Shown: positions 1-64,000 of the stretch, piece by piece
Position numbering within the stretch: position 1 is the stretch's first letter
How the letters are laid out: each line of letters starts with the position of its first letter
Source: an uncultured Chloroflexia bacterium
GTDB taxonomy: Bacteria; Chloroflexota; Chloroflexia; Thermomicrobiales; UBA6265
DNA: 64,000 bases
Assembly (NCBI GenBank): GCA_963724295.1
Contig: CAVRUC010000005.1
Span: 202,492 to 266,491, forward strand
Reading direction: 5' to 3'
The notes under the pieces: model-generated
Seen by the model: the letters and a program-made list of their open reading frames with translations, nothing else
Database searches by the model: none
What the model was told of the DNA's origin: nothing
Translations under genes and position numbers: made by a program

Positions 1-1241
<1,241 letters not shown>

Positions 1242-1430
1242 CGAAGTTGCATCGGCGGTGGGAGGAACCCTCCCGCTCTCCGCTCGGGCGGCCAGTGCGT
1301 CGGTCCCGTCCGACGCGCTGACGGCCGCCACACCGCGGAACGATCAGCGCATTGCCGCGAACAACTCAGGTGCAGTAGTCATATCTCGACCACCGGCACG
1401 CAACATGCAATATCTGCTGGGTGGTCCCCC

Positions 1431-1751
1431 GCGACGATGGGGAGGAGTAGGGCCGACAACCGCGCAAGCGACTCAGGGATGGTGGAAGCCTGGGACTCGC
1501 GGAATCGCCCCGAACGCGCCCCGGAGCGGCTGGCCGAAGAACGTCGCCTCTCGCGACAAGTAGGCTCAGGTGGGTGGTTCCCACGGAACGAACAACCGAG
1601 AGATGCGCGCCGCCGGGGATTCCCGGTCGCTCGCAAGAAGGGTGGTACCGCGGGAGCAGACGCCTCTCGCCCCTTCGGTCCGGATGCGGCGCACGTTGCG
1701 CCCGCCGGCGCCGGGCGTCCCGTCGACGTCAGGAACCGAAGGGGGTTCGTC
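1431..1751 (+). promoter_or_regulatory. T-box riboswitch leader (translational type, probable Arg specifier) controlling the OTC/LysW operon
   Basis: The core GGGUGGUACCGCG lies at 1640-1652 inside AAGAAGGGUGGUACCGCGGGAG. An antiterminator-like fold is present: helix 1637-1642/1671-1676, 7-nt bulge UGGUACC at 1643-1649, and helix 1650-1656/1664-1670. Stem I shows AG-bay AGCGA (1467-1471), distal loop GAUGGUGGAAG (1478-1488), and nested helices 1431-1436/1542-1547, 1451-1455/1531-1535, 1460-1464/1498-1502 and 1472-1477/1489-1494. CCCCUUCGGU (1670-1679) is perfectly complementary to ACCGAAGGGG (1735-1744), which covers the SD before ATG 1752. Confidence 0.8.
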
Positions 1752-2861
1752 ATGTTTGAAGCGTCCGCCGCGTCGGATCCGCGGCCAGTACCGCACCCGA
1801 CGCCCAGCTTGACCCGGGTAGAACCGCAATCCGACCCGTTCACCGAGGCGATCGCCCCGCGCGCGATTTCCCTCGGCGGCCCCGGCGCGGGCAATCTCTC
1901 CACCTTCACGATCAGCGCGCGCTTGCAAGGGCGGAGCGTCCTCACCGATACGGACCTGACCCGCGACGAAATCGTGGAGGTGATCGGGACCGCTGCCCGG
2001 TTGAAGAAGCTGCGCCAGGCAGGTCAGCCGCACGGATACCTGGCGGGCAAGTCGCTCGGCATGATCTTCCAGCACCCCAGCACCCGCACCCGGGTCGCGT
2101 TTGAAGCGGGTATGGCGCAGCTCGGGGGTCAGGCCATTTTCCTCGGCGTCCACGACTTGCAGATCAAGCGCGGCGAGAGTCTCGCCGACACGGCGCAGGT
2201 GTTGAGCCGCTACGTCGACGGCATCGTCGCTCGCGTCGCCGCGCACAGCGATATCGAGGAGATCGCCGCGGCCTCAGCGGTGCCCGTCCTCAACGGGCTC
2301 TCCGACCGGTGCCACCCGATGCAGGCGCTCAGCGACCTTTTGACGATGCAGGAGGTCTTCGGCGACCTCCCCGGGCGCAAGATCGCCTATCTCGGCGACG
2401 GCAATAACATGGTCCATTCGCTGCTGCTGACCTGCGCCGTGATGGGCATGAGCGTCACCGTGGCGTCGCCTGAAGGCTACCAGCCCGATCCTGAGGTCGT
2501 GAACCACGCGCGGTGGCTGGCCGCGGCCAGCGGCGCCGATCCCGAGATCGTCATCACTGATGATCCGATGGCAGCCGCCAGCGGCGCCGATGCCATCTAC
2601 ACCGACGTTCACGTCAGCATGGGTCAGACCGACGCCGCGACCCGAGCCGTAGCCCTGGCGCCGTACAAAGTGACCACCAGGATCATGACCGCGGCAAAGC
2701 CGGCGGCCGTCTTCATGCACTGCCTACCGATGCACCGGGACCAGGAGGTCGAAGCCGTCGTGGCCGACGGACCGCGCTCGATCATCTTCGATCAGGCCGA
2801 AAACCGGCTCCATCTGCAGAAGGCGGTGCTCCTGCACACCCTCTGTCCGACCGTGGCCTAG
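1752..2861 (+). CDS. argF: ornithine carbamoyltransferase-family protein, paralog 1 (about 65-aa Pro-rich N-terminal extension)
   Basis: Motifs present: FQHPSTRTR (carbamoyl-phosphate site), HPMQALSDLLT, DVHVSMG and HCLPMHRD. The start at ATG 1752 was chosen because SD GAAGGGGG (1739-1745) sits 6 nt upstream and is the target of the T-box sequestrator. The track ORF start at 1437 would run through the riboswitch. Confidence 0.85.
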   Translation: MFEASAASDPRPVPHPTPSLTRVEPQSDPFTEAIAPRAISLGGPGAGNLSTFTISARLQGRSVLTDTDLTRDEIVEVIGTAARLKKLRQAGQPHGYLAGKSLGMIFQHPSTRTRVAFEAGMAQLGGQAIFLGVHDLQIKRGESLADTAQVLSRYVDGIVARVAAHSDIEEIAAASAVPVLNGLSDRCHPMQALSDLLTMQEVFGDLPGRKIAYLGDGNNMVHSLLLTCAVMGMSVTVASPEGYQPDPEVVNHARWLAAASGADPEIVITDDPMAAASGADAIYTDVHVSMGQTDAATRAVALAPYKVTTRIMTAAKPAAVFMHCLPMHRDQEVEAVVADGPRSIIFDQAENRLHLQKAVLLHTLCPTVA

Positions 2862-2875
2862 GGAGCGATAAAGCG

Positions 2876-3892
2876 GTGCACATGGTCATCGACGGTTACA
2901 ACGCAACAGGGGCAGGTGGTCAGGTCTTTTCCTGGATCGACGACCCAGCCGCGCGCGTCGCGGCTCCCGGTTTGCACGGCCGCAGCGTTCTCTCCGACCT
3001 CGACTTATCGCGCGCCGACGTCGATGCCCTGGTCGAAACCGCGCTCTGGCTCAAGATCCAGCGGGAGCGAGCGCAACCGCACCCATACCTCGCCGGGAAA
3101 ACACTGGGCATGCTCTTTCAACATCCGAGCACCCGCACCCGCAATGCCTTCCAGGCCGGCATGGAGCAGCTTGGCGGACACGCGACCTTTCTCGGCGCGG
3201 ACGAGTTGCAGCTCACCCGCGGCGAGACCCTGCCCGACACCGCCAGGATTCTCAGCCGTTACGTCGACGGTATCGCCGCCCGTTTCTCCGCGCACGACGA
3301 TCTCATCGTCTTCATGGGCGGCGCCTCGATTCCGGTCTACAACGCGCTCACCGAACGCTTTCACCCCATCGAGGCGCTGAGCGATTTGTTGACCCTGCAC
3401 GATCAGTTCGGCGGCCTCAAGGGACTGAAGCTTGCCTACGTTGGGGATGGCAACAACGTTTGTCACTCGCTGATGCTCAGCGCCGCCGCCGCGGGTATGC
3501 ACGTCGCCGTTGCCTCTCCCGACGCCTTCGCACCCGATCACACGCTCGTCGAACGCGGGCGGGAGCTTGCGGCACAGGCCGGCGGGTCGGTCCTCGTCAC
3601 CGAAGACCCGGTACAGGCCGTCACCGGAGCCGACGCGGTCTACACCGACGTCCACGAGAGCATGGGTCAGCCGGACGATCCACAGAAGCGGCTGGTCCTG
3701 ACGCCATACAAGGTGACCGTGGCGCTGATGGCGGAGGCGCGCCCAACCGCTGTCTTCATGCACTGCCTGCCGATGCAACGGGACATGGAGGTGGAAGCGG
3801 CCGTAGCGGACGGTCCGCAATCGATCGTATTCGAGCAAGCCGCGAACCGGCTGCACATGCACAAGGCCGTGCTCCTGCTGACGATGGGGTAA
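2876..3892 (+). CDS. ornithine carbamoyltransferase-family protein, paralog 2 (HPxQ changed to HPIE)
   Basis: Motifs present: FQHPSTRTR, DVHESMG and HCLPMQRD. The HPxQ motif reads HPIEALSDLLT. The gene is tandem to paralog 1 with a 14-nt gap. The start is GTG 2876 or ATG 2881, after GGGAGCG. Confidence 0.85.
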   Translation: MHMVIDGYNATGAGGQVFSWIDDPAARVAAPGLHGRSVLSDLDLSRADVDALVETALWLKIQRERAQPHPYLAGKTLGMLFQHPSTRTRNAFQAGMEQLGGHATFLGADELQLTRGETLPDTARILSRYVDGIAARFSAHDDLIVFMGGASIPVYNALTERFHPIEALSDLLTLHDQFGGLKGLKLAYVGDGNNVCHSLMLSAAAAGMHVAVASPDAFAPDHTLVERGRELAAQAGGSVLVTEDPVQAVTGADAVYTDVHESMGQPDDPQKRLVLTPYKVTVALMAEARPTAVFMHCLPMQRDMEVEAAVADGPQSIVFEQAANRLHMHKAVLLLTMG

Positions 3893-3982
3893 CGCTGACG
3901 ACATGAGCTATGCGGCAGGGCGAGGGCTCTGTCGCCCGGGAATCAAGCTGCACGAGCAGGTGCAAGGAAGGTAGGAACTGCA

Positions 3983-4147
3983 ATGGACGTGACCTGTCCG
4001 GAATGTGGCGCCGAGTTGGCATTGAGCGGGGTCGAGCAGGGAGAGATCGTCACCTGTCCTGACTGTGGGGTCGATCTCGAAGTACTCACCTCCGAGCCGA
4101 TCACGGTCGGTCTCGCCCCCGAGGAAGGCGAGGACTGGGGCGAATAG
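3983..4147 (+). CDS. lysW: amino-group carrier protein LysW (54 aa, absent from the ORF track)
   Basis: Hand translation gives [54 protein letters not shown]. It has two CxxC pairs (zinc ribbon) and the diagnostic acidic C-terminus EDWGE. An AAGGAAGG SD lies upstream, and the gene sits inside a LysXZYJK cluster. Confidence 0.9.
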
Positions 4148-4175
4148 ACGCAAGCCAGAGGTATCTGGAGCGAGG

Positions 4176-5108
4176 ATGACGGCAGAGAAGGGGTCCGCGA
4201 TGGCAACGGTAGGCGTGCTCTGTGCGCGCGGTCGAGTCGAAGAAAACGCACTCATGGCGGCGCTGGCGCAAGCTGGCATCGTCTCTGCGCTCTTCCCGCC
4301 CGCGGACGAACCACTGCCAGTCGGACCGACGTCGCATTCGCCGACCGGGCGTCCCTTCCCCGTGCCGCAGATCGTCGTCGATCGCCATCCAACCCGCCAG
4401 ATCGCCCGCGCGGTAATTGCGACGTGCGGTGCGCTCGGTGTACCGGTGCTCTGCGCCGGCATCGCCGCCACTGGCGACCGTCTGGACGTGGCATCTGCCT
4501 TGGCCGGCCACGATCTGCCACGTCCGCTGACGGCCCTGTGCACCTCGGAAGATGCCGGAATCGAGGCCGTTGCCGCGATGGGACTGCCGGCCACGCTGCT
4601 GCCGCTGGAGCTGAAGTCGGCGCCGATCGCCCTCCTCGACCGGGACGCCGCCGAGGCGGTCCTCGAACACCGCGCCGTGCTTGGCGGCGTCGAAGGTTCC
4701 CTGGGGCTCATCCAGGCCGGGTCTCCGAGCACCGAACATCTCGTGAACGTGATCGTCGTCGACGGAGCGGCCACCGCCGTCGAGACCAGGACCGGCACCG
4801 CTGTTCCGGATCAGGCCATGCGCCTCGCCGAGTACGCCGCCGGCGCGCTGAACGCGGACCTCGTGGCCATCGTTATCGCCTTGCGCTCCGGCGGCCCGGT
4901 GATCTGGGACGCCCGCCCGGTCCCGGATTTTCGCGACGCGATGCCGATCGGGAATCTCACCGTTGCGCAATCGATCGCCCAGGCAGTCGAGCGCAGACTG
5001 CTGACCACGGCCTCGGGTCTGCCGGGAGAGCGAGACCGGACGTGGACCGGTATCTCCTCCAGCACCCAAGGACAAGGACTGCGACGTGATCTCGTCATCA
5101 GTGCCTGA
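4176..5108 (+). CDS. LysX/RimK-like ATP-grasp paralog with degenerate active site (probable pseudoenzyme)
   Basis: It aligns along its length with the two downstream LysX proteins (for example VGVLCARGRVEENALMAALAQAG against [23 protein letters not shown]). However, KPxxGSWGRLL is replaced by LELKSAPIALL, QE(Y/F)V by QAGS, and the D...EVN metal site by AIVIAL...WDARP. The start is ATG 4176 or 4200. The 3' end overlaps lysK by 23 nt. Confidence 0.7.
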   Translation: MTAEKGSAMATVGVLCARGRVEENALMAALAQAGIVSALFPPADEPLPVGPTSHSPTGRPFPVPQIVVDRHPTRQIARAVIATCGALGVPVLCAGIAATGDRLDVASALAGHDLPRPLTALCTSEDAGIEAVAAMGLPATLLPLELKSAPIALLDRDAAEAVLEHRAVLGGVEGSLGLIQAGSPSTEHLVNVIVVDGAATAVETRTGTAVPDQAMRLAEYAAGALNADLVAIVIALRSGGPVIWDARPVPDFRDAMPIGNLTVAQSIAQAVERRLLTTASGLPGERDRTWTGISSSTQGQGLRRDLVISA

Positions 5109-6189
5109 CATCGCACCGGCAGCCGCGTCCGGGACCGTGGCGCCGGGAGATTACGACGTCGACCTGCTGCGGCGTATGGTCGAGATCCCAAGTCTGTCCG
5201 ACGAGGAGCATGCGGCAGTGGCGGAGCTCTGCCGTCAGATGGAGGCGCGCGGCTTTCGCGCCGAGATCGACGCCGCTGGCAACGCGATAGGAGTGATTGG
5301 CTCCGGAGAGCGCCATATCGTGCTCCTCGGGCATATCGACACGGTCCCCGGTCAGATCCCGGTCCGCATCGAGAACGGCGAGTTGTGGGGCCGCGGCGCG
5401 GTCGACGCCAAGGGACCGCTCTGCACGTTCGTCGCCGCGGCCGCCGCGGCCGCGCCGGACCTCAGCGCCACGGTCACGGTCGTCGGTGCGGTCGGGGAGG
5501 AGCGTCTCGGTTCTCCCGGCGCTAATGCCGTCGCCGCCTGGGATGCCCCGGACTACTGCGTCATCGGCGAGCCAAGCGGCTGGGACGCCGTCTGCCTCGG
5601 CTACCGCGGCACACTCGGGTTCCACTACCGGCTGCGCCAACCATCACGCCACAGCGCCGGACCCGGCGAATCAGCCGGCGAGCAAGCGATCGCGTTCTGG
5701 AACGCCTTGGTGGCCGAGCTCGATGCCATGAACACCGCAAGTGGTGCCACCACCGGGTTTACGACTATCGCTCCCGCCCTGCGCGAGATGCGCTCCGGCG
5801 GGAACGGGTTGGAAGACGAAGCCGTCATGTCGATTGGTCTTCGCCTCCCACCCGGAGTCGATACGGACCGGCTCCACGGACGCCTGCGGGAGCTCGCCGC
5901 TCCGGCGGTCATTGAGGTCGACGGAGTGCAGCCGGGCTTTCGCTCGCCGAAGCAGACGCCGCTGGTGCCGCCGTTCCTGCGCGCGATTCGTGCCGCGGGC
6001 GGTTCGCCCCGCTTCACCCTGAAGCTGGGAACCTCTGACATGACTGTCGTCGGCCCGGTCTGGAACTGCCCCATGGTCACCTACGGCCCGGGAGATGCGT
6101 CACTCGACCACACGCCTCACGAGCGGATCGATCTCGAGCACTACGGTCTTGCCATCCGCGTCCTGCGTGATGTCCTGGTGTCGCTATGA
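5086..6189 (+). CDS. lysK: [LysW]-lysine/ornithine hydrolase, M20 peptidase family (ArgE/LysK)
   Basis: Motifs LLGHIDTVPG and GRGAVDAKGP are M20/ArgE-DapE signatures. GTG start. The stop overlaps the next start (ATGA). Confidence 0.85.
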   Translation: MISSSVPDIAPAAASGTVAPGDYDVDLLRRMVEIPSLSDEEHAAVAELCRQMEARGFRAEIDAAGNAIGVIGSGERHIVLLGHIDTVPGQIPVRIENGELWGRGAVDAKGPLCTFVAAAAAAAPDLSATVTVVGAVGEERLGSPGANAVAAWDAPDYCVIGEPSGWDAVCLGYRGTLGFHYRLRQPSRHSAGPGESAGEQAIAFWNALVAELDAMNTASGATTGFTTIAPALREMRSGGNGLEDEAVMSIGLRLPPGVDTDRLHGRLRELAAPAVIEVDGVQPGFRSPKQTPLVPPFLRAIRAAGGSPRFTLKLGTSDMTVVGPVWNCPMVTYGPGDASLDHTPHERIDLEHYGLAIRVLRDVLVSL

Positions 6190-7100
6190 CCGCACCCGGT
6201 CTCAACGGTCACTCCCGCCTCGCTGCATCCCGTCCCGACCGGCTCGGGGTGCTCGTCTCCTACCTCCGCCCCGAGGAGAAGTCGATCCTGGCCGCGGCCC
6301 GCGATCGCGGCATCGAAGTCGCGCCGATTTTCGATCGCGATCTCGTGCTCGATCTGTCGTCGCCACACGCTCCGGGCAGTGGGCTCGATTTCGACGTCGT
6401 CCTCGACCGCTGCGTCGCCCACTCGCGCTCCGGTTACACCTTGCGCGCGCTGCGACGCTGGGGCGTCCCGACCCTGAATACCGCCGAGGCGGTCCGGCTC
6501 TGCGACGACAAGGCCGAGAACAGCCTGGTTCTGGAGGCGGCTGGCATCCCTACTCCACGCACGCTGATCGCCTTCGACGTCGCATCCGCGCTGCGGGCCT
6601 GCGAAACCCTCGGCTATCCCGCCGTGCTCAAACCGGTCACCGGCTCCTGGGGCCGCCTCCTGGCCCGCGTCAATGGACCCGATCAGGCGCGGACGGTGCT
6701 GGAGCAGAAGAAAGAGCTTGGCTCCTTCCATCACGCGATCTTTTATGTCCAGGAATACGTCGAAAAACCGGACCGGGACATCCGCGCCTACGTCGTCGGT
6801 GACCGCGTGCTGGCTGCGTCATACCGCACCGCGAAGCACTGGGTCACGAACGCCGCCCGTGGCGCCGAGTCCGTGCCCTGTCCGATCACCCCCGATATCG
6901 AGGAGCTTGCCCTCCGCGCCTGCGCCGCTGTCGGCGCCCGCCTGGCCGGTGTCGATCTGATCGAGACTGGTGAAGGTCTGGAGGTCATCGAGGTCAATAC
7001 CGGCGGCGAGTTCAAAGGACTCATGTCCACCACCGACGTCGACATCGCCGGCGCAATCGTCGACGAGGCCATGCGCACGGCGCGTCTGGGAGTCGCATGA
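6186..7100 (+). CDS. LysX/ArgX-family ATP-grasp ligase (carrier-protein-amino-acid ligase), divergent copy
   Basis: Intact motifs: [49 protein letters not shown] and VDLIE...[13 protein letters not shown] overlaps occur at both ends. Confidence 0.85.
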
Positions 7101-8014
7101 ACGCTCCCCTGATCGTCGGCGTCCTTCTCTCTCGTGTGCGCGTCGAGGAAAAGCTGCTTCTCGCCGAGCTGGAGCGGCGCGGTGTCGAGATCGTTCGCTT
7201 CGACGACCGCGAGTTCTGGCTCGACCTCGGCGCCCCCGACCTTTCGATGCTGCGCTGCGATGTCGTGCTGGAGCGCTGCATCAACCACCTGCGCGCCCTC
7301 TATACCTTACGCGTCCTGAACGATTGGGACGTACCGACCGTCAACAGCTACGAGGTGGCCAACATCTGCGGCGACAAGCTTCTCACCTCGACCGCATTGG
7401 AACGGGCCGGCATTCCCACGCCGCGGACGCTGATCGCCTTCACGCCCGAATCGGCATTGGCGGCGTGCGAGGAGATCGGTTACCCGGTGGTCATGAAACC
7501 CGCAGTTGGCTCCTGGGGCCGGCTGCTGGCCCGGGTCAACGACCGGGACGCGGCGGAAGCCCTGCTGGAGCATAAGGTCACGCTCGGCTCATTTCACCAC
7601 GGCGCCTTCTACATTCAGGAGTTCGTGCGCAAACCGGGCCGCGACATCCGCACTTTCGTCGTCGGCGACGAAACGATCTGTGCGATCTACCGCGATTCTC
7701 CGCACTGGATCACGAACACCGCCCGCGGCGCCTCGGCCAGCAACTGCCCGGTGAGCGACGAGCTGCATGCACTCTCCCAGGCAGCCGCGGCTGCTGTCGG
7801 CGGCGGCGTGGTGGCCATCGATCTCTTCGAGAGCGACCGCGGTCTGCTGGTCAATGAGGTCAACTACACCATGGAGTTCCGCAACAGCATCGACACTACC
7901 GGGGTCGATATCCCGGCCCGCATCGTTGACTACGTTATCGCGGTCGGTCAGGCGGAACGAGATCGCCGCGACGTGTTAATGGCTCCCGCCGTCGCCGCGG
8001 CTGCCGGCGATTGA
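7097..8014 (+). CDS. lysX: LysX-type ATP-grasp ligase (closest, by recollection, to Thermus LysX)
   Basis: Motifs present: [44 protein letters not shown] and [22 protein letters not shown]. Confidence 0.85.
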
Positions 8015-8772
8015 TGAGTGTCATGTCGGAGCAGATTGAAACCCGGCTGGATTACGACAGACGCGCGACCGAGTTTGCCCTCCATCGCAAGATCCATCCT
8101 GAAGTCCTTCGCGAGCTCCTCGGCAGCGGTTTGTTCGGTCCGGAAACGCGTGTCCTGGACGTCGGTTGCGGTACAGGAAACTACGCCGCCGCACTGACCG
8201 CGGAAACGAGTTGCCGAATCTCCGGCGTCGATCCCTCAGAGAGGATGCTCGACTGGGCCCGCGACGCCGCGTCATGGGAATCCCTGACAAAGTCTGACGC
8301 GGAGCATCTGCCGTTCGGCGCCGGAGCGTTCGACGTCGTCATGTCGACCGACGTCATTCACCACATTCGGGATCGTGACGGCTACTTCCGTGAGGCGGCC
8401 AGGGTGCTGCGAGCCGGGGGTCATCTCGTGACCGTCACTGATTCGCACGACACCATTCCGCGGCGGCGTCCCCTCTCCAGCCACTTTCCGGAAACGGTCG
8501 GAGTCGAGCTGCAGCGCTATCCGCCGGTACCACGGTTGCTGGAGGAGATGGGTCGCGCCGGGTTCGTCGAGCCTCGCATTGTCGAGGTCTCGCGCGACTA
8601 CGAGCTCGACGATATCCAGGCCTACCGGGACCGGGCATTCTCCTCGCTCCTCCTGATCGAGGAGGAGGCGTTTCGCCGCGGGATAAGCCGTCTGGAAGCG
8701 GACCTGGCACGGGGACCCATCCCGTGCGTCTCTCTCTACACGATGATTTGGGGACAATTACCCTGCTCGTAA
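8014..8772 (+). CDS. class I SAM-dependent methyltransferase embedded in the LysW cluster
   Basis: It carries motif I VLDVGCGTGNYA and an acidic post-I region. The start ATG 8014 overlaps the lysX stop (TGATG); TTG 8011 is an alternative. The stop TAA 8770-8772 overlaps ATG 8772. Confidence 0.8.
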   Translation: MSVMSEQIETRLDYDRRATEFALHRKIHPEVLRELLGSGLFGPETRVLDVGCGTGNYAAALTAETSCRISGVDPSERMLDWARDAASWESLTKSDAEHLPFGAGAFDVVMSTDVIHHIRDRDGYFREAARVLRAGGHLVTVTDSHDTIPRRRPLSSHFPETVGVELQRYPPVPRLLEEMGRAGFVEPRIVEVSRDYELDDIQAYRDRAFSSLLLIEEEAFRRGISRLEADLARGPIPCVSLYTMIWGQLPCS

Positions 8773-8807
8773 TGCCTGTGGCGGGATATGGAGGCAGTAG
8801 TCAACCG

Positions 8808-9851
8808 ATGAACGTTTCGATTATTGGCGGCAGCGGATACGCGGGCGGGGAGCTGGTTCGCCTCCTGCTCGATCATCCCGAGGTCACGATCCAGCAGGTG
8901 ACATCCGAGCGCAACGCCGGCAAATTCGTCCGTTCGGTTCATCCCAACTTGCGCAAGCGATCCGACCTCAAGTTCTCGGCACTGGCCGACTTGCAACCGG
9001 CTGACGTCATCTTCAGCGCATTGCCGCACGGCGTCGCCATGGGTCAGATGGCCGAGCTGCGTCAGAAGGCGCCGATCGTCATTGACCTCAGCGCCGACTT
9101 CCGGCTGCGCGATGCCGCCGACTACCCGAAGTGGTACGGCCATGAACACCAGGACCCGGAGCTGCTGGAATCGTTCGTCTACGGCATACCGGAGCTCCAT
9201 CGCGAGGAGCTGCGCGACGCCGATCTGATCTCCAGCGCCGGCTGCATGGCCGCGACCAGCATCCTCGGTCTCTATCCCCTCTTCCAGGCGAAGGTCGTTG
9301 ATCTCTCCCGCCCGGTCGTGGTCGAGGCCAAGACCGGATCGTCCGGGTCGGGCGGCGCACCCGGACTCGGGTCGCATCATCCCGAACGGAGCGGCGCGAT
9401 GCGCTCCTTCAAGCCGACCGGTCACCGCCACTCGGCCGAGATCATCCAGGAGCTGACTGTCGACGGCCAGGGACCAGAGGTCGCCTTCTCCGCCACCGCG
9501 ATCGAGGCGGTGCGTGGCATTCTGGCCACCTCCCACGTCTTCCTCGAGGAGCCCTTGCCCGAGAAGGAGATCTGGTCCATCTACCGGGCGGCGTACAAGG
9601 ACGAGCCATTCATGCGGCTGGTCAAGGAGGCCTCCGGTGTCCATCGCTACCCGGAACCGAAGCTCCTTTCCGGCTCCAACTGGTGTGACGTCGGTTTCGA
9701 GCGTGATCCCAATTCCAACCGCATCGTGGTCATGGCCGCGCTCGACAACCTGATGAAAGGCGCTGCAGGCCAGGCGGTGCAGGCCCTCAACATCCGCTGC
9801 GGATTCCCGGAGACGACCGCCCTCGAGTTCGCGGGGCTCCATCCGATTTAG
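8808..9851 (+). CDS. lysY: N-acetyl-gamma-glutamyl-phosphate reductase homolog, LysY/ArgC type
   Basis: Motifs present: MNVSIIGGSGYAGGELVRLL (NAD-binding N-terminus) and SSAGCMATS (catalytic Cys). GGAGG lies at 8790-8794. The alternative start ATG 8772 is coupled to the methyltransferase stop. Confidence 0.85.
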   Translation: MNVSIIGGSGYAGGELVRLLLDHPEVTIQQVTSERNAGKFVRSVHPNLRKRSDLKFSALADLQPADVIFSALPHGVAMGQMAELRQKAPIVIDLSADFRLRDAADYPKWYGHEHQDPELLESFVYGIPELHREELRDADLISSAGCMAATSILGLYPLFQAKVVDLSRPVVVEAKTGSSGSGGAPGLGSHHPERSGAMRSFKPTGHRHSAEIIQELTVDGQGPEVAFSATAIEAVRGILATSHVFLEEPLPEKEIWSIYRAAYKDEPFMRLVKEASGVHRYPEPKLLSGSNWCDVGFERDPNSNRIVVMAALDNLMKGAAGQAVQALNIRCGFPETTALEFAGLHPI

Positions 9852-9868
9852 CGCGCGTCTCGTGCGAA

Positions 9869-10038
9869 GTGTCATCCCCAGGAACGACGGATCTCGTCCG
9901 GACCTGACGCATGGACACGAAGAATCGTGATTCCTGGCAAACTGCTATGAAAAACTCGCCGAAAAACCCGAACGGACGCGGAACGGGTTTTCATGCCGTG
10001 GTGATGCCCCACCGGGGCATGACTACTCGGAATGACAC
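9869..10038. repeat. composite palindromic intergenic repeat (GTGTCATCCCC...GAATGACAC) carrying a 97-nt core duplicated at 51690
   Basis: The left end GTGTCATCCCCAGGAACGACGGATCTCGTCC and right end CGGAATGACAC belong to the dispersed GTGTCATCCCGAGG family. The core 9942-10038 matches 51690-51786 at 96/97 positions by hand alignment. Confidence 0.8.
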
Positions 10039-10081
10039 AATGCTCGCAACGCGCTATGGCAACACAGAGGACATGTAATTC

Positions 10082-10921
10082 ATGCTGGTAATCAAGATCG
10101 GCGGCGGCGCGGCCATCGGCGAGGGCGGCTACAGCAACTTTGCCGAGGACCTGGCTACCATCGCCGAGCCGGTCGTGGTCGTCCACGGCGGCAATGCCGA
10201 GTTCAGCGCGCTGAGCCGTCAGCTCGGCATGCCACCGCGCATGATCACGTCGTCCAGCGGGCGCGTCACTCGCTACACCGACGCCGCGACGATGGACGCC
10301 ATGCTGATGGCCTACTGCGGCAAGGTCAACAAGCGGCTCGTCGCTACGTTGCGCAGCGCCGGCGTCAACGCCGTTGGCCTGAGCGCCATCGACGGGGGCA
10401 TCGCCGTCGGCAGACGGAAACCGGTCCTGCGCGGCGCCGAGGATGGCAAGAGCAAAGTGCTTCGGGACGACCACGCGGGAACCCTGGAGTTCGTGGATCC
10501 CTCGCTGGTGGGGCTCTTGCTGCAGAACGGCTACACCCCCGTGCTCACCCCGCCCGCGCTGGGCGAAGCAGGCGTGCCGATCAACGTCGACGGCGACAAG
10601 CTCGCCCTCGAGCTGGCCACCGCGCTGCAGGCGGAGGGCCTGCTCTTCTTCTCCGACACCCCGGGTCTGCTACGTGACCGGCACGACGAAACCTCGCTAA
10701 TCGCCGAAATCGATGCCTCGTCGCCCGAATCGGCACTGGCAGCGGCGGCGGGCCGCATGGTGGTCAAGGTCGAAGCCGCGCTCGGCGCCGTGGAACGCGG
10801 CGTTGGTCGCGTCGTCTTCGCCGATGGTCGCATTGCCAACCCAATCCGGGCGGCGCTAAACGGGCAGGGAACGACCGTCCGACACGCGATGCCCGCGGCA
10901 GCTGAAAAAAGTGATCGGTAA
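10082..10921 (+). CDS. lysZ: amino-acid kinase, LysZ/ArgB type
   Basis: Motifs present: MLVIKIGGGA and VVVHGGN, with an overall acetylglutamate-kinase-like fold. The gene lies within the cluster. Confidence 0.85.
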   Translation: MLVIKIGGGAAIGEGGYSNFAEDLATIAEPVVVVHGGNAEFSALSRQLGMPPRMITSSSGRVTRYTDAATMDAMLMAYCGKVNKRLVATLRSAGVNAVGLSAIDGGIAVGRRKPVLRGAEDGKSKVLRDDHAGTLEFVDPSLVGLLLQNGYTPVLTPPALGEAGVPINVDGDKLALELATALQAEGLLFFSDTPGLLRDRHDETSLIAEIDASSPESALAAAAGRMVVKVEAALGAVERGVGRVVFADGRIANPIRAALNGQGTTVRHAMPAAAEKSDR

Positions 10922-11043
10922 CCCGCGGGGAAGCGTCTTTCAAATCGTGCCCGTAGGAGCGCCGCCTGCAAGGCGTCGCCCGCATTGCCTAGACGGAGAA
11001 CGCACGATTCGGACGCACCCCCAACACAGGAGCAACGCAACAC

Positions 11044-12225
11044 ATGACGACCGTCGGAACGCTCGACCTGGCTCAAATCCAACACCTCGAAAATGATCAC
11101 CAGCCACCGCTCTACGCCAAACGGGAGATCGCCCTCGTCCGCGGCGAGGGCGCCTATCTCTTCGACACCGAGGGGCGCCGGTATCTCGACGCCATGAGCA
11201 ACTACGGCGTGGCGATCCTCGGCCACGCCGACCGGGAATACGCCGCGGCTCTCAGCGAGCAATTGCAGACCCTGGCCACCGGCCACCAGAGCTTTTACAG
11301 CGACGTCCGGGCCGAGCTGCTCGCCGAAATCGCGCAGATCGCACCGGCCGGTTTGACGCGCTACTTCCTCTCCAACTCGGGCGCGGAGGCCGTGGAGGCT
11401 GCGATCAAGTTCGCCCGCGTCGCCACCGGACGACCGAATCTCGTCGCGGCCAAGCGCGGCTATCACGGACGGACCCTGGGCGCTCTGGCCGCGACCGCCG
11501 ACCAGAAGTACCGCGCGCCGTTCGAGCCGCTGGCGCCGCACACAACGCATGTCACGTTCAACGACGTCGACGCGCTCGCGGCCGCCGTCGACGACCAGAC
11601 CGCGGCCATCCTGCTCGAGCCGATCCAGGGCGAAGGTGGCATCTGGCCCGCATCCTCGGAATATCTCCAGTCCGCCCGGGAGATCGCCACCGCCCAAGGA
11701 GCGCTCCTCATCGCCGACGAGATCCAGACCGGCTTCCGCACCGGCGCTCCCTGGGCGATGAGCGTGTCCGAGGTTGTTCCCGACGTGCTGGTCACGGCGA
11801 AAGCGCTAGCCAACGGATTCCCGATCGGTCTGACGATGTTTACCGAAGCGATCTCGGAGGCGATCCCGAGCGGCGCCCATGGCACAACGTTTGGCGCCAG
11901 CCCGCTGGCTTGTCGCGCCGCAATCGTTACCCTGCGCGCGCTGCGTGAGCGGGACCTCTATGCGCGGTCGGCGGCGCTCGGCGCGGAGATCATGGAACGT
12001 CTTACCGGCCTCGGTAGTCCGAAAGTGCGCCAGGTGCGCGGCCGCGGCATGATGATCGGGGTCGAGCTCAAGGAGCGTGTTACCCCGACTCTCCGGGCTC
12101 TGCAACAGCGCGGCGTGCTGGTCCTTCCCGCGGGACCCACCACCTTCCGCCTCCTACCCCCGCTCATCTGGGAGCAGGAGCAGGTCGACGAGTTGATCGA
12201 GGCGGTTGAATCAACGCTGAACTGA
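11044..12225 (+). CDS. lysJ: class III PLP aminotransferase, LysJ/ArgD type
   Basis: It has typical acetylornithine aminotransferase features: SNSGAEAVEAAIKFAR, LIADEIQTGFRTG, and the PLP-lysine region TAKALANGFP. Confidence 0.85.
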   Translation: MTTVGTLDLAQIQHLENDHQPPLYAKREIALVRGEGAYLFDTEGRRYLDAMSNYGVAILGHADREYAAALSEQLQTLATGHQSFYSDVRAELLAEIAQIAPAGLTRYFLSNSGAEAVEAAIKFARVATGRPNLVAAKRGYHGRTLGALAATADQKYRAPFEPLAPHTTHVTFNDVDALAAAVDDQTAAILLEPIQGEGGIWPASSEYLQSAREIATAQGALLIADEIQTGFRTGAPWAMSVSEVVPDVLVTAKALANGFPIGLTMFTEAISEAIPSGAHGTTFGASPLACRAAIVTLRALRERDLYARSAALGAEIMERLTGLGSPKVRQVRGRGMMIGVELKERVTPTLRALQQRGVLVLPAGPTTFRLLPPLIWEQEQVDELIEAVESTLN

Positions 12226-12228
12226 CAC

Positions 12229-12268
12229 ATTTGTGAGAAAGTTGGCTTCACCAGCCGCTTTCACAAAT
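12229..12268. terminator. hairpin between convergent lysJ and fumC
   Basis: The sequence is ATTTGTGAGAAAGTTGGCT-TCACC-AGCCGCTTTCACAAAT, an imperfect long stem in an unusually AT-rich patch between two convergent stop codons. Confidence 0.5.
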
Positions 12269-12286
12269 CAGCGACTGCTTGCAATT

Positions 12287-13687
12287 TCAGCCCGCATTGC
12301 CGGCGCCGCTATCCAATTTCGGTTCGGTCTGCCGGTGCGGATGCAGCGCCTCGTCAACCTGCTCGCGGGTCAATCCCGACTCTTCGTAGGCGAGCTCGCG
12401 CACCGTACGACCAGTCGCGTGCGATTTCTTGGCGATTTTGGCCGCATTGTCGTAACCGATAAGCGGGTTGAGCGCGGTAGCCATGCTGATTGACCCCTCG
12501 ATGTAGCTCTCCGCCTGCTCCCGGTTCGCCTCGAGACCAGCCAGCGCCTTGTCGACGAAGACCCGTGAGACGTTCGCCAGGAGCCGCACGCTCTCCAACA
12601 TATTCCTGGCCATCATCGGCAGCATCACATTGAGGTCGAGCTGGCCCCACTGGCCACCGATGGTGATCGCCTGGCAGTTGCCCGTGACTTGCGCTCCAAC
12701 CTGGATGACGACCTCGCTGATTACGGGATTGACCTTGCCCGGCATGATCGAGCTTCCCGGTTGGATGGCCGGTAGCACCAGCTCGCCCAGCCCAGCCTGC
12801 GGTCCGGAGGCCAGCAGACGAATATCGTTGGCGATCTTCATCAGCGTCGCGGCGAGCGCGGTCAGCGCCCCGGCTGTGAAGACATAGGCATCGCGAGCCC
12901 CTTGCGCCTCGAAATGGTTCTCCGCCTCCCGAAAATGCGTGCCGGTGAGGTCAGAGAGTTCCCGCGCCACACGAGCACCGAAATCGGGATGCGTGTTCAA
13001 CCCGGTGCCGACCGCGGTGCCGCCAATAGCCAGCTCGCGCAGCCCGGGCAGCGTTGCCTCGATGCGCTGGATGGTCAGCTCGATCTGTCGCGCGTAGCCG
13101 CTGAACTCCTGACCCAGCCGGATCGGCACCGCGTCCATCAGGTGGGTGCGGCCGATCTTCACGACGTCGTCGAACGCTTTGGCCTTGCGACCGAGGATGT
13201 CGTGCAGATACTGGAGCGCCGGGATCAGGTCGTTCTCGATCGCGAGCACCGCCGAGACATGCAATACGGTTGGGATGACGTCGTTCGATGACTGTCCGAG
13301 GTTCACCTCATCGTTCGGGTGGACCCTTCGTCCCAATTCGACTGAAGCGACCGCGGCGATCACCTCGTTGGCGTTCATGTTCGACGACGTCCCTGAACCC
13401 GTCTGAAAGACGTCGATTGGGAACTCTTCGTCCAGCTCACCGTCGGCCACGGCGCGCGCGGCATGCTCGATGGCATCGGCCACGTCCGGCGGCAACAGGC
13501 TGAGTTCGCGATTCACTCGGGCCGCGGCCAACTTCACCAGACCCAGCGCCCGGATGAACTCAGCGGGCATCGGTTGACCGGAGATCGGGAAATTCTCAAC
13601 CGCTCGCTGCGTCTGCGCGCCATAGCGGGCCGCGGCGGGCAGGACCACCTCGCCCATCGTATCTCGTTCAACTCGCGTCTCGGTCAT
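12287..13687 (-). CDS. fumC: class II fumarate hydratase
   Basis: Motifs present: GSSIMPGKVNP signature and QTGSGTSSNMNANEVIA. The length is 466 aa. Confidence 0.9.
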   Translation of the reverse strand: MTETRVERDTMGEVVLPAAARYGAQTQRAVENFPISGQPMPAEFIRALGLVKLAAARVNRELSLLPPDVADAIEHAARAVADGELDEEFPIDVFQTGSGTSSNMNANEVIAAVASVELGRRVHPNDEVNLGQSSNDVIPTVLHVSAVLAIENDLIPALQYLHDILGRKAKAFDDVVKIGRTHLMDAVPIRLGQEFSGYARQIELTIQRIEATLPGLRELAIGGTAVGTGLNTHPDFGARVARELSDLTGTHFREAENHFEAQGARDAYVFTAGALTALAATLMKIANDIRLLASGPQAGLGELVLPAIQPGSSIMPGKVNPVISEVVIQVGAQVTGNCQAITIGGQWGQLDLNVMLPMMARNMLESVRLLANVSRVFVDKALAGLEANREQAESYIEGSISMATALNPLIGYDNAAKIAKKSHATGRTVRELAYEESGLTREQVDEALHPHRQTEPKLDSGAGNAG

Positions 13688-13704
13688 TCGATCGAATCTC
13701 CGCG

Positions 13705-13751
13705 TTCCCCCTCTCCTCAGCGCACTGGGAGCGGGGGTCAGGGGGTGAGGG
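13705..13751. repeat. hairpin repeat TTCCCCCTCTCC..AGCGCACTGGGAG.GGGG..AGGGGTGAGGG, copy 1
   Basis: It is about 90% identical by eye to 28725-28768. An internal stem pairs CCCCCTCTCC with GGAGCGGGGG. It lies between the proS stop and the fumC start. Confidence 0.7.
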
Positions 13752-13759
13752 AACCGGTC

Positions 13760-15499
13760 TCAGTCCGCGGGCTCATTACCCGCAAGTCCCGCATACAACT
13801 CGTCCAGCATCCCGCGCACGGTCGACACTACTTCAGCGAGCGGAACGAAGACGGCTTCGTCCGCCGACCGCAGCTTGATCTCCGCCTCTCCCTTGCCCAG
13901 CGTCCGCGTGCTGACCGAGACACGGACGGGATTGCCAATCAGATCGGCGTCGTTGAACTTGACCCCCGCGCGCTCCGATCTGTCATCGTAGAGCACTTCG
14001 ATGCCGGCCCGCGTCAGCTCGTCGTAGAGCCGGTCAGCCGCATCCTGCGGCTCGGTGTCGTCAGCGCCGCCGATCCACAACAGCGACACTTCGTACGGAG
14101 CGACCGTCACCGGCCAGACGATCCCGCGGTCGTCGTGATGCTGCTCGACCACGGTCGCCGAAACGCGCCCCGAACCGATGCCATACGATCCCATGTAGAT
14201 CGGGTGGCTGATCCCTTCGGCGTCGAGATACTCGGCCCCCAGCGCCTTGGAGTAGCGCGTGCCGAGCTTGAAGATATTTCCGACCTCGATGGCGCGTTCC
14301 GCGGTTAGCGCGGCACCGCACGTCGAGCAGGGGAACCCCGCCTCAGCCGACGCGATGTCGGCCACGACATCCGGCGTGTAGTCGCGCCCGGGGTTGGTGT
14401 TGAGCATGTGCCAGCCGACCCGGTTGGCTCCCGCCACCAGATTCGGCGTATCGCGCACACTCTCGTCGATGACGATCAACGCATCGCGAACCCCGACAGG
14501 TGATCCGTACCCCGGCTCCGCTCCTATGGCCCGGATCTCCTCGACTGTGGCCGGTGTGAGGCCGGTCTCACCGGCGGCCTTGCGCAGCTTCGTCTCGTTG
14601 ACGTCGAGATCGCCCCGGATCACGGCGAAGACGAACCGGCCGGAATCCCCCTTGTAGAACACCGCCTTCGCCGTCTTGGCGAGTGGTATGTTCAAGAAAT
14701 CCGCCAGCGCCTGGATCGTGGTCGTACTCGGCGTCTCGATCTCCTCCATTGGCAGGGGAGCTTCCCCGGTTGGGGCATCGCGTTGGAACGTGGCCACCTC
14801 ACGGTTATCCGCGTAGCCGCACTCCGGGCAGATGAGCACGATATCTTCGCCATAGGACGAGAGGGCCATGAACTCGTGAGAAGCACTGCCGCCCATCATG
14901 CCGGTGTCCGCACCGACGACGACGAAGTCGAGCCCCACCCGGCGGAAGATCCGCTCGTAGGCCCGCCAGTGGTTCTGGTACTGCGCATCCAGCCCTTCCT
15001 CGTCCCGGTCGAGGGTGTAGGAGTCCTTCATCGTGAACTCGCGGACCCGGATCAATCCGCCCCGCGAGCGAGGCTCATCACGCCACTTGGTCTGGATGTG
15101 ATAGACGACCATCGGCAGCTGGCGGTAGGAGCTGACTTCCTGCCGCGCCAGATCAGTGACGATCTCCTCGTGGGTCATGGCCAGAACCATGTCGCGGTCG
15201 CCGCGGTCCTTAAAGCGGGTCAATTCCGGCCCGACGACGTCGTACCGACCCGATTCCCGCCAGATGTCGGCCGGATGGACGACCGGCATCAGCATCTCTT
15301 GCCCGCCGATGGCGTTCATTTCCTCGCGAATGATCTGCTCGACCTTGCGCACAACTCGCCAGCCCAATGGCAGCAGGCTGTAAATGCCCGCGCCCAAAGG
15401 CCGCATCAATGCGGCGCGCAGCATCAGTCGGTGACTGGGCAGCTCGACATCGCCCGGCGCTTCGCGCAGCGTCCGGCCGAACAGGTGTGACATCCGCAT
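13760..15499 (-). CDS. proS: prolyl-tRNA synthetase (bacterial type with editing insertion)
   Basis: The N-terminus reads MRMSHLFGRTLREAP...LMLRAALMRPLGAGIYSLLPLG. Class II aaRS motifs are present and the length is 579 aa. Confidence 0.9.
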   Translation of the reverse strand: MRMSHLFGRTLREAPGDVELPSHRLMLRAALMRPLGAGIYSLLPLGWRVVRKVEQIIREEMNAIGGQEMLMPVVHPADIWRESGRYDVVGPELTRFKDRGDRDMVLAMTHEEIVTDLARQEVSSYRQLPMVVYHIQTKWRDEPRSRGGLIRVREFTMKDSYTLDRDEEGLDAQYQNHWRAYERIFRRVGLDFVVVGADTGMMGGSASHEFMALSSYGEDIVLICPECGYADNREVATFQRDAPTGEAPLPMEEIETPSTTTIQALADFLNIPLAKTAKAVFYKGDSGRFVFAVIRGDLDVNETKLRKAAGETGLTPATVEEIRAIGAEPGYGSPVGVRDALIVIDESVRDTPNLVAGANRVGWHMLNTNPGRDYTPDVVADIASAEAGFPCSTCGAALTAERAIEVGNIFKLGTRYSKALGAEYLDAEGISHPIYMGSYGIGSGRVSATVVEQHHDDRGIVWPVTVAPYEVSLLWIGGADDTEPQDAADRLYDELTRAGIEVLYDDRSERAGVKFNDADLIGNPVRVSVSTRTLGKGEAEIKLRSADEAVFVPLAEVVSTVRGMLDELYAGLAGNEPAD

Positions 15500-15597
15500 C
15501 GACTGTTGAACCTCACCTTCAGGACCACTCGAGGGCTTCGCGACATGGTGAGAATACCAGTCTCGTCAGTGGGAGTTGATCTCGAAATGCCCAGAGA

Positions 15598-16140
15598 TCA
15601 GCGAACTTTGGCCCGCTTCGGTTCGCGTCCCGCTGCGTAATCTTCGATTCTGGCGGCGATGAACAGCAGTGACGAGAGGCGGTTCAGGTATCCCAGAATT
15701 GCCGGGTTCACCGAATGACCGGCATGGCTCAGCGCTACTACGTGCCGCTCGCCGCGGCGGGTCACGCTCCTCGCGACGTCCAGCGCCGCGCCGGGCGCCG
15801 ATTCACCGGGCAGGATGAACTCACGCGGCAATTCCACGCTGGCCGCCATAGCGTCCGTCTCAGCTCCGAGCCAATCGACGCGATCCCGCGGGAACTCGTA
15901 CGCCGCCGGACGCAACTCCGGCGTGAACGCCAGCGCGGCCATGATCTGGTAGAGGTCGCGCTGCACCGCGACCAGATCCTCGCGCACGCGGCCGTCCGCT
16001 GCCATTGACCGAGCCAGGCCGATCGTCGAGGTTGCCTCGTCCAGGCTCCCCAGCGCGTCGATGCGCGGGTCGTCCTTGGCCACGCGAGCGCCAAGCAGAT
16101 CAGTCGTACCGTCGTCGCCAAGCCCGGTATAAAACCGCAC
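15598..16140 (-). CDS. PduO-type ATP:cob(I)alamin adenosyltransferase
   Basis: The N-terminal motif is FYTGLGDDGTTDL, typical of the family. The preferred start is GTG at 16140, preceded by GGGAGGGG. The track start at 16179 adds 13 aa. Confidence 0.8.
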   Translation of the reverse strand: MRFYTGLGDDGTTDLLGARVAKDDPRIDALGSLDEATSTIGLARSMAADGRVREDLVAVQRDLYQIMAALAFTPELRPAAYEFPRDRVDWLGAETDAMAASVELPREFILPGESAPGAALDVARSVTRRGERHVVALSHAGHSVNPAILGYLNRLSSLLFIAARIEDYAAGREPKRAKVR

Positions 16141-16322
16141 CACACCCCTCCCGCGACTGGCCAGAGATGCGACGCACACGAAGGCGTCGCCAGTTTCACT
16201 CTACTCCGTGTGGTAGCATCCTTGCCCCGGAGCGCCCCGAGTCCCGCTCATCGCCTGGCCGTTCCTCGGTCACGCCAGGAACTAGCTGTATCGTGAGCTA
16301 CCCTCAACCTCAGTCCGCATCC

Positions 16323-17435
16323 ATGTTCGAGACCAATAGCGAGGAACCGATTCGTGTCGGCGTCATCGGCACCGGCTTCGGGGCGTCATTGCACTTGTCC
16401 GCGTTGCGCGAAAACCCGGACTTCCAGACCGCGGCGATCTGCTCGCGCCGGCCCGAGCGGGCGAGGGCGGCGGCCCTCGACCACGGAATCTCGACTCATC
16501 TCTCCGACTATCGCGAGCTGGTCCGCGACCGCGAGATCGACGCCGTCATCGTCGCCTCACCGCCACACCTTCATCACGGCATGGTGATTGCCGCTCTCGA
16601 AGCGGGAAAGCACGTGCTCTGTGAAAAGCCAATGGCCAGAAACCTCGCCGAAGCGCGAGACATGCAGCGGATCGCGGAGCGGGTCGGCACCGTGTCCATG
16701 GTCAACAACCAGTTGCGGTTTCTTCCTGTGCGCATGCGCATTCGCGAGCTCATCAGCGAGGGGTACATCGGCGAGCCGCATGCCGCCAGCGTCGTCGTCC
16801 ACCGCTCCAGCCTCAACGACCCACACGAGCGGCCCTGGGGCTGGCTCATGGAGCAGGAGAAAGCGGGAGGCATGCTCGGCGCCACCGGCGCCCATTACCT
16901 CGACGCGCTGCGGTGGTGGTTCGGTGAGGTCAAAGCCGTCGCCGGAGCCGTCTCGACGATGGTCCGCCAGCGGCGGCTGCCCGATTCGTCCGCCATGGCG
17001 AAAGTCGATGCCGACGACAACTTCTCGGTCATCCTTCGCTTCGCCAACGGCGCACTCGGTACGATCCACGTCTCGGCCACCGCCGGCCATGAGGGCGACG
17101 AGGAGGTCACCCTTTCCGGGTCCGACGGCACCCTGCAAATTCGGCACGGACGCCTCTGGGCCGCCCGCGGCGGCGAGTTCAGCCTCAGCGAGCTGCCAGT
17201 GCCCGAACACCTGTCAGGCGGCGTGATCCCCGGCGGTCACTATTTGGTTCAACCGACGGCGTTACTGCTGCGGGCCTGGGCGAAAGCGATTCGGGAGAAC
17301 GCTCCGGCCTCGCCATCGTTCGCGGACGGCGTGAAAACGCAGGAGCTGATCGACGGCGCGCTGCGATCCAGCCAGCAGGGGCGCTGGATCGACACCAGCG
17401 GTGCACGCTGGCCGATGACTGGATCGCCACTCTGA
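16323..17435 (+). CDS. Gfo/Idh/MocA-family NAD(P)-dependent oxidoreductase
   Basis: The sequence IRVGVIGTGFGASLHL forms the Rossmann N-terminus, and an EKPMA motif is present. ATG 16323 was chosen because the track ORF from 16005 overlaps the divergent gene. Confidence 0.8.
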   Translation: MFETNSEEPIRVGVIGTGFGASLHLSALRENPDFQTAAICSRRPERARAAALDHGISTHLSDYRELVRDREIDAVIVASPPHLHHGMVIAALEAGKHVLCEKPMARNLAEARDMQRIAERVGTVSMVNNQLRFLPVRMRIRELISEGYIGEPHAASVVVHRSSLNDPHERPWGWLMEQEKAGGMLGATGAHYLDALRWWFGEVKAVAGAVSTMVRQRRLPDSSAMAKVDADDNFSVILRFANGALGTIHVSATAGHEGDEEVTLSGSDGTLQIRHGRLWAARGGEFSLSELPVPEHLSGGVIPGGHYLVQPTALLLRAWAKAIRENAPASPSFADGVKTQELIDGALRSSQQGRWIDTSGARWPMTGSPL

Positions 17436-17454
17436 TGACGGAGCCTTCTCCCCT

Positions 17455-18597
17455 ATGAGCGCTTCGACCGCGGTTGGGGCTGGAATCGAACATCGCATCG
17501 TCGCCGGCGAGCAAGTGCTCGATACCCCTCTCATCGCCGTCGATCTCGACCTGCTCGAGCGCAATATCGCCGAGATGGCATCGCTTGCGACCAGCTACGG
17601 TGTTTCGCTGCGACCTCATGCCAAGACGCACAAGAGCCCGCATGTCGCCCGCATGCAGCTCGAGGCAGGTGCGGTTGGGCTGACGTGCGCCAAGCTCGGC
17701 GAGGCCGAGGTACTCGTCGATCAGGGCGGCGTCGGCGATATCTTGATTGCCTACCCCATCGTCGGCGATATAAAGATCCGCCGCCTGCTTGAGCTGCTCG
17801 ATCGCGCCCGCGTCGCCGTTGCGGTCGATACTCACCCGGCGGCTGTGGCGTTGTCTCGAGCAATTTCCGCCGCTGATCGCACGCTCGACATCTATCTCGA
17901 GGTCAATACCGGTCAGGACCGGGCTGGAGCGCGTGCTGGTCAGGAGGCAGTCGATCTCGCGGTCGCCATCTCCGCACTACCGGGGTTGCGACTCACCGGC
18001 GTCATGACCCACGAAGGTCACGCCGGCTTCAGCGCCCCGGACGAAATCGCCACCATCGCCCGGAACGCCGGTCAGGCTCTGGTCGATACGGCAGAGCGCA
18101 TCCGCGCCCAGGGCGTCGCGGTCAGACACGTCAGCGTCGGCTCCACCCCGGCCTCGTGGTTTACGCCGCGGGTCGCCGGCATCACCGAGATGCGACCGGG
18201 CACTTACGTCTTCAACGACAACAACGCGTTCCGGCACGGCCGCATCGGTCCTGATCGCTGTGCGGCGCGGGTGATCTCCACCGTGGTCAGCCGTCCGGCC
18301 TCGGACCGCGCCATCGTCGACGCTGGCTCAAAAGCGCTGGCGCTCGATCCCAGCCCTAGCCACCCTGGTCACGGCTACATCGTGGGACACCCGGGCGCGA
18401 CGATCGCCCGTCTCAGTGAAGAGCATGGCGTCGTCACGCTCGCGCCCAATGAAACTGGATTCGACGTCGGCGATCGGGTCGAGATCATCCCGAACCACAT
18501 CTGCCCGGCCGTCAACCTGACTGACGAGCTGGTCATGCTCCGCGACGGACACGTCGTCGATCGCTGGCCGGTGGCCGCACGCGGCAAGGTGCGGTAG
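17455..18597 (+). CDS. D-serine dehydratase-like / D-threonine aldolase-like PLP enzyme (alanine racemase N-terminal fold)
   Basis: It carries the RPHAKTHKSP PLP-lysine motif. The C-terminal IIPNHIC motif is typical of the DSD1 family. Confidence 0.7.
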   Translation: MSASTAVGAGIEHRIVAGEQVLDTPLIAVDLDLLERNIAEMASLATSYGVSLRPHAKTHKSPHVARMQLEAGAVGLTCAKLGEAEVLVDQGGVGDILIAYPIVGDIKIRRLLELLDRARVAVAVDTHPAAVALSRAISAADRTLDIYLEVNTGQDRAGARAGQEAVDLAVAISALPGLRLTGVMTHEGHAGFSAPDEIATIARNAGQALVDTAERIRAQGVAVRHVSVGSTPASWFTPRVAGITEMRPGTYVFNDNNAFRHGRIGPDRCAARVISTVVSRPASDRAIVDAGSKALALDPSPSHPGHGYIVGHPGATIARLSEEHGVVTLAPNETGFDVGDRVEIIPNHICPAVNLTDELVMLRDGHVVDRWPVAARGKVR

Positions 18598-18614
18598 CGC
18601 GACTCCGCACGCCT

Positions 18615-18650
18615 GTGTCATCCCGAGGAACGAGGGATGTCGTCCGTGTC
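18615..18650. repeat. GTGTCATCCCGAGGAACGAGGGAT family repeat end
   Basis: The sequence GTGTCATCCCGAGGAACGAGGGATGTCGTCCGTGTC lies between convergent genes. It shares the same motif as 25918, 41557 and 9869. Confidence 0.7.
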
Positions 18651-18745
18651 TTCGTTAGTGGCTGCCGAAGCTCAGGTTTTCGGTCCGTTTGAGTGCCACG
18701 ACATTCGGATGTTGCCGTAGGATCACTGCTGTGGCGAGAACCGCC

Positions 18746-19804
18746 TCACGATCGCGCGAGCCTCGTGTCTTCCGGACTGATCAAGTTGCCCCGATTGTCC
18801 TCGACGTCCGCGAACCCTGCAGCTGGTTCGTAACCGTCCTCGTACTCGACTTCGTCCTCGTCAAATTCATCCTCGGCGACGTCGAAGTCGAGCTGGTGCC
18901 CCGCAAATCCCGGCAGTGCGTCCTGCACGAGGGGGTGGGCCGGGTTCAGCTCGGTCATGACGAGTTCCTGACCCTGACCATTGATGGTCTGCCGCTTGGT
19001 AAGAATCCCCTTACGCAGGAACTCCATCACCTTGGCCTCGATGTGCTCGGACGGGAGTATTGCCCGGTCGATGAACCGCCACAGGGTACGGCTCATGTGG
19101 CTCTGCGTCGGTACGAAACCATCGTGCAGCTGCCGGACGTAGGCATCGATCGCCTGAATGATCTGCCGGTCGATGTCGACCGATGGGGCAAACTGCAGGG
19201 TGTCCTCGGCGCCTGCCGCGACGACCAGGTCAGGGCTGATCGACCCCGGCACGCCACAGATGACGACCTTCTTGCCCAGCCGGTTGCGCAGCGTGGTCAC
19301 CAGCCGAATGAAATCTTTGTCACCAGTGAAAAGGAGGAACGTCTCGATGTCGGGACGCGTCAACGCGGTATTGATCACGTCGATAACAAAATTGAGATCG
19401 GCTCGCGACTGAATCTTCTCTCGACCAGTGCCGTCTGACGTCCGTTTCGCCGGATAGTGCTGGGCTTCGAACCCCGCCACGTCGAGGCGGGTCCGCACCG
19501 GCGGCGGATGCTGATCGAAATCGGCATAGGCTCGAGCCACCGCCATCAGACCGTATTTGAGCGCCTTGTCGCGCCAGGCCAGCGGATCTGGCTCCCGGCC
19601 GAATGAATTGATGCTCGAATAGCGGATGTTCTCGAAGTCGACAAACGCGGCTACTTCACTACGTCCACTTGCGCCTGTGCTTGGGCTTCCGGCTGCCTGC
19701 TGATGGGTACTTGCCACGTGTGCGAACTGGGAATCGTTTGCCACATCCAAACCCCGCGCCGGAGTCGCTACCGACGCGCCATTCTCATCTTGCATTTGCA
19801 CCAT
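18746..19804 (-). CDS. NYN-domain (LabA/limkain-b1-type) predicted RNase with extra C-terminal domain and acidic tail
   Basis: AAFVDFENI...ADLNFVIDVI...LFTGDKDFIRLVTTLRNRLGKKVVICG matches the NYN/LabA pattern. The function of the C-terminal roughly 130 aa is unassigned. Confidence 0.7.
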   Translation of the reverse strand: MVQMQDENGASVATPARGLDVANDSQFAHVASTHQQAAGSPSTGASGRSEVAAFVDFENIRYSSINSFGREPDPLAWRDKALKYGLMAVARAYADFDQHPPPVRTRLDVAGFEAQHYPAKRTSDGTGREKIQSRADLNFVIDVINTALTRPDIETFLLFTGDKDFIRLVTTLRNRLGKKVVICGVPGSISPDLVVAAGAEDTLQFAPSVDIDRQIIQAIDAYVRQLHDGFVPTQSHMSRTLWRFIDRAILPSEHIEAKVMEFLRKGILTKRQTINGQGQELVMTELNPAHPLVQDALPGFAGHQLDFDVAEDEFDEDEVEYEDGYEPAAGFADVEDNRGNLISPEDTRLARS

Positions 19805-20053
19805 CGAACTCCCTGGACCAATTCCCGGGACCTGTACGCGCTGCGCGCATGACGGGCTCTGGGGTCATCGCCCGTCTCCTGCTGCTCGCCATGCTTTCCC
19901 TATGCGCAGAGCCTTCTTATCCCGAACCATTACCGCAATTAGCGGGAAACGTCTCCACATTCGGTGCGGCGCTTCAGCCGAACTGTGCCGGCCTCACAAT
20001 CGCCAGTCTATCACGGCGCAAGAGACAACTCGACAGGACAATCCGTACGTTGT

Positions 20054-21046
20054 TTACGCTCCGGCGCCAATCAATGCCGCGCCCACCACTCCTGAGTGGT
20101 CGCCCAGTTTGGCGCGCTTGAACTCTACGGCGCGGCCGGGTACCGCCAGCGATTCGCGGCGCGCGTAGTCGGAAGCCACGTCAAAGAGGAGCCCCACCGA
20201 TTCGATAACGCCGCCGCCCATCACGATCCGCGCCGGGTTCAGGAGGCTGATCACCGACGCGAGTCCGTACCCGAGATACCGGCCGGCCTCGCCAATCGTC
20301 TCGAGCACCAGTTCGTCGCCCATCTCGATCGCATCGGCGAGCACCCCCGACCGCACGGCGCCACTCTCAGGCCACATCGCCGCCGTCGAGAGCTCCGGCG
20401 CCAGCTGGCGCAGGACCGACTTCCGGCCGCGCTTGAGATCACCCATCAGGCTGTAGGTAATCGCCGTACGCGAGGCGTACGCCTCCACATGCCCACGGCC
20501 GCCACAACCACAGAGACGGCCGCCACTATCGACGACGAGGTGTCCAATCTCGCCCGCGCTGCCGCTGACGCCGGTGACCAGTTTTCCGCCGGTGACGACC
20601 GCGCCACCCACGCCCGTTCCTACGAAGCAGCAGAGAAAATCCGCTACCCCTTGTCCGGCCCCAAACGAGAGCTCTCCGGTGGCCGCGACCTGCACATCGT
20701 TGCGCAGGGCTGCCGGCACACCGAAACGTTTGCGCAGCGACTCCGCTATCGGCAAATCGATCACGGCCTGGCTGAGGTTGGGCGTGCCCAGGAGCACGCC
20801 TTTGTCGGCGTCCACCTGTCCTGCCGCACCGACACCGATGCCGACGAGCTCCTTCGGTTTCATCTTGGCTGACTGCAACGCGTCTTCCGCCGCGCCCTGG
20901 ATCTTGTCGATGATCGTTTGCGGGCTGTCCGCGGCCGAGGTTCGCTTCTTGGCGGTCGAGACGACTTCCCCACTGTCGAGATCGACTACCGCCGCGAGCA
21001 GTTTCGTGCCCCCGAAGTCGATACCCAGTGCGTGTCGTTTCGCCAT
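20054..21046 (-). CDS. ROK-family sugar kinase (glucokinase-like)
   Basis: Motifs present: LGIDFGGTK N-terminus and the ROK zinc motif GRLCGCGGRGHVEAYAS. Confidence 0.85.
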   Translation of the reverse strand: MAKRHALGIDFGGTKLLAAVVDLDSGEVVSTAKKRTSAADSPQTIIDKIQGAAEDALQSAKMKPKELVGIGVGAAGQVDADKGVLLGTPNLSQAVIDLPIAESLRKRFGVPAALRNDVQVAATGELSFGAGQGVADFLCCFVGTGVGGAVVTGGKLVTGVSGSAGEIGHLVVDSGGRLCGCGGRGHVEAYASRTAITYSLMGDLKRGRKSVLRQLAPELSTAAMWPESGAVRSGVLADAIEMGDELVLETIGEAGRYLGYGLASVISLLNPARIVMGGGVIESVGLLFDVASDYARRESLAVPGRAVEFKRAKLGDHSGVVGAALIGAGA

Positions 21047-21177
21047 CAGCGCACCTTTCTTGGCTTGGGCCCGATCCTCTCTCGCGCGGGTTCATGCAGG
21101 ATTTCGGCCACCGTCCCGGAATCCCCTCTTGCGGATCAGGGCGACTGAGCGGGAGCACCTATTCCAGTCGCGGGTAG

Positions 21178-22113
21178 TCACCCCCGGTCCAGCTCCTCGA
21201 GCACCGGTGCAAACTCTTCGATGGCGTCAGCCGTGATGGGATCGAGCACGAGTTGCACGTGACTGATCCCGGCCGCGGCGTACTGCCGCATCGCCGCCGC
21301 CAGCTCCGCGGTCGAGCCCCGCAACGGCGGCACGTCCTCTTCAGTGGTTGCGCCAACATTCCTCCCGCTGCCATCGGTCAGACCGACGTAGACCGCGCAG
21401 GTGCGCTCCACCGTCGCCGCATCGCGACCGACTCGCCGGCAGGCCGCGTCGACCTTCTCCATCCAGGGTGCGAGGTTTTCCGGGCGGTTTCCAAACCAGG
21501 CATACCAGGCATTCCAGCTTTGCGCGTACGGCATCGTGATGTCGAGCATGCGCTCGCCCGCCGAGCCGATCATCAGTGGAGGGCCGTCGGGCCGCGGTCC
21601 CGGCGGCAGGATCTGACAGTCGTCGAGGTCGTAGTAATCGCCGTGAAAATCAAACGCTTCGCCCCGCAGCAAACGGCGGATGATCGTGAACGCCTCTTCG
21701 AAGCGGGAGACGCGGTGGTCGTAGGGGAAACCGAATGCCGCGTATTCGCTCTCGTTCCACCCGGCGCCCAGCCCCAGGATGAGTCGGCCGCCGGACACCT
21801 CGTCCAGGGTGGCTGCCTTCTTGGCGATCATCGCCGGGTTATGAAATGACGTGCAGGCTACCAGGGGACCGATCTCCACGCGCTCGGTGATCGCGGCCAG
21901 CGCTGCCATCACCGTCCAGGCCTCCCAGGGTCCTCGCGCCGCCTGGTCACCGTCGCGGAAGATGAGGTGGTCACCGACCCAGATCGAGTCGTAGCCGAGT
22001 GCTTCGGCCGTCATCGCCATGCGTGCCAGGTCGCTCCACGGTGCGACACGCTCCACCTCCGGGAGCTGCACCCCAATTTTCAGAGGACGCCTCCGCGATG
22101 TTTCAGCCGGCAT
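21178..22113 (-). CDS. LLM-class (luciferase-like) flavin/F420-dependent oxidoreductase
   Basis: LKIGVQLP...GYDSIWVGDHL is typical of the class. The start ATG 22113 is preceded by GGAGGAG. The track start is 22179. Confidence 0.8.
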   Translation of the reverse strand: MPAETSRRRPLKIGVQLPEVERVAPWSDLARMAMTAEALGYDSIWVGDHLIFRDGDQAARGPWEAWTVMAALAAITERVEIGPLVACTSFHNPAMIAKKAATLDEVSGGRLILGLGAGWNESEYAAFGFPYDHRVSRFEEAFTIIRRLLRGEAFDFHGDYYDLDDCQILPPGPRPDGPPLMIGSAGERMLDITMPYAQSWNAWYAWFGNRPENLAPWMEKVDAACRRVGRDAATVERTCAVYVGLTDGSGRNVGATTEEDVPPLRGSTAELAAAMRQYAAAGISHVQLVLDPITADAIEEFAPVLEELDRG

Positions 22114-22194
22114 TCGTCTCTCCTCCGTTAGCCCCCGCCCGTTCCCCAAGAAGGCCATCAACCTCATCATGTTCAGCAAGTTTGAATTGCCGGC

Positions 22195-22926
22195 TCAGTC
22201 GATCTCCATACCGCGTAGCCGCCACACGGCGAGGAGCAGGCAGACCGCAGCAACCACCAGCATCGTCAGCGCCGCGTTCGACGCCATTGCGAAATCGTCA
22301 CCGAGGATGCCTTCGAACACCTGTAGGGCATGCTCTCGGCTGGAGATAGCCTGCACCCCCGGCAGGAACCGGCCGAGCAGGCTCTCCCAGGCAAAGATGT
22401 AGATCATGCCGGCCAGCAACGCCCGCGGGATGACCAGGCTGACGAGCAGAAAGACCGCGCCCAGCAGTGCCGCCGCGGCGGCCGACGCTGCAGCCATGGC
22501 CACCAGAATACGCCCCAGATCCCCGGCTCCCGGTACCTGGGCAGCGATCAGCATCGTCACCGCCAGACCGCCAAGCAACGCCGGGATGGTAACCAACAGC
22601 ACTGCCGCGTATTTACCGAGCACCAGCCGCAGCCGGCTGACCGGCTTCATCACCAGATAGGGCAGCGTGCCGTCTTCCAGCTCGTTGCCGAACGCGGCCG
22701 TCGCCGGTAGAAGCACCACGATCGGCAACAGCGTCGGCACGATCAGCTCCCGGAAGAGATCGATCGCGAACTCGCTTGGTGTGACTTCCCAGGGTCGCGC
22801 CACGTAGATCGCCGCGAACAGCGCCGGGATCAGGCTCAACGCCAGCACCAGTCGCGCGGTACGGCCGCCGGTGAACTGGCGCACCGTCAGCGTGGTGACC
22901 GGCAGCAATCGCCACAACGCGACCAT
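22195..22926 (-). CDS. ABC-2-type transporter permease
   Basis: It is a multi-TM hydrophobic protein and the last gene of a four-gene, tightly spaced operon. Confidence 0.7.
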   Translation of the reverse strand: MVALWRLLPVTTLTVRQFTGGRTARLVLALSLIPALFAAIYVARPWEVTPSEFAIDLFRELIVPTLLPIVVLLPATAAFGNELEDGTLPYLVMKPVSRLRLVLGKYAAVLLVTIPALLGGLAVTMLIAAQVPGAGDLGRILVAMAAASAAAAALLGAVFLLVSLVIPRALLAGMIYIFAWESLLGRFLPGVQAISSREHALQVFEGILGDDFAMASNAALTMLVVAAVCLLLAVWRLRGMEID

Positions 22927-22929
22927 GGC

Positions 22930-23925
22930 TCAGGAGCCCACCAGATACGAGAAGACCGACGCCAGCGACTCGTCGACGGGCTGGATCTCGAACAAGCGGA
23001 CGCCTTCCCGTCGCGCCACCTCCGGCACCAGTCGGCCGAACTGCCGGACATCGTTCGTCTCGGCGATCAGCCTCCCGTCGGCCATCCGGACCGAAGTCGT
23101 TACCGGCTCGACGACGAGCGCCGCCGCCAGTCGCCGCGGATCATCGCAACGGATGCGAACCACGTGATCTCGCTCGTCCATCCGCTCCCGGATCGTCCGG
23201 AAATCGCCGGCGGCGGCCAGCTTGCCGTTGACGATGACCAGCACGTTGCGGGCGAAGCGTTCAACCTCGGACAGGACGTGCGAGGAGACGACGACAGTCT
23301 TCCCCTCGTCGCCGAGCCGCCGGATCAGTGCGATCAGGCTGGCTCGCTGCACCGGGTCGGTGCCATTCAGCGGCTCGTCGAGCAGCAGTACCCGCGGGTC
23401 GTGCACGAGCGCCGCCGCCACCTTGATCCGCTGCCGCATCCCCTTCGAGTAGCCGCCGACGGACCGGTCAGCCGCGTCCGCCATGTCGACCAGGGCGATG
23501 GTGCGCTCGGTCGCCAGCTCCGGGTTTGGGGTCTTTTGCAAGATCGCATTCAGGCGCACGAACTCCCGGCCCGTAAGTGGGCCGTAGAGCTGCTCCTGCT
23601 CACCGGCGAGGCCAATATGCCGATAGGTGGCCGTGTCACCAGGGACGGTCCGGTCGAGCACCTGTACAGTTCCGTTCGAGGGGCGAATCAGACCGGAGAC
23701 CAGGTTGAGGATTGTCGATTTTCCGGCGCCGTTCGGGCCGAGGAGCGCCGTGACTCCCGCGCCGATGCCGAAGGTCAGGTCGGAAACCGCTACGACGTCG
23801 CCATACCATTTGGCGACGCCGCGCAGCGCAATAACAGCCTCGGCGTCAGGCGGCAGACCCGGCAGGTCGTTCGAAACCGGCTCGATCGACGCCTGAATCG
23901 GGTTCTCGCTCGGCGTCTCAGTCAC
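22930..23925 (-). CDS. ABC transporter ATP-binding protein
   Basis: Motifs present: Walker [10 protein letters not shown], signature YSKGMRQR and Walker B LLLDEP. Confidence 0.9.
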   Translation of the reverse strand: MTETPSENPIQASIEPVSNDLPGLPPDAEAVIALRGVAKWYGDVVAVSDLTFGIGAGVTALLGPNGAGKSTILNLVSGLIRPSNGTVQVLDRTVPGDTATYRHIGLAGEQEQLYGPLTGREFVRLNAILQKTPNPELATERTIALVDMADAADRSVGGYSKGMRQRIKVAAALVHDPRVLLLDEPLNGTDPVQRASLIALIRRLGDEGKTVVVSSHVLSEVERFARNVLVIVNGKLAAAGDFRTIRERMDERDHVVRIRCDDPRRLAAALVVEPVTTSVRMADGRLIAETNDVRQFGRLVPEVARREGVRLFEIQPVDESLASVFSYLVGS

Positions 23926-24790
23926 GACGCTGATACCAGGCGAACATCACCGCGCAGCAGATGGCGATTACCACCGCCATCACCCCGAGCGGTGCATTGA
24001 GCGGGAGGTCATGGCCGAGGTCGGATTCGCCGAATAGCTGGCCAACCAGCGTGGCTATCGTCCGCGAAGGACTGATGACAACCGCCCAGCGCGCCAGTTC
24101 GGATTCATCGCTGAACGCCTCCAGGATCGCGATTGCGAGCGATTCCGAGAGCACGAAGCCGAGAATGATCACGCCGACGGCGACACTCTTGCGGCCGGTG
24201 AACGATGAGATCGCCAACCCGATCGCGCCCAGATAAAACGCGATCATCGTTCCGGCGACGACAATGCGGCCGAGATCGCCGAGGCTGGCTCTCAGTGCCG
24301 GCAGCGGCTCCGGCGCTAGCAATCCGTTGCCAAGCCAGAGTACGACGGCCGGCAGAAGCGACATCGACAACGTGAGTAATCCGGTGGCCAGGAGCTTGGC
24401 GAGCACGTATGAGCCGCGCCCGATCGGGCGAGAGAAATAGAGCGGCAGCAACCGGTCGTGGCGATCGCTGGACATCATCTCCGGTGCGATCAGCGCGACG
24501 AAGATGCCCACCAGTAAGAAGATGGCGCCAAAGAACTCCGGGTAAGCCAGAAATTCGAACGCGGGGAAGAACGCTCGGATGCCAATGGAGATCAAGACCG
24601 GGATTGCCACCGCCGCGTAGAGCAGGATCGGGATGATCTTCGCCGTCCACGGTCTGCGCATCCCGAGCGAGCGTGCCATCGAGTAGCGCGCCAGCGCCCA
24701 CATGGCGTGCGCCTGACCCAGGCGGGGACCGTCGTAGTGGTGGTACCCCCGGTCGAAGATCTCGCCGTATTGACTCGGCGCGGCACTCAT
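23918..24790 (-). CDS. ABC-2-type transporter permease
   Basis: It is a multi-TM protein that overlaps both neighbouring genes. Confidence 0.7.
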   Translation of the reverse strand: MSAAPSQYGEIFDRGYHHYDGPRLGQAHAMWALARYSMARSLGMRRPWTAKIIPILLYAAVAIPVLISIGIRAFFPAFEFLAYPEFFGAIFLLVGIFVALIAPEMMSSDRHDRLLPLYFSRPIGRGSYVLAKLLATGLLTLSMSLLPAVVLWLGNGLLAPEPLPALRASLGDLGRIVVAGTMIAFYLGAIGLAISSFTGRKSVAVGVIILGFVLSESLAIAILEAFSDESELARWAVVISPSRTIATLVGQLFGESDLGHDLPLNAPLGVMAVVIAICCAVMFAWYQRRD

Positions 24791-25770
24791 CGCTTGCTCA
24801 CCCGCTGTTGGCCGCGCTCGCCGCCGGTCCCGGCGCCAACCGAGTCAACGTAGAGATCTTCCAGCGATCGCTTCGCCGGTCGCAACAGGCGCAGTGACGA
24901 GCCGGTTATGGCGGCGGCATCCCGGATCGCATCCAGCGCCCCGTCGCCATTGCGGGCGACGATGAACTCATCGGACGTGTACTCGATCCCGGCCGGTCTG
25001 GATGCCAGACCCACTTCCTCCAGGCGTTTCAGAAACGGACCAGGGTCGCCGTCGACGCGCACGTGCAGGTCCGCCGTCTCGTCGTCCGGCACGTGCAGTG
25101 GCTGGGATGCTACGACTTGCCCGCCATCGAGCACGACCACGTAGTCGCAGACCCGCTCCACATCGTCGAGGATGTGCGATGAGAGCACCACCAGGATGCC
25201 GAGCTGCCGGTTGATACGGCCAATCAGGTCGAGCATCTCCTCCCGGCCGAGTGGATCGAGGCCGTTCGTCGGTTCGTCCAGAAACACCAGCTCCGGATCG
25301 TGCACGATCGCCTGCGCGAGCTTGACCCGCTGTTTCATGCCCGTCGAGAACCCCTTGACCAATCGGTAGCGCTCTTCATCCAGACCGACCTGGTAGAGCA
25401 CATCGGCCGCCCGCTGTCGCGCGGCGCGGTGTGGCAACCCGCTCATCTCCGCCATGTGTGAGACGAAATCGGCGGCGGTGGCGTTGTCGGGCAGGGTGTC
25501 GGTCTCGGGCATGTAGCCAACCCGCATCCGCAACTGGCGACCATCGGCAATCGCATCACGTCCCAACACCCGCGCCCTGCCGCCATTTGGGCGGGAGAGT
25601 CCGAGCAGAATCTTGAGCAGCGTCGATTTTCCGGCCCCGTTCGGACCCAACAACCCAACCGCCGCCCGCGGCACCGCGAGATCGACGTTGTCGAGCGCCA
25701 CGACCGAGCCGTAGCGCTTCACGAGCCCTGCCGTCTCGATGCTCAACGCGCGGTCAGGTTCGCTACCCAT
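24787..25770 (-). CDS. ABC transporter ATP-binding protein
   Basis: Motifs present: Walker [10 protein letters not shown], signature FSTGMKQR and Walker B VFLDEP. Confidence 0.9.
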
Positions 25771-25844
25771 GGTTTTCCATCAACACAAGCGAGGTCATCC
25801 CGGCCGGAGTCTACAGTGGCGCTCATCCCTCGTGTCACCCAGAC

Positions 25845-26002
25845 GTGTCATCCCATCGCGCCATCCGCCGTCGCGCCACCCAATGTCGCTTCACCCACCG
25901 CCGTGTCATCCACCGTCGTGTCATCCCGAGGAACGAGGGATCTCGTTCGTTCGCGAGGCCAAGAGCCGCAACCGGTCTTCTCACTTTCGCTCGGAATGAC
26001 AC
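25845..26002. repeat. cluster of GTGTCATCC repeat heads plus one complete 85-bp palindromic element (25918-26002)
   Basis: GTGTCATCC heads occur at 25845, 25903 and 25918. The complete unit runs from GTGTCATCCCGAGGAACGAGGGATCTC to GCTCGGAATGACAC, and its termini are inverted repeats. Confidence 0.75.
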
Positions 26003-26190
26003 GCCCTTCCCGCCCAGTCTGGAAGCGTACCCTCCCCAAACGGCTAGGCCGCGCTTCCCCCACATCGGCGATGGCGCGCGGCGCCGAGCTCCCTAGGCTG
26101 GTCATGTCGCCGCACTCGCGGCGCACCTGGATTTCATGACAGGGGAGTGGCCCGCTCCAGCGCGGTCGCTCGAAGCAAGGAGCACCATCG

Positions 26191-27123
26191 ATGTCAACCA
26201 CACTCAATTCCTCGTCGCTACTGGCAAGTGTCTCCGACGAGCTCGCCGGGGCAGTCGAACGCGCCGGGGCAGCCGTCGTCACGGTCGATGGTCGTCGCCG
26301 CCACCCGGCCAGTGGGATCGTCTGGACCGCTGACGGCCTGATCGTCACCGCCAATCACGTGGTAGAGCGGGACGAGGAACTCGAGATCGGTCTTCCCGAC
26401 GGACGAAGCGTCGCCGCTGAGCTTGTCGGCCGGGACCCCGGCAGCGATCTTGCGCTGCTCCGCGTCGCTGCCTCCGACGTGGCGCCGCTGCCGCGCTCGA
26501 CCGTCGAGCCGAGGGTCGGTCATATCGCCCTGGCAATCGGCCGGCCGGGACCCAGCGGCGTTATGGCCTCGCTGGGAGTGGTTAGCGCGGTCGGCGGCCC
26601 GTTGCGCTTCCGCGGCGGCGCCTCCCTCGATCGCTATGTCCAGGCCGATGTCGCGATGTTGCCGGGGTTCTCAGGCGGGCCCCTGGTCGACAGTACCGGC
26701 AACGTGATTGGATTGAACTCCTCGACCCTGGGCCGCGCCGGACAGTTGACGGTGCTGGCGGCCACGATCGACGCCACCGTAGCCACGCTGCTTCAGCATG
26801 GTCGAGTCCGCCGCGGGTATCTTGGCGTCGGCGCTCAGGGCGTTCGCCTACCGGAGGCCCTGGCTCGCGCGCTCGATAATGGTCAGGAACTTGGTCTGCT
26901 CATCGTCTCCGTCGAAGCCGGCGGTCCCGCGGACACGGCCGGGTTGATGCTTGGCGACGTCATCCTGGCCGTCGACGGCACAGTAGTCGGTCAGGTGGAG
27001 CAGCTTCAGGAGCAACTCGCGGGAGATCGCGTTGGCAAGAGCATCCCGATCCGCATCGCCCGCGGGGGCGAGCCACGCGAGATCGCGGTCACCGTCGGCG
27101 AGCGCCAGCGCCAGGCCGAATAG
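26191..27123 (+). CDS. S1C (HtrA/DegP-like) serine protease with PDZ domain
   Basis: The trypsin-fold motif GFSGGPL and a C-terminal PDZ-like region are present. An AAGGAG SD lies upstream. Confidence 0.85.
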   Translation: MSTTLNSSSLLASVSDELAGAVERAGAAVVTVDGRRRHPASGIVWTADGLIVTANHVVERDEELEIGLPDGRSVAAELVGRDPGSDLALLRVAASDVAPLPRSTVEPRVGHIALAIGRPGPSGVMASLGVVSAVGGPLRFRGGASLDRYVQADVAMLPGFSGGPLVDSTGNVIGLNSSTLGRAGQLTVLAATIDATVATLLQHGRVRRGYLGVGAQGVRLPEALARALDNGQELGLLIVSVEAGGPADTAGLMLGDVILAVDGTVVGQVEQLQEQLAGDRVGKSIPIRIARGGEPREIAVTVGERQRQAE

Positions 27124-27139
27124 AGCGGACACCATTGAT

Positions 27140-28060
27140 ATGTCGATGACTCTCGAACGCGAGCAAACAGTTGCGGTTACGTCACCGGTCGCGCCGGCCC
27201 TTGCCGGGCTGGCGCTCTCCGAAGCGATCGCCGACGTCGCGGCGGAAATCAAGCCATCGGTCGTGCTCGTCGGTCACGGCGGTAGCCACGGCGCCGGTGT
27301 CATCTGGCGCTCCGACGGCATCGTCGTCACGAATCGTCACGTGATCCGGGACGATCGTGTCGACGTGATCCTCGACGATGGTCGCAAGTTCACCGGCATC
27401 GTCGCCGCCCGTCACCCGGACCGCGACCTCGCCGTCGTCAAAATCGCCGCCGATGATCTGCCCGCCGCCCGCCTTGGCGATTCCAGCACCGTACGGCCGG
27501 GTCAAATCGCCATCGCGGTCGGTCACCCGCCGGGCCTGCGTAGTGCGGCGACCGCCGGCATCATCGTCGCTGCCGGACAAGCCGCTACGCTCGAAGGTCC
27601 GCGCACCGGAGACTGGCTCCAGACCGACGTCACGTTGCGTCCCGGCAACTCGGGGGGTCCGCTCGTCGATGCGCGAGGAGGCGTCATCGGCATCAACACC
27701 ATGGTCAGCGGCCGCCTGGCATTATCGATTCCCAGCTCGGCCGTGGAGCGGTTCGTTGCTGGCGAGCGTCCCGGCGATCCTCGCGCCTGGCTCGGTCTGC
27801 ACGGACTCGCCGTCCCGTTGCGGCTGCCCGGGTACGACGCCGGATTCTTGTTGACCGAAATCGCCGAGGGTTCGCCCGCGGACCGAGCGGGCCTGATCGT
27901 CGGTGATATCGTCGTCACGATCGGCGAGACAGAGGTCGTGGACGCCGAGTCGGTGCCCGCGGCCGTACTCCGCCTGAACCCCGGCCAGGCCGTGGAGATC
28001 GGAATCCTGCGCGGTGGCGAGCCGAGACGCTTCACGGTGGTCCCCACGGAGCACCTGTGA
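27140..28060 (+). CDS. S1C (HtrA/DegP-like) serine protease with PDZ domain, second copy
   Basis: Motifs present: VVTNRHV, DLAVVKI and GNSGGPLV (catalytic triad context), plus a PDZ-like C-terminus. The start ATG 27140 follows the upstream stop. Confidence 0.85.
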   Translation: MSMTLEREQTVAVTSPVAPALAGLALSEAIADVAAEIKPSVVLVGHGGSHGAGVIWRSDGIVVTNRHVIRDDRVDVILDDGRKFTGIVAARHPDRDLAVVKIAADDLPAARLGDSSTVRPGQIAIAVGHPPGLRSAATAGIIVAAGQAATLEGPRTGDWLQTDVTLRPGNSGGPLVDARGGVIGINTMVSGRLALSIPSSAVERFVAGERPGDPRAWLGLHGLAVPLRLPGYDAGFLLTEIAEGSPADRAGLIVGDIVVTIGETEVVDAESVPAAVLRLNPGQAVEIGILRGGEPRRFTVVPTEHL

Positions 28061-28683
28061 CCGAGGGCCAGGGGGCTCGTCTGCGCGTCCTGGTGGTCGC
28101 CGCGTACCCGGCATTGCGCGCCGGATTGGTCTCGCTCCTGGCCAGCGATCGACTGTTGGAGCCGATAGCGACTGAGGGGGTAGAGCTTGGCGATGCCGGC
28201 TCTGCCCCCTCCGCGATCGTTGTCGACTACTCCGCCGGCGAGCCCGAGGAGGTCCTCTCCATCGCCGAGACGTTCCCGCAATCCGCGCTCGTCATGATCG
28301 GCGCGGACCCCGCGACCGACGGCCCAGGCCTCTCGGGCGCTCCGGTCGCCTATCTCCCCAGCGACGTCGACGCGGCGGCCCTGACCGCGGCGGTCCGAGC
28401 CGCCGCCTCAGGTCTCATTGTCCTCGACCCGACCGTCGCCGGAGCGACCGGCGTCCACACTCATACCCGGACCAGTGACAGTGCAGAAACGCTGACCGCG
28501 CGGGAGCGGGAGGTGCTCTTGCTCGTGGCTGAGGGCTTACCCAACAAGGCTATTGCCCGCGAGCTCGGCATCAGCGAGCACACCGCCAAGTTTCACGTCG
28601 GCTCGCTGCTCGGGAAGCTCGGCGCCGCTAGCCGCACCGAAGCCGTGACCCTCGCCACCCGCCGCGGCATCCTTCCGGTCTGA
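28057..28683 (+). CDS. LuxR/NarL-family regulator with atypical receiver domain
   Basis: The C-terminal HTH reads REREVLLLVAEGLPNKAIARELGISEHTAKFHV. The receiver lacks the acidic DD pair (VVAAYP) and the conserved Lys (YLPSD). It overlaps the protease stop by GTGA. Confidence 0.8.
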   Translation: MTEGQGARLRVLVVAAYPALRAGLVSLLASDRLLEPIATEGVELGDAGSAPSAIVVDYSAGEPEEVLSIAETFPQSALVMIGADPATDGPGLSGAPVAYLPSDVDAAALTAAVRAAASGLIVLDPTVAGATGVHTHTRTSDSAETLTAREREVLLLVAEGLPNKAIARELGISEHTAKFHVGSLLGKLGAASRTEAVTLATRRGILPV

Positions 28684-28724
28684 CTAGAACCGAGTCAACT
28701 CGCAGCGTGAACCACCGAAGTGCG

Positions 28725-28768
28725 TTCCCCCTCTCCCAGCGCACTGGGAGAGGGGCTAGGGGTGAGGG
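28725..28768. repeat. hairpin repeat TTCCCCCTCTCC..AGCGCACTGGGAGAGGGG..AGGGGTGAGGG, copy 2
   Basis: It matches 13705-13751 and sits exactly between two convergent stop codons. Confidence 0.7.
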
Positions 28769-28773
28769 CCGCT

Positions 28774-29970
28774 TCAGTACGCCTGGATCGTCTCCGCCAG
28801 CCTGCGCATCGCCTCGGCGATCCGCTCCTCCGGCTGCGCCGAGAAGTTCAAGCGCATCGAGCGAGTCCAGGAGCGGTCGGGGTAGAACCACGAGCTTGGC
28901 AGGTAGATGACACCGCGGTCGGTCGCATCCGGGAGCATGGCGTCGGTCTCGAACTGGTCGGGCAACGTGACCCACAGAAAGAACCCGCCTCGAGGGGTCG
29001 TCCAGTGAACGCCCGCCGGCATCTCCCGCGCCAGTCCAGCCAGCATGGCATCTCGACGGGCGCGATAGACCTCCTTCGTGGCGGCGATGTGCTCGTCGAG
29101 AAAACCGAGCGCGGAGTGATAGACCGTGCGGGTCATGATCCGCTCGTTGTGAATGTCGGTGCCCTCTTTGACGTTGAAGAACGCCTCGCGCAGCCGTGGC
29201 GATGAGGCGACCCACCCGACGCGCAACCCCGGCGCCAGCACTTTGGAGAATGTGCCGAGGAAGATAACCTCAGGGTCGAGTGACTTCAGCGTCGGTGGCG
29301 GATCCCCGTCATACGAGAGCTCCCCGTACGGGTCGTCCTCGACGATGACCAGACCTCGCTCCCCGGCCAGGTCAACCAGCGCGCGCCGTCGCGCGTTCGA
29401 CATGGAGACACCCATCGGGTTCTGGTAGGTCGGTATCGTGTAGAGAAATTTCGGGCGCCTTGGCAGGTGATCGAGCAGCGTGGCCAGCGCGTCGACCTGG
29501 AGCCCTTCTTCGTCGACGGGCACCCCGACCGGTTCCGCCTCGTGCGAGCGGAAGACGCGCAGGGCGTCCATGAAGGTCGGTTCCTCAGTCAGCACGATAT
29601 CGCCTGGATCGATAAAGATGCGCGCCGCCAGATCGATCCCTTGCTGCGCGCCATTGGTGATCAGGACGTCGGCGGGGTCGACAATCGCTCCCCGGGCCGC
29701 CATCCGCTCCGCGATCAGCTCCCGCAGTGGCCGGTAGCCTTTCACCTCGCCGTAGAGGAGGGTCTCCGCGCCATCGGCCCAGGCGCGGTCAGCCCCTTCG
29801 CGCAGTCGGGCCACCGGAATGGCTTCAGTTGGCGGCACGCCGCCGCCAAAGAAGACCGCCTCCGGGTTCCGTTCCGCCATCCGGTCGACCCACGGCCAGA
29901 CCGAGGCCGCAAATGGCTCGATCCTCCGGGAAGTCTCCGCGCTTTGCTGCCCTTGCACAGTACCGGTCAC
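28774..29970 (-). CDS. fold-type I PLP aminotransferase, 2-aminoadipate/aromatic (LysN/KAT-II-like) subgroup
   Basis: YGEVKGYRPLRELIA...ITNGAQQGIDL...YTIPTYQNPMGVSM...GTFSKVLAPGLRVGW (PLP lysine) is typical of this subgroup. Confidence 0.75.
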   Translation of the reverse strand: MTGTVQGQQSAETSRRIEPFAASVWPWVDRMAERNPEAVFFGGGVPPTEAIPVARLREGADRAWADGAETLLYGEVKGYRPLRELIAERMAARGAIVDPADVLITNGAQQGIDLAARIFIDPGDIVLTEEPTFMDALRVFRSHEAEPVGVPVDEEGLQVDALATLLDHLPRRPKFLYTIPTYQNPMGVSMSNARRRALVDLAGERGLVIVEDDPYGELSYDGDPPPTLKSLDPEVIFLGTFSKVLAPGLRVGWVASSPRLREAFFNVKEGTDIHNERIMTRTVYHSALGFLDEHIAATKEVYRARRDAMLAGLAREMPAGVHWTTPRGGFFLWVTLPDQFETDAMLPDATDRGVIYLPSSWFYPDRSWTRSMRLNFSAQPEERIAEAMRRLAETIQAY

Positions 29971-30770
29971 GCTCGCTGGTCCTCGCCGTCACTCGAGTCG
30001 CTGGAGTCCTCGGGATCAGTCAGCTCGATCTCTAATCGCTTATTGGCCTTCCCCTTGGAGCGGGTCCCGACGACACGCAGTGTTCCGACTTCTCGCGTAT
30101 TGGAGACATGCGTTCCACCGTCCGCCTGCAGATCGAGCCCGACGATCTCGACCGTCCGCACCTCTGGGATCCCCTCTGGTAGCAGGTTGATCTTGGTCCG
30201 GATCAGATCCGGGATCTGGAATGCTTCGTCGCGAGGCAAGATTTGAACGCGCACGTCCCTGCCGGCCCGCAGCTCCTCATTCGCACTGCGCTCGATCTCC
30301 GCCACCCGCGCCGGGGTAAAGTCGGCGGAATCCATCTCGAAATCCATCCGCGCCCGGTCCGGTCCCATATTGCCCCCGGTGACGAGCGCGCTGTAGTCGC
30401 GGAAGACAACCCCGCACAGGACGTGCAACGCGGTGTGCATGCGCATGAGCCGATGGCGTCGCTCCCAATCAAGCTCGACCCGCACGCGATCCCCCGCGTC
30501 CGGCAGTGGTTCATCGCCGCCGGCTTCGTGCCAGACGACGCCTCCACTCTTGCTCGCCGAGACCAACGGCCATTGCAGGCCATCCGCGATGCGTGTCAGC
30601 GTCCCTTCATCGGTCGGCTGCCCGCCCCCACCGGGGAACACGATCGTCTTGTTGAGCGCGACCAGCCGGGACTCAGGCTCGACGCCGACCACTGTCGCCT
30701 CCACCAAGCGCAGCCCGCTGTCACGCTGATAGAGCAGCTCCGTATCGGGCAGCGCGCGATCGTCGTTCAT
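29967..30770 (-). CDS. AlaX-type alanyl-tRNA editing protein
   Basis: Zinc and editing motifs HTALHVL and ADGGTHVSNTREVG are present. It overlaps the aminotransferase gene by ATGA. Confidence 0.8.
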   Translation of the reverse strand: MNDDRALPDTELLYQRDSGLRLVEATVVGVEPESRLVALNKTIVFPGGGGQPTDEGTLTRIADGLQWPLVSASKSGGVVWHEAGGDEPLPDAGDRVRVELDWERRHRLMRMHTALHVLCGVVFRDYSALVTGGNMGPDRARMDFEMDSADFTPARVAEIERSANEELRAGRDVRVQILPRDEAFQIPDLIRTKINLLPEGIPEVRTVEIVGLDLQADGGTHVSNTREVGTLRVVGTRSKGKANKRLEIELTDPEDSSDSSDGEDQRA

Positions 30771-30873
30771 TTCTCGTCCCGTTGACGTCAGTTGACCTGT
30801 TTGGCGTGGCCGCGATCACAATTGTCCCTTGAGTTGGCCGGTTGCGCTACATCGGTCACCTGCTTGCCCCAAC

Positions 30874-31050
30874 GTCACCCGCTTGATATGATCGCCTCAG
30901 CATGTACGTACACCCCCGTGAGTACCGCCCCGCTCGTGAAATCTCATCGGCTGATGAAGGTAGGGGCGGCGAATGGAACGGTCACTCCGTGTCTCTGGCG
31001 AGCACGCGCGCTTGGACTCGCACTCGACGGTCAGCAGCGCCGACGCGGTG
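30874..31050 (+). promoter_or_regulatory. candidate structured 5' leader with partial ydaO (c-di-AMP) riboswitch resemblance
   Basis: GUGAAAUC, then hairpin UCAUC-GGCU-GAUGA, then AGGUAGGGGCGGCGAAUGG (30945-30978) parallels, by recollection, the B. subtilis ydaO second half GGUGAAUC-hairpin-AGGUAGGGCGAAUGC. The 3' CGACGGUCAGCAGCGCCGACGCGG resembles CCGUCAGCUAACCUCGUAAGCG. The first-half consensus (ACGGGGGA..CCC) is NOT recognisable. Confidence 0.3.
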
Positions 31051-31327
31051 TCGCGACAATCGGTGCTGGCGACGGCGGTCGGCGCGTCATACGCCTTCGA
31101 TCCCGGAGTTGACGGTCTGGCCAGCATCTATGCCGCTCGCGTGCTGGAACGGGGGATCGATCCCCGCGCCCTCTGCGCCGACATCCGCGCCGACCGCCAG
31201 GGACTTGTCGATCGGGGACCGCAACGGCGAGCACTAATGGCACGGACCCGCACGTCACGCTTCGGTCGCGGCACAGCCGTGCACCTGCGCTTCCAGGTCT
31301 CCGCAAAGCGAACCGTCCCGAGCGACC

Positions 31328-32554
31328 GTGACAGCCCCCCGGAAGCGAGGAGACCAACCTGCCAGACCGCGCCCTCGGTTTCAGTTCAACGTGTCGCGCA
31401 AGCTCGCCGCCGCGGCGGGTGTCGCCGCCCTCCTCTTGCTCCCGCTCGGCGTCATCGTCGCCAATGCCCAGGACACTACGCTGCAGTCTCGCTACGTCGT
31501 CGAGCCAGGCGATACGCTGGACAGCGTCGCCGCGGAGTTCGGAGTCGATCCGGCGGCGATTCTCGCGGCCAGTGCCGTCGAGAACCCTCCTTCGCTCGCC
31601 CCCTCCGAGATCATCGTCATTCCGGACCCGAACGAATCTCCCGAGGCAGCCGCCTGGAACGCGAGCCAGCAGGAAGGCGCCAGCCCGTTCGTCACCGGCG
31701 CCCATGACGTCGCGCCCGGCGAGACGCTCGCCGAGATCGCCGCCGGCTATGGTCTCGATCCCTGGGCACTGGCGACGTTCAACGGGCTGGCCGACATCGA
31801 CACCCTGCACGCGGGTCAGCGGCTCCGCATTCCCGTCACCGACACCGCTATCGACCCGGCCGCTGGAGAGCTGACTGTTTCATCGTCAGTGGAACCGGTC
31901 GCCGAGACCGCGGAAACCTGGGTCGACACTGGCGCCTGGGCTGAAGAAGCGCAGTGGGCGCCCGAGGCTGCCGGCGGACTCGACGCCGGCTGGGAGGAGC
32001 CAGTCAGTGGCCCGGTCTTCGCCGCCGACGTCCCCGCTTACTTCCAGATGTACTCGCTTTCCTGCGAATACGCCGCCGCCTACATCGCCACCTCCGCTTT
32101 CGGCTGGGGCGTCCCGGAATCGGCGTTCATCGAGCGGATAGGCATATCCGCAAATCCGCACTGGGGATACCGTGGCAATATTCACGGAGCCTGGGGCGGC
32201 AGCGACGACTACGGCGTTTATCCGGAGGCGCTTGCGCCGACGCTCAACGAATTCGGATTCATCGCCGACGTCTTCTACGGCGGCGACGCGGCCTCGCTCA
32301 CCGCGCGCATCGACGCCGGGATGCCGGTCATGACCTGGCTGGGCTACTTCGGCGACACCGCCTGGGTGCAGGAGGACGAAGGCGCTTACCTGCTCGCCCC
32401 TGGACTGCACGTCGTCACCGTCTACGGCTACGACGACGGTGGCGTCTATGTCTCGAACCCCGGCCGCGGCAATTTCGACTACTACGCCTGGGGCGATTTT
32501 CTCAGTATGTGGAGCGTCCTCGACGGCATGGCCCTGGGTGTAGCCCCGCTCTAG
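31328..32554 (+). CDS. secreted/anchored protein with two LysM domains and a C39-like (papain-fold) peptidase domain
   Basis: An N-terminal hydrophobic anchor is present. The LysM repeats are YVVEPGDTLDSVAAEFGV and HDVAPGETLAEIAAGYGL. The C-terminal region YSLSCEYAAAY...HVVTVYGYDD is peptidase_C39-like. The start is GTG with a weak SD. Confidence 0.75.
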   Translation: MTAPRKRGDQPARPRPRFQFNVSRKLAAAAGVAALLLLPLGVIVANAQDTTLQSRYVVEPGDTLDSVAAEFGVDPAAILAASAVENPPSLAPSEIIVIPDPNESPEAAAWNASQQEGASPFVTGAHDVAPGETLAEIAAGYGLDPWALATFNGLADIDTLHAGQRLRIPVTDTAIDPAAGELTVSSSVEPVAETAETWVDTGAWAEEAQWAPEAAGGLDAGWEEPVSGPVFAADVPAYFQMYSLSCEYAAAYIATSAFGWGVPESAFIERIGISANPHWGYRGNIHGAWGGSDDYGVYPEALAPTLNEFGFIADVFYGGDAASLTARIDAGMPVMTWLGYFGDTAWVQEDEGAYLLAPGLHVVTVYGYDDGGVYVSNPGRGNFDYYAWGDFLSMWSVLDGMALGVAPL

Positions 32555-32641
32555 CCACAGCAGCGTCGCCGACGGAGACCATTCTGCCGGACCAACCGGG
32601 AGTCACCTATACTCTCTCCAGCATCACCCTGGAGCCGCGAC

Positions 32642-33448
32642 ATGCTTCATCTTGCCCCCATGCTGGATCTGCGTCCGCCGGGCGACGCCGTTCATGCGTA
32701 CCTCACGCTCCCGGCCCAGGCCATCCGCCCACTGGAATCCGCGGTTAGCGCGCTTGCCGATCCGAACGTGGCCTATCTTCTACTCGTGCTCGGGTTCCTC
32801 GGACTCTTTCTCGAGCTCTCAAGCCCTGGCGCGTCGATACCTGGAGCAATCGGCGTCATCAGCCTCATTCTGGCCGCGATCGGGCTCTCGCAGCTCCCTT
32901 TCGACTGGCGAGGAGCATTGTTGATTCTGGTCGCGTTTCTGCTCTTTTTCGCCGACGTCTTCGTACCTTCGCTGGGTCTGCTGACCCTGTCGGGGCTGGC
33001 ATTGCTCGTGGCAGGATCGTACGTGTTATTCGATGAAACACAAGGCGTCTTCGTCAACCGGCAGCTGATCTGGGCGATAGCGGCCAGCTTGGTCGTTATG
33101 TTTGTCGTCATCGGCGGATTCGCGCTATCGGTCTGGCGTCGCAAACCAACCACCGGCCGCGAGGGCTTGGTCGGCGCGGTTGGCACCGTACGGAAGCCTC
33201 TCGATCCAGATGGCGTCGTCTTCGTCGCCGGCGAACTGTGGCAAGCAACTGCCGCCAGCGACAGCGACGCGGCCGCGCCGCCCATCCCGGAGCGCGTACC
33301 GGTGACCGTGACTGCTGTGGACGGTCTCAGACTCCTCGTGCGTCGCGCCACCGCCGTCGAAGTTGAAGCCGCCGGCGTCGCGGTGATGGGAGACTTGCGT
33401 CCGGCAACGAGCCAGGAGGCGGCGCTCTCGCTCGTCGACACACCGTGA
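32642..33448 (+). CDS. NfeD-family membrane protein (short form, no protease domain)
   Basis: It has multi-TM segments plus a C-terminal OB-like [28 protein letters not shown]. It sits upstream of a stomatin gene, the usual pairing. Confidence 0.8.
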
Positions 33449-33503
33449 AGACCCCTGCGATTTGCTACTGGGGGCGTTCGACATTCTAGTGGGAGTAGAG
33501 AGC

Positions 33504-34310
33504 ATGGAATGGTCCTGGTTCGTCGTCGTGGCAGTTCTGCTCATCATCCTGGTTGTCCTGGCCGCGACCATCAAGATCGTCAAGGAGTACGAGCGCGGCG
33601 TCGTCTTTCGCCTTGGCCGGCTAGTCGGTCCTCGCGGTCCGGGCCTCATCTTGCTGGTGCCATTCATCGAGCGCATGCAGAAGATCGACCTTCGCACGGT
33701 CACGCTCGATGTCCCGGCCCAGGAAGTCATCACCCGTGACAACGTCACCGTGCGAGTCAATGCGGTCGCCTATTTCCGCGTCCTCGACCCCAATGCCGCC
33801 ATCGTCAACGTGACCGACTACAACCGCGCCACATCCCAGATCGCGCAGACGACGCTGCGCTCGGTGCTTGGTCAGTCGACGCTGGACGACCTGCTATCGG
33901 AGCGGGACAAGATCAACGAGCAGCTGCAACGCATCATCGACGAGCAGACCGAGCCGTGGGGCGTCAAGGTCAGCATCGTCGAGGTCAAGGACGTCGAGCT
34001 GCCGCAGACCATGCAGCGGGCCATGGCACGTCAGGCCGAGGCCGAGCGCGAGAAACGGGCCAAGGTGATCCATGCTGAGGGTGAGCTGGAGGCAAGTCAG
34101 AAATTGGCTCAGGCGGCAGTTGTCATCGACCAGAATCCGCTCGGCATCCAGCTTCGCTACCTGCAGACGCTGACCGAGATCGGTGCCGAGAAGAACACCA
34201 CGGTCGTCTTTCCGCTGCCGATCGACCTCATTGGCGGTCTCTTCCAACGCTCCAATGGGCCCGAGCCAGCGCCAATCGCCGGCAAGTCCGACGAAGTTGC
34301 ACTTGGCTAG
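33504..34310 (+). CDS. SPFH/band-7 (stomatin-like) protein
   Basis: [16 protein letters not shown]...[15 protein letters not shown]...[17 protein letters not shown] are stomatin hallmarks. Confidence 0.9.
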
Positions 34311-34458
34311 AACGGGCCTCTGATCCGGGGCGCGCCTCCAGACTGAGCGGTCGAGGCTGCTTGCCGTTCAGGCAGCCTTCTCTCGGGCACCGCACCGACG
34401 AGCAAGCATGGCGCAGATGTACCTGCAACTCTGCGCTTTCTTGGGAGGATGAAGGCCC

Positions 34459-35263
34459 ATGCCCTACGCCAGCAATGAAGGCGTCCGCATCCACTATGAG
34501 GTGGAAGGAAGCGGTCCACCGCTGTTCCTCCACGTCGGCTTCCTTGGAACTCTCGAAGACTGGCGCCGCGAGGACACTCGCTACGTCGAGGCGCTGCGTG
34601 ACGCCTATCGCCTCCTCCTCCTCGACCCCCGCGGCCAGGGCCGCAGCGACGCGCCGCACGATCCCTCGGCCTACACGCTCGAGCAGCGGGTGGGCGATGT
34701 GCTGGCGGTCCTCGACGCTGAGGGCATCGAACGCACGCACTACTGGGGTTACTCGATGGGCGGTTGGGTCGGCTTTGGGCTCGGCACGCCAGGCTCCTGA
34801 CCGGGTCGTCTCGTTGGTGCTGGGCGGGGCTGATCCATTTGAGCAAGGCACTGGACCCATCGAGGACGATGCCTGGCTGCGCCTCTTCCGCCAGGGCATG
34901 CCGGCCTTTGTCGCCGATTGGGAGAGGCACGATCCGAATATGGCCGCGATCATGCGGGAACGGTGGCTGGCTCTTGATGCCCAGGCGATGGCCGCCGCGC
35001 AGGAAGCCGGTCTCAATGCGCCGAGTCTTGAAGACGCACTCCCCGCCATCGAGACACCGACGCTGATCTACTTCGGTACGGACGACTACCCCGACCGGCT
35101 GCCGGAGCGAGCCGCCGCGAAGATGCCAAACGCGACCGTCGTGGCGCTCGAAGGGCTGAACCACTCCCAGGCAATCCGACGCAGCGACCTCGTCTTGCCC
35201 CACGTTGAGGCATTCCTCGACCGGGTCACTGGTACTACAGTGGAACGTGCCGGCCCCAAATAG
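34459..35263 (+). pseudogene. alpha/beta-hydrolase, interrupted by a frameshift near 34780-34790
   Basis: The N-terminal part lies in frame 1 (HVGFLG...GYSMGGWVGFGLG then a stop at 34800). The continuation ARQAPDRVVSLVLGG...EGLNHSQA lies in frame 2 (track ORF 34361..35263). Joined, they give a normal hydrolase of about 268 aa. Confidence 0.7.
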
Positions 35264-35698
35264 AGCCAATTCGAGCGACAGAATCGCCTCTCTTCGGCCA
35301 CATGGCACGAGAACCCGGGAAGATCCCTTGTGCGACGTGCAACTGCGCTGAGCGACACGACGTCTAATTCCTGCTAGGGCAGCCCCTATGGCCCGCAGGA
35401 GTTCCCCGCCTGAGCTCGTGACGGTAAGAGGTAAACGGATCCGGGCGTGCAATCCGCGCCCGCACCTGGCAGGTGTCACGCGGAGCGAGTCCAAATCGTC
35501 TCCTGATTGACGGAATCGGTTCATGCGTTGCTGGCGAACTGACGTGACCGCCAGCCAGCCACGAACCGGATCGACCGATCGAATCGCTGGAGGCGAATAA
35601 TGGTGTCCATCGATCCTCAGACAGGATCTCGTCTCGATGACAGTTGGCGTGACCTGCCAGGATCCAGACCATCACGTCGTGCCCGCGTGGAGTTCGAT

Positions 35699-36604
35699 AT
35701 GACCGCAAGTGAGCCCTTTCTCGAGCATCGTTCGCTCCTCTTCGCCATCGCCTATCGCATGCTCGGCAGCGTGGCCGACGCCGAGGATGCAGTCCAGGAG
35801 ACCTACCTTCGCTGGAGCCGCACGACGGGGCAGGGCGAAGAGATCCACTCTCCCAAGGCGTGGTTGACCACCACCATCAGCCGCGTCTGCCTCGATCAGC
35901 TCGGCTCGGCCCGGGTGAAGAGGGAGCAATATGTCGGGCCCTGGCTGCCCGAGCCTCTGGCCGGTGTGACACCCGATGTCGCCGAGACCGTCGCCGATTT
36001 CGACTCGCTCTCGATCGCCTTCCTGGTGCTCCTGGAGTCGCTCTCGCCCAAGGAGCGAGCCGTCTTCCTCCTGCACGACGTGTTCGGCTATGACTTCGCC
36101 TCGATCGGCGAGATCGTCGGCGAGAGCGACGCCTATTGCCGGCAGCTCGCCAAACGCGCCCGGGCGCACATGGTCGAACGTCGTCCGCGTTTCGCGGCCG
36201 ATCGCGCCCAGCAGGAGCGGCTCACGACTGGCTTCCTGCGCGCCGTATCTGAAGGTGACATGCCGGCCCTCATCGAGACTCTGACCGACGACGTGGTCGT
36301 CTTCTCGGACGGAGGCGGCAAGGTCAACGCGGCTCGTAAACCGGTTATCGGTCGCGACAAGGTGGCTCAGTTCTTGACCAACCTCGCGCGCCTCGCACCG
36401 GAGGGGACCAGCTTCCGCACCGAGACGATCAATGGTCAGCCGGGAATCGTGACCCTCATCGACGGTGTGCTGCAAAACGTCGTGACGTTCGATTTCGCCG
36501 ATTCCGCCATCAGAACCGTCTACATCGTCGTCAACCCCGAAAAGCTGGTCCCCGTCGCCTCGGCCTTGTCCGGCTCCGGGCGAACCGAGGACCAAACACA
36601 TTGA
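35699..36604 (+). CDS. ECF sigma factor with C-terminal SnoaL-like extension (SigJ/ECF41-like)
   Basis: The sigma-2 region LLFAIAYRMLGSVADAEDAVQETYLRW, a sigma-4 region and a C-terminal extension of about 100 aa are present. The start is ATG 35699. Confidence 0.8.
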   Translation: MTASEPFLEHRSLLFAIAYRMLGSVADAEDAVQETYLRWSRTTGQGEEIHSPKAWLTTTISRVCLDQLGSARVKREQYVGPWLPEPLAGVTPDVAETVADFDSLSIAFLVLLESLSPKERAVFLLHDVFGYDFASIGEIVGESDAYCRQLAKRARAHMVERRPRFAADRAQQERLTTGFLRAVSEGDMPALIETLTDDVVVFSDGGGKVNAARKPVIGRDKVAQFLTNLARLAPEGTSFRTETINGQPGIVTLIDGVLQNVVTFDFADSAIRTVYIVVNPEKLVPVASALSGSGRTEDQTH

Positions 36605-36639
36605 CGTCGTCGATCTCGGCGATTGGAAAGGAGATCCCA

Positions 36640-38073
36640 ATGACAACCGTTTTCGTTACCGGCCCAACCGGAGTCCTTGGCCGGGCAACGATCCCGGACT
36701 TGCTCGCTTCCGGGCACACCGTCCGAGCCCTCTCTCGCGGCGAAGCGAGCGATGCCGCTATCCGCGCCCTCGGCGCCGAGCCTGTGCGCGGCGATCTTTT
36801 CGACCCGGACTCGCTGCGGGAAGCGGTTGCTGGCGCGGATGCCGTCCTCCATCTGGCCACGCGGATTCCACCCAGCTCCGAGGTGCGGCATCGCTCTGCC
36901 TGGGCCGAGAACGACCGCATCCGCGCTGAAGGCACGAAGAACCTCGTCGACGCCGCTCTCGCAGCGGACGTCCGGGTATTCGTCTATCCCAGCTTCGCCT
37001 TTGTCTATCCCGATAGCGGCGATGCATGGATCGACGCCGTATCGACGCCGGTCGATCTGACCGATATCCTGCACTCGACGATTGCTGCCGAGGGAGAGGT
37101 TGCGCGCTTCGCCGAAGGCGGCCGGCGCGGAGTTTCGCTGCGGCTGGGTGGCCTTTATGGAATTGACGTCCCCTCGACCACCGAGCAGCTCCAGCTCGCC
37201 CGGCGCGGGTTTTCGATGTTCGGCAGCGCCCCCAAGGCGTTCACTCCGACGCTCTGGATCGGCGACGCCGCCTCGGCTCTCGTCGCCGCGCTAGACCGCG
37301 CTCCGTCCGGCATCTATGACGTCGTTGACGACGAACCTGTCCGGCAGTGGCAGGTCAAAGCCGCTCTCGCTACGGCCGCGGGGCGACGAAGTGTGCTGTC
37401 ACTCCCAGGCTGGCTAACGCAGTTGGTGGCCGGCCCAGCCGCGGAAGTGTTCGGCAGAAGCCTGCGTATCTCCAATCGCCGCTTCCGCGAGGCGACCGGG
37501 TGGGCGCCAGAAGTCCGCAACGCGGTCGAAGGCATGGCGCGAGTAGGCGCCGGGAATCCAGTCACTCCGACATTGCGCGTACCCGCCACCGTCCGTTTGG
37601 GCCTCTGGGCGATGGCGTTCTTCAGCCTCTTCGCGGGGATCCAGCAGCAATTCGCCCCCCGCTCGTTCTTCGACGACTTCCCGGGATTCGGAATGCAATG
37701 GGTCGCGGTCGACGGACCGTACAACGAGCACCTGCTGCGCGATCTGGGTGGCGCGAACCTCGCGCTCGCCGTCGTCATCTTCTTCGCGATCGCCCGGCCC
37801 ACGGCAGGACTCGTTCGCGCGGTCGCGGCGGCGATGCTGGTCGCTCAGGTGCCGCATTTCATCTACCACGCCGCGCACCTCGACATCTTGCCGACGGCGC
37901 TCGATCGCGTTTTGCAAACGGCGTCCCTGGCGATGACCCTGGCAATCCCGCTGCTCGTCCTGCTGCGGGCGGGCGGCATCCGCCAGGAACGCGAGGCGTC
38001 AGCTCAACCAGCTGCAACCGACCATAGGAGAACGTCCCAACAGCGGCCCCTGCTACTCACGTCTACTCGCTGA
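36640..38073 (+). CDS. NAD-dependent epimerase/dehydratase (SDR) fused to a C-terminal multi-TM domain
   Basis: The N-terminal Rossmann sequence is MTTVFVTGPTGVLGRA, preceded by GAAAGGAG SD. The C-terminal roughly 150 aa contains four hydrophobic segments. Confidence 0.75.
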   Translation: MTTVFVTGPTGVLGRATIPDLLASGHTVRALSRGEASDAAIRALGAEPVRGDLFDPDSLREAVAGADAVLHLATRIPPSSEVRHRSAWAENDRIRAEGTKNLVDAALAADVRVFVYPSFAFVYPDSGDAWIDAVSTPVDLTDILHSTIAAEGEVARFAEGGRRGVSLRLGGLYGIDVPSTTEQLQLARRGFSMFGSAPKAFTPTLWIGDAASALVAALDRAPSGIYDVVDDEPVRQWQVKAALATAAGRRSVLSLPGWLTQLVAGPAAEVFGRSLRISNRRFREATGWAPEVRNAVEGMARVGAGNPVTPTLRVPATVRLGLWAMAFFSLFAGIQQQFAPRSFFDDFPGFGMQWVAVDGPYNEHLLRDLGGANLALAVVIFFAIARPTAGLVRAVAAAMLVAQVPHFIYHAAHLDILPTALDRVLQTASLAMTLAIPLLVLLRAGGIRQEREASAQPAATDHRRTSQQRPLLLTSTR

Positions 38074-38101
38074 CGCGTTCAACGGGTTCTCAAGAGGCCA
38101 T

Positions 38102-38196
38102 GTGTCACTCTGAACGCAGTGAACTTGCAGAATCTCGGCGCCGCCGTATTAGCAAGTGGATGCCGAGATTCTTCGCCTGCGGGCTCTGAACGACAC
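38102..38196. repeat. 95-bp palindromic intergenic element (GTGTCACTCTGAACGCAG ... CTGCGGGCTCTGAACGACAC)
   Basis: It has terminal inverted repeats plus an inner inverted repeat, CAGAATCTCGGC/GCCGAGATTCTTCG. Confidence 0.7.
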
Positions 38197-38301
38197 CGAC
38201 TTTGGCTCGCTGCCCTCAACAGCCCTTTCCGTCCTCCGCGACCGATCAGACATACAATCGTTTCATTCGAAACGAGCCCGTAATGCGGAGGATGCGACTG
38301 C

Positions 38302-38598
38302 ATGAACCCCGACGAGACGCCTCGGCACGAATCGGTCGACCACGTTCACCCGACCGACGCCGGATTGATGGATCCGACTGGGGAAGACGTCCCCGGTACC
38401 GGGATCATGGGCGACGAGACGCTCGTCCACGATCTGGATGATGGGAAGCCGCCGGGGATCTACCCTGATCCTCCGGCGCACACAGGAGGCATTGCTCACC
38501 CCGGCCCGACGCCCGCCGAAATCGAAGACGAGATCGAACGACCGGCTGACCGGCGCCAGGGTGGAGTCGCGGAGACAACCGGACGGGAGGGGAAGTGA
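38302..38598 (+). CDS. small acidic hypothetical protein (98 aa)
   Basis: Third-position codon bias is GC-rich. Its stop overlaps the GTG start of the next gene (GTGA), suggesting translational coupling. No recognisable domain. Confidence 0.4.
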   Translation: MNPDETPRHESVDHVHPTDAGLMDPTGEDVPGTGIMGDETLVHDLDDGKPPGIYPDPPAHTGGIAHPGPTPAEIEDEIERPADRRQGGVAETTGREGK

Positions 38599-39779
38599 AG
38601 ATCACTCGCGCGACGACCTATGTCGTGGGAAATCCCTGGAAGAACTGGCTCTTTGTCCGGCTCGACACCGACCAGCCTGGACTCTATGGCGTCGGCGAGG
38701 GCACGCTGAACGCGTTCGCGCGGACTATCGAGACGGCTATCCACGAGCTGGCTCCACGTTACGAGGGGATGGACCCTTTCCAGGTCGAAACGATCTATCA
38801 ACGCATGACTCGCGATCTCTACTCTGACGGTGGCCAGATTCACGGCAATGCCGTCGCCGCCATCGAGGAGGCCTGCTGGGACATCATCGGCAAGGAAACG
38901 GGCAGACCGGTCTACGATCTCCTCGGCGGGCGCTATCACGAGGATCTGCCCGCCTACGCCAACGGCTGGTACGTCGGTCCACGCACCCCCGAGAGCTTTG
39001 CCGAGCGGGCCGCCGAGGTGGTGGCTCGCGGCTACAAAGCGCTCAAGTTCGACCCGTTCGGGTCAGCCTGGCGGACTATGACCCCGTGTGACCGTCAGCT
39101 CTCGCTCGATATCGTCCGCGCGGTGCGCGAGACCGTCGGTCCCGAGGTCCAGATCATGGTCGAGGGGCACCGCCGCTTCAGCGTCTCGGAAGCCATTTGG
39201 GTCGGCGATCACATTGCCGAGTTCGAGCCGACCTGGTTCGAGGAGCCGACCGACCACACGAAGATCGACGCCACGGCCGAGGTGGCGCGCCGCATCAATG
39301 TCCCCGTGTCCGCCGGGGAAAGCTTCCACACGACGCACCAGTTCGCGGAATTGTTGAAGTACAACAGCGTCCACATCCTGCAACCCGATCCCTCGACCAT
39401 GGGTGGCATCCTGCGCACGCGGATGGTCTGCGCCATGGCCGACGCGAGCTACGCCGTAGTCGCGCCCCATCAGGCACAGGGACCAATCGCCACCGCGGTC
39501 TGCGTCCAGATCGGCGCCTGCACTCCGAACCTATTGGTGCAGGAGCTTTTCGACGAGTTCAACGTCGACTGGGAGCGCGAGATCGTCACCCCTCCGGTGC
39601 ACGTGGTCGACGGGCGTATTCAGATCTCGGACGCACCGGGACTTGGCATCGACGTCAACTGGGCCGAAGCGGAAAAGCACCCGTATCAGGTCACGAATTT
39701 CTTACCGCTCTTCTCGCCGGGCTGGGAGCGTCGCGAGGGCGCACAACCCGACATCGACGCCAGCGACGAGACGGCCTGA
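38595..39779 (+). CDS. enolase-superfamily enzyme (mandelate racemase/galactonate-dehydratase-like)
   Basis: KITRATTYVVGNPWKNWLFVRLDTDQPGLYGVGEGT is the typical N-terminal capping domain. The metal-ligand region contains EEP and a GES context. Confidence 0.8.
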   Translation: MKITRATTYVVGNPWKNWLFVRLDTDQPGLYGVGEGTLNAFARTIETAIHELAPRYEGMDPFQVETIYQRMTRDLYSDGGQIHGNAVAAIEEACWDIIGKETGRPVYDLLGGRYHEDLPAYANGWYVGPRTPESFAERAAEVVARGYKALKFDPFGSAWRTMTPCDRQLSLDIVRAVRETVGPEVQIMVEGHRRFSVSEAIWVGDHIAEFEPTWFEEPTDHTKIDATAEVARRINVPVSAGESFHTTHQFAELLKYNSVHILQPDPSTMGGILRTRMVCAMADASYAVVAPHQAQGPIATAVCVQIGACTPNLLVQELFDEFNVDWEREIVTPPVHVVDGRIQISDAPGLGIDVNWAEAEKHPYQVTNFLPLFSPGWERREGAQPDIDASDETA

Positions 39780-39794
39780 TGTGAGCCGGACGTC

Positions 39795-40703
39795 ATGAGT
39801 GCTGGAGAAGCTCTTCACGGGTGCATCCCGATCCTGGTAACCCCGTTCACCGACGATGGGTCGCTCGATCTGGAGAGCCTCGAGCGCGAGATCGAATGGG
39901 TTCTGGCGGAAGGCGCCAGCGGCGTCGCCTGCGTCGCCATCGCCAGCGAGGGCTACAAGCTGGCTGAAACGGAGCGCGATGCGGTGATCGGCGCCACCGT
40001 CCGTCGCGTCGGCGGCCGCGTGCCGGTCGTCGCCTCCGCGGATGGACCCGGCGAAGAGCCGGCCATCGACCGCGCCCGTCGCGCCGCGGCGCTTGGCGCC
40101 GACGCGTTGATGGTGCTCCCTTCGTACTTCGTCAAACCCGGTCCTGAGGCCCTGATGTCGTACTACGAGCGCATGGCAGAGGCTTCAGGCCTCCCGATCA
40201 TGCTCCAGGACGCGCCGCAATTGACAGGCGTATCGATGTCTCCGGCACTCTGGGCGCGCATGGCCGAAGCTACGCCCGGACTCCGCTACATCAAAGTCGA
40301 GGGCACGCCACAGGGTCCGACGATCTCGGAGACGCTACGCCTGTGTGGCGATCGCGTCGGCGTATTCTGCGGTTGGGGTGGATTGAGCCTGCTCGATGCG
40401 CTGGAGCGCGGCGCAATCGGCAACATGCCGGCGCCGAACTTCACCCGGTTCTTCGCCGGCGTGCAGCGGCTGTGGGAAGCGGGTGAAAGGGAGCGCGCCG
40501 AGCAGCTCTTCGATCCCGGAGTCCCCTTCGTGATGTGGACCATGCAGTCGATCGACCACTCGGTGACCGCCGCCAAAGTCGAGCTTCACCGGCGCGGCGT
40601 TATCGCCTCGGTCCGGCTGCGGCAGCCCGCGCTGGCGCTCGACGGCATCGCCCTCGGCCAGCTAGCACGGTTCCTCGATCGACGGCTTGCGGCAACCGGG
40701 TGA
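39795..40703 (+). CDS. DapA/NAL-family class I aldolase (probable 2-keto-3-deoxy-sugar-acid aldolase)
   Basis: Fold motifs IPILVTPF and YIKVEG (Schiff-base Lys context) are present. It is adjacent to the sugar-acid-dehydratase-like gene. Confidence 0.7.
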   Translation: MSAGEALHGCIPILVTPFTDDGSLDLESLEREIEWVLAEGASGVACVAIASEGYKLAETERDAVIGATVRRVGGRVPVVASADGPGEEPAIDRARRAAALGADALMVLPSYFVKPGPEALMSYYERMAEASGLPIMLQDAPQLTGVSMSPALWARMAEATPGLRYIKVEGTPQGPTISETLRLCGDRVGVFCGWGGLSLLDALERGAIGNMPAPNFTRFFAGVQRLWEAGERERAEQLFDPGVPFVMWTMQSIDHSVTAAKVELHRRGVIASVRLRQPALALDGIALGQLARFLDRRLAATG

Positions 40704-40792
40704 TACCGTTCGCGGGCGGCGTGCGTATATGCCGGTAGCAGGCTGATGAACAAGGCGACTAAAAGCCAACTCGAAGAATCCGGAGCGCCGCA

Positions 40793-41497
40793 ATGCCCGA
40801 TCGTTCGCACCTGGTGACCCGTCGCTCAGTCCTCGCCGGTGTCGCCGTTCTGGCCGTTACTGCCACGCACCGCCTCGTCACCGCCAGGGCGCAGGACGCC
40901 ACACCGGCGGCCGTCGCCACACCATCCGCGGGCAGCAGTGGCATCCAACCGACCGGGGTTGGCGATGTGCCCAGCACCGGGGCCAGGCGGCCAGGCCCGG
41001 CGAACGTCGCACTCGAGCGCGCGCGGACCGACGTGGTCGCGCCCGTCGGCTTGGCGATCGAATCTGCCGGCATCGACGCCGGCATCGAATCGCTGCGCGT
41101 CGTCGATGGGGCGATGCAGGATCCGACCGGACCCTGGGTCGTCGCCTGGTACGAGAACCTCGGCTCCCTCGGCACCGCCGGCAACGTCGTGATGGCGGGG
41201 CACATTGACTATTGGAACGTCGGTCCCGCCGTCTTCTACAACCTCTCGACGCTTGAAGCGGGTGACGAGATCGTTGTCGCCGGCGACGACGGCAAGACGT
41301 ACCCCTTCACGGTCGAATGGGTCCGCCAATACGACTCGGCGTCGATCCCGTTGGACGAGGTAGCCGGACCGACGGAGGATCAGAGCCTGACCCTGATCAC
41401 CTGCGGCGGAGCGTTCGACTACGCAAACGGCCTCTACCTGCAGCGAACCGTGGTCCGCGCCAACCGCGCTGGCTCTCAACCACTACCTGCCACCTGA
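40793..41497 (+). CDS. sortase-family transpeptidase (class F-like) with Tat-type signal
   Basis: Motifs present: the twin-arginine TRRSVLAG, the catalytic His context VVMAGHID, and the catalytic Cys LTLITCGG. Confidence 0.8.
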   Translation: MPDRSHLVTRRSVLAGVAVLAVTATHRLVTARAQDATPAAVATPSAGSSGIQPTGVGDVPSTGARRPGPANVALERARTDVVAPVGLAIESAGIDAGIESLRVVDGAMQDPTGPWVVAWYENLGSLGTAGNVVMAGHIDYWNVGPAVFYNLSTLEAGDEIVVAGDDGKTYPFTVEWVRQYDSASIPLDEVAGPTEDQSLTLITCGGAFDYANGLYLQRTVVRANRAGSQPLPAT

Positions 41498-41556
41498 GCC
41501 GCCGCACGGGTGTGACCTGGGCCGAACCGTTGCTCTAGAGCGGCACCACTTACCTG

Positions 41557-41639
41557 GTGTCATCCCGAGGCTCGAGGGATCTCATCGTGGTGCCGCGCGT
41601 CCACCGATTCACGAGATCCAACCTTCGCCGGACTGACAC
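41557..41639. repeat. 83-bp palindromic GTGTCATCCCGAGG-family element
   Basis: It runs from GTGTCATCCCGAGGCTCGAGGGATCTCATCGTGG to CACGAGATCCAACCTTCGCCGGACTGACAC, with inverted termini. Confidence 0.7.
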
Positions 41640-41809
41640 GAGATTCGAATTGCGATGCTGAATCACCCTCCCGCATGCAGGCGCACGCCAAAGGCGGGTA
41701 TCCTGCCTGTCTGAATGGCATTCCGGAGCGCGCCGTAACGCGCTACATCCAGGGGTCACGGGTGACGAGCGCGGTGGAAGCGACCTTGCCAGATTCGGCA
41801 GGCTCGGGC

Positions 41810-43114
41810 ATGACCGATGCCGAGAGGCTGGACCGAATCGTCGTCCGCTGTATGGCGTGCGAAGCCCGCTTCACCGGCGCCGAAGCGCTCTCCCAATGCC
41901 CCACCTGTGGCGGCCTCCTCGACGTGGTGATCCCCACCAGGCGCAAGCTGACGCCGTCAGACTTCGGTGTGGGTGTCCCCGCGACCGGCACGCACTCCGG
42001 CGTCTGGCGGTACCTACCGCTCTTACCGGCCCTTCCCGAATCTGCGCTCGTCAGCCGCTGGGAAGGAAACACTCCGCTCTACCGTGACGACCGCCTGGCG
42101 CGCTACGCCGGACTCCCTGACGGCCATCTCGAACTGAAGCACGAGGGCCACAATCCCACGGCCTCGTTCAAGGATCGCGGAATGACGGTCGGGGTCAGCC
42201 ACGCCAGGGCGGTCGGCGCTCGCATCGTGGCCTGCGCCTCGACGGGGAATACCTCCGCCTCGCTGGCCGCGTACGCGGCCGCGGCTGGCATCCCGGCGCT
42301 GGTTCTCGTGCCGGAGACCAAAGTCGCGACCGGAAAGCTGGCGCAGACTGTCGCCTACGGCGCAAGGGTCGTTCAGGTCGACGGCGACTTCGACATCGCG
42401 CTGGCACTGCTACGGAAGCTGACCGCCGCCTACGACGTCTACCTGGTGAACTCGGTCAACCCCTTCCGCCTGGAGGGGCAAAAGACCATCGTCTTCGAGA
42501 TGCTCGAGCAGCGTGGTTGGCAACCACCCGACTGGATCGTGCTGCCCGGCGGCAACCTCGGCAACACTTCCGCATTCGGCAAGGCGCTCGCAGAGCTGCA
42601 CGCGGTCGGGCTGATCGACCGGCTACCACGCCTGGCCGTCATCCAGGCAGCCGGAGCGGCGCCGTTCGCGGCCTACCACGCGTCCGGGTTCGAGGAGTTC
42701 GCCCCGGTCCAGGCTGAGACGATCGCCACGGCGATCAAGATCGGCAACCCGGCATCGGCGGCTCGAGCCCGCCGCTCGATCGAGCTGAGCAACGGCTGGG
42801 TGACCACAGTCGATGACGATGAGATCCTGGACGCCAAGGCCGCGATCGACCGTAGCGGCATCGGCTGTGAGCCGGCGTCGGCCGCTTCGCTGGCGGGGCT
42901 GCGTCGCCTCGTGCGAGACGGCATCGTCGGTCCGGCGGAAACCGCGGTGGCACTCCTCACCGGCCACATCCTGAAAGACACCGACGCGGTCACCGCCTAC
43001 CACTTCACCGACGACGTCGACGGCGCTCCGCGGCGCGGCGCGAACCGGCCGATTCGTGTCGCCGCCGAGATTTCCGCGCTGGAGCAGGCTCTCGCCGATG
43101 CGCTTCACGGTTAG
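41810..43114 (+). CDS. thrC: threonine synthase (with N-terminal zinc-ribbon-like CxxC..CxxC)
   Basis: The PLP site reads HEGHNPTASFKDRGM. The N-terminus reads RCMACEARF...CPTCGG. The start ATG 41810 was chosen over the track start 41675. Confidence 0.9.
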   Translation: MTDAERLDRIVVRCMACEARFTGAEALSQCPTCGGLLDVVIPTRRKLTPSDFGVGVPATGTHSGVWRYLPLLPALPESALVSRWEGNTPLYRDDRLARYAGLPDGHLELKHEGHNPTASFKDRGMTVGVSHARAVGARIVACASTGNTSASLAAYAAAAGIPALVLVPETKVATGKLAQTVAYGARVVQVDGDFDIALALLRKLTAAYDVYLVNSVNPFRLEGQKTIVFEMLEQRGWQPPDWIVLPGGNLGNTSAFGKALAELHAVGLIDRLPRLAVIQAAGAAPFAAYHASGFEEFAPVQAETIATAIKIGNPASAARARRSIELSNGWVTTVDDDEILDAKAAIDRSGIGCEPASAASLAGLRRLVRDGIVGPAETAVALLTGHILKDTDAVTAYHFTDDVDGAPRRGANRPIRVAAEISALEQALADALHG

Positions 43115-44042
43115 AACCCCCGCGTCGTCGGCGAACCTTGGACCGGGGTTCGATGCGCTCGGGCTGGCCCTCGGACTCTGGAACGAAGCGACGATTGACC
43201 CATCCGGTGAACCAGGGCTGGTCACCCTGCGGGGTACCGAGGCCGGGCTGTTGGACGGCCGCGAGAATCTGGCGCTAACCGCTATGAATCGGCTGGCGCA
43301 TGAGACAGGCCGTACCCTACCGCCCTTCTCCCTGGTCGTGCGCACGGACGTTCCGGTTGCCAGAGGACTGGGGTCTTCGGCCGCGGCCCTTGTCGCCGGG
43401 CTCGTCGCGGCCAATCATCTGCTCGCAACCTCGCTTCCGGTCTCCGATCTCTACTCCCTTGCCTGGCAGATGGAAGGGCACGGCGATAACGTGGGCGCCG
43501 CGCTCTATGGCGGCGCGGTGCTTGCCGTGCCCGAGGTCGCTGACCCGGTGCAGCTCCTCACTCACGGCCGGCTCGATCTCTGCGCGGTGGTCTTCATCCC
43601 GCAGGTGACCGCGCTCACGCGTGCGGCTCGCGCGGCGTTGCCACCGACGGTCCCCCACGCCGACGCGGCCTTCAATGTGGCCGCCGCCGGGGGCTTGGTG
43701 CTCGGTCTGCACACCGGAAACGCCAACCTCATCGCGGCCGGCATGCATGACCGCCTCCACGAGCCGTACCGGGCGAGACTCTTTCCCCACCTCGAAATCT
43801 TGATCGCCGCTGCACGCGGAGCCGGCGCCCTCGGCGCCTGTCTCAGCGGCGCGGGGCCGTCCGTTCTTGCCTTGACCCAGCCGGATCGGACCGACGCCGT
43901 CGCCGCGGCATTTCGCGCCGCGGCAGCCTCGATGGGCGTGGAGGGCGAGGTGAGACAGCTTGCCGTTGCTCCGGCGGGCGCAGAGATCGTCGACGAGAAT
44001 GGCCGCGTGACCCGCCCTGCCGAGCAACTCGAAAAGCGCTAG
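43098..44042 (+). CDS. thrB: homoserine kinase
   Basis: The GHMP kinase motifs PASSANLGPGFD and VARGLGSSAA are present. It overlaps thrC by 17 nt. Confidence 0.9.
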   Translation: MRFTVRTPASSANLGPGFDALGLALGLWNEATIDPSGEPGLVTLRGTEAGLLDGRENLALTAMNRLAHETGRTLPPFSLVVRTDVPVARGLGSSAAALVAGLVAANHLLATSLPVSDLYSLAWQMEGHGDNVGAALYGGAVLAVPEVADPVQLLTHGRLDLCAVVFIPQVTALTRAARAALPPTVPHADAAFNVAAAGGLVLGLHTGNANLIAAGMHDRLHEPYRARLFPHLEILIAAARGAGALGACLSGAGPSVLALTQPDRTDAVAAAFRAAAASMGVEGEVRQLAVAPAGAEIVDENGRVTRPAEQLEKR

Positions 44043-44078
44043 GGTAGCCAGGCAATCGCGGTTCTAGGAGGGGAAATC

Positions 44079-45575
44079 ATGGAGCGCGACCGGTTCACCA
44101 CGCTGCAAACGGGGCTCGCCCGCAAGCGGTCGCGCCGGCATGTGGTGCGCGACGCGCTTGCCGCCGCCGGTTCGCTTGGCGCCGCTCCCTGGCTCTTGCA
44201 GCTTGGCCACGCCCGGGCGGAGGATCTGGCGACACCGATTGCGGTTCCGGGCTCGGCCGGTCAGATCGGGACACCTGAGACGGTGCCGATCGATCACCTG
44301 GTCGTCATCTTTCTCGAGAATCGCCCCTTTGACCATCTCTACGGGCTCTTCCCAGGCGCGAACGGGCTCCTGGAGCCGGAGGCGCGCATTCCGCAGACGG
44401 ACGCAGATGGCGTTCCGTATGTCACCCTGCCGCCGGTCGTGAACTCCTGGGCGAATCCTCCCGCCGTCGACACCCGATTCCCGTCCGATCTGCCGAACGA
44501 GCCTTTCCTGATCGAGGACTACGTGCCGCTCGGCGATATCGACCCGTCGCCGACTCATCGCTTCTACCAGCACCAGCTGCAGGTGAACGGCGGCCGCATG
44601 GATCGCTATGTCGTCTGGAGCGACACAGGTGGGCTCCCGTTGGGGCACTTCGACACTGAGAAACTGCCGCTCTATCCCTACGCCCGCGAGCACACTCTCT
44701 GCGACAACTTCTTCACCGCCGCCTGGGGCGGCTCCATGCTCAACCACATCTGGCTGATTGCCGCGGCTACTCCACTCTGGCCGGGTGCGCCCGCCGACCA
44801 GATCGCTCAACCGCTCTTCGACAGCGGCGGCGCCCTCATCGGATTGCCGCATGACGGCAACGTCACGCCTGACGGCTACTGCGTCAATGACGTGCAACCG
44901 TTCTACGCTCCGTTCCAGGCCAATACACCGGTTGAAGAACGGATGCCACCGCAGCTGGCGCCAACAATCGGCGATCGCCTCTCCGACGCCGGGGTCTCCT
45001 GGGCCTGGTATGCCGGCGGCTGGGACGACGCGGTTGCCGGCAACCCGGCGCCGACATTTCAGTTCCACCACCAGCCGTTCAGCTATTACTCCCGCTATGG
45101 CGAGGGCATGCCGGACCGCCAGCACCTGCGGGACGAGACGCACTTCCTGACCAGCCTCACCGACGGAACGATGCCAGCCGTCTCATTCATCAAGCCGCTC
45201 GGCATCTTCGACGAGCATGCCGGCTACTCGGCCATCGCATCGGCCGAGAATCACGCTGTCGAGTTGATCGAAGCGGTGAAGGCCTCTCCGTTCTGGGAGC
45301 GATCGGCAATCGTCGTCACCTACGACGACTTCGGCGGCTGGTACGATCACGTCGCTCCTCCCCCCATCGACCGCTGGGGGCCAGGAGGCCGGGTGCCGGC
45401 CATCATCGTCTCCCCCTGGGCCCGCCAGGGGTACATTGACTCGACGCCGTACGACCACACCTCGATCCTCAAGTTCATCGAGTGGCGATGGAGTCTGGCG
45501 CCACTCGCAACCCGGGACGCGCTCGCCTGGAACCTGTTACCCGCATTTGATTTCGCCAAGCCAGGAGGTTCTTGA
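44079..45575 (+). CDS. secreted phosphoesterase-family protein (phospholipase C / acid phosphatase AcpA-like)
   Basis: It has a Tat-like N-terminus and the motif IDHLVVIFLENRPFDHLYG, typical of the PF04185-type phosphoesterases. Confidence 0.75.
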   Translation: MERDRFTTLQTGLARKRSRRHVVRDALAAAGSLGAAPWLLQLGHARAEDLATPIAVPGSAGQIGTPETVPIDHLVVIFLENRPFDHLYGLFPGANGLLEPEARIPQTDADGVPYVTLPPVVNSWANPPAVDTRFPSDLPNEPFLIEDYVPLGDIDPSPTHRFYQHQLQVNGGRMDRYVVWSDTGGLPLGHFDTEKLPLYPYAREHTLCDNFFTAAWGGSMLNHIWLIAAATPLWPGAPADQIAQPLFDSGGALIGLPHDGNVTPDGYCVNDVQPFYAPFQANTPVEERMPPQLAPTIGDRLSDAGVSWAWYAGGWDDAVAGNPAPTFQFHHQPFSYYSRYGEGMPDRQHLRDETHFLTSLTDGTMPAVSFIKPLGIFDEHAGYSAIASAENHAVELIEAVKASPFWERSAIVVTYDDFGGWYDHVAPPPIDRWGPGGRVPAIIVSPWARQGYIDSTPYDHTSILKFIEWRWSLAPLATRDALAWNLLPAFDFAKPGGS

Positions 45576-45629
45576 GCAGTCGCGGGGAGACAGCAATCCA
45601 CCTCGAGGCTCGGCTACGTTGGCGCCGCT

Positions 45630-46214
45630 CTAGCTCTCTTCGTCCAGTATTGCGCGGAGGAGACCGGCGACGTACTCGGGGTGCGCCGATCCTACGCCCG
45701 CCTCCTGTAACCGGATCGAAGCTAGCCCGTCGAGTTGCGCACCCCCATTGACCGCCGTCCACCCGGCCTCGAGTTCCTCAGCCGGTACAACCCACTCCTG
45801 GCCACCATCGAGCGGGCTGACCGTTACGCCCTCGCCGGACTTGACCGTATGCACGCGGAACGGCTCGCCCTTGGGAGTCTCGACCGTCTGTCCCTCGAGC
45901 ACCTTCAGCTGGTCCCACAATGCCGGGGTGGTCGCATTGGCTGCCGGAGGATGGGTGACACTCGCGTTGGTCGGTTCATCCCCCTGCTCGGGAAGGTGTT
46001 CCCGGGTCGATGCGTCGTTCGCGTAGAGCCCCTGCAGCTCGTCGAGCCCCTCCCCTGGCTCTCCGACGGTGTCCCACCGTCCGGGCGGGGGCTCCCGGCC
46101 TGGCGAATCGGCCATCTCACGAGCTGCGTTCGTGCGTCCAGTGCGCTCGGCGTCGACGGCCTCTGCATCTGATTCACGTTCGTCGTCGTCGAAGACGTTA
46201 TGCATCATGTCCAT
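45630..46214 (-). CDS. hypothetical protein (acidic N-terminal half, conserved-looking C-terminal about 90 aa)
   Basis: The start ATG 46214 ([12 protein letters not shown]...) overlaps the upstream LLM gene by 17 nt. The longer track ORF (to 46493) reads through that gene in another frame. Confidence 0.5.
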
Positions 46215-47289
46215 CCCCACCCATTCGATACCGGGGCAGGATGCTCCGTGCGAACAGGTCCATGCCGTCGCTGTGCGGCGCGTCCATGAACCAGAGCATG
46301 AAGTGGCCGATGCCCTCGGCGATGTAGGCGTCGATCCGGGCCGCGACCTGGTCCGGAGTGCCAATGATCCAGTCGCTCGCCATCGGCTCGGGGAGCGTGT
46401 CGGTCTGTTCCGCGATGAAGGCGATGGTCGCGGGATTACGCGCGTAGTCCTTGACGTACGGGCTGATCTCGGGCGGCAGGTGATCGGCCTCACCGCCGAG
46501 TGCCACCAGCGCGGCGAGGTGATCGCGCAGCGTCTCCAGATCGGGGGCGATCAAGACCTGGGTTTCCAGACTGAGCTCGATCTCGGCCGTGTCCCGGCCG
46601 GACGCCTGACACGCGTCACGAAGCAAACCGATGCGGCGGCGAAGCTCCGGCAGCGGGACCGGAGTCGTGTTCCAACCCTGACCAAATCGGGCGCAAGCGG
46701 CCAGCCCACCGGGCGCCGCCTCGCCGAACCAGAGGGGTGGGTGCGGCTGTTGGAGCGGTCTTGGCGCGCAGATCGCGTCCGTCACCTCCCAGGTCCGGCC
46801 GCGGAACGTCACCGGTTCGTCGGCGGCCCAGAGCCGCAGGATCATCTCGGTCGCTTCGACCAGGTCCGCGATGCGATTCTCCATGTCGTCCCGCCAGGGC
46901 AATCCGTAATTGACGTATTCGCGCCGCTGGTAGCCGCAGTCGAGAAAGTGGATGAGCCGGCCGCCGGAGAGCTGGTCAACAGTGGCGGCCATCTTGGCCG
47001 TCAGCGCCGGGTGCCGAAAATAGTGCGCCATGTGGATCATCCCCAGCTTGGCGCGGCTGGTGGCCCCGGCGAGCGCTGAGAGCACCGTCCATCCTTCGAG
47101 GATCGCCTCGTCCTTACCGAGCATCAGGTGATCGGCCACCCAGAGCGAGTCGTACCCCAGCTCCTCGGCCCGCTTCCCCCAGGGCAGAATCATCGAGGGA
47201 TCGAGCTCGGCGAGACCCGGGGTGCGAAAGAGCTGGATACCGGGACAGGCGAAGATCGGCAGGCAGACCCCGAACTGGATGTCACCCAC
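46198..47289 (-). CDS. LLM-class flavin/F420-dependent oxidoreductase
   Basis: IQFGVCLP...[11 protein letters not shown] is typical of the class. The start GTG 47289 follows GGAAGGA. The track start 47427 would overlap the upstream gene. Confidence 0.8.
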
Positions 47290-47326
47290 GCTGAAATCCT
47301 TCCGCGTACCTGCGTCTCCGGCCGCG

Positions 47327-48463
47327 TCAGACGAGGTGCTGAACCGGCTCGCCACGCAGCGACCGACGCACGTTCCACCAGAGCTCCTGCGAGTCGCGCA
47401 CCCACGTCCAGGGACTCTGCCAGGCATTGTGCGGTGTCAGCGTCACCCGCTCACCGGCCTCCGCCTGATCGTGCAGATCGAGCAGCGGATCGTCGACCGG
47501 CAGCGGCTCCTCGGTAAAGACGTCGAGCGCGACGGCGCCGATGCGCCCGGCCGCCACTGCTTCCGTCAGCGCCGGCTGATCGACCAGCCTGCCGCGCGCG
47601 GTATTGATGAAGAGGGCGGTCGGCTTCATCAGTCCGATCTCATGGGCGCCGATGATTCCCTCCGTTTCCGGTTTCAGCGCTAGCTGCACAGAAAGTACAT
47701 CGACCGTCGCGAAGAGCTCGTCCCACTCCGTGAATTCCATACCGTAGGCGCTCTCCAGCTCCGGAAAACGCTCGATGTCCCAATAGCGAATGGGCATGCC
47801 GAAGGCGTGCGCCGCCCGTGCCACCGGACGGGCGATCTCGCCCATCCCCAGCAAACCGAGGGTCAGATCACCGAGGTATTTGGTGTCCGGGAAGCCGTGC
47901 CACGAATCAACGTAGGCCCGACTGGCCATATGCGTGCGCAGCGAAGGCAGGCGCTTGGCCCAGCTGAGGATATACGCCCAGACCTGCTCCGCCACGGTGA
48001 TGTAGTTGATCAGCGGGGTGGCAGCCACCGGGATGCCACGGGCGCGGGCGGCGTCTAGCGGCACGCCGCGATAGTCCTGCCCGAGGTGCTGGACGAGACG
48101 CAGGTTCTTCGCCCGCTGGAGCGCCTCAGCCGGCAGCCGCTCCTTGTGCAGGACCAGGAAGTCGGCGTCTTCGATAGCTCCCACGATCTCGTCGATGGAG
48201 CGAGTGAAGCGCAGGCTCCCCTCGTAGTCGGCGTAGAGCTGACCGAACGGGGCGTAGGGAGCATCGGCGCTGTTGAACCAGGTCAGATCGATGTCGTACC
48301 CGGCAAGGATCTCTCGCAACGGCAGGGCATCGGTCTCGGCCGACGGGTTCTCACGCAGCAGCGTCTCCCGGGCTGGAGCATCCCAGCTCGCCCACGGGCG
48401 CACGCCAAGCAGGGTGTTGCCGATGCTGTCCCAGACGACGATCTTCACCGTTTCGCCGGTCAT
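47327..48463 (-). CDS. D-isomer-specific 2-hydroxyacid dehydrogenase-family protein
   Basis: It has the NAD-binding motif GLLGMGEIA and the catalytic region NTARGRLVD...TPHNAW. Confidence 0.8.
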
Positions 48464-48687
48464 TCAGAGCTCCACATCAGCCCTACGGCTCGCTTCGCTA
48501 CCGCGCGCATCGAGTCGATCGTATCGTCAATCAGGGAGCGATGCACGGTGCAATAATCCCCAGGCATATGCCCCAACCGCATTTCCCCGTGTGACGCCAT
48601 GGCGCCCACGAGCTCCTCGCACGTGTACCCATTGCCCCGCCCCCGTCAGGTGCGAGAATGTGCCAATACTCGAGAGGAGCGTGAGCC

Positions 48688-50070
48688 ATGCATTCGACGT
48701 CACGTTGGCCGGTAACGATTCTGACCGTGATGCTCGCCATCGTAGTGGCGACCGTTGGCTTTCTGTCCCAGGTCGACCCCATCACGGCCCGCCAGGACGC
48801 CGCGGTCGAGATCTCGGTCGTCGACTTTGCCTTCGAGCCCGGCACGGTGTCGGTTCCTGCTGGTGCGACCGTGACCTGGACCAATACCGGAAGTCGGCCA
48901 CACACCGTCACCGCCGACGACGGGTCCTTCGATTCCGGCCGCCTCGACCCGGGTGAGCAATTCAGTCAGACGTTCGACCAGCCCGGAACGTTCACCTACC
49001 ACTGCGGGTTCCACCCCGAGATGCAGGGCTCGATCGTCGTCGCCGAACAGCAAGAGCAGACCGCCCCAAGCGACGACGCCACGCCAACCGCTGATGAGCC
49101 CGCGAGCAGTGAATCGGCAGCCGTCTCCGACACGGCGGGACCGGTAGGTAATCTCGAGCCGGTCGAGCCGTCACGCCTGGCCCACATCCATGCCGGCACC
49201 TGCGAGGAGCTGGGTATCGTCGTCTACTCCTTCCCCGACCTCGAGACCTATCGTCTCGATGAAGGAGAGGACGCCGGTGTCGGAGCGATCGAGCTGATCA
49301 CCGGGACGACCCAAACGCCGCTGAGCGGGTTGTTCGGCGAGCCGTTCTCAGTCCACGTCCATGAGAGCGCCCAGAACAAGCAGACCTACGTCGCCTGCTC
49401 GGATATCGGCGGTAGACCTGGCGATCCCTGGACGGAGAGTGATGGTCTGACGCTGCGGGCGGTGGAGCAGAATGGGTCCGGCTACAGTGGGTTCACCACC
49501 CTCCGTCCGACCGCCGACGGCGGCACCCAGGTGTCGATGGTCATCGCGGCGTCATCGGCAGCCACCGAGTCAGCGGCGGCCCAGCCCGAGCCACCACCCA
49601 GCACGACCTACACCAGTCCGACTTACGGCTATACGATCGGGTACGGGCAGATGTGGGAAGAGTCGGAGAACCTTTCCGCCGGCGACCGCGATCGCCTGGT
49701 GCTGTTCAACGGCACCAGTTACATCACCTTCACCGGCGCGCGCGAGTTCGGTGGTGATCCTCAGGCATGCGTCGATGACTTTGTCGCCGAGCTCACCGCC
49801 GATCCGAACGTGAGCAATCTGGGGCTGGCCACCGACGAAGAGGGCAACCCCCTGGAGGGCAGCACGGCGGCGACCGGAGCGTTCGCCGTATACAGTCACG
49901 ACTACACCTTCCCGGATCGGGTCGAGCCCTACACGCTCTTCGTTCGTTGCGTGCCACTGATCCCCAACGAGGCAGTCCTTGCCATCGTCCAGAACGTACC
50001 GACGGAGGACTACAACGACCAGGTCGAGCTCCGGGAGGCGCTGCTGCGCGGATTGACTCTTGCCCAGTGA
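48688..50070 (+). CDS. membrane-anchored cupredoxin (type-1 copper) domain protein with large C-terminal extension
   Basis: An N-terminal TM segment is present. The copper ligands are H in RPHTV and C-x2-H-x2-M in YHCGFHPEM. The C-terminal roughly 300 aa contains AHIHAGTCEELG, which is CHRD-like by recollection. Confidence 0.75.
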   Translation: MHSTSRWPVTILTVMLAIVVATVGFLSQVDPITARQDAAVEISVVDFAFEPGTVSVPAGATVTWTNTGSRPHTVTADDGSFDSGRLDPGEQFSQTFDQPGTFTYHCGFHPEMQGSIVVAEQQEQTAPSDDATPTADEPASSESAAVSDTAGPVGNLEPVEPSRLAHIHAGTCEELGIVVYSFPDLETYRLDEGEDAGVGAIELITGTTQTPLSGLFGEPFSVHVHESAQNKQTYVACSDIGGRPGDPWTESDGLTLRAVEQNGSGYSGFTTLRPTADGGTQVSMVIAASSAATESAAAQPEPPPSTTYTSPTYGYTIGYGQMWEESENLSAGDRDRLVLFNGTSYITFTGAREFGGDPQACVDDFVAELTADPNVSNLGLATDEEGNPLEGSTAATGAFAVYSHDYTFPDRVEPYTLFVRCVPLIPNEAVLAIVQNVPTEDYNDQVELREALLRGLTLAQ

Positions 50071-50114
50071 ACGAGGTTGAACGAAGGGTGATCGGGTGAT
50101 TACTCGCTCCGCTC

Positions 50115-51092
50115 GTGGTGGCAGGGTGGCTGGGTGGCGTTCCCCCTGTCACCCAGCCACCCTGTGACCCCGCCACCCAGGTGCCCCATCCCCTGCGGTT
50201 CCACGTGCTGCTCCTGCCGGACGTTGGCTGGGCGGAGTTGAAGTCCCGCGTCCTCAGGTTGGAGGAGCTTGGAGTCGAGGTCGCGGCGCTCGCGGACCAC
50301 GTTGTCGACTGGATTCACCCCACCGTGCCCTGGTTGGAGACGTGGACCGCGCTGCCGGCGCTGGCGGAGGCGACTCGCACCATCCGGCTCTCGACGGTCG
50401 TCACCCAGATCCCACTGCGCAACCCGGCCATGCTGGCTCGCCAGGTCTCCACCCTCGATCACATCTCGAACGGTCGGATCGAGCTCGGTCTGGGCACGGG
50501 GCTCACGATCGATCCGTCGAGCACCATGATCGGCGTGCCGAACTGGGAGCCCAGGGAGCGTGTCGACCGCTTCGGCGAGTACATCGAGCTTATCAGCCAG
50601 TTGCTTACTGAGGAGGTCACCACTTTCCAGGGGCGTTTTTACCAGGTCGAGGGCGCGGCCCGGCACGCTACGATCCAGTCGCCGCGCCCACCGATCCTGG
50701 TCGCCGCCCTTGGCCGGCGTATGATGCGCCACGCCGCCCGCTACGCCGATTTTTGGAACAGCCTGTCGTTCCTGCCCACCTTCGACGAACAGCTCGCTGA
50801 GACCCGGACCCGCTGTGAGACGATCGACGGCGCGTGCGAAGCGATCGGTCGCGATCCTTCAACGCTGCGCCGGTCCTACACCATGTTCGACGCCCAGTCC
50901 CGATCTAGGGGCGGCGCGATCGGCTACTACGAATCCAGGGAGCTTCTCATCGATCAGGTCAGCCGCCTGGCTGAGCTGGGGATCAGCGACGTCGGTCTCT
51001 ACTACCCCTTCGATCCGGCACAGCTCGCCGCGTTCGAGGCAATCGCTACCGAAGTGCTACCCGGTCTCCGCTCGGTCGGCCCATCGCTCTGA
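50115..51092 (+). CDS. LLM-class F420/flavin-dependent oxidoreductase
   Basis: ALADHVVDW...RLSTVVTQIPLRNPAMLARQVSTLDHISNGRIELGLG is typical of the class. The true start may be GTG 50181. Confidence 0.75.
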   Translation: MVAGWLGGVPPVTQPPCDPATQVPHPLRFHVLLLPDVGWAELKSRVLRLEELGVEVAALADHVVDWIHPTVPWLETWTALPALAEATRTIRLSTVVTQIPLRNPAMLARQVSTLDHISNGRIELGLGTGLTIDPSSTMIGVPNWEPRERVDRFGEYIELISQLLTEEVTTFQGRFYQVEGAARHATIQSPRPPILVAALGRRMMRHAARYADFWNSLSFLPTFDEQLAETRTRCETIDGACEAIGRDPSTLRRSYTMFDAQSRSRGGAIGYYESRELLIDQVSRLAELGISDVGLYYPFDPAQLAAFEAIATEVLPGLRSVGPSL

Positions 51093-51224
51093 CGGCTCCG
51101 ATTACTGTAACCTTGTGCGAGACACACAATTCGCAGCCCAGCACGAGGGGCAACCGAGGGCTACACAGGGTCGGGGCGCTCGGATATCGTGCTCTCCTGA
51201 CCCGCGGTCTACTGAAGGAGCATC

Positions 51225-51602
51225 ATGCCGAATCCACCGAACTTCGCCAAGAAAAACCTCTCGCACGTCAATCTGGCCACCGCCAATCTGGCGGGCGTCG
51301 ATCTCCACGCGGCCAACTTGCGCGACGCTACGCTCAAAGAAGCGAATCTGGAAGGAGCGGATCTGACCGACGCGGATTTGTCCCATGCCAATCTGGCCGG
51401 GGCCAGCTTGCGCAATGCGTGCGCGTCGCATGCCAACATGGCGGATGCCGACCTGCGCGATGTTGACCTCGAGGGTACGAACCTTCGGGGAACTCGCCTT
51501 GCGGGAGCTAAGTTAGGTGATGCGCAACGAGCGGCCGCCACGGCAGCGGGAGCCGACTTCGCCGATGCCGCCGGCGACGGAGAGTCAGCCGGCGGCCACT
51601 AG
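51225..51602 (+). CDS. pentapeptide-repeat protein
   Basis: It contains continuous A(D/N)LxG-type pentapeptide repeats (ANLAGVDLHAANLRDATLKEANLEGADLTDADLSHANLAGA). A GAAGGAG SD lies upstream. Confidence 0.85.
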   Translation: MPNPPNFAKKNLSHVNLATANLAGVDLHAANLRDATLKEANLEGADLTDADLSHANLAGASLRNACASHANMADADLRDVDLEGTNLRGTRLAGAKLGDAQRAAATAAGADFADAAGDGESAGGH

Positions 51603-51689
51603 AGCGGCTCCGGCGTTGGATCGCATCCATGGCGACGCGCAGTTTCGTAGGGTCACGTTTCCATCAGAACTGACGAGATTCCTCGTGCG

Positions 51690-51786
51690 CTGCTATGAAA
51701 AACTCGCCGAAAAACCCGAACGGACGCGGAACGGGTTTTCATGCCGTGGTGATGCCCCACCGGGGCATGACTACTCGAAATGACAC
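51690..51786. repeat. 97-nt two-hairpin repeat core, second copy
   Basis: It matches 9942-10038 at 96/97 positions. It contains the stems AAAACCCG/CGGGTTTT and ATGCCCC/GGGGCAT and ends in AAATGACAC. Confidence 0.8.
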
Positions 51787-51931
51787 CGGTTTCGTATGGA
51801 GAGCTGGCGATGGCGAGAGATGTTGCCACGACTCCAGCATCACTGCGGGTACTCGCGTATATGAAGCGCCCTGACCCCCGTGAAGAGGGCCAGGACGCTG
51901 ACAGTTGCCTATCCCAAGGCGTCGCAGAGGC

Positions 51932-52720
51932 CTACTGACGGCCTGACGACCTCCCTTCGGTGTCGTCGATGAGGGAGGCATCCTCGTCGACGTAGACCTC
52001 CTCGCGGCGCACCGTATCGCTCACCCGCTCGGTGCGCTGCGTCGCTTCCTTGCTAACGACGATCTCCTCCGCCACCCGCGCTTGCTTCTGCAGCTCGACC
52101 TGCTCGCGCGTCAGCGGCACCTCGATGACGATCTCCTCGAAGGCCTGCGTCTCGGCGCCAACCGGACGATCGACGATGCGCCGCTCCACCCGGATCTGCT
52201 CGTCGGTGACGGGAACCTCGAGAACACGATTCTCCTCGACGACCCGCTTCTCGATGCGCACCGCGCCGGCTTCCGCAGGACGGACGGTGGCGGTGAGCTC
52301 TTCCTCTATAACCGGGATGCGAATCTCGTTGTCATCAGCCACCTGGGCGGTTGTCGCAAGGCGATCAGCAGAGCCGCCGCGGTCGGTCACGCCGCGATCG
52401 AAGATGATCTGATCGGCTGCACTGACATCACTGCCGGTGAAGACGGTCCCACTATCCGTCATGCCCGTGGGCACCACCTCAGGCACCGTATCCCAGCCGC
52501 TATTCAGTGCCGCGTCCCTGGCGACATTCAGCGTGATCTGGCCGCCCCCGGCACTGTCGATGGCACTTGTGGGAATGTAGTAGTCGGTCGGAAAGAAGAA
52601 ACCCTTCTCCACGACGATGTACCCTGACTGCACCTCGGCGACGGTGCCGACCTTGTCGCCATCGCTGCCGTAGACCTCGTCACCAACACCGATCTGGCTG
52701 GCGTCACTCGAACTGCTCAT
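51932..52720 (-). CDS. PRC-barrel plus DUF2382 (YsnF/AvaK-type) stress-domain protein
   Basis: The N-terminal region VGDEVYGSDGDKVGTVAEV..VVEKGFFFPTDYYIP is PRC-barrel-like. The C-terminal region IRIPVIEEELT...VRIEKRVVEE...VRREEVYVDED is the DUF2382 pattern. Confidence 0.8.
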   Translation of the reverse strand: MSSSSDASQIGVGDEVYGSDGDKVGTVAEVQSGYIVVEKGFFFPTDYYIPTSAIDSAGGGQITLNVARDAALNSGWDTVPEVVPTGMTDSGTVFTGSDVSAADQIIFDRGVTDRGGSADRLATTAQVADDNEIRIPVIEEELTATVRPAEAGAVRIEKRVVEENRVLEVPVTDEQIRVERRIVDRPVGAETQAFEEIVIEVPLTREQVELQKQARVAEEIVVSKEATQRTERVSDTVRREEVYVDEDASLIDDTEGRSSGRQ

Positions 52721-52863
52721 GGTGCGGTTCCTTCCTTACGTGCAGACCCGGATTTCGCACGCCATCATGCGGTGAGCTCGTGCCCGGGGTCGGGATGGTG
52801 ATTGCAGAAGCTGTGCCATGACGCCAAGAGCCACTGGTCAACGGGCGACGGAATGGTCCGGGT

Positions 52864-53208
52864 TTACTGATGGACCGGATCGGCTTCTATGATGGTGACC
52901 GGAGCGATACCTGAGGTGCGGCAGGTCGTCTGGATCACGGTGTCGGCCTGGGTTCGATGAATGAGCACGGCCAGTGCTGCTACCCGCCGTTGTCCTGCAG
53001 TCAGGAGCGTCGCTAGCGAGGCCCACCCTGCATTTGTCCTGTCGTCATTACCCACTTCATTCATGCTCTCGATGAGCGGCACCTTCGCACGCACGGCCGT
53101 CTCAATCACGAAAACCGCCGCTAGCATCCGCGCTCCCGTGTCGTCCGTTAGGGAGGGGAGCGGCAGATGGTGCGGCGGACCTGGTAGCTGCGACCTTTGC
53201 TGGACCAA
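52864..53208 (-). CDS. hypothetical ORF in the spacer between the two DUF2382 paralogs
   Basis: This is a 114-aa ORF with no recognisable motif and weaker GC3 bias by eye. It may be a gene remnant. Confidence 0.2.
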   Translation of the reverse strand: MVQQRSQLPGPPHHLPLPSLTDDTGARMLAAVFVIETAVRAKVPLIESMNEVGNDDRTNAGWASLATLLTAGQRRVAALAVLIHRTQADTVIQTTCRTSGIAPVTIIEADPVHQ

Positions 53209-53505
53209 GGCATTGCGATCACGAATTGGTCAGGGAATTGTTGGCCCGGAGCGGAATCGGCTACGTTTCGTCTCGTATGTCGAGGTATGCCTGAACGCGG
53301 TGAGACGAAGTCAGCGCTGAACCTCATGGTCAGCAATGCCGCGCTCGCCTGGCTCCTCGACGCCGAGGTAGAAGGGCAGGGCATGCCGCAGTGATGCCGT
53401 CAATCGAGGGTCACCTCGTGTCGCGTACGGCCGCACCATGAAGCGCGCCCTGGCAGTCGTCATTGACCACCAGAGCGCGGAGATGCGAGAGATAGTGGGA
53501 ACGTC

Positions 53506-54246
53506 CTAGCGATGCTGGGCCGAGTCTCCCTCGATGTCGTCGATGATGGTGGCATCCTCATCGACGAAGACCTCTTCGCGGCGGACAGAGCCGGAGACCT
53601 GCTCGGTGCGCTCGACGGCTTCCTTGCTGACGACCACTTCGCCGGTGACCCGGGCCTGCTTCTGCAGGTCGACCGTCTCGGTGGTCAAGGGCACGTCGAT
53701 GACCGTCTCCTCGAAGGCCGCGGCATCCGTGGCACTGACCGGGCGGTCGACTACGCGCCGCTCGACGCGCACCCGCTCCTCGGTGACCGGGACGTTGAGG
53801 GTCTGCTCCTCGGTGACGACGTCCTTCTCGATGCGGACCGCCCCGGCCTCCTGCTCGCGGACCGTGGCGGTCAACTCCTCTTCCATGACAGGGATACGGA
53901 GCTGGTCCTCGGCGGCAACCTCGTAGGCGCCGACCTCCGTCTGGCCAGTAGAACGGGCGCCGCCGGTCGCGGTGACATCGACATCGGTGAGGACCGCGCC
54001 GGTGTCGGGCACCGTGTCCCAGCCGCTGTTCAACGCCGCGTCCTTGGCCAGATTCAGATTGACCTGGCCGTCACTTGCGCTGGCGATGGCGCTCGTGGGA
54101 ATGTAGTAGTCCGTGGGGAAGAAGAAGCCCTTCTCCACCACGATGTAGCTCGACTGCACCTCGGCGACGGTGCCAACTTTGTCGCCGTCGCTGCCATAGA
54201 CATCGTCACCGACATTGATCTGGCTCGACCCGGTTGACCAGCTCAT
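53506..54246 (-). CDS. PRC-barrel plus DUF2382 stress-domain protein, paralog 2
   Basis: Its N-terminal roughly 75 aa is about 85% identical to that of 51932..52720, and the C-terminal pattern is the same. Confidence 0.8.
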   Translation of the reverse strand: MSWSTGSSQINVGDDVYGSDGDKVGTVAEVQSSYIVVEKGFFFPTDYYIPTSAIASASDGQVNLNLAKDAALNSGWDTVPDTGAVLTDVDVTATGGARSTGQTEVGAYEVAAEDQLRIPVMEEELTATVREQEAGAVRIEKDVVTEEQTLNVPVTEERVRVERRVVDRPVSATDAAAFEETVIDVPLTTETVDLQKQARVTGEVVVSKEAVERTEQVSGSVRREEVFVDEDATIIDDIEGDSAQHR

Positions 54247-54345
54247 CTGTTACCTCCGTATATCGCTGACTGCCTGACGGGACTGCCCGCCGACTGTTCG
54301 GTTTCGTAAGTCACGTCTGCACGCTTCGATGTGCCATCCGGCAGG

Positions 54346-54903
54346 CTACCCGCCGCCCATCATCTTCTTCATTGCCACAGCCGCGACCCCGCCCAGGACC
54401 GCCTTGCCGAGCGGACCTCCGAGCAAATCGCCACCGGAACTACTGGCTTGGGCATTTCCGCCACCGCCAAACATGCCACCCAGCATCCCGCCCAAGCCGC
54501 CCAGCGGGTCGTCACTCCCCTGTTGCTGCTGGTACTGCGAGAGCTCCCGGGCCATTCGCCGCGGATCATCATCGTCGTCGTTATCAATCTGGCCGCCCTG
54601 CTGTCGCATCCGGCGGCGCAGCTCGCGCCGCTCCTCGCGCGACAGGCGACCGAGAGATTCAGCCGCGGCCTCCTCGTACTCCTGGGGCGAGAGGCGGCCG
54701 GCCGTTGCCCGGTAGTTCTGGATCACCTCGTCGTCATCGATGCCGTCGTACGGCCTCCCTCGTTCATAGCGCTCGATGAAGTCGTTAGCGCGCTGGCGCC
54801 GCACGGGTTCATCGTCATCGTCCTGCCCGCCAAACAGGCCTCCTAGCAATTGATCAACCACCGCCGTACCTCCTGGAAACTGCAACCTCTGTAGCGCGGA
54901 CAC
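54346..54903 (-). CDS. hypothetical charged/Gly-rich protein
   Basis: It has a low-complexity acidic core (DNDDDDDP), a Gly-rich segment GGLGGMLGGMFGGGG and a hydrophobic C-terminal segment. The codon bias is coding-like. Confidence 0.5.
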   Translation of the reverse strand: MSALQRLQFPGGTAVVDQLLGGLFGGQDDDDEPVRRQRANDFIERYERGRPYDGIDDDEVIQNYRATAGRLSPQEYEEAAAESLGRLSREERRELRRRMRQQGGQIDNDDDDDPRRMARELSQYQQQQGSDDPLGGLGGMLGGMFGGGGNAQASSSGGDLLGGPLGKAVLGGVAAVAMKKMMGGG

Positions 54904-55244
54904 GATGTCCGCCGCTACCAGCTAGCGTTGCATCCCGCTTTGCCGGTTGCGCTTCTAAGTTGACGACCCGTTCGTCGCCGCCAACTCTCAATGCATGCTT
55001 CGTGCCGCATGAGAATGAACGACTCATAAACCAGGTTCGACCCGGTGTGCGCACGTTCTGGCAGACGCTGCTGGAGCTCTGTCCGGGTTGTTCTGGCACA
55101 CGTGGTGCATGGAGGCGACGCGAGCGCTCTGCGGGACTCCAGCGCGATGGATGCCACCCCTTTTTCGGGTGTCGTCCGCACGCCTCGTTCGAGCCGCGAA
55201 GTAGTCACGCCTCGTGCTTCCTTCGATCCTTGGAGTCGTTCTTC

Positions 55245-56132
55245 GTGAGACATTCGGGGCCGCTTTCGACCGCTCTTCAGGTGCTGCGTCAAACGCTGCG
55301 CGATGTTTGGGCCGGACAGGCGATGGAGTGGGCGGCCGCGCTGGCCTTCTACGGCGTTCTCTCCGTCTTCCCGTTGCTGCTCGCCGGCGCCGCATTGGCG
55401 AGCTACGTCGTTTCTCCGTCCGTCGTCACGGCTCGGCTGTCCACCGTGGTGGAGGCAGTGCTCCCAGCAGGTGTTGTCGATGTCGATCCGATCGTCTCGG
55501 CCGCCATCGCGGCGCGCGGGCAGGTCGGGCTGTTGGTGATCATTCTCTGGGTGCTTGCCGGCCGGCGAATCTTCGGCGCACTGGTGACTGCACTTGATCG
55601 CGTCTCGGATGTCGATGCGCGCCACGAGACGGTGCGGCGCCGGGCGCTGGTCGAGTTGGTCGCCCTCGCGGGGACCGGCATGCTGTTTCTGGTGGCGCTG
55701 GTGGCGCGCTCCCTCCTGGGATTCGCGTGGGAGGCCGTCTGGGGGAGCGGGGCCAACTCTCCCGTAGCGTGGGCTGTGGGGGCCGTGGTCCATGCCCTGC
55801 TGCTGGCGTTGGCCTTCTTTGCGCTCTTCACCGTCGTTCCGCATGGGGAACGCAACCCGCGAGCGGCGATGATCGGCGCGATCGCCGCCACGGGACTTGT
55901 CCTCATCGCCCGCGCAATCTTCCTGGCGGCCCTCGACCGACTATGGGCGAGCTTCGCGCTGATCTATGGCCCGATGGCACTCGCGGCCCTGTTGCTCACG
56001 TGGGGCTGGGTCCTGGGGCTCATCGTCCTGTTCGGGGGATCACTCGCCTCCCACGTCAAGGTCATGCTCATCGAAGGGCGCAGCGCGTCCGAAGCCGAGC
56101 GGCGTCACGTCGCACATAAAGTCGCGGCGTGA
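55245..56132 (+). CDS. YihY/BrkB-family membrane protein
   Basis: MEWAAALAFYGVLSVFPLLL is the family N-terminal signature, and six TM segments are present. The start GTG 55245 follows TGGAG. Confidence 0.8.
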   Translation: MRHSGPLSTALQVLRQTLRDVWAGQAMEWAAALAFYGVLSVFPLLLAGAALASYVVSPSVVTARLSTVVEAVLPAGVVDVDPIVSAAIAARGQVGLLVIILWVLAGRRIFGALVTALDRVSDVDARHETVRRRALVELVALAGTGMLFLVALVARSLLGFAWEAVWGSGANSPVAWAVGAVVHALLLALAFFALFTVVPHGERNPRAAMIGAIAATGLVLIARAIFLAALDRLWASFALIYGPMALAALLLTWGWVLGLIVLFGGSLASHVKVMLIEGRSASEAERRHVAHKVAA

Positions 56133-56218
56133 TCGCCGAGCAGCGAATAAGGTAGAACCACCGAGCCGCGGCGCAGTCTGGGCGTCGCATGACGAATTCC
56201 GGCAAGCGGCCGCAATGC

Positions 56219-56252
56219 GAGACGGAGCGAGCCGGCTGGCTCGCTCCGTCTC
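56219..56252 (+). terminator. perfect 15-bp stem hairpin after yihY-like gene
   Basis: The sequence GAGACGGAGCGAGCC-GGCT-GGCTCGCTCCGTCTC is followed by AGTTGTT. Confidence 0.5.
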
Positions 56253-56269
56253 AGTTGTTAGCGATCCTG

Positions 56270-56297
56270 CGCCGGGTGGGTACGAGCCCACCCGGCG
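56270..56297 (-). terminator. 11-bp stem hairpin after the repeat-protein gene
   Basis: The sequence is CGCCGGGTGGG-TACGAG-CCCACCCGGCG, 14 nt beyond the minus-strand stop. There is no clear U-tract. Confidence 0.4.
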
Positions 56298-56310
56298 TTC
56301 GTCAGAGCGC

Positions 56311-57492
56311 TTAGCTCCCGACGATGATGGTGTTGCCCTCGTTGCCGCCGGAGTTGACATCGCCAACCGTCACCGTGCCACCGTTAGCTTCCGATACAGC
56401 GGTTCCGCCATTTCCGGCCGCCGCATCGCCACCGGTGCCACCGGCCGCGGCGTTGCCGTCGCCGCCGTCAGCGGTGGAGACCGCGGTGCCGCCGTTGGCG
56501 CTGATGTCGATCGTCGTCTCGTTGGTGACCGTGCCGCCGTCGACCGCCACGTTTCCGCCCTGGGTCCCCTCGACCACGATCGTGTTGCCGCGGTTGCCGC
56601 CGGAGTTGATGTCGCCGACTGTCACCGTGCCGCCATTGGCTTCCGAGACAGCGGTGCCGCCGTTCCCGGCCGCCGCGTTGCCGCCGGCGCCACCAGCCGC
56701 GGCGTTGCCGTTCCCGCCGTTAGCGCTGGAGACCGCGGTGCCGCCATCCGCGCTGATTGCGATGGTGGTGGCGTTGCTCACAGTGCCGCCGTCGATGCGG
56801 ACGTTCGAGGCGCGTCCGAACAGGCCACCGCCCAGGCCGACCACAATGGTGTTGCCGCGATTGCTGCCGGAGTTGATGTCGCCGACCTTGATCGCACCAC
56901 CGTTGGCCTGTGCCACCGCCACGCCACCGAGACCCGCCGAGGCGTTGCCAAGGAGGCCACCGGCCGCGGCATTGCCGTTGCCACCGTTGGCGCTGGAGAC
57001 CGCTGTGCCGCCATCGGCGCTCAGCCGCAGTGTCGTTTCATTGGAAACCGTGCCGCCGCTGACCGCCACGTTGCTCGGTCCGTAGTGGCACGGGGAGGAG
57101 CCGGTGCTCACGACGACGGTGTTGCCCCGGTTGTTCCCGGAGTTGATGTCGTCGAGGTCGATCATTCCGCCGTTGGCCAGGGAGACCGCCACCCCAGCGT
57201 TGCCGGCCGAGGCGTTGCCACCGGCAGCGGCGTTGCCGTTGCCACCGTCGGCGGTGCTGACCGCGGTGCCGCCGTCCGCGCTCAGGTCGAGCGTCGTCTC
57301 GTTCGAAACCCGGCCGCCATTGACCGCGATGTTCGAAGGCTGGTAGCAGCTCGTGGCCGACGCGGCCGGAGCCATCGTGGCGACACCGATCAGCATCGCG
57401 GCGACGGGAACAAGCCGCAGCCCCGCAAGCAGCGCCGACCGCTTCTGCAGAATAAATCGCGCGGCTCCCCGCATTTGTGTCTGGTCCGTCAT
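56311..57492 (-). CDS. secreted Gly/Asn/Ala-rich tandem-repeat protein (four repeats of about 85-90 aa, beta-solenoid-like)
   Basis: The signal peptide reads MRGAARFILQKRSALLAGLRLVPVAAMLIGVATMAPAASA. The repeats follow NVAVxGGTVSNETTLxLSADGGTAVSSANGGNGNAAAGG..GNAxAGxGGxAVSxANGGxVxVGDINSGxNRGNTIVV. The start ATG 57492 follows AAGGAGAGGG. Confidence 0.7.
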   Translation of the reverse strand: MTDQTQMRGAARFILQKRSALLAGLRLVPVAAMLIGVATMAPAASATSCYQPSNIAVNGGRVSNETTLDLSADGGTAVSTADGGNGNAAAGGNASAGNAGVAVSLANGGMIDLDDINSGNNRGNTVVVSTGSSPCHYGPSNVAVSGGTVSNETTLRLSADGGTAVSSANGGNGNAAAGGLLGNASAGLGGVAVAQANGGAIKVGDINSGSNRGNTIVVGLGGGLFGRASNVRIDGGTVSNATTIAISADGGTAVSSANGGNGNAAAGGAGGNAAAGNGGTAVSEANGGTVTVGDINSGGNRGNTIVVEGTQGGNVAVDGGTVTNETTIDISANGGTAVSTADGGDGNAAAGGTGGDAAAGNGGTAVSEANGGTVTVGDVNSGGNEGNTIIVGS

Positions 57493-57971
57493 GTCCCTCT
57501 CCTTGCTCTCGCTCTCGAACCGCTCGCCGGAATCCACTGCCTGCCGATTCACGATTGCCATGTCCTTGCTCCTTGCTCCTTGCACCGTGTGCTTGTCGTC
57601 CGGCCGTCCGTGCCTTCACGGCTCTGCAACCATTTCAACAGGCAAGGTCTCGCCGCACCGCCAACGGCTTGGCTGGGGCGGTGTCAAATCGGGAACAGAG
57701 CGGACAGGGGTGAATGGGACTCGTTACGCCCGTGGCGGGTCACTGCATTCGAGGGCAAATGGAGGTGAGGGGGTCAGGAAGGTGGCGGCAGGATTGAAGG
57801 TGATAGAGGGGGCGACCATGGCCTGCCACGCCGGAGCACCGGCCGTGGGATTTGTGGCGATGCCGAAGGAATCCACCACTTTCACCACCGCGCGCAGGCG
57901 CGGCCTGATCGTGGGGCTGGCAGGCGCTCTGGCCCGCCAGCCCATACATGGAGTTGTGAGCGTCTGGAAGA

Positions 57972-59087
57972 CTAGGCGCCGAGGCGGTCGCGGATCGCCG
58001 TGAAGGCCGCGTGGCCCACGCTCACGAAGGTCGGCCCCACCGACGCCACACTGCCTGCCTCGTCATCGGACCAATTGAGGATGACCGCGAAATAGACCCA
58101 GCGCTGCGCCACGTACATGCCTCCGGCCGCTGAGAGCACGTGGTCCGAGAACGCGTCGAGGCTGCCCCCTTTGACAAAGGTATTGACCCCGAGCGGCAGA
58201 ATCTGGGCGATCTCGTCCTTCAACGAGAGCACTTCACGGAAGGCGACGAGCGTCTCGGGGTACTGGAATAGCTCGCCCGGCAGGGCGCGCGAGTAGAAGC
58301 TGACGAGCTCGTCTGCGGTACTGGCCATGGTGATCTCGTCATTGAGCGCGAAGCGCGGCGGGTATGGCGTGTTCTCCACGAGCGGCAGGAGCCGCTCCCA
58401 GGTGATGGTGCGCCAGTCGGGGTCGCCAAACACGTAGCCGACGTACTGCCGAGTGCTATCCGGAATTCGCGTCTGCCGTAGACCCAGGTCGGAAATGAGC
58501 CCACGCACCCGCTCGGGACCGACACGCTGCAGGAGCATGTCGGCGGCAGTGTCGTCGCTCTCGAGGATCATCGCTTGCAGCGCGGTGCGCGTCGTCACCT
58601 TGCCGGTGAGATTCGGGGGATTCAAGATGGGAGAGCCGAGCGTGAAGACGCTCTCGTCGAGCGCCAGTTCCTCCTGCATTTGCTCGCCCAGCTGAACGAA
58701 AAGCGGAGCCGAGGCCGTGGGATCCATGGTCTCCTCAGCTTGCCGGAGATACTCGGCCAGGACGAAGGCCTTGAAGGCGCTGGCGATAACGAGCTCGCGA
58801 TCGGCCATGGCGGAAGCCGACCATTCGGCACGGCCGGCATCCGGTGGCGCCCAGAACTTGAGGCCTTTCGTTCCCGGGAGCGCATCGAAAAGCTCGATAA
58901 CCTCGACGGCGAGGCCGTCCTGAGTCGGTTCCTCCCCGATCCCCGCCGTGGGCGTGGCATCCTGTGCTGCCACCGATCTCAGGGACGCGCCGCCGAGCCC
59001 GGCAGCCACGCCGAGACCGCCGGCACGCAGGGCGCCCCGGCGGGAGAGCTTTCGCGGCGTGAAGCTTTCTGACCGCCGGTTGATCAT
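57972..59087 (-). CDS. class A beta-lactamase-related serine hydrolase with Tat signal
   Basis: Motifs present: the twin-arginine SRRGALRAGG, SxxK (SAFK), an SDD (SDN-like) motif and a KGG (KTG-like) motif. Confidence 0.7.
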   Translation of the reverse strand: MINRRSESFTPRKLSRRGALRAGGLGVAAGLGGASLRSVAAQDATPTAGIGEEPTQDGLAVEVIELFDALPGTKGLKFWAPPDAGRAEWSASAMADRELVIASAFKAFVLAEYLRQAEETMDPTASAPLFVQLGEQMQEELALDESVFTLGSPILNPPNLTGKVTTRTALQAMILESDDTAADMLLQRVGPERVRGLISDLGLRQTRIPDSTRQYVGYVFGDPDWRTITWERLLPLVENTPYPPRFALNDEITMASTADELVSFYSRALPGELFQYPETLVAFREVLSLKDEIAQILPLGVNTFVKGGSLDAFSDHVLSAAGGMYVAQRWVYFAVILNWSDDEAGSVASVGPTFVSVGHAAFTAIRDRLGA

Positions 59088-59323
59088 GGGTTTGGCCCTC
59101 TCCTAACGGGACACGCTGAAGCTGCCCCAACACGCACTTAGACTGGTGCATCGCCTCGGTTCCCGAACTGTAGCGGATTCGGGGAGTCTGTCAACGGCAG
59201 CATCTGGCGCACAGCCGCGAAGACTGTCGTCGGTCCGGCATCGTCCTTGCGAGAGCCGGATTACCGCGCAGCGATCGGGCGACGGGACTGATCGAAGCGG
59301 TAACCGGTAATGTGGAGTAAGCG

Positions 59324-60793
59324 GTGACGACATTGCCACCACGTCTGGAAACGGGAATCCCGGGACTCGATGCAGTCCTCGGCGGTGGGCTGCCGGCCGG
59401 GCGGACCAGCCTCGTCGCCGGGCAACCGGGTACAGGGAAGACGACGCTCGGCAATCAGCTCGCCTATCACCATGCCGCCGCCGGTGGCCGAGCCGTGGTG
59501 GCCACCCTTCTCGCCGAGACCCACGACCTGATGTTGACCAATCTCGCCAGCTTTACCTTCTTCGACACCTCGCTTGTCGGTGAGCGGGTGACTTACCTCA
59601 ATCTCTTCGATGCCCTGGAGGAGGGGCTGGACGCGGTCAGCACCGCCATCCGGCGCGTGGTGCGAGAGACAGGGGCCTCATTGCTCATCGTCGACGGAGC
59701 CACCGTCATCGAGGATATCGCCCACTCTCCTCTTGCCCTGCGCCGCTTCGCGCAGCAATTGCACACCCAGGCCGCCGTCCTGGGCGCTACCACACTGCTG
59801 CTGACTGGTCACACTCGAGAGGAGCTCGGGGATCTCGGCGCCCACGTCGACGGCGTGATCGTGCTCGCCAACGAGCGGTTCGACTCCCGCCATGTCCGGC
59901 AGCTGGAGGTACTCAAGCTGCGCGGCGGTCCCCACGTGAGCGGCGCCCACGAGTTCACCATCAGCGAGATCGGTCTCACGGTCCACCCCCGCCTGGAGTC
60001 GGTGGCCGGCAAGCACCGCCCTCAAGAGGTGACCCGTGAGGGAGTTGGGCTCGGCACCGGTGTCGTTGCCCTCGATACCATGCTCGGCGGCGGGCTCCTG
60101 CCCTACTCCAGCACCCTGGTGATGGGCACTCCAGGCTCAGGTAAGACACTGCTCGGGCTCAGCTTCCTCATGGAAGGCGCCGTCCGCGGTGAACGCGGTC
60201 TCCTTGCCGGGTTCCATGAGACGGAGCCAGATCTGGTCACGACGGCGGCGAGGATTGGACTCGACCTGCGGGGAGCGATCGAGACCGGCCTGGTTCGTAT
60301 CCAGTGGGATCCCCCTCTGGAGCTCTCCGCCGATGCCTGGGCGTGGCGGCTCCTGGCGATCGTGGATGAACATCGCCCCGAGCGAGTTTTCATCGACGCC
60401 CTCACCGACATCCAACGGTTTTTTTCCTCCCCGCAACGGATGCCTACCTACTCAGCGGCCCTCACCAACGAGTTACGGGCGCGCGGGGCCACGGCCCTGA
60501 TAGCCACGGAGATCGATGCGTACGTCGACGATCAGTTGCTCGTGCCGGTGCCGGCCGCCTCGGCGACGATGGACAACGGCATCCTGCTGCGCCAGATCGA
60601 GCTGCGCTCGGCCCTACACCGCCTGGTGTCGGTCCTCAAGTCCCGTCAGATGGAGACCGATCCCACCATTCGCGGGTTCGTCATCTCGGACCAGGGCATC
60701 GTCGTCAATAGCCCATTTGCCGGCGCCACGTCCGGCCTGCTCACGGGTCGCGCCGTGCCGGCCGAGGCAACGACCGGAGCTGAGGCGCCGTGA
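59324..60793 (+). CDS. KaiC-like double RecA-fold ATPase
   Basis: It has two tandem domains, each with GIPGLD/ALDTMLGGGL and a Walker A motif (GQPGTGKTT; GTPGSGKTL). Confidence 0.85.
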   Translation: MTTLPPRLETGIPGLDAVLGGGLPAGRTSLVAGQPGTGKTTLGNQLAYHHAAAGGRAVVATLLAETHDLMLTNLASFTFFDTSLVGERVTYLNLFDALEEGLDAVSTAIRRVVRETGASLLIVDGATVIEDIAHSPLALRRFAQQLHTQAAVLGATTLLLTGHTREELGDLGAHVDGVIVLANERFDSRHVRQLEVLKLRGGPHVSGAHEFTISEIGLTVHPRLESVAGKHRPQEVTREGVGLGTGVVALDTMLGGGLLPYSSTLVMGTPGSGKTLLGLSFLMEGAVRGERGLLAGFHETEPDLVTTAARIGLDLRGAIETGLVRIQWDPPLELSADAWAWRLLAIVDEHRPERVFIDALTDIQRFFSSPQRMPTYSAALTNELRARGATALIATEIDAYVDDQLLVPVPAASATMDNGILLRQIELRSALHRLVSVLKSRQMETDPTIRGFVISDQGIVVNSPFAGATSGLLTGRAVPAEATTGAEAP

Positions 60794-61164
60794 AGACCGT
60801 CCTTGTCGTCGACGACGAACCGGTGCTGCGCGTTCTCATGCGAGAGATCCTGCAGGACGAGGGCTACGCCGTCATCGACGCGTCGGACGGCCAGGCCATG
60901 CTCGAGCTTCTGCAGGGCGTGCATCCCGATCTCGTGCTGATGGATGTGATGATGCCGGGTGTCGATGGACGGGAGGCCTACCAGGCACTGCGCTCACGGA
61001 TGGACATGCCGGATCTGCCGGTCGTCATGATGAGCGCCGCGGTCCAGCCCGGCAAGCTGGACCCATCAATTGCCGCCTTCCTGCGCAAGCCCTTTGATCT
61101 GACCGAGCTAGTCGATCTGGTGGCTCACCTGATCGGCCCCCCAGGCGAGGACGGTAAGGCCTAG
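60790..61164 (+). CDS. single-domain response regulator (CheY-like receiver)
   Basis: It carries VLVVDDEP, the phospho-acceptor context LVLMDVMMPG and the conserved K in LRKPF. It overlaps the KaiC-like stop by GTGA. Confidence 0.85.
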   Translation: MKTVLVVDDEPVLRVLMREILQDEGYAVIDASDGQAMLELLQGVHPDLVLMDVMMPGVDGREAYQALRSRMDMPDLPVVMMSAAVQPGKLDPSIAAFLRKPFDLTELVDLVAHLIGPPGEDGKA

Positions 61165-61509
61165 TCCACCAGCTCACGAGGCGATCGAGCACGAGGACCC
61201 CGGGCCAGCCGATTGCGAGTCTCGGTTGAATCCCTCGCGTTCGCAGCGGGCCCCGAGGTGGTCTCGGATTGATTGGTTGGGCCAACTCCGCGGTCCGCTC
61301 GTAGCGGCGATGATCTATCATCTGCGCGGCCTGAATCGTCATCCGGTGCCCATTCCGATGGGGCGGAGAGAAGCGTGAATGCGCCACCGGATGCTCGTCC
61401 CGACGGTCGAACCTGTGCCACATTGCTGGCGCCGCTGACCGAGGAAATCCAAATCTGCGCATGTCCGCTCTGCAACCCGTCCTCCATTCCGCACGAGGTG
61501 TAGTCTTGA

Positions 61510-62487
61510 ATGAAGAGCACGCGGTTGCCGCGCCTGAATCACCGATTCGCTGGGCTCGTCGCGATGCTCGCATCGATCGTCCTGCTCTCCATGCTGAATT
61601 CGGCGGCCGCCCAGACTCCTGCCGCGAAGGAGCCACTTCATGTGGTCGCGAGCTTCAGCGTCCTCGGCGACCTGGTTAAGGATGTCGGCGGTGATGCCGT
61701 GCAGGTCACGACGCTCATCGGTCCCGGGGTCGACGCCCATACCTACGATCCGGCCCCGGCGGATCTCGTCGTCCTGGAAGATGCCGATGTCGTCTTCGAG
61801 AACGGTCTCGGCTTCGAACCATGGCTCGATCGTTTCTTCGAGTCCACCCAACCCTCCGGCGCCCGGATCGTGGTCAGCGAAGGCATCACGCCGCGCACGA
61901 TCGACGATGATGAAACCGGGGAGAGCGCGCAGGAAGCCCAGGAGCATGGCGGAGTCGATCCGCACGTCTGGCACGACGTCGCCAACGCCATCGTCATGGT
62001 CGGCAACATCCGTGACGCGCTCGTGAGCGAAGATCCCGCGAATGCCGCCCACTACGAGGCGAACGCGACAGCGACCATTGCCCGTTTTGAGGCCCTGGAT
62101 GCATGGATCCGCCAGCAGGCCGCCACCCTGCCGGAAGATCGCCGCAAGCTCGTCACCTCTCATGACACCTTCGGCTACTTCGCCGCTGCCTACGACTTCG
62201 AGATCATTGGCACCGCGCTCGGCTCCCTCTCGACCGAGGCGGGCGATCCCTCCGCGCGTGACATTGGTCTGCTCGTTGAGGAGATCACGGCCACGGGTGT
62301 GCCGGCCATCTTTGCCGAGAACGTTGCCAACCCTGATCTCATGGCATCCATTGCCGCCGAAGCGGGAGTCGAGTTGGCGCCGACGCTTTACACCGATGCC
62401 CTGGGACCACCGGGCAGTCCCGGCGAAACCTACGAGGGCATGATGCGCAACAACGTAACAACCATCGTCGACGCGCTCACGGGCTAG
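61510..62487 (+). CDS. metal (Zn/Mn) ABC transporter substrate-binding protein, cluster A-I (ZnuA/TroA-like)
   Basis: It has a signal peptide, VLGDLVKDVGGD...GVDAHTYDP...DPHVWHD metal-ligand motifs and an acidic loop. No cognate permease or ATPase lies adjacent. Confidence 0.8.
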   Translation: MKSTRLPRLNHRFAGLVAMLASIVLLSMLNSAAAQTPAAKEPLHVVASFSVLGDLVKDVGGDAVQVTTLIGPGVDAHTYDPAPADLVVLEDADVVFENGLGFEPWLDRFFESTQPSGARIVVSEGITPRTIDDDETGESAQEAQEHGGVDPHVWHDVANAIVMVGNIRDALVSEDPANAAHYEANATATIARFEALDAWIRQQAATLPEDRRKLVTSHDTFGYFAAAYDFEIIGTALGSLSTEAGDPSARDIGLLVEEITATGVPAIFAENVANPDLMASIAAEAGVELAPTLYTDALGPPGSPGETYEGMMRNNVTTIVDALTG

Positions 62488-62635
62488 CCGATTATCGGGA
62501 TCGTTCAAGGCGCGGCATCTCCTCCCGACCTGGAGAGTTCACGGCTTGTCAAGCCATCAGGTTGGGGAGTCGCTCGTCGCGGACGCGGTACGCTGTCTTG
62601 CCGTCTGGCCGTCTCGTTGGGAAGGGCGCTGACTG

Positions 62636-63409
62636 GTGACGATCACGTTTGTGCACTTAAGCGATCTGCATCTCGCCCCGCCCGGACAGCTCCTTGCCGG
62701 CGTCGACTCCATGCGGCAAATGCGGGCCGTGCTGGATCGCATCAAACAGCTCGACGCGGCGCCCGCGTTCATCGTCGTCAGCGGCGACCTTGTTGATGAT
62801 GGCTCCGCCGAAAGTTACGCGGTCGTCAACGAGGTCTTGCAGGAGCTTGGCGCGCGAGCCACGCCGGTCCTCCTCGCGCTCGGCAACCACGACGACCGGG
62901 CGGCGTTCCGCCGCGTTGTCCTGGGAGAGGGGCGTTCGGACCCCCAGAGTCCGTACCACTACAGCCAGCTCATCGACGGGCTACGGGTGATCGTGCTCGA
63001 CTCGACGATTCCCGGTGACGTCGGCGGCGCGCTGGGAGCGACCCAACTCGCCTGGCTGGAGGCCCAACTCGCGGAACCTGTCCCGTGGGGAAACCTGATC
63101 GTGCTCCACCATCCCTGTCGGCTGGTCGCTCCGCCGCACCACTACCCGGCGTTCATCGTGCGTGAGGCGGCGGCCCTGGAAGAGATCGTGGCGCACCACC
63201 AGGACGTGGTCGTCGGGGTCCTGGCGGGTCATTCGCACCAGGCGAATAGCGCGCCTTTCGGGGGCACCCTGCACGTGACCGCGCCGGCGGTGCTGTGCCA
63301 GCTCGATTACTTCGCGGGCGAGCAATACGTTCCGATCCCCGGTGCGGGCTTCAATCTCTGCCAGATCGACGACGGTCAATTTGCCGTCCATCCGGTTCTG
63401 CTGACGTAA
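62636..63409 (+). CDS. metallophosphoesterase (CpdA-like)
   Basis: The calcineurin-like phosphoesterase motifs HLSDLHL, SGDLVDDG, GNHD and GHSH are present. Confidence 0.8.
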   Translation: MTITFVHLSDLHLAPPGQLLAGVDSMRQMRAVLDRIKQLDAAPAFIVVSGDLVDDGSAESYAVVNEVLQELGARATPVLLALGNHDDRAAFRRVVLGEGRSDPQSPYHYSQLIDGLRVIVLDSTIPGDVGGALGATQLAWLEAQLAEPVPWGNLIVLHHPCRLVAPPHHYPAFIVREAAALEEIVAHHQDVVVGVLAGHSHQANSAPFGGTLHVTAPAVLCQLDYFAGEQYVPIPGAGFNLCQIDDGQFAVHPVLLT

Positions 63410-63613
63410 GGGGGTGCCGGTCGCTACGCTCCCTCAGGGGGAGTCGCTGCGCTCAGGGGGTGCCGGCGGTTTCACCGCCTCAGGGGGTGTCGCCTCCGGC
63501 TCAGGGGGGAAGGACGACGAGGCGTACGACGCGGTCGTTCGTCGGTCTCCTTCGCCCCCTGAGTCCGCACAGCGGACGCCTCCCCCCGAGGGAGCGTAGC
63601 GACCGGCACCCCC
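63410..63613. repeat. long composite palindrome built from CTCAGGGGG units
   Basis: A perfect 26-bp inverted repeat pairs GGGGGTGCCGGTCGCTACGCTCCCTC (63410-63435) with its reverse complement at 63588-63613. The interior is imperfectly self-complementary, with four forward CTCAGGGGG units and further reverse CCCCCTGAG units extending to about 63670. Confidence 0.8.
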
Positions 63614-63804
63614 TGAAGCCGCTCTAGCGGCTGCCACCCCCTGAGCCCAGCGACTCCCCCTCCGTCCCTCCTTCACATTTCCGTGCCGCCTTCACGGCGT
63701 CTCCACATTGTGGCCGTACCGTTGAGGGTAGATGGCGGTCAGGTGCCGCCAGTGATACTGATTGGAGCACTCGCGTGCTCCCCGGCACATGAAAGGGCAG
63801 AACG

Positions 63805-64000
63805 ATGGATCCGATGTTGACCGACATGCCGATGCACTACGCGGGTGGAGGCTTCCCCTGGGGATTGCTGATCATCGGCGGCATCGTCTATTTCCTCTGG
63901 AGCAAAGGCGTGTTTGACGGCCGCGGACGCTTTGGCAACGGTGGGCGATTCGGCGGCTATGGCGCGGGCTACGGTTCGGCGCAGGGGCCCGAGGATCCCG
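63805..64000 (+). CDS. small membrane/Gly-rich protein, 3'-truncated by the window edge
   Basis: ATG 63805 opens MDPMLTDMPMHYAGGGFPWGLLIIGGIVYFLWSKGVFDGRGRFGNGG..., with one TM segment, and stays open to the window end. It is not in the ORF track. Confidence 0.4.
   Translation, partial: MDPMLTDMPMHYAGGGFPWGLLIIGGIVYFLWSKGVFDGRGRFGNGGRFGGYGAGYGSAQGPEDP

Follow-up and report, generated by a model that had tools for sequence, protein, structure and literature searches.

The leader of the LysW-type arginine operon in this uncultured Chloroflexia bacterium raises the question of which signal it reads and at which step it acts on the genes behind it. The window, by which we mean the whole 64,000-nucleotide stretch of DNA that was analyzed, carries argG upstream of the leader and, behind the leader, an OTC gene whose start at 1752 has the best SD and a conserved position. 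We put the probability at roughly 0.8 that positions 1425-1751 constitute a full-length tRNA-Arg T-box controlling translation initiation of this gene, with the complete T-box itself spanning 1425-1677 (Table 1). The answer is built up below from the identity of the element, the elements that precede it, its expression platform, its specifier, and the reading frame in which it is embedded.

Table 1. Features of the leader and operon, in window coordinates.
Feature	Position	Strand	Basis
SD of the sORF, GGAGGU, 6 nt before ATG 1238	1226-1231	+	conserved
Arg-rich leader sORF of 27 codons; its start shares ATGA with the stop of argG; read in the OTC frame minus 1	1238-1321	+	74 loci
Frame-locked leader; OTC frame without a stop between the TGA that overlaps the sORF start and ATG 1752	1242-1751	+	stop-free, 3n indels
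Hairpin hp1 in the sORF, GGGAGG/CCUCCC core 1260-1265/1269-1274	1257-1277	+	MFE fold; 75% of cells paired
Bulged hairpin hp2, outer helix 1287-1293/1323-1329, inner helix 1295-1303/1310-1318	1287-1329	+	93-94% of cells paired, compensatory changes
UCAGCGC, alternative partner of GCGC-UGA (1315-1321)	1343-1349	+	pair counts
T-box Stem I: K-turn 1429-1437/1524-1529, specifier loop, AG bay AGCGA 1467-1471, distal loop 1478-1488	1429-1529	+	Rfam alignment, covariation
Specifier codon CGC (Arg), preceded by GAA and followed by purine G1518	1515-1517	+	covariance-model alignment
Stem II 1530-1569 (S-turn GAAGAA/AAGUA) and Stem IIA/B pseudoknot 1570-1584 (1576-1579 with 1594-1597)	1530-1597	+	helices 6-8, covariation
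Stem III, apex variable	1605-1634	+	95% paired, both-side changes
T-box sequence and antisequestrator: A1 1637-1642/1671-1676, bulge UGGUACC 1643-1649, A2 1650-1656/1664-1670	1637-1676	+	helices 10-11
Sequestrator: 1670-1679 with 1735-1744 (SD GAAGGGGG 1738-1745), enclosing variable hairpins	1670-1744	+	MFE form, duplex in 79/79
argF-like OTC gene 1, 369 aa, ~57-aa N-terminal extension, directly controlled gene	1752-2861	+	Pfam and NCBIfam matches
Rest of operon: second OTC paralogue, lysW (3983-4147), divergent ATP-grasp, lysK, two lysX/argX, methyltransferase, lysY/argC, lysZ/argB, lysJ/argD	2876-12225	+	family scans, ORFs

The RF00230 covariance model aligns to the region over its full length (model positions 1-219; 50.6 bits, E 3.5e-10), and against the whole window the same match appears at E 3.9e-8, visible only with permissive filters. 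An Rfam search of the whole window at gathering thresholds does not report the T-box, the gathering score of RF00230 being 93, above the 50.6 bits reached here; this shortfall is probably a consequence of the 69% GC content. The Rfam gathering threshold misses an order-wide T-box family in these high-GC genomes. Ahead of the first OTC gene, the T-box core is retained in 78/78 orthologous Thermomicrobiales/Chloroflexota loci for which upstream DNA is available (counts for the SD, start codon, and arm-SD duplex refer to 79 sequences), with the UGGU of the T-box sequence invariant in all 78 and the AGCGA and GGUG.AAGC segments of Stem I without variation in the aligned loci. The 14-nt T-box sequence AGGGUGGUACCGCG occupies 1639-1652 and presents its UGGN bulge between two helices. 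An earlier note on this DNA had named the element a T-box from its core GGGUGGUACCGCG at 1640-1652, from the bulged helix that encloses UGGUACC, and from the AG bay and distal loop GAUGGUGGAAG of Stem I. Each of these motifs is placed correctly in that note, and the assignment itself is borne out by the covariance-model match, the conservation in every locus, and the covariation of the helices, the IIA/B pseudoknot included. A second T-box-like core in one locus (L060) was weighed as a family for comparison and set aside, as RF00230 matches only its antiterminator part (13.8 bits, E 0.83) and the core is absent from the other loci.

In 48 diverse leaders, the T-box structure in its ON state is 93% paired, compared to 84.6% in shuffled alignments and 37-51% with slid partners, and 37 of its 55 pairs show changes on both sides, a number matched by 0/500 shuffles. 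The helices of Stem I (1-5) are 78-100% paired, with covariation at nearly every pair, and helices 6-9, which comprise Stem II, IIA/B, and Stem III, are 91-98% paired; at one pair of the IIA/B pseudoknot, 35 sequences have CG and 12 have UA. In the antisequestrator, helix A1 is 99.7% paired and helix A2 93.8%, the latter with compensatory changes.

The T-box is preceded by a short open reading frame (sORF) that is found in 74 loci, with a modal length of 28 codons and with its SD, start, frame, and stop conserved. The arrangement GGAGGU-N6-8-ATGA persists in loci without an upstream argG. At the conserved stop position, TGA is used in 47 loci, TAG in 15, and TAA in 12, and the final sense codon is Arg in 65/74. 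Arg makes up 25% of the sORF on average, against ~15-17% in the leader downstream of it, whichever of the three frames is read; the body of the sORF is too short for a count of frame-0 stop avoidance to be informative. Ten pairs of the upstream hairpin structure show both-side changes, which 0/500 shuffles reach, and the stop UGA-C (1319-1322) is placed in the internal loop of hp2. The same stop, together with the GCGC in front of it, can instead pair with UCAGCGC further downstream: all seven pairs form in 43/74 loci and six of seven in 18 more, with the stop and its partner combined as UGA/UCA, UAG/CUA, or UAA/UUA. The sORF, presumably translated, and its covarying hairpins probably represent a second, ribosome-based arginine sensor. 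In a metagenome scan, the sORF motif TCCCGCTCTCCN5GGC gave 120 matches, all ascribed to chance and none followed by a T-box.

The conserved SD, start, frame, and stop of the sORF, its 25% Arg content, the covariation of hp2, and the engagement of the stop codon in an alternative helix could also be taken to mean that the sORF, acting as a classical ribosome-mediated attenuator, is the main regulator, with the T-box reduced to a fine-tuner or a decaying relic. We regard this as possible but unlikely. The strong purifying selection on T-box structure in 78 loci argues against a relic, and the alternative helix is followed by a U-run in just 13/74 loci, so that no canonical intrinsic terminator is apparent. 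In addition, several Arg codons are replaced by His at covarying positions of hp2, so that the GC-rich helix accounts for part of the Arg richness.

As for the expression platform, the T-box most likely acts by controlling whether ribosomes can reach the first gene. The 3' arm of the antisequestrator, CCCCUUCGGU (1670-1679), is the exact complement of ACCGAAGGGG (1735-1744), 8 nt before ATG 1752, as the earlier note had recognized in proposing an SD-sequestering, translational design. That proposal agrees with the other loci, in which the duplex between arm and SD can form in 79/79 sequences and no U-tract or terminator is conserved downstream of the T-box. The comparison of folds that the note had called for, over 1630-1760, gives -61.3 kcal/mol for the sequestrator as the MFE form and -56.1 kcal/mol with the antisequestrator enforced, which leaves the SD in a loop; the two states of the platform are thus only ~5 kcal/mol apart. 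A strong SD and a start codon lie 97-133 nt 3' of the core in all 79 sequences, and the arm-SD duplex, which has a mean of -18.0 kcal/mol compared to -9.9 kcal/mol for shuffled SD regions (RNAduplex), ends 5-10 nt 5' of the start codon in nearly all of them.

Cognate pairs of arm and SD are only ~1.3 kcal/mol better than non-cognate ones, and the core of the sequestrator has 85% of its cells paired, against at most 55% when it is slid. One pair distinguishes the two helices in which the arm takes part: C1676-G1738 is CG in 35 sequences and UA in 9, and the UA replacement gains just a G.U wobble on the antisequestrator side, making this compensatory pair specific to the alternative helix. Overall, covariation of the sequestrator is modest, with pairs showing both-side changes not above shuffles (249/500), a value to be read with the caveat that both arms are independently constrained, one by helix A1 and the other by SD function.

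These pairings suggest a mechanism in which Stem I would offer CGC (CGG in some relatives) to the anticodon of tRNA-Arg, while the UGGU bulge would probe the free 3' end of the tRNA, predicted to be A73-CCA. Uncharged tRNA would then hold the antisequestrator and expose the SD GAAGGGGG in the loop of a small hairpin. Otherwise, the 3' arm would leave the antisequestrator and pair with the region around the SD, burying it. Regulation in this direction would presumably act without a transcriptional component.

The platform could alternatively act on transcription, with the hairpin at 1668-1748 serving as a terminator that lacks a U-tract or as an entry or pause signal for Rho, and with the SD pairing incidental. 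This hairpin is very stable (-48.9 kcal/mol) and is followed in the window by the moderately U-rich UUCGUCAUGUUUG; the rules for terminators in Chloroflexota are not established, and long untranslated leaders are typical targets of Rho. Nevertheless, we consider a transcriptional role improbable, given that the U-rich tail is not conserved, most loci having CACCAUG or similar at this place, that the 3' arm coincides with an SD 6-10 nt before the start codon in 79/79 sequences, and that a terminator search turns up nothing beyond the small SD hairpin.

At the specifier position, 71 loci have CGC and 6 have CGG, both of them Arg codons, and the 3' neighbor of the codon is a purine in 77/77. The GAA-CGC-G at 1512-1518 agrees with one of two specifier candidates put forward in the earlier note, and the specificity for Arg proposed there is supported at the computational level. 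The other candidate, CGU at 1542-1544, falls inside CCGAAGAA(A/C)G, a motif conserved in Stem II, and most loci have AGC or AGA in its place; the possible GAA (Glu) reading at 1539-1541, also entertained there, falls in the same motif, and neither can be upheld. Genes for tRNA-Arg were sought in the window and in all 79 loci, and none was found; ARAGORN calls in three loci (L014, L068, and L073) lie within the OTC ORF or on the T-box and were taken as false positives. A genuine T-box for another amino acid would have to be read in a different register, as ACG (Thr) at 1514-1516 or GCG (Ala) at 1516-1518. The loop GAACGCG does hold all three triplets, and ACG stays constant in the CGG variants, but we find a shifted register highly improbable: the covariance-model alignment and the glyQS-type layout of GAA, codon, purine, and helix put the codon at 1515-1517, GCG would become GGG (Gly) in 6 loci, ACG would be followed by C rather than by the conserved purine in 71 loci, and the genes downstream are those of arginine synthesis.

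The leader has a further property, which concerns its reading frame. Across 79 species, ~500 bases, the T-box among them, keep in step with the OTC frame. Between the sORF stop and the OTC start, 59/60 changes in length are multiples of three (P~3e-27), and the OTC frame is both open and 3n-locked in 73/74 loci; in a control spacer, indels are not multiples of three. Codon bias and codon-position substitution bias are both absent from the leader, as seen in the flat GC content by codon position (0.69/0.66/0.67, compared to 0.69/0.44/0.86 in OTC) and in the numbers of variable columns at the three positions (53, 50, and 54), and the conceptual frame-0 protein has no compositional signature. Upstream of the T-box there is no conserved frame-0 start, the sole conserved start-like codon being the GUG in the distal loop of Stem I, and GC3 climbs to 0.81 only from the OTC ATG onward. 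An antisense gene was rejected as the cause of the open frame, as each of the three minus-strand frames holds 137-182 stops and is free of them in only 7-10 of 75 loci.

That the leader is ordinary coding sequence, belonging either to an OTC with a long N-terminal extension or to an ArgG-OTC fusion made by readthrough, with the T-box features secondary, is scarcely credible: the frame is indeed open ~500 nt upstream with 3n indels, and argG is in the OTC frame in 29/30 adjacent loci, but composition and substitutions are flat over codon positions, a conserved frame-0 start 5' of the T-box is missing, several loci carry tandem in-frame stops at the boundary, the lock holds in ~45 loci without argG upstream, and a strong conserved SD and ATG coincide with the jump in GC3 at 1752.

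Since only translation is aware of triplets, either ribosomes routinely cross the folded riboswitch or the constraint is of a new kind. From the sequences, ribosomes apparently cross the T-box in the OTC frame at some frequency. No known riboswitch mechanism explains the frame lock, which shows that the standard model does not cover everything acting on this leader. As an observation in its own right, we note the combination of a structured, covarying, candidate tRNA-binding RNA with 3n indels in all but one of at least 60 independent length changes and with one stop-free frame, yet without codon bias.

As a speculative candidate for entry into the OTC frame, we consider a frameshift where the sORF ends, at CGC-GC-UGA-C. 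The motif CGCGY-stop is present in 53/74 loci, with C after the stop in most, although it is also part of hp2, so that its conservation is confounded. Ribosomes shifting here would read ~430 nt through the hairpins, the T-box, and the sequestrator into OTC, and the T-box would lie inside a used frame. In such a scheme, tRNA-Arg might re-pair 2 nt back on the overlapping CGC, aided by the poor stop context. Arginine supply would be read twice per RNA: the ribosome would sense it through Arg codons and the T-box through the charging of tRNA, and transit of the ribosome might couple or reset the two sensors. We hold this scheme to be doubtful; if true, it would be the first case of a riboswitch kept within an open frame that is reached by recoding.

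The preferred reading, a translational tRNA-Arg T-box, can be set against several known systems. With canonical RF00230 T-boxes of the glyQS/tyrS type, the window element shares the K-turn, the specifier loop of GAA, codon, and purine, the AG bay, the distal loop, the S-turn of Stem II, the IIA/B pseudoknot, Stem III, the 14-nt sequence with its UGGN bulge, and the two-helix discriminator. It differs in hiding an SD rather than forming a terminator, in its sub-gathering score, and in its host, a member of the Chloroflexota (Thermomicrobiales).

The Arg T-boxes of the Peptostreptococcaceae likewise place a tRNA-Arg sensor ahead of arginine synthesis genes, argF included; besides the study cited next, Vitreschak et al. 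in 2008 reportedly also dealt with them. They are found on argG, argF, argCJBD(F), argH, and artPQM in C. difficile, C. bartlettii, and C. hiranonis, while the Chloroflexi analyzed in the same study have no Arg T-box (Sun et al. 2013, PMC3766115). These are leaders of Firmicutes, treated as controlling transcription, and belong to acetyl-cycle arg genes (PMC3766115), whereas the T-box of the window is translational, belongs to another phylum, and precedes a LysW carrier-protein operon. Arg-specific T-box control now extends to Chloroflexota, and tRNA sensing is tied to the LysW carrier-protein route to arginine.

Translational T-boxes are known mostly from actinobacterial ileS (Sherwood, Grundy and Henkin 2015, as summarized in PMC7583486). 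They resemble the window element in that the 3' strand of the discriminator is the anti-SD, uncharged tRNA stabilizes the antisequestrator and frees the SD, and the two states are near in energy; they are specific for Ile, their Stem I is in most cases truncated or ultrashort and lacks the elbow-binding distal motif, and the gene under their control encodes an aminoacyl-tRNA synthetase. A long Stem I is kept by few translational T-boxes (PMC7583486). In contrast to the ileS elements, the T-box described here combines a full-length, long Stem I with control of a biosynthetic operon. The SD-sequestering platform is therefore not a specialty of actinobacterial ileS and is compatible with a complete long Stem I.

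Leader-peptide attenuators are familiar from trp, his, leu, thr, and ilv operons and also from the lysine-cluster leader peptide of Thermus thermophilus. To our knowledge, no bacterial leader peptide based on Arg codons has been described. With these systems, the upstream region shares a short ORF rich in codons for the regulated amino acid, laid over alternative hairpins upstream of a biosynthetic operon. It departs from them in having no canonical terminator, in the placement of its stop in the internal loop of a hairpin, and in standing in tandem, 5' of a T-box for the same amino acid. Further examples of the class are the Corynebacterium ilvB uORF (PMC10272879) and the Leu-rich attenuator peptide of S. 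aureus (PMC5794164).

Riboswitch leaders that are partly translated, with an effect on expression of the main ORF, have precedents in the interplay of riboswitch and uORF in the M. tuberculosis B12 switches (abstract of PMC11260477) and in the in-frame AUG1/AUG2 of S. meliloti metA SAM-II (abstract of PMC9373788). As their abstracts present them, these involve ordinary uORFs or two in-frame starts, and the abstracts mention neither a frame running through the sensor nor 3n indels. The frame lock bears on a question posed in reviews of the field, namely the fate of translational T-boxes between rounds of tRNA binding, and if ribosomes do routinely cross the folded riboswitch, there would be consequences for how such T-boxes are reset or bypassed.

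The frameshift site of prfB is CUU-UGA-C. The sORF similarly ends in CGC-UGA-C, a stop followed by C, where the CGC in CGCGC could re-pair 2 nt upstream, and a shift at this candidate site would land in the sole open frame. Unlike prfB-type sites, the putative site would have the ribosome slip by -2 or +1 at an Arg codon, without an internal SD stimulator, and would lead it through ~430 nt that include the riboswitch. Programmed frameshifting at poor stop contexts and frameshifting at hungry codons have been reviewed (PMC5009743).

Measured against these systems, the view taken in the earlier note, that tRNA control of such a pathway would be unusual, stands in part: Arg T-boxes on arg genes were already known, and the novelty here lies in the phylum, in the translational platform, in the LysW-type pathway and, most of all, in the upstream Arg-rich sORF together with the frame lock.

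The sequence features described in the earlier note were all found where it had placed them, and its reading of the leader as a T-box is borne out by covariance and comparative evidence. With permissive filters, the full length of the Rfam model RF00230 (model positions 1-219) aligns to 1425-1677 with 50.6 bits (E 3.5e-10 when only the region is searched, 3.9e-8 over the whole 64-kb window). This score lies below the gathering cut-off of 93, and a default Rfam scan of the whole window reported no match. A genome-collection scan with the OTC protein yielded 79 related loci (protein identity 56-92%), all Thermomicrobiales or Chloroflexota MAGs. Each of the 78 with upstream DNA has the core GGGUGGUACC(G/A)CG in front of its OTC gene. 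Pairs were counted in a MAFFT alignment (alignment A1) of 48 diverse leaders on which the canonical T-box architecture was imposed, comprising the K-turn stem, four Stem I helices, Stem II, the IIA hairpin, the IIB pseudoknot, the base of Stem III, and helices A1 and A2. In this alignment, 93.0% of T-box cells are paired, compared with 84.6% after column shuffling and 37-51% with slid partners; 37 of 55 pairs have changed on both sides, a number reached by none of 500 shuffles, and the covariation score is 0.311 versus 0.156. Because of this core conservation and these pairing and covariation counts, we regard membership of the T-box family as established in terms of both sequence and structure.

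At the Rfam gathering threshold, the entire order-wide T-box family of these loci goes undetected, and insertion variants such as the first T-box of one relative, L060, searched over L060:3300-9056, escape detection even at E<=0.001, so that annotation of high-GC T-boxes is probably incomplete. ARAGORN returned over-long "tRNA" calls of 81-95 nt (L073:718-798, L068:4013-4103, and L014:4738-4832); they overlap either the T-box discriminator or the OTC ORF, and we take them as false positives.

The RF00230 alignment puts GAA-CGC-G (1512-1518) at the specifier position. When the sequences are anchored on the 3' strand of the K-turn, GAA is followed by CGC in 71 of them and by CGG in 6, and the base after this triplet is always a purine (G in 67, A in 10). 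Both triplets are arginine codons, in agreement with the proposed arginine specificity. The alternative specifiers that had been considered, GAA at 1539-1541 and CGU at 1542-1544, did not hold up: both lie within CCGAAGAA(A/C)G, a motif conserved in Stem II, and most loci have no Arg codon there. A GCG register does not fit because it turns into GGG in the CGG variants, nor does an ACG register, because a pyrimidine would come next in most sequences. Since UGGU is invariant, A73 is predicted on the cognate tRNA-Arg; no tRNA-Arg gene was found in the window or the fetched loci.

The expression platform is consistent with translational control. In each of the 79 sequences, the start codon that combines the strongest SD with a long ORF is located 97-133 nt 3' of the core, and the segment holding the SD, xCGAAGGGRG, base-pairs with the T-box helix through its 3' arm. 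The arm-SD duplex averages -18.0 kcal/mol; the mean is -9.9 when SD regions are shuffled and -16.7 when arm and SD are non-cognate. Matched arm/SD variants occur (CCCUUUGG/CCAAAGGG, CCCUUCAGU/ACUGAAGGG, and CCCUUCCG/CGGAAGGG). The 10-bp core of this sequestrator is 85% paired in the leader alignment versus at most 55% when slid. At its pair 1676-1738, 35 sequences have C-G and 9 have U-A; as helix A1 gains only a G.U wobble from the C-to-U change at 1676, the compensation is, by these counts, specific to the sequestrator. Its remaining covariation measures are weak. Folding of 1630-1760 gives the sequestrator form, with the SD paired, as the MFE structure (-61.3 kcal/mol), while with A1 and A2 enforced the SD falls in a hairpin loop and the energy is -56.1 kcal/mol. 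No conserved U-tract was found 3' of the sequestrator across loci. The SD-sequestering design suggested from the window alone is thus upheld by the arm-SD pairing in every sequence, the MFE fold, and this lack of a conserved U-tract.

Features of the T-box locus (window positions)
Feature	Position	Remarks
SD of the Arg-rich small ORF (sORF)	1226-1231	GGAGGU
sORF	ATG 1238, stop 1319-1321	27 codons; ATG overlaps argG stop (ATGA)
argG	ends 1241	
Helix A1	1637-1642/1671-1676	
Helix A2	1650-1656/1664-1670	
Sequestrator	1670-1679/1735-1744	
OTC gene 1	ATG 1752	369 aa; N-terminal extension ~57 aa
Second OTC paralogue		in tandem with OTC gene 1; N-terminal extension ~35 aa
lysW	3983-4147	product ends EDWGE
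Divergent ATP-grasp gene	4176-5108	directly 3' of lysW
lysK, two lysX-type ligases		further downstream
Class I SAM methyltransferase	8011-8772	between lysX and argC/lysY
argC/lysY, lysZ, lysJ		further downstream

Together with argG, the downstream genes identify the operon, by gene content, as a route to ornithine and arginine that runs on the LysW carrier protein and may be shared with lysine. Both OTC paralogues (1752-3892) pass the TIGR00658 cut-off and carry N-terminal extensions absent from standard OTCs; the tandem pair is kept in related loci. The ATP-grasp gene, the third of its kind, is highly divergent, with no Pfam match and weak LysX similarity (E 4e-11), and both it and the methyltransferase are unusual for LysW clusters. 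In L060 only, a second T-box-like core (GGGGUGGUACCACG plus helix; L060:8816-8850) lies between two lysX genes. An AAG-A (Lys) specifier is possible there by eye; the Rfam match covers the antiterminator part only (13.8 bits, E 0.83), and the downstream gene's frame is not open through the core.

Two further features, absent from the earlier finding, are the upstream sORF and a lock of the whole leader, 1242-1751, to the OTC reading frame. The sORF, which with its SD and alternative helix occupies 1226-1349, is present in 74 orthologous loci; its modal length is 28 codons, its mean Arg content 25%, and its conserved core SRSP.(G/R)RPARRSR(P/T)TR. Its stop occupies a single conserved position (TGA in 47, TAG in 15, and TAA in 12) that is never UGG, though UGG would equally fit the RNA pairing. 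The sORF covers a hairpin, hp1, and a long bulged one, hp2, with the stop within the hp2 internal loop; pairing is 86.7% versus 38-50% when slid, and 10 pairs have changed on both sides, which none of 500 shuffles reaches. Alternatively, the GCGC-stop segment can pair with a downstream UCAGCGC or UUAGCGC (7/7 positions in 43 of 74 loci), a helix rarely followed by a U-run. Loci without argG (L003-L012, L015, L024-L029, and others) retain a short argG 3' remnant (...LEVxR-TGA) with the SD-ATGA module; the remnant appears to be kept because the SD and ATGA that the sORF uses lie in it, and argG seems to have disappeared from this position more than once.

Distances between conserved landmarks in related loci vary by multiples of three. 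In phase are 16 of 17 distinct lengths at the Stem II apex and all of those in the Stem III region (14), from the 3' arm to the start codon (10), in Stem I segments (7), and from the sORF stop to the K-turn (18). Counting distinct lengths, this amounts to at least 60 length changes, of which 59 are in phase (binomial P ~3e-27); the sole exception, L058, differs by 1 nt from its sister L069 and comes from a 4-kb contig of ~9x coverage. In the leader alignment, 271 of 277 internal gap runs are 3n long, and each of the 16 distinct leader lengths leaves a remainder of 1 on division by three. Between the K-turn and the start codon, 74 loci contain 0 stops in the OTC frame, compared with 183 and 122 in the other two. 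The T-box specifier CGC lies in this frame, which is open upstream for a median of 495 nt, up to a TGA overlapping the sORF start in 73 of 76 loci, and is shared by the adjacent argG in 29 of 30. In the same loci, a control spacer, OTC2 to lysW, has 16 distinct lengths in residue classes 9/4/3, and the OTC2 and lysW frames are scattered relative to OTC1. The Stem II apex of L057, L061, and L078 contains inserted tandem 7-8-nt repeats (GGGGGACA, GCCGTCA, GGAAGGC, and CTGGGCA) of up to 288 nt (L078), total lengths still being 3n; similar repeats fill the intergenic spacers of L045.

Despite the lock, the leader is unlike coding sequence. Its GC content by codon position is 0.69/0.66/0.67 versus 0.69/0.44/0.86 for OTC, its variable columns number 53, 50, and 54 per codon position, and its minus strand is closed. 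The conceptual frame-0 product has no compositional bias, and no frame-0 start codon upstream of the T-box is conserved across loci. Readthrough from ArgG is excluded as the cause, since tandem stops occur at the boundary and the lock is also seen in the many loci that lack argG upstream. Because only translation is triplet-aware, we infer that ribosomes pass through the leader in the OTC frame often enough to matter.

How they would enter it is a matter of speculation. The sORF, the only conserved and presumably translated element upstream, lies in the OTC frame minus one and usually ends A-CGC-GC-UGA-C. It closes with an Arg codon in 65 of 74 loci, 53 of 74 have CGCGY-stop, and most have a C directly 3' of the stop. 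By re-pairing perfectly 2 nt back, or by a +1 shift, a tRNA-Arg in the P site could bring the ribosome into the only open frame, that of OTC. However, the CGCGY-stop motif also belongs to hp2, and ~16% Arg codons in frame 0 would make transit hard under starvation. Switch reset, Rho protection of the 500-nt leader, or basal expression can be imagined as roles of ribosome transit.

The sORF and its hairpins resemble an arginine sensor that works through the ribosome, set in tandem with the tRNA-based one, although they do not provide the terminator that defines classical attenuators. The evidence supports a T-box that is specific for Arg, sequesters the SD, has a long Stem I, and is conserved across Thermomicrobiales in front of a LysW-type arginine operon. 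Arg-specific T-boxes have been described for argS and, in Peptostreptococcaceae clostridia, on argG, argF, argCJBD(F), argH, and artPQM, and none is listed for the Chloroflexi included in the same source (PMC3766115 supplement). One paper was found that names both T-boxes and Thermomicrobiota; its subject is tandem riboswitch statistics. TBDB models translational T-boxes solely from actinobacterial ileS, which share the SD-sequestering design; the window T-box differs from these in its complete long Stem I, which only few translational T-boxes keep (review PMC7583486). Given the known T-boxes on arg genes and the ileS models, it is therefore a new variant among Arg and translational T-boxes, not a new class; the tandem Arg-rich sORF and the statistically overwhelming frame lock lift the locus beyond a T-box variant alone.

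Follow-up and report, generated by a model that had tools for sequence, protein, structure and literature searches.

A conserved tandem pair of ornithine carbamoyltransferases, one with Glu in place of the HPxQ glutamine, heads a LysW operon in Thermomicrobiales

The window analysed here is a 64-kb stretch of DNA from an uncultured bacterium of the Thermomicrobiales. Two adjacent genes for ornithine carbamoyltransferase (OTC) lie near its start, between a predicted T-box leader and a set of LysW-pathway genes. The features of the locus are as follows.

288–1241, + strand: argG (argininosuccinate synthase), 3′ part; NCBIfam NF001770, 460 bits, cut-off 334
1425–1745, + strand: predicted T-box leader with Arg (CGC) specifier and a helix sequestering the ribosome-binding site; Rfam RF00230
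1752–2861, + strand: OTC copy 1, 369 aa; HPMQ, FQHPSTRTR, DVHVSMG, HCLPM; N-terminal extension
2876–3892, + strand: OTC copy 2, 338 aa; HPIE, FQHPSTRTR, DVHESMG, HCLPM; N-terminal extension
3983–4147, + strand: LysW amino-group carrier protein, 54 aa; TIGR01206, 68.4 bits, cut-off 53.2
4176–5108, + strand: grasp0, a degenerate LysX-like ATP-grasp homologue; LysX_arch, 43 bits, cut-off 275.6
5086–6189, + strand: LysK, [LysW]-lysine/ornithine hydrolase; NF003367, 408.5 bits, cut-off 363
6186–7100 and 7097–8014, + strand: two tandem LysX/ArgX-type ATP-grasp ligases; TIGR02144, 305 and 334 bits, cut-off 275.6
8011–8772, + strand: SAM-dependent methyltransferase-like gene, a variable insert present in some related operons and absent from others
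8811–9851, + strand: LysY/ArgC; ArgC TIGR01850, 390 bits
10082–10921, + strand: LysZ/ArgB-type kinase; tblastn synteny, Pfam labels in related loci
11044–12225, + strand: LysJ/ArgD-type aminotransferase; tblastn synteny, Pfam labels in related loci

The two OTC genes are separated by 14 nt and their products are 58% identical over 307 aa (BLASTP, E 3e-131). STRTR, DxxxSMG and HCLP are present in both, so the tandem paralogues reported in the initial annotation are borne out. Estimated from tblastn coordinates, the gap between the genes is 8 nt in the related locus L002 and 18 nt in L001; it is about 100–250 nt in L003 and L005. The LysW context is equally real, as lysW begins 91 nt downstream of copy 2 and encodes a protein with two CxxC pairs and the C-terminus EDWGE. 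Where tested, the LysW-pathway proteins score above their family cut-offs. The two tandem ligases are 52% identical to each other and have 3vpd and 1uc8 as their best solved structures. For the grasp0 protein the best match of known structure is 5i47 (E 1.9e-13); in alignment, the motifs that bind nucleotide and Mg are missing from it, and its position directly after lysW is conserved. The gene order OTC1-OTC2-lysW-grasp0-lysK-lysX-lysX-lysY-lysZ-lysJ is shared by the window, L001–L007, L086, L090 and L093, with the contig of L006 ending inside copy 2. The methyltransferase-like insert is present in L002 and missing from L003, L086 and L088. L086 is represented publicly by GCA_023389575.1, and the single-copy locus L091 by GCA_000763215.1. 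One or two OTC genes stand immediately upstream of lysW in all 16 subfamily loci that have the downstream flank on the contig, compared with none of 73 ordinary OTC loci with lysW within 10 kb. The argG gene, whose 5′ end lies before the start of the listed reading frame, precedes the unit under predicted T-box control and is not part of it; it occupies this place in L001, L005, L007, L091 and L093 and does not in L086, L088, L089 and L090. No third OTC and no other arginine or lysine pathway genes were found elsewhere in the 64-kb window. A Lyase_1 gene at 12287–13687 is fumarase- or aspartase-like and is not argH.

The RF00230 match covers positions 1425–1677 and the full model (1–219), with 50.6 bits and an E-value of 2e-9, a score below the gathering score of 93. 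AGGGUGGUACCGCG, AGUA/GAA and GAA-CGC-(G/A), which holds the CGC specifier, are invariant across seven loci. In the minimum-energy fold CCCCUUCGG (1670–1678) pairs with CCGAAGGGG, and the ribosome-binding site GAAGGGGG at 1738–1745 is masked by a helix, which is predicted to serve as expression platform in place of a terminator. The leader is therefore described here as a predicted translational riboswitch for uncharged tRNA-Arg before copy 1, and its arginine specifier implies that the whole operon serves arginine synthesis. An Arg-specific, translation-controlling T-box of this kind is a useful marker, since it assigns LysW clusters to arginine and not to lysine.

A longer open reading frame of 474 aa (1437–2861) was rejected as the true copy 1 because the 105 codons at its start read through the predicted T-box leader. 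The ribosome-binding site 6 nt upstream of the ATG at 1752, the T-box architecture and the existing 369-aa gene call all favour the shorter product. With this start, the L.GR..L segment begins at residue 58 in copy 1 and at residue 33 in copy 2. Both N-terminal extensions noticed in the initial annotation are thus genuine, with a length of about 57 aa in copy 1 in place of the proposed 65 or so, and about 32 aa in copy 2, next to the claimed 33. Their lengths and motifs are kept among orthologues of each copy. The copy 1 extension carries the conserved motif LGG-x6-L-x2-FT(I/V)S-x-RL and is predicted to form a β-hairpin, and that of copy 2 carries SWIDD..AR.AAP and is predicted to include a helix at residues 24–33. 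Neither has a counterpart in any solved OTC.

Family membership was assessed by scoring NCBIfam profiles against their curated equivalog or subfamily cut-offs. Both proteins pass the OTC equivalog TIGR00658 (372 bits for copy 1, 346 for copy 2, cut-off 280.85) and NF001986 (390 and 351 bits, cut-off 306). ATCase models, for which the RxQxER loop is a further criterion, give only 130–156 bits with cut-offs of 237–263, in agreement with the earlier view that both proteins are ornithine-type and not aspartate-type. The N-acetyl/N-succinyl-ornithine transcarbamylase model NF003384 gives 155 and 157 bits (cut-off 288), the putrescine carbamoyltransferase model TIGR04384 284 and 259 bits (cut-off 500), and the YgeW models 48–66 bits (cut-offs 453–500). 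Putrescine carbamoyltransferases are recognized by a 230-loop of the form (Y/W)(G/W)(V/L/I)x in place of SMG, a C-terminal helix of about 20 aa and a Gln before STRT; both copies keep SMG, lack a C-terminal extension and have His before STRT. Diaminopropionate and diaminobutyrate carbamoyltransferases have (T/S)RWQ(T/S)(T/M)G instead of DxxxSMG, together with HDLP (PMC4581275), and this signature is absent from the window proteins, which keep Asp231 and HCLP. In single-copy lineages, however, 37 of 90 copy 1-type relatives have HDLP, with DVHVSMG intact. The nearest solved sequences to both copies are anabolic OTCs (E ~1e-87). AlphaFold models of the two proteins (pLDDT 84 and 88) superpose on Pyrococcus furiosus OTC 1a1s with target TM-scores of 0.93–0.94 and an rmsd of 1.9 Å, and their top Foldseek matches are all OTCs, with 1a1s the best, as expected for the unknotted two-domain transcarbamylase fold.

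The active-site motifs are largely intact. Copy 1 has STRTR at residues 110–114, HPMQ at 188–191, DVHVSMG at 285–291 and HCLP at 323–326; in copy 2 STRTR is at 85–89, HPIE at 163–166, DVHESMG at 258–264 and HCLP at 296–299. The phosphate-binding SxRTR motif is invariant as STRTR in both clades, and S55, T56, R57, T58, R59, Q82, R106, H133, N167, D231, S235, M236, H272, C273, L274 and R319 are all at or near 100% in both. The carbamoyl-binding motif HPxQ is said to be among the three motifs that define all transcarbamylases. Copy 1 conforms to it and copy 2 does not. The Gln-to-Glu change is no peculiarity of this contig: HPxE is found in 118 of 118 scorable close homologues of copy 2 and in copy 2 of all seven genome loci examined, and Glu136 has a frequency of 1.00 in the 121-member alignment of the copy 2 clade. 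Nor is HPxE a common variant of bona fide OTCs; had it been, the interpretation in the initial annotation would have lost ground. In a set of diverse OTCs represented at 50% identity, 139 members could be scored: 136 have Gln and two have Glu, one of them a fragment from copy 2's own clade and the other, the sole unrelated case (P0370, HPVE), in a non-arginine gene context. The substituted residue corresponds to Q171 of human OTC, where Q171A lowers kcat/Km 32- to 79-fold and Q171E is the only non-null substitution in yeast complementation (PMC11256359). Human Q171E is a laboratory variant, whereas in copy 2 an entire clade has Glu naturally and without exception, together with further fixed substitutions, namely V234E in the SMG loop, E63Q, E317A and R246K. 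That Glu has been fixed for so long suggests selection for something beyond the ability of Gln and not mere tolerance.

A second set of substitutions separates the whole subfamily, both copies included, from ordinary OTCs. These are K53H, W233H and A276M, all three on the side of the active site that takes ornithine, at positions where ordinary OTCs have K53 at a frequency of 0.97, W233 at 0.92 and A276 at 0.97; His53 has a frequency of 1.00 in both clades. The Lys two residues before STRT (FxKxSxRT) is accordingly replaced in FQHPSTRTR, and the third residue of the otherwise preserved DxxxSMG ornithine-binding loop is His in place of the usual Trp. Lys53 is described as constant in OTCs and helps to bind the α-carboxylate of ornithine (PMC3282769, PMC4581275). 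With both Lys53 and Trp233 missing, an altered hold on the amino-acid end of the substrate is plausible in both copies. The initial annotation had passed over K53H and W233H, which the copies have in common, and the hairpin of the copy 1 extension.

Neighbour-joining trees with bootstraps place both copies in an OTC subfamily found only in Thermomicrobiales (family 100/100, copy 1-type 99, copy 2 99–100), and by this topology the pair is the product of a single old duplication within the subfamily. The two copies have diverged in parallel with mirrored topologies and to an equal extent within their clades (0.29 vs 0.27). The distance from ordinary OTCs is 1.04 for copy 2 vs 0.96 for copy 1. 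At 22 positions each clade has a different fixed residue, and 12 of these fall within the first ~110 residues, which include helix 1, helix 2 and the 80s loop. Purifying selection acts strongly on both copies, with dN/dS values of 0.04–0.07 against L001 and L002. The value of ~0.07 for copy 2 and its invariant catalytic residues led us to reject the reading of this gene as a pseudogene in decay or a duplicate under relaxed constraint. Single-OTC operons (L082/L083, L088, L089, L091 and L092) are nested within the copy 1 clade; in this subclade copy 2 has been lost, and LysW, LysK and the rest of the operon are unchanged. Judged from this nesting, copy 1 suffices and copy 2 is dispensable.

The pair is thus real and conserved, and represents an as yet undescribed variation on a well-known enzyme; we found nothing on a LysW-linked or HPxE OTC in the open-access literature. 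As a mechanism, uncharged tRNA-Arg would switch on the operon, leading to translation of the OTC pair from its head and to synthesis of LysW and of the enzymes that depend on it to turn glutamate into ornithine. Because LysK scores above its equivalog cut-off, free ornithine should be available, and most likely both copies would convert L-ornithine released from LysW by LysK, with carbamoyl phosphate, to citrulline. Copy 1, with HPxQ and the N-terminal hairpin of the subfamily, would be the housekeeping enzyme and is the sole survivor in a large subclade. Copy 2 would be an accessory paralogue with a remodelled carbamoyl-phosphate pocket, apparently still fully equipped for catalysis, as Glu136 would remain a possible hydrogen-bond acceptor for the carbamoyl NH2 group. 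As an isozyme, copy 2 may differ from copy 1 in kinetics or regulation, and the two may form mixed oligomers. What we infer here is which substrates are used, that copy 2 is catalytically competent and that the copies might associate, and we give this reading as a whole about an even chance of being right.

A lesser possibility is that copy 2 has acquired a new function, using another amine acceptor (lysine or another diamino acid) or another acyl or carbamoyl donor, or serving as an inhibitor-insensitive isozyme. The phaseolotoxin-resistant OTC of Pseudomonas is a model for an isozyme that is insensitive to a natural transition-state-like inhibitor. The invariance of the rare Q136E and the coordinated charge changes V234E, E63Q and E317A would fit such a shift, as would the somewhat greater distance of copy 2 from ordinary OTCs and its lower HMM scores. 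An accessory function would be dispensable in some lineages, as copy 2 is, and the tandem LysX paralogues hint at parallel substrate series. However, D231, N167, SMG, C273 and L274 all fit the binding of ornithine, the predicted T-box before the operon is specific for Arg only, and no toxin or secondary-metabolite genes are seen near the pair in the window.

Copy 2 is unlikely to be a subunit without catalysis of its own, regulatory or structural, that tunes copy 1 in mixed or stacked trimers. The short gene gaps in the window, L001 and L002 and the parallel divergence with mirrored topologies could reflect such a partnership. The replaced Gln contacts carbamoyl phosphate, and the concentration of clade-distinguishing positions in the first ~110 residues falls in the region of trimer contacts. 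On the other hand, all phosphate-, carbamoyl- and ornithine-binding residues of copy 2 except Q136 are invariant at a dN/dS of ~0.07, which argues against a ligand-blind subunit, since its binding residues would be expected to drift; human OTC with Q171E retains function (PMC11256359); a whole subclade has copy 1 without copy 2; and the gene gap is much wider in L003 and L005. An obligate heteromer and an indispensable LysW-specific step for copy 2 are likewise unlikely, because the subclade with single-copy operons, which lies within the copy 1 clade, has lost copy 2 with the operon otherwise unchanged.

The initial annotation also raised the idea that one paralogue acts on LysW-bound ornithine. 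In its present form, the subfamily (copy 1-type or one of the copies) would carbamoylate ornithine amide-linked to the C-terminal Glu of LysW, and LysK would hydrolyse the resulting LysW-citrulline. The shared features, K53H, W233H and the copy 1 hairpin, are the better lead for this idea. The two His substitutions lie in the part of the pocket where the amino-acid end of ornithine is bound (for the role of K53, PMC3282769, PMC4581275), the conserved hairpin is without counterpart in solved OTCs, and the degenerate LysX-like protein, conserved beside lysW, could dock LysW. Such a route would parallel those of the N-acetyl- and N-succinyl-ornithine transcarbamylases, and it would fit the constant position of the OTC genes upstream of lysW. 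That association, however, is one phylogenetic event in one order and not independent replication. Asp231, which binds the free α-ammonium group, is invariant, the SMG loop is normal in length and sequence except for W233H, and neither the knotted fold nor the proline-rich loop of the acyl-ornithine enzymes is present. Net charge, at –9 to –12, is as acidic as in ordinary OTCs, and LysW has –14; pI and net charge match ordinary OTCs and give no global charge signature for LysW docking, which is weak evidence. Copy 2 has moreover gained two Glu near the site, which would face the very acidic LysW tail, and archaea that use LysW have ordinary OTCs, such as that of P. furiosus with FQKPSTRTR, DVWASMG and HCLPA. 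All this makes carbamoylation on the carrier unlikely. The fuller version, in which the His53/His233/Met276/hairpin subfamily takes LysW-bound ornithine to LysW-citrulline, LysK frees citrulline, the LysX-like protein is the docking adaptor and copy 2, with its Glu pocket, handles free and not bound ornithine, is improbable.

Returning to two active OTCs acting on ornithine freed by LysK, the closest known enzymes are the anabolic unknotted OTCs (ArgF/ArgI; P. furiosus 1A1S/1PVV, Bacillus anthracis 4NF2), with the same fold and 44–50% identity. Like these, the copies have STRTR, R106, H133, N167, DxxxSMG, HCLP and R319 and belong to an arginine operon. Unlike them, both have His53, His233 and Met276 and N-terminal extensions, copy 2 also has Glu136 and Glu234, and the genes form a tandem pair directly upstream of lysW. 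The AOTCase/SOTCase enzymes (ArgF′), also found in arginine clusters, are a precedent for carbamoylating ornithine with a blocked α-amino group, the block being removed later. They have a knotted fold, a proline-rich loop and an extended 120s loop but no DxxxSMG (PMC4581275). Both copies differ from them in their unknotted OTC fold, in having DxxxSMG and in scores far below the NF003384 cut-off. The remainder of the operon resembles the LysW pathway of Sulfolobus, Thermococcus and Thermus, with lysW, LysX/ArgX-type ligases, LysZ, LysY, LysJ and LysK. In the LysW systems described, LysK releases ornithine and an ordinary, unlinked OTC follows, whereas here two OTC genes head the operon under predicted Arg T-box control and three genes are LysX-like, of which one is degenerate.

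The HPxQ rule is broken by an entire clade, one under strong purifying selection, and the Lys53 rule by an entire subfamily. Should copy 2 prove active, it would show that the carbamoyl pocket can work with a carboxylate in place of the amide, and it would be a natural test case for how this pocket polarises carbamoyl phosphate. If the subfamily were to use LysW-bound ornithine, amino acid synthesis on a carrier protein would extend one step further, and the carbamoylation of a protected ornithine would have been solved independently for a third time, in addition to the acetyl and succinyl routes. Databases call all of these proteins plain ‘ornithine carbamoyltransferase’.

The tandem ornithine carbamoyltransferase (OTC) paralogues are 58% identical across 307 residues, and both carry STRTR, DxxxSMG and HCLP, with HPMQ in copy 1 and HPIE in copy 2. 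As the initial annotation had proposed from these motifs, both are of the ornithine type: in profile scoring both pass the NCBIfam OTC equivalog cut-off and stay far short of the thresholds of the putrescine, N-acetylornithine, aspartate and YgeW carbamoyltransferase models. Among solved structures, both copies are closest in sequence to the B. anthracis and P. furiosus enzymes, which are anabolic OTCs (E about 1e-87). AlphaFold2 models of the two copies (pLDDT 84 and 88) match P. furiosus OTC with a target TM-score of 0.93-0.94, the N-terminal extensions being without counterpart. The window belongs to a genome of high GC content (about 65%), its nearest database relatives are labelled Thermomicrobiales, Chloroflexota, and its genes are arranged as follows.

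Ends at 1241, + strand: argG, first in the gene order
510-nt spacer, + strand: between argG and OTC copy 1
1425-1745, + strand: predicted T-box leader ahead of the OTC-lysW operon, with an Arg (CGC) specifier and a helix sequestering the ribosome-binding site
1752-2861, + strand: OTC copy 1, 369 aa
2876-3892, + strand: OTC copy 2, 338 aa
3983-4147, + strand: lysW (amino-group carrier protein)
4176-5108, + strand: grasp0, a degenerate LysX-like gene
5086-6189, + strand: lysK ([LysW]-lysine/ornithine hydrolase), above the equivalog cut-off
6186-7100 and 7097-8014, + strand: two LysX/ArgX-type ligases in tandem, 52% identical, stop/start overlapping
8011-8772, + strand: SAM-dependent methyltransferase-like gene, between the second LysX gene and lysY
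8811-9851, + strand: lysY/argC
10082-10921, + strand: lysZ
11044-12225, + strand: lysJ
12287-15499, - strand: fumarase- or aspartase-like lyase (Lyase_1 and FumaraseC_C) and prolyl-tRNA synthetase, downstream of lysJ

Region 1425-1677 aligns to the full length of the Rfam T-box model (50.6 bits, E 2e-9), a score short of the gathering threshold of 93. Six related loci reach far enough upstream to be aligned with the window here; invariant elements are the specifier region GAA-CGC-(G/A), in which CGC is an arginine codon, the AGUA/GAA turn, the T-box sequence AGGGUGGUACCGCG and the distal GGUGGAA. In the predicted fold, CCCCUUCGG (1670-1678) pairs with CCGAAGGGG, which holds the ribosome-binding site, and in our reading an antiterminator-like helix would offer CCCUUC another partner, GAAGGG at 1637-1642. 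Judged from its sequence, the layout is that of a translational T-box, which with its Arg specifier implies that arginine starvation would induce the whole operon, the two OTC genes and lysW included; the predicted T-box assigns the LysW cluster to arginine rather than lysine synthesis. The tandem ligases (6186-8014) lie inside an operon whose only predicted control is the Arg T-box.

Copy 1 starts at ATG 1752, 6 nt after GAAGGGGG and at the start of the existing 369-aa gene call. Its extension is therefore about 57 aa: additional residues before the OTC core are real in both proteins, as first annotated, but the earlier figure of about 65 aa for copy 1 was too high; copy 2 has about 32 aa. 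An ORF from 1437 is an artefact that runs through the T-box leader. Many copy 1-type database entries are 447-474 aa long (P0125, P0133, P0140, P0241, P0414 and others) because gene callers translated the GC-rich leader (1437-1751 in the window), and the "conserved peptide" …GMVEAW…ERAPERLAEE…QVGSGGW…KKGGTAG… is RNA conservation read as protein. The last 20 residues of the copy 1 extension carry the motif LGG-x6-L-x2-FT(I/V)S-x-RL, which is kept subfamily-wide, both among relatives of the window and among representatives of the single-copy proteins (of 90 relatives of the single-copy lineage, 63 fit a strict pattern). A β-hairpin is predicted for it with moderate confidence. The copy 2 extension (SWIDD..AR.AAP) is unlike it, is weakly conserved among more distant orthologues and has a confidently predicted helix at 24-33.

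Among 80 loci from species-representative genomes, two OTCs occur only in the seven loci of this subfamily. LysW lies beside them in six, the contig of the seventh (L006) stopping inside copy 2, and each of the 73 ordinary OTC loci has a single OTC and lacks lysW within 10 kb. Additional searches added L086, L090 and L093 to the window and L001-L007 as carriers of the two-copy operon, and showed an otherwise identical operon with a copy 1-type gene only in L082/L083, L088, L089, L091 and L092. The closest ordinary OTC, P0242 (55% identity), has canonical motifs and is not adjacent to lysW. Distance-based neighbour-joining trees (100 bootstraps) support the whole family (100), the copy 1-type clade (99) and the copy 2 clade (99-100), which points to a single duplication, and copy 2 is slightly farther than copy 1 from ordinary OTCs in distance. 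Compared with the nearest loci, copy 1 has a dN/dS of 0.04-0.07 and copy 2 one of about 0.07, approximate values with dS near saturation. The single-copy lineages form a group nested within the copy 1 clade, beside two-copy lineages. The simplest history suggested by this nesting is one loss of copy 2 within Thermomicrobiales; copy 1 would then suffice alone, with copy 2 accessory.

An alignment of 108 copy 1-type, 121 copy 2-type and 76 ordinary OTCs, numbered by E. coli ArgI, shows the known phosphate-, carbamoyl- and ornithine-binding residues at or near 100% in both clades, except at four positions. K53 (Lys 0.97 in ordinary OTCs) is His in both clades (1.00 each), W233 (Trp 0.92) is His (0.99 in copy 1, 1.00 in copy 2) and A276 (Ala 0.97) is Met (1.00 and 0.95). 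Q136 (Gln 0.99) is Gln in the copy 1 clade and Glu in the copy 2 clade (1.00 each). Lys53 has been called constant in OTCs, with water-mediated pairing to the ornithine α-carboxylate (PMC3282769, PMC4581275). HDLP replaces HCLP in many copy 1-type proteins of single-copy lineages (P0241, P0414, P0462; 37 of 90 relatives), which retain DVHVSMG and HPxQ; Asp at this Cys position is otherwise noted for diaminopropionate/diaminobutyrate carbamoyltransferases (PMC4581275).

The change from HPxQ to HPIE, first noticed in the window, is no sequencing quirk, since HPxE occurs in 118/118 scorable copy 2 homologues, and each of the seven related genome loci has it in its second OTC, even where identity drops to about 57%. 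Nor is the variant common in bona fide OTCs, which had been named as a finding that would count against a special role: in a set of diverse OTCs represented at 50% identity, Glu stands here in 2 and Gln in 136 of 139 scorable sequences. In human OTC, Q171A lowers kcat/Km 32- to 79-fold and weakens carbamoyl phosphate binding, and Q171E is the sole Q171 substitution that is not null (PMC11256359). We reason that the copy 2 Glu could plausibly remain a hydrogen-bond acceptor for the carbamoyl NH2 group. Other fixed differences in copy 2 are V234E (giving DVHESMG), E63Q, C60N, E317A and R246K. Altogether the site acquires two Glu and its surroundings lose two conserved ones, which looks like coordinated remodelling rather than decay. 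An open-access literature search for LysW-linked or HPxE OTCs found none. P0370, an unrelated OTC-like protein (L085, 1961-2875) with HPVE, FERPSLRTR (lacking Lys53) and DTWISMG, is a second, independent case of Glu at this Gln position; its gene adjoins a hydrolase gene, outside an arginine context.

The preferred reading makes both members of the pair active OTCs of the arginine operon; copy 1 would be the housekeeping enzyme and copy 2 a specialised accessory one. That they are two isozymes acting on free ornithine, possibly in mixed oligomers, has about an even chance of being right. Copy 2 appears unlikely to use a new substrate or to serve as an inhibitor-resistant enzyme. It is rather doubtful that copy 2 is a non-catalytic partner or dead regulatory subunit, which is hard to reconcile with the invariance of its every other ligand-binding residue. 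Action on LysW-bound ornithine would fit the pocket changes that the whole subfamily shares at the amino-acid end, the predicted copy 1 hairpin and the strict lysW adjacency, but it is improbable, as that adjacency goes back to one evolutionary event, both copies retain Asp231 and a normal SMG loop, they match ordinary OTCs in acidity and LysW itself has a net charge of -14, the copy 2 site gains further negative charge, and LysK is present.

Elsewhere in the operon, grasp0 lies directly 3' of lysW in every related locus whose contig continues beyond lysW. Both neighbouring ligases have a KP..GSWGR loop, an HW.TN.ARG segment and ExN metal ligands, none of which is present in grasp0; it is probably a catalytically dead ATP-grasp protein retaining the N-terminal LysX domain. 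Among solved structures its best match is 5i47, which is uncharacterised. The methyltransferase-like gene, with its stop/start overlap, is also in L002 and is missing from L003, L086 and L088, and in other lineages the operon carries a luciferase-like or HAD gene at another place. The minus-strand lyase is not argH, and its prolyl-tRNA synthetase neighbour is also found in L088 and L089.

Follow-up and report, generated by a model that had tools for sequence, protein, structure and literature searches.

The gene cluster

The window, a stretch of 64,000 nucleotides from an uncultured Chloroflexia bacterium, carries a LysW-type lysine/arginine cluster in which every gene lies on the forward strand (Table 1). 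Within it, the gene for the amino-group carrier protein LysW, a zinc ribbon of 54 residues with a C-terminal EDWGE tail and a pI of 4.05, is followed by a degenerate paralog of the carrier-loading ligase LysX, named psX here, and then by lysK and the two intact ligase genes lysXa and lysXb. A search of the window for RNA elements and tRNAs returned none.

Table 1. Genes and sequence signals of the cluster, with positions in the window.
Feature	Position	Strand	Remarks
argG, 5' part cut off	ends 1241	+	LysW-type lysine/arginine cluster
Ornithine-carbamoyltransferase-like gene 1	~1944-2861	+	
Ornithine-carbamoyltransferase-like gene 2	2876-3892	+	
lysW, amino-group carrier protein	3983-4147	+	TIGR01206 68.4 bits (cut-off 53.2); Pfam Zn_ribbon_LysW 64.6 bits
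GGAG	4167-4170	+	5 nt upstream of ATG 4176
psX, degenerate LysX paralog	4176 or 4200 to 5108	+	310 aa from ATG 4176, 302 aa from ATG 4200; stop TGA 5106-5108
GAGAAGGGG	4185-4193	+	6 nt upstream of ATG 4200
AAGGA, lysK ribosome-binding site	5074-5078	+	inside the last psX codons
Element with the lysK ribosome-binding site	5074-5108	+	
lysK, [LysW]-lysine/ornithine hydrolase, M20 family	5086-6189	+	start GTG 5086, within the psX 3' end; NF003367 408.5 bits (cut-off 363)
lysXa, intact ligase	6186-7100	+	TIGR02144 304.9 bits (cut-off 275.6)
lysXb, intact ligase	7097-8014	+	TIGR02144 333.7 bits (cut-off 275.6); PDB 3vpd E 2e-93
SAM methyltransferase	8011-8772	+	
lysY	8724-9851	+	
lysZ	10082-10921	+	
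lysJ	11044-12225	+	

A five-residue specificity motif has been published for LysX/ArgX-type ligases (PMC12998189). Read on the alignment, the motif of lysXb is F-I-T-NS, the LysX (alpha-aminoadipate) type, while for lysXa it reads Y-S-A-GL, a non-LysX type that resembles ArgX at positions 258/259. By this motif lysXa would encode ArgX or a bifunctional ligase, and both loading activities are probably already present in the cluster through lysXa and lysXb, so that a role for psX as a third ligase would be unneeded.

Two in-frame ATG codons can serve as the start of psX, and ATG 4200 appears more likely than ATG 4176, because many orthologs begin at the equivalent residue (MATVGVL). The choice affects the tight coupling of psX to both neighbors that was proposed from the sequence alone: the 23-nt overlap with lysK is exact, whereas the gap to lysW is 28 nt from the first start and would widen to 52 nt from the second. 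The coding-like composition noted for the gene holds, with a GC3 of 0.77 and codon-position GC that matches the neighboring genes. A gene on the opposite strand over psX was rejected, as neither of the two long minus-strand open reading frames has a Pfam match.

Loss of the ligase motifs

Profile comparison bears out the original description of psX as colinear with the two intact ligases: its residues 13-271 align to positions 2-275 of TIGR02144, at 43.1 bits against a cut-off of 275.6 that both ligases exceed. The score against rimK_fam is 35.7 bits (cut-off 143.4), and the only Pfam match, LysX_preATP_grasp, is sub-threshold (16 bits, cut-off 27). Homology to LysX nevertheless extends over the full length of the protein (hhalign probability 99.9, E 7e-36), and the LysX model TIGR02144 matches 64 of 64 family members weakly, with a best E-value of 1.3e-25.

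MAFFT, HMMER with PDB sequences and hhalign agree on one alignment register, with the two window ligases and Thermus thermophilus LysX as references, and they reproduce every catalytic-motif substitution listed in the sequence-only reading. The CGDK motif of LysX has become TGDR, and V(L/M)KP.xGSWGRLL is replaced by TLLPLELKSAPIALL, in which TLLPL stands and the glycine loop is gone. QAGS occupies the place of the adenine hinge QE(Y/F)V, and the Mg-ligand motif D...EVN reads V...WDAR; Q169 alone is kept of Q-E-(Y/F), K174/R177/D178/R180 and D237/E249/N251. The losses go further than that list, since a 14-residue deletion, missed at the time, takes out the W199-x-T-N-x-A-R-G-G (NTARGG) loop, and A191, R194, K174, R177, D178 and R180 (T. 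thermophilus LysX numbering), which had not been listed, are gone as well. To these are added, in the same numbering, K89 (now R), K129, G133-S-W-G-R137, Y167, the remainder of the loop (T201-N202-x-A204-x-G206), D237, E240, E249 (now D), N251 and E255. Taken together, the losses span the nucleotide, Mg and acyl-phosphate sites and the GSWGR loop, which is reported to recognize the EDWGE tail of LysW (PMC10433800), and they probably include the "Arg and Ala" substrate residues beside the specificity motif (PMC10433800, PMC12998189).

Retention of catalytic residues at shifted positions was considered and ruled out: the register is the same by all three methods, and no invariant Lys or Asn occurs anywhere in the psX family alignment. 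What psX has in common with LysX (LysX numbering) is R10, E13, G24, R55, Q169, F256 and (K/R)257, the last two forming part of EF(K/R), together with the R.R.EE motif of the N-domain and the lid helix A148-E149...E153-H154...L158, which reads AEAVLEHR in psX and AEA.LEH in the shared form.

The family also has conserved positions of its own, namely C8, P34, P38, D61, R66, G87, R94, R108, T132, D147, D149, R158, G174, W236, D237, P240 and R245 (numbered from the 4200 start), and the motifs TG(D/S/T/N)R, (T)LLP(L/M), AEAVLEHRxVLG, Q(A)G and VWDxxPVP(D/E)FR are found in the window psX and likewise in some 40 representatives that show 31-61% identity. Invariant polar residues of this kind, including those of VWDxxPVP(D/E)FR, could be taken to mean that psX has remained enzymatic, through an active site built anew or an ATP-independent chemistry, with W236-D237, R245, D61-R62 and E156-H157-R158 as the catalytic set. 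This is very improbable: the nucleotide, Mg and acyl-phosphate elements are all absent and one loop is deleted, E156, H157 and R62 are conserved in true LysX too and hence are not new, the pathway has no known reaction missing, and the dN/dS of psX is relaxed relative to the true enzymes of the operon (see below). As judged from the alignments and the predicted fold, the view of psX as a LysX paralog that has kept the fold and lost all catalytic motifs is well supported.

Predicted fold and the relative of known structure

An AlphaFold2 model of psX built on a 64-sequence family alignment reached a pLDDT of 87.9 and a pTM of 0.86, with the last ~29 residues modeled as a disordered tail. The model has the three-domain ATP-grasp fold with a LysX-type pre-ATP-grasp N-domain, and its nearest PDB folds found with Foldseek (TM 0.70-0.84) are T. 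thermophilus LysX (3VPD, 1UC8/9), Sulfolobus ArgX (3VPB/C), 5I47, Thermococcus kodakarensis LysX (5K2M) and RimK; the TM values are 0.73/0.81 to 3vpd, 0.72/0.77 to 3vpb and 0.70/0.81 to 5I47. Full-length homology, the three-domain fold and the gene cluster are thus common to psX and the LysX/ArgX ligases of the RimK family, and the catalytic residues set them apart. Eight conserved arginines (R10, R12, R62, R66, R94, R108, R158 and R245) line the former cleft of psX and would suit an acidic partner.

The top PDB sequence match of psX (E 2e-13) is 5I47, a structural-genomics entry from Sphaerobacter thermophilus deposited as "RimK domain protein ATP-grasp", of which the sequence-only reading was unaware; papers citing it were not found in the searched literature. 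5I47 is degenerate too, with LLADR, VLKSLTVDPGFP, QQF and GVANL in place of the LysX motifs. It belongs, with P0210, P0213 and P0251, to a second degenerate subgroup (the 90% cluster of P0210 includes Thermorudis sp. and bacterium HR26), and a third subgroup comprises P0230 and others. Both occupy the slot between lysW and lysK, as seen for the one member of each that was looked up (P0210 for the 5I47-like subgroup).

Although degenerate motifs, fold and genomic slot are common to 5I47 and psX, the two stand in separate subgroups at ~28% identity. Unlike psX, the 5I47-like subgroup has an NTARGG loop of undiminished length and has retained the ATP-binding Lys, so residual nucleotide binding is possible in some members. 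Conversely, it has neither the WD..PVP.FR motif nor the 23-nt overlap with lysK, both present in psX, and its sole examined locus, L008, carries one catalytic lysX in place of the two of the psX-type cluster.

Conservation and selection

A protein search returned 263 psX homologs from Thermomicrobiales and Chloroflexia metagenome-assembled genomes, virtually all of them full length, the matches listed showing 64-96% identity. With the psX profile, 282 of 1.84 billion cluster representatives were found at E<=1e-3 and 62 at E<=1e-30. The degenerate signature is common to ~40 full-length representatives at 31-61% identity, including TLLPL without the Gly loop in place of VLKP.xGSWGR, and ~20 residues spread over the fold remain invariant across the family at ~40% identity. 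Three odd database proteins (P0159, P0168 and P0220) look like frameshifted or chimeric assemblies.

Among 88 related loci examined, psX is free of stops and frameshifts in all 74 that contain it fully, with length and domain order conserved; the 5I47-like locus was left out of this count. Decay of the gene, which such lesions in orthologs would have indicated, is ruled out by these loci. Across the window and four genome loci, the dN/dS of psX is 0.12-0.27 over its whole length, compared with 0.06-0.14 for lysXa, lysXb and lysK and 0.15-0.20 for the methyltransferase. The gene is clearly under purifying selection of moderate strength, relaxed about two-fold relative to its neighbors. The earlier suggestion that psX is maintained is therefore sustained by its dN/dS, its intactness and its invariant residues, and its reading as a pseudoenzyme, in which the catalytic apparatus has gone and selection has stayed, is well supported.

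Gene order and coupling to lysK

The position of psX is fixed across Chloroflexota, with lysW directly upstream in 66 of 66 loci and lysK directly downstream in 67 of 67, and the order lysW-X-lysK is found in all three degenerate subgroups. Two catalytic lysX genes occur in 30 of the 31 loci that reach lysY, the exception (L006) having one, and psX keeps the same place whether one or two of them follow.

The two junctions of psX are built differently. Toward lysW there is a gap of 28-250 nt and no overlap. Toward lysK, the 23-nt overlap and a purine run resembling a ribosome-binding site were seen in 8 of 10 loci examined (the window and L001-L007), including proteins at 43-50% identity; in this main family the purine-rich run reads AAGGA or GGAGG and is found within the psX tail, 6-9 nt ahead of the lysK start. 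Outside it, the junction is TAGATG in the 5I47-like subgroup and an 8-nt overlap in the third subgroup. The conserved overlap with its internal ribosome-binding site argues for translational coupling of psX and lysK, and the location of the lysK signals inside the psX tail accounts for the conservation of the final ~8 residues of what is a disordered tail. Constraint on the C-terminal codons of psX may come solely from the lysK ribosome-binding site and start.

Taken to its extreme, this arrangement would leave the psX protein functionless, with the reading frame kept solely as a means of bringing translating ribosomes to the embedded lysK start. The lysK signals within psX, the disorder of its tail and its standing as the fastest-evolving gene of the cluster (mean distance 0.87) agree with such a spacer, but a pure spacer would drift, and the constraint on psX is found over its whole length, with its ~20 invariant residues distributed across a fold that the family alignment allows to be modeled with high confidence, and with length and domain order kept in every intact locus. 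We consider a spacer function alone extremely unlikely. In its place, psX is very probably a selected, non-catalytic component of the Chloroflexota LysW lysine/arginine pathway.

Candidate partners

Evolutionary distance matrices were compared in a mirror-tree analysis of the 29 loci that have all six genes, giving 15 gene pairs. The raw correlation of psX was 0.93 with LysK, 0.86 with LysXa, 0.72 with LysXb and 0.60 with LysW, and the corresponding partial correlations were 0.63-0.75, 0.25-0.52, ~0 and ~0 (-0.15 to -0.09), the last being a noisy estimate, as LysW has just 54 residues. Both the raw and the partial correlation of psX with LysK are the highest of the 15 pairs in the cluster, although the loci are non-independent and the adjacency and fast evolution of psX and LysK can inflate such a value. 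The mirror-tree result agrees with the operon coupling of psX and lysK. Natural fusions of psX with LysW, LysK or LysX were not found among the homologs, and the longer homologs, considered as possible fusions, proved to be low-complexity extensions or read-through artefacts.

The partner first proposed for psX was LysW: as its scaffold or chaperone, psX would bind the carrier and hold or protect it, bare or loaded. Some features are favorable: the psX ancestor was a LysW-binding enzyme, lysW is the invariable upstream neighbor, and an acidic ligand, as LysW is, would go well with the R.R.EE motif, the lid helix and the eight conserved arginines. Yet psX has lost the GSWGR loop, the reported reader of the EDWGE tail (PMC10433800), the lysW-psX junction is a gap and not an overlap, and psX covaries not with LysW but with LysK. 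A LysW scaffold now seems improbable.

By analogy with other pseudoenzymes, psX could also be the non-catalytic partner of an active LysX or ArgX, the two forming mixed oligomers that stabilize or regulate the ligase, for example through lysine or arginine sensing. Dead paralogs often pair with their active relatives, psX has the same fold as the ligases, and the PDB entry of 5I47 contains two chains. The psX-lysXa partial correlation is the second-highest, and a case of a dead paralog as partner has been documented from a cluster akin to those of amino-group carrier proteins (PMC11726168). Against this stand the psX-lysXb partial correlation of ~0, the constant presence of lysK between psX and lysX, which never adjoin, and the indifference of the psX slot to whether there are one or two ligase genes. 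A ligase partner is accordingly rather unlikely, if less so than the LysW scaffold.

If anything, the overlap, the fixed gene order and the covariation point to LysK. A specific functional link between psX and LysK is proposed tentatively from these sequence-derived signals, as translational coupling amounts to co-expression and not to complex formation, and LysK of Thermus works without a psX-like partner; both count against the link.

Proposed role and relation to known systems

The reading that best accounts for the data as a whole is that psX is a LysX-derived, non-enzymatic pathway component, an adaptor or subunit made together with LysK, and we give it a little less than an even chance of being correct. 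In outline, psX would be unable to bind ATP or Mg or to form an acyl-phosphate while retaining the ATP-grasp fold, and selection would hold it as a fixed, non-enzymatic part of the Chloroflexota LysW cluster. Through the overlap, psX and LysK would be translated together, in roughly matched amounts. At the final step, in which lysine or ornithine is released from LysW by LysK and the carrier is freed, psX may then serve as an adaptor or as a subunit that binds proteins, possibly using the remains of the old substrate cleft with its ring of arginines, the lid helix AEAVLEHR and the R.R.EE motif of the N-domain. Such an adaptor might recognize LysW-bound lysine or ornithine, hand over the product or gate carrier release.

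To our knowledge, LysW pathways have been described with six enzymatic or carrier parts. It is conceivable, if doubtful, that psX is a seventh in Chloroflexota, a dead ligase put to new use as an adaptor acting in concert with the LysK hydrolase; if this were true, a catalytic ligase and its pseudo-ligase paralog would tie the first step of the pathway to its last.

Amino-acid biosynthesis offers a precedent in HisZ, a catalytically dead paralog of HisRS that serves as the regulatory subunit of the ATP-phosphoribosyltransferase HisG, its partner and allosteric role having been demonstrated experimentally. Like psX, HisZ is a dead paralog of an ATP-using enzyme in an amino-acid pathway, and it has been kept as a non-catalytic subunit; unlike psX, which is known here from sequence and a model, it has an experimentally established partner, and its fold and pathway are other ones.

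Another precedent is the hetero-oligomeric aminotransferase Ser4/Ser5 of Serratia, in which Ser4 is reported to be without the catalytic residue and to partner the active Ser5, the cluster being one related to amino-group carrier proteins (PMC11726168). That case differs from psX in its aminotransferase fold, its place in secondary metabolism, the adjacency of the two genes and the experimental demonstration of the complex.

Searches of the literature for pseudo-ATP-grasp proteins or LysW in Chloroflexota yielded nothing relevant. In agreement with the initial impression that no non-catalytic component of LysW systems had been described, no description of one was found in the searched literature and no corresponding family in Pfam or NCBIfam, neither of which holds a model for psX. 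What appears new is the fixation of a dead paralog in a pathway already known; in the carrier-protein route to lysine and arginine, psX is probably a non-enzymatic part that had gone undescribed.

LysW pathways serve as a model for how the biosynthesis of lysine and of arginine evolved from a shared carrier-protein route. With a dead but selected seventh part at a fixed position across the phylum, the Chloroflexota version would operate in a different way at the carrier-release or the loading step. The family would also provide a clean bacterial test case for the origin of a pseudoenzyme inside an operon, and it gives functional context to the orphan crystal structure 5I47. In databases, members of the psX family are labeled "[LysW]--L-2-aminoadipate ligase" or hypothetical, and automatic annotation as ligases leads to over-counting of ligases in metabolic reconstructions.

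Degenerate LysX-like proteins between lysW and lysK

Besides psX, the degenerate LysX paralog of the window, two more degenerate LysX-like subgroups fill the slot between lysW and lysK, one of the type represented by Thermorudis and PDB entry 5I47 (the Sphaerobacter thermophilus 'RimK domain protein ATP-grasp'), the other shorter, at 273 aa. The ATP-binding Lys is retained in the 5I47/Thermorudis-type subgroup, and the subgroups appear either to have reached different points in the loss of activity or to have lost it along separate paths. Many members of the psX-like family (P0001, P0008, the P0210 cluster and others) carry the public labels '[LysW]--L-2-aminoadipate ligase' or 'Alpha-aminoadipate--LysW ligase LysX', which for this dead family is systematic over-annotation.

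Coordinates of the features discussed, in the window unless a related locus is named
Feature	Position	Strand	Context or basis
Degenerate LysX-like, 5I47/Thermorudis type	L008 2041-2907		between lysW and lysK
Degenerate LysX-like, shorter type	L009 9001-9822		between lysW and lysK
OTC paralog 1 (OTC1)	~1944-2861	+	NCBIfam OTC model
OTC paralog 2	2876-3892	+	NCBIfam OTC model
lysXa	6186-7100	+	
Class I SAM-dependent methyltransferase	8011-8772	+	between lysXb and lysY
ORF, class II fumarate hydratase or prolyl-tRNA synthetase-like	12287-13687	-	by eye
ORF, class II fumarate hydratase or prolyl-tRNA synthetase-like	13760-15499	-	by eye

Other genes of the cluster and its flanks

The specificity motif of lysXa, Y-S-A-GL, is unusual beside the published F-I-T-NS of LysX, I-Y-V-GF of ArgX and Y-I-T-NA of the bifunctional enzymes (PMC12998189); judged by this motif, lysXa could encode a bacterial variant of the ArgX-like or the bifunctional type. 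The methyltransferase gene overlaps both its neighbours, is found in only some related loci (e.g., L001, L003, L004, L016, L028, L033) and evolves fast (dN/dS 0.15-0.20); no function within the pathway is apparent for its product.

Directly 5' of lysW lie two tandem ornithine carbamoyltransferase (OTC) paralogs, both of which pass the model cut-off (389 and 351 bits vs 306); the HPMQ of the first copy is replaced by HPIE in the second, and one or two copies occupy the same slot in most related loci. The longest ORF of OTC1 includes ~160 extra upstream residues without homology. Some 700 nt (1242-1943) separate the argG stop from the onset of OTC homology, and an interval of similar kind is present in the related loci L005 and L006. 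This stretch of the window has no Rfam match, and a leader or regulatory region is therefore possible. Downstream of the cluster, the two minus-strand ORFs resemble, by eye, a class II fumarate hydratase and a prolyl-tRNA synthetase.
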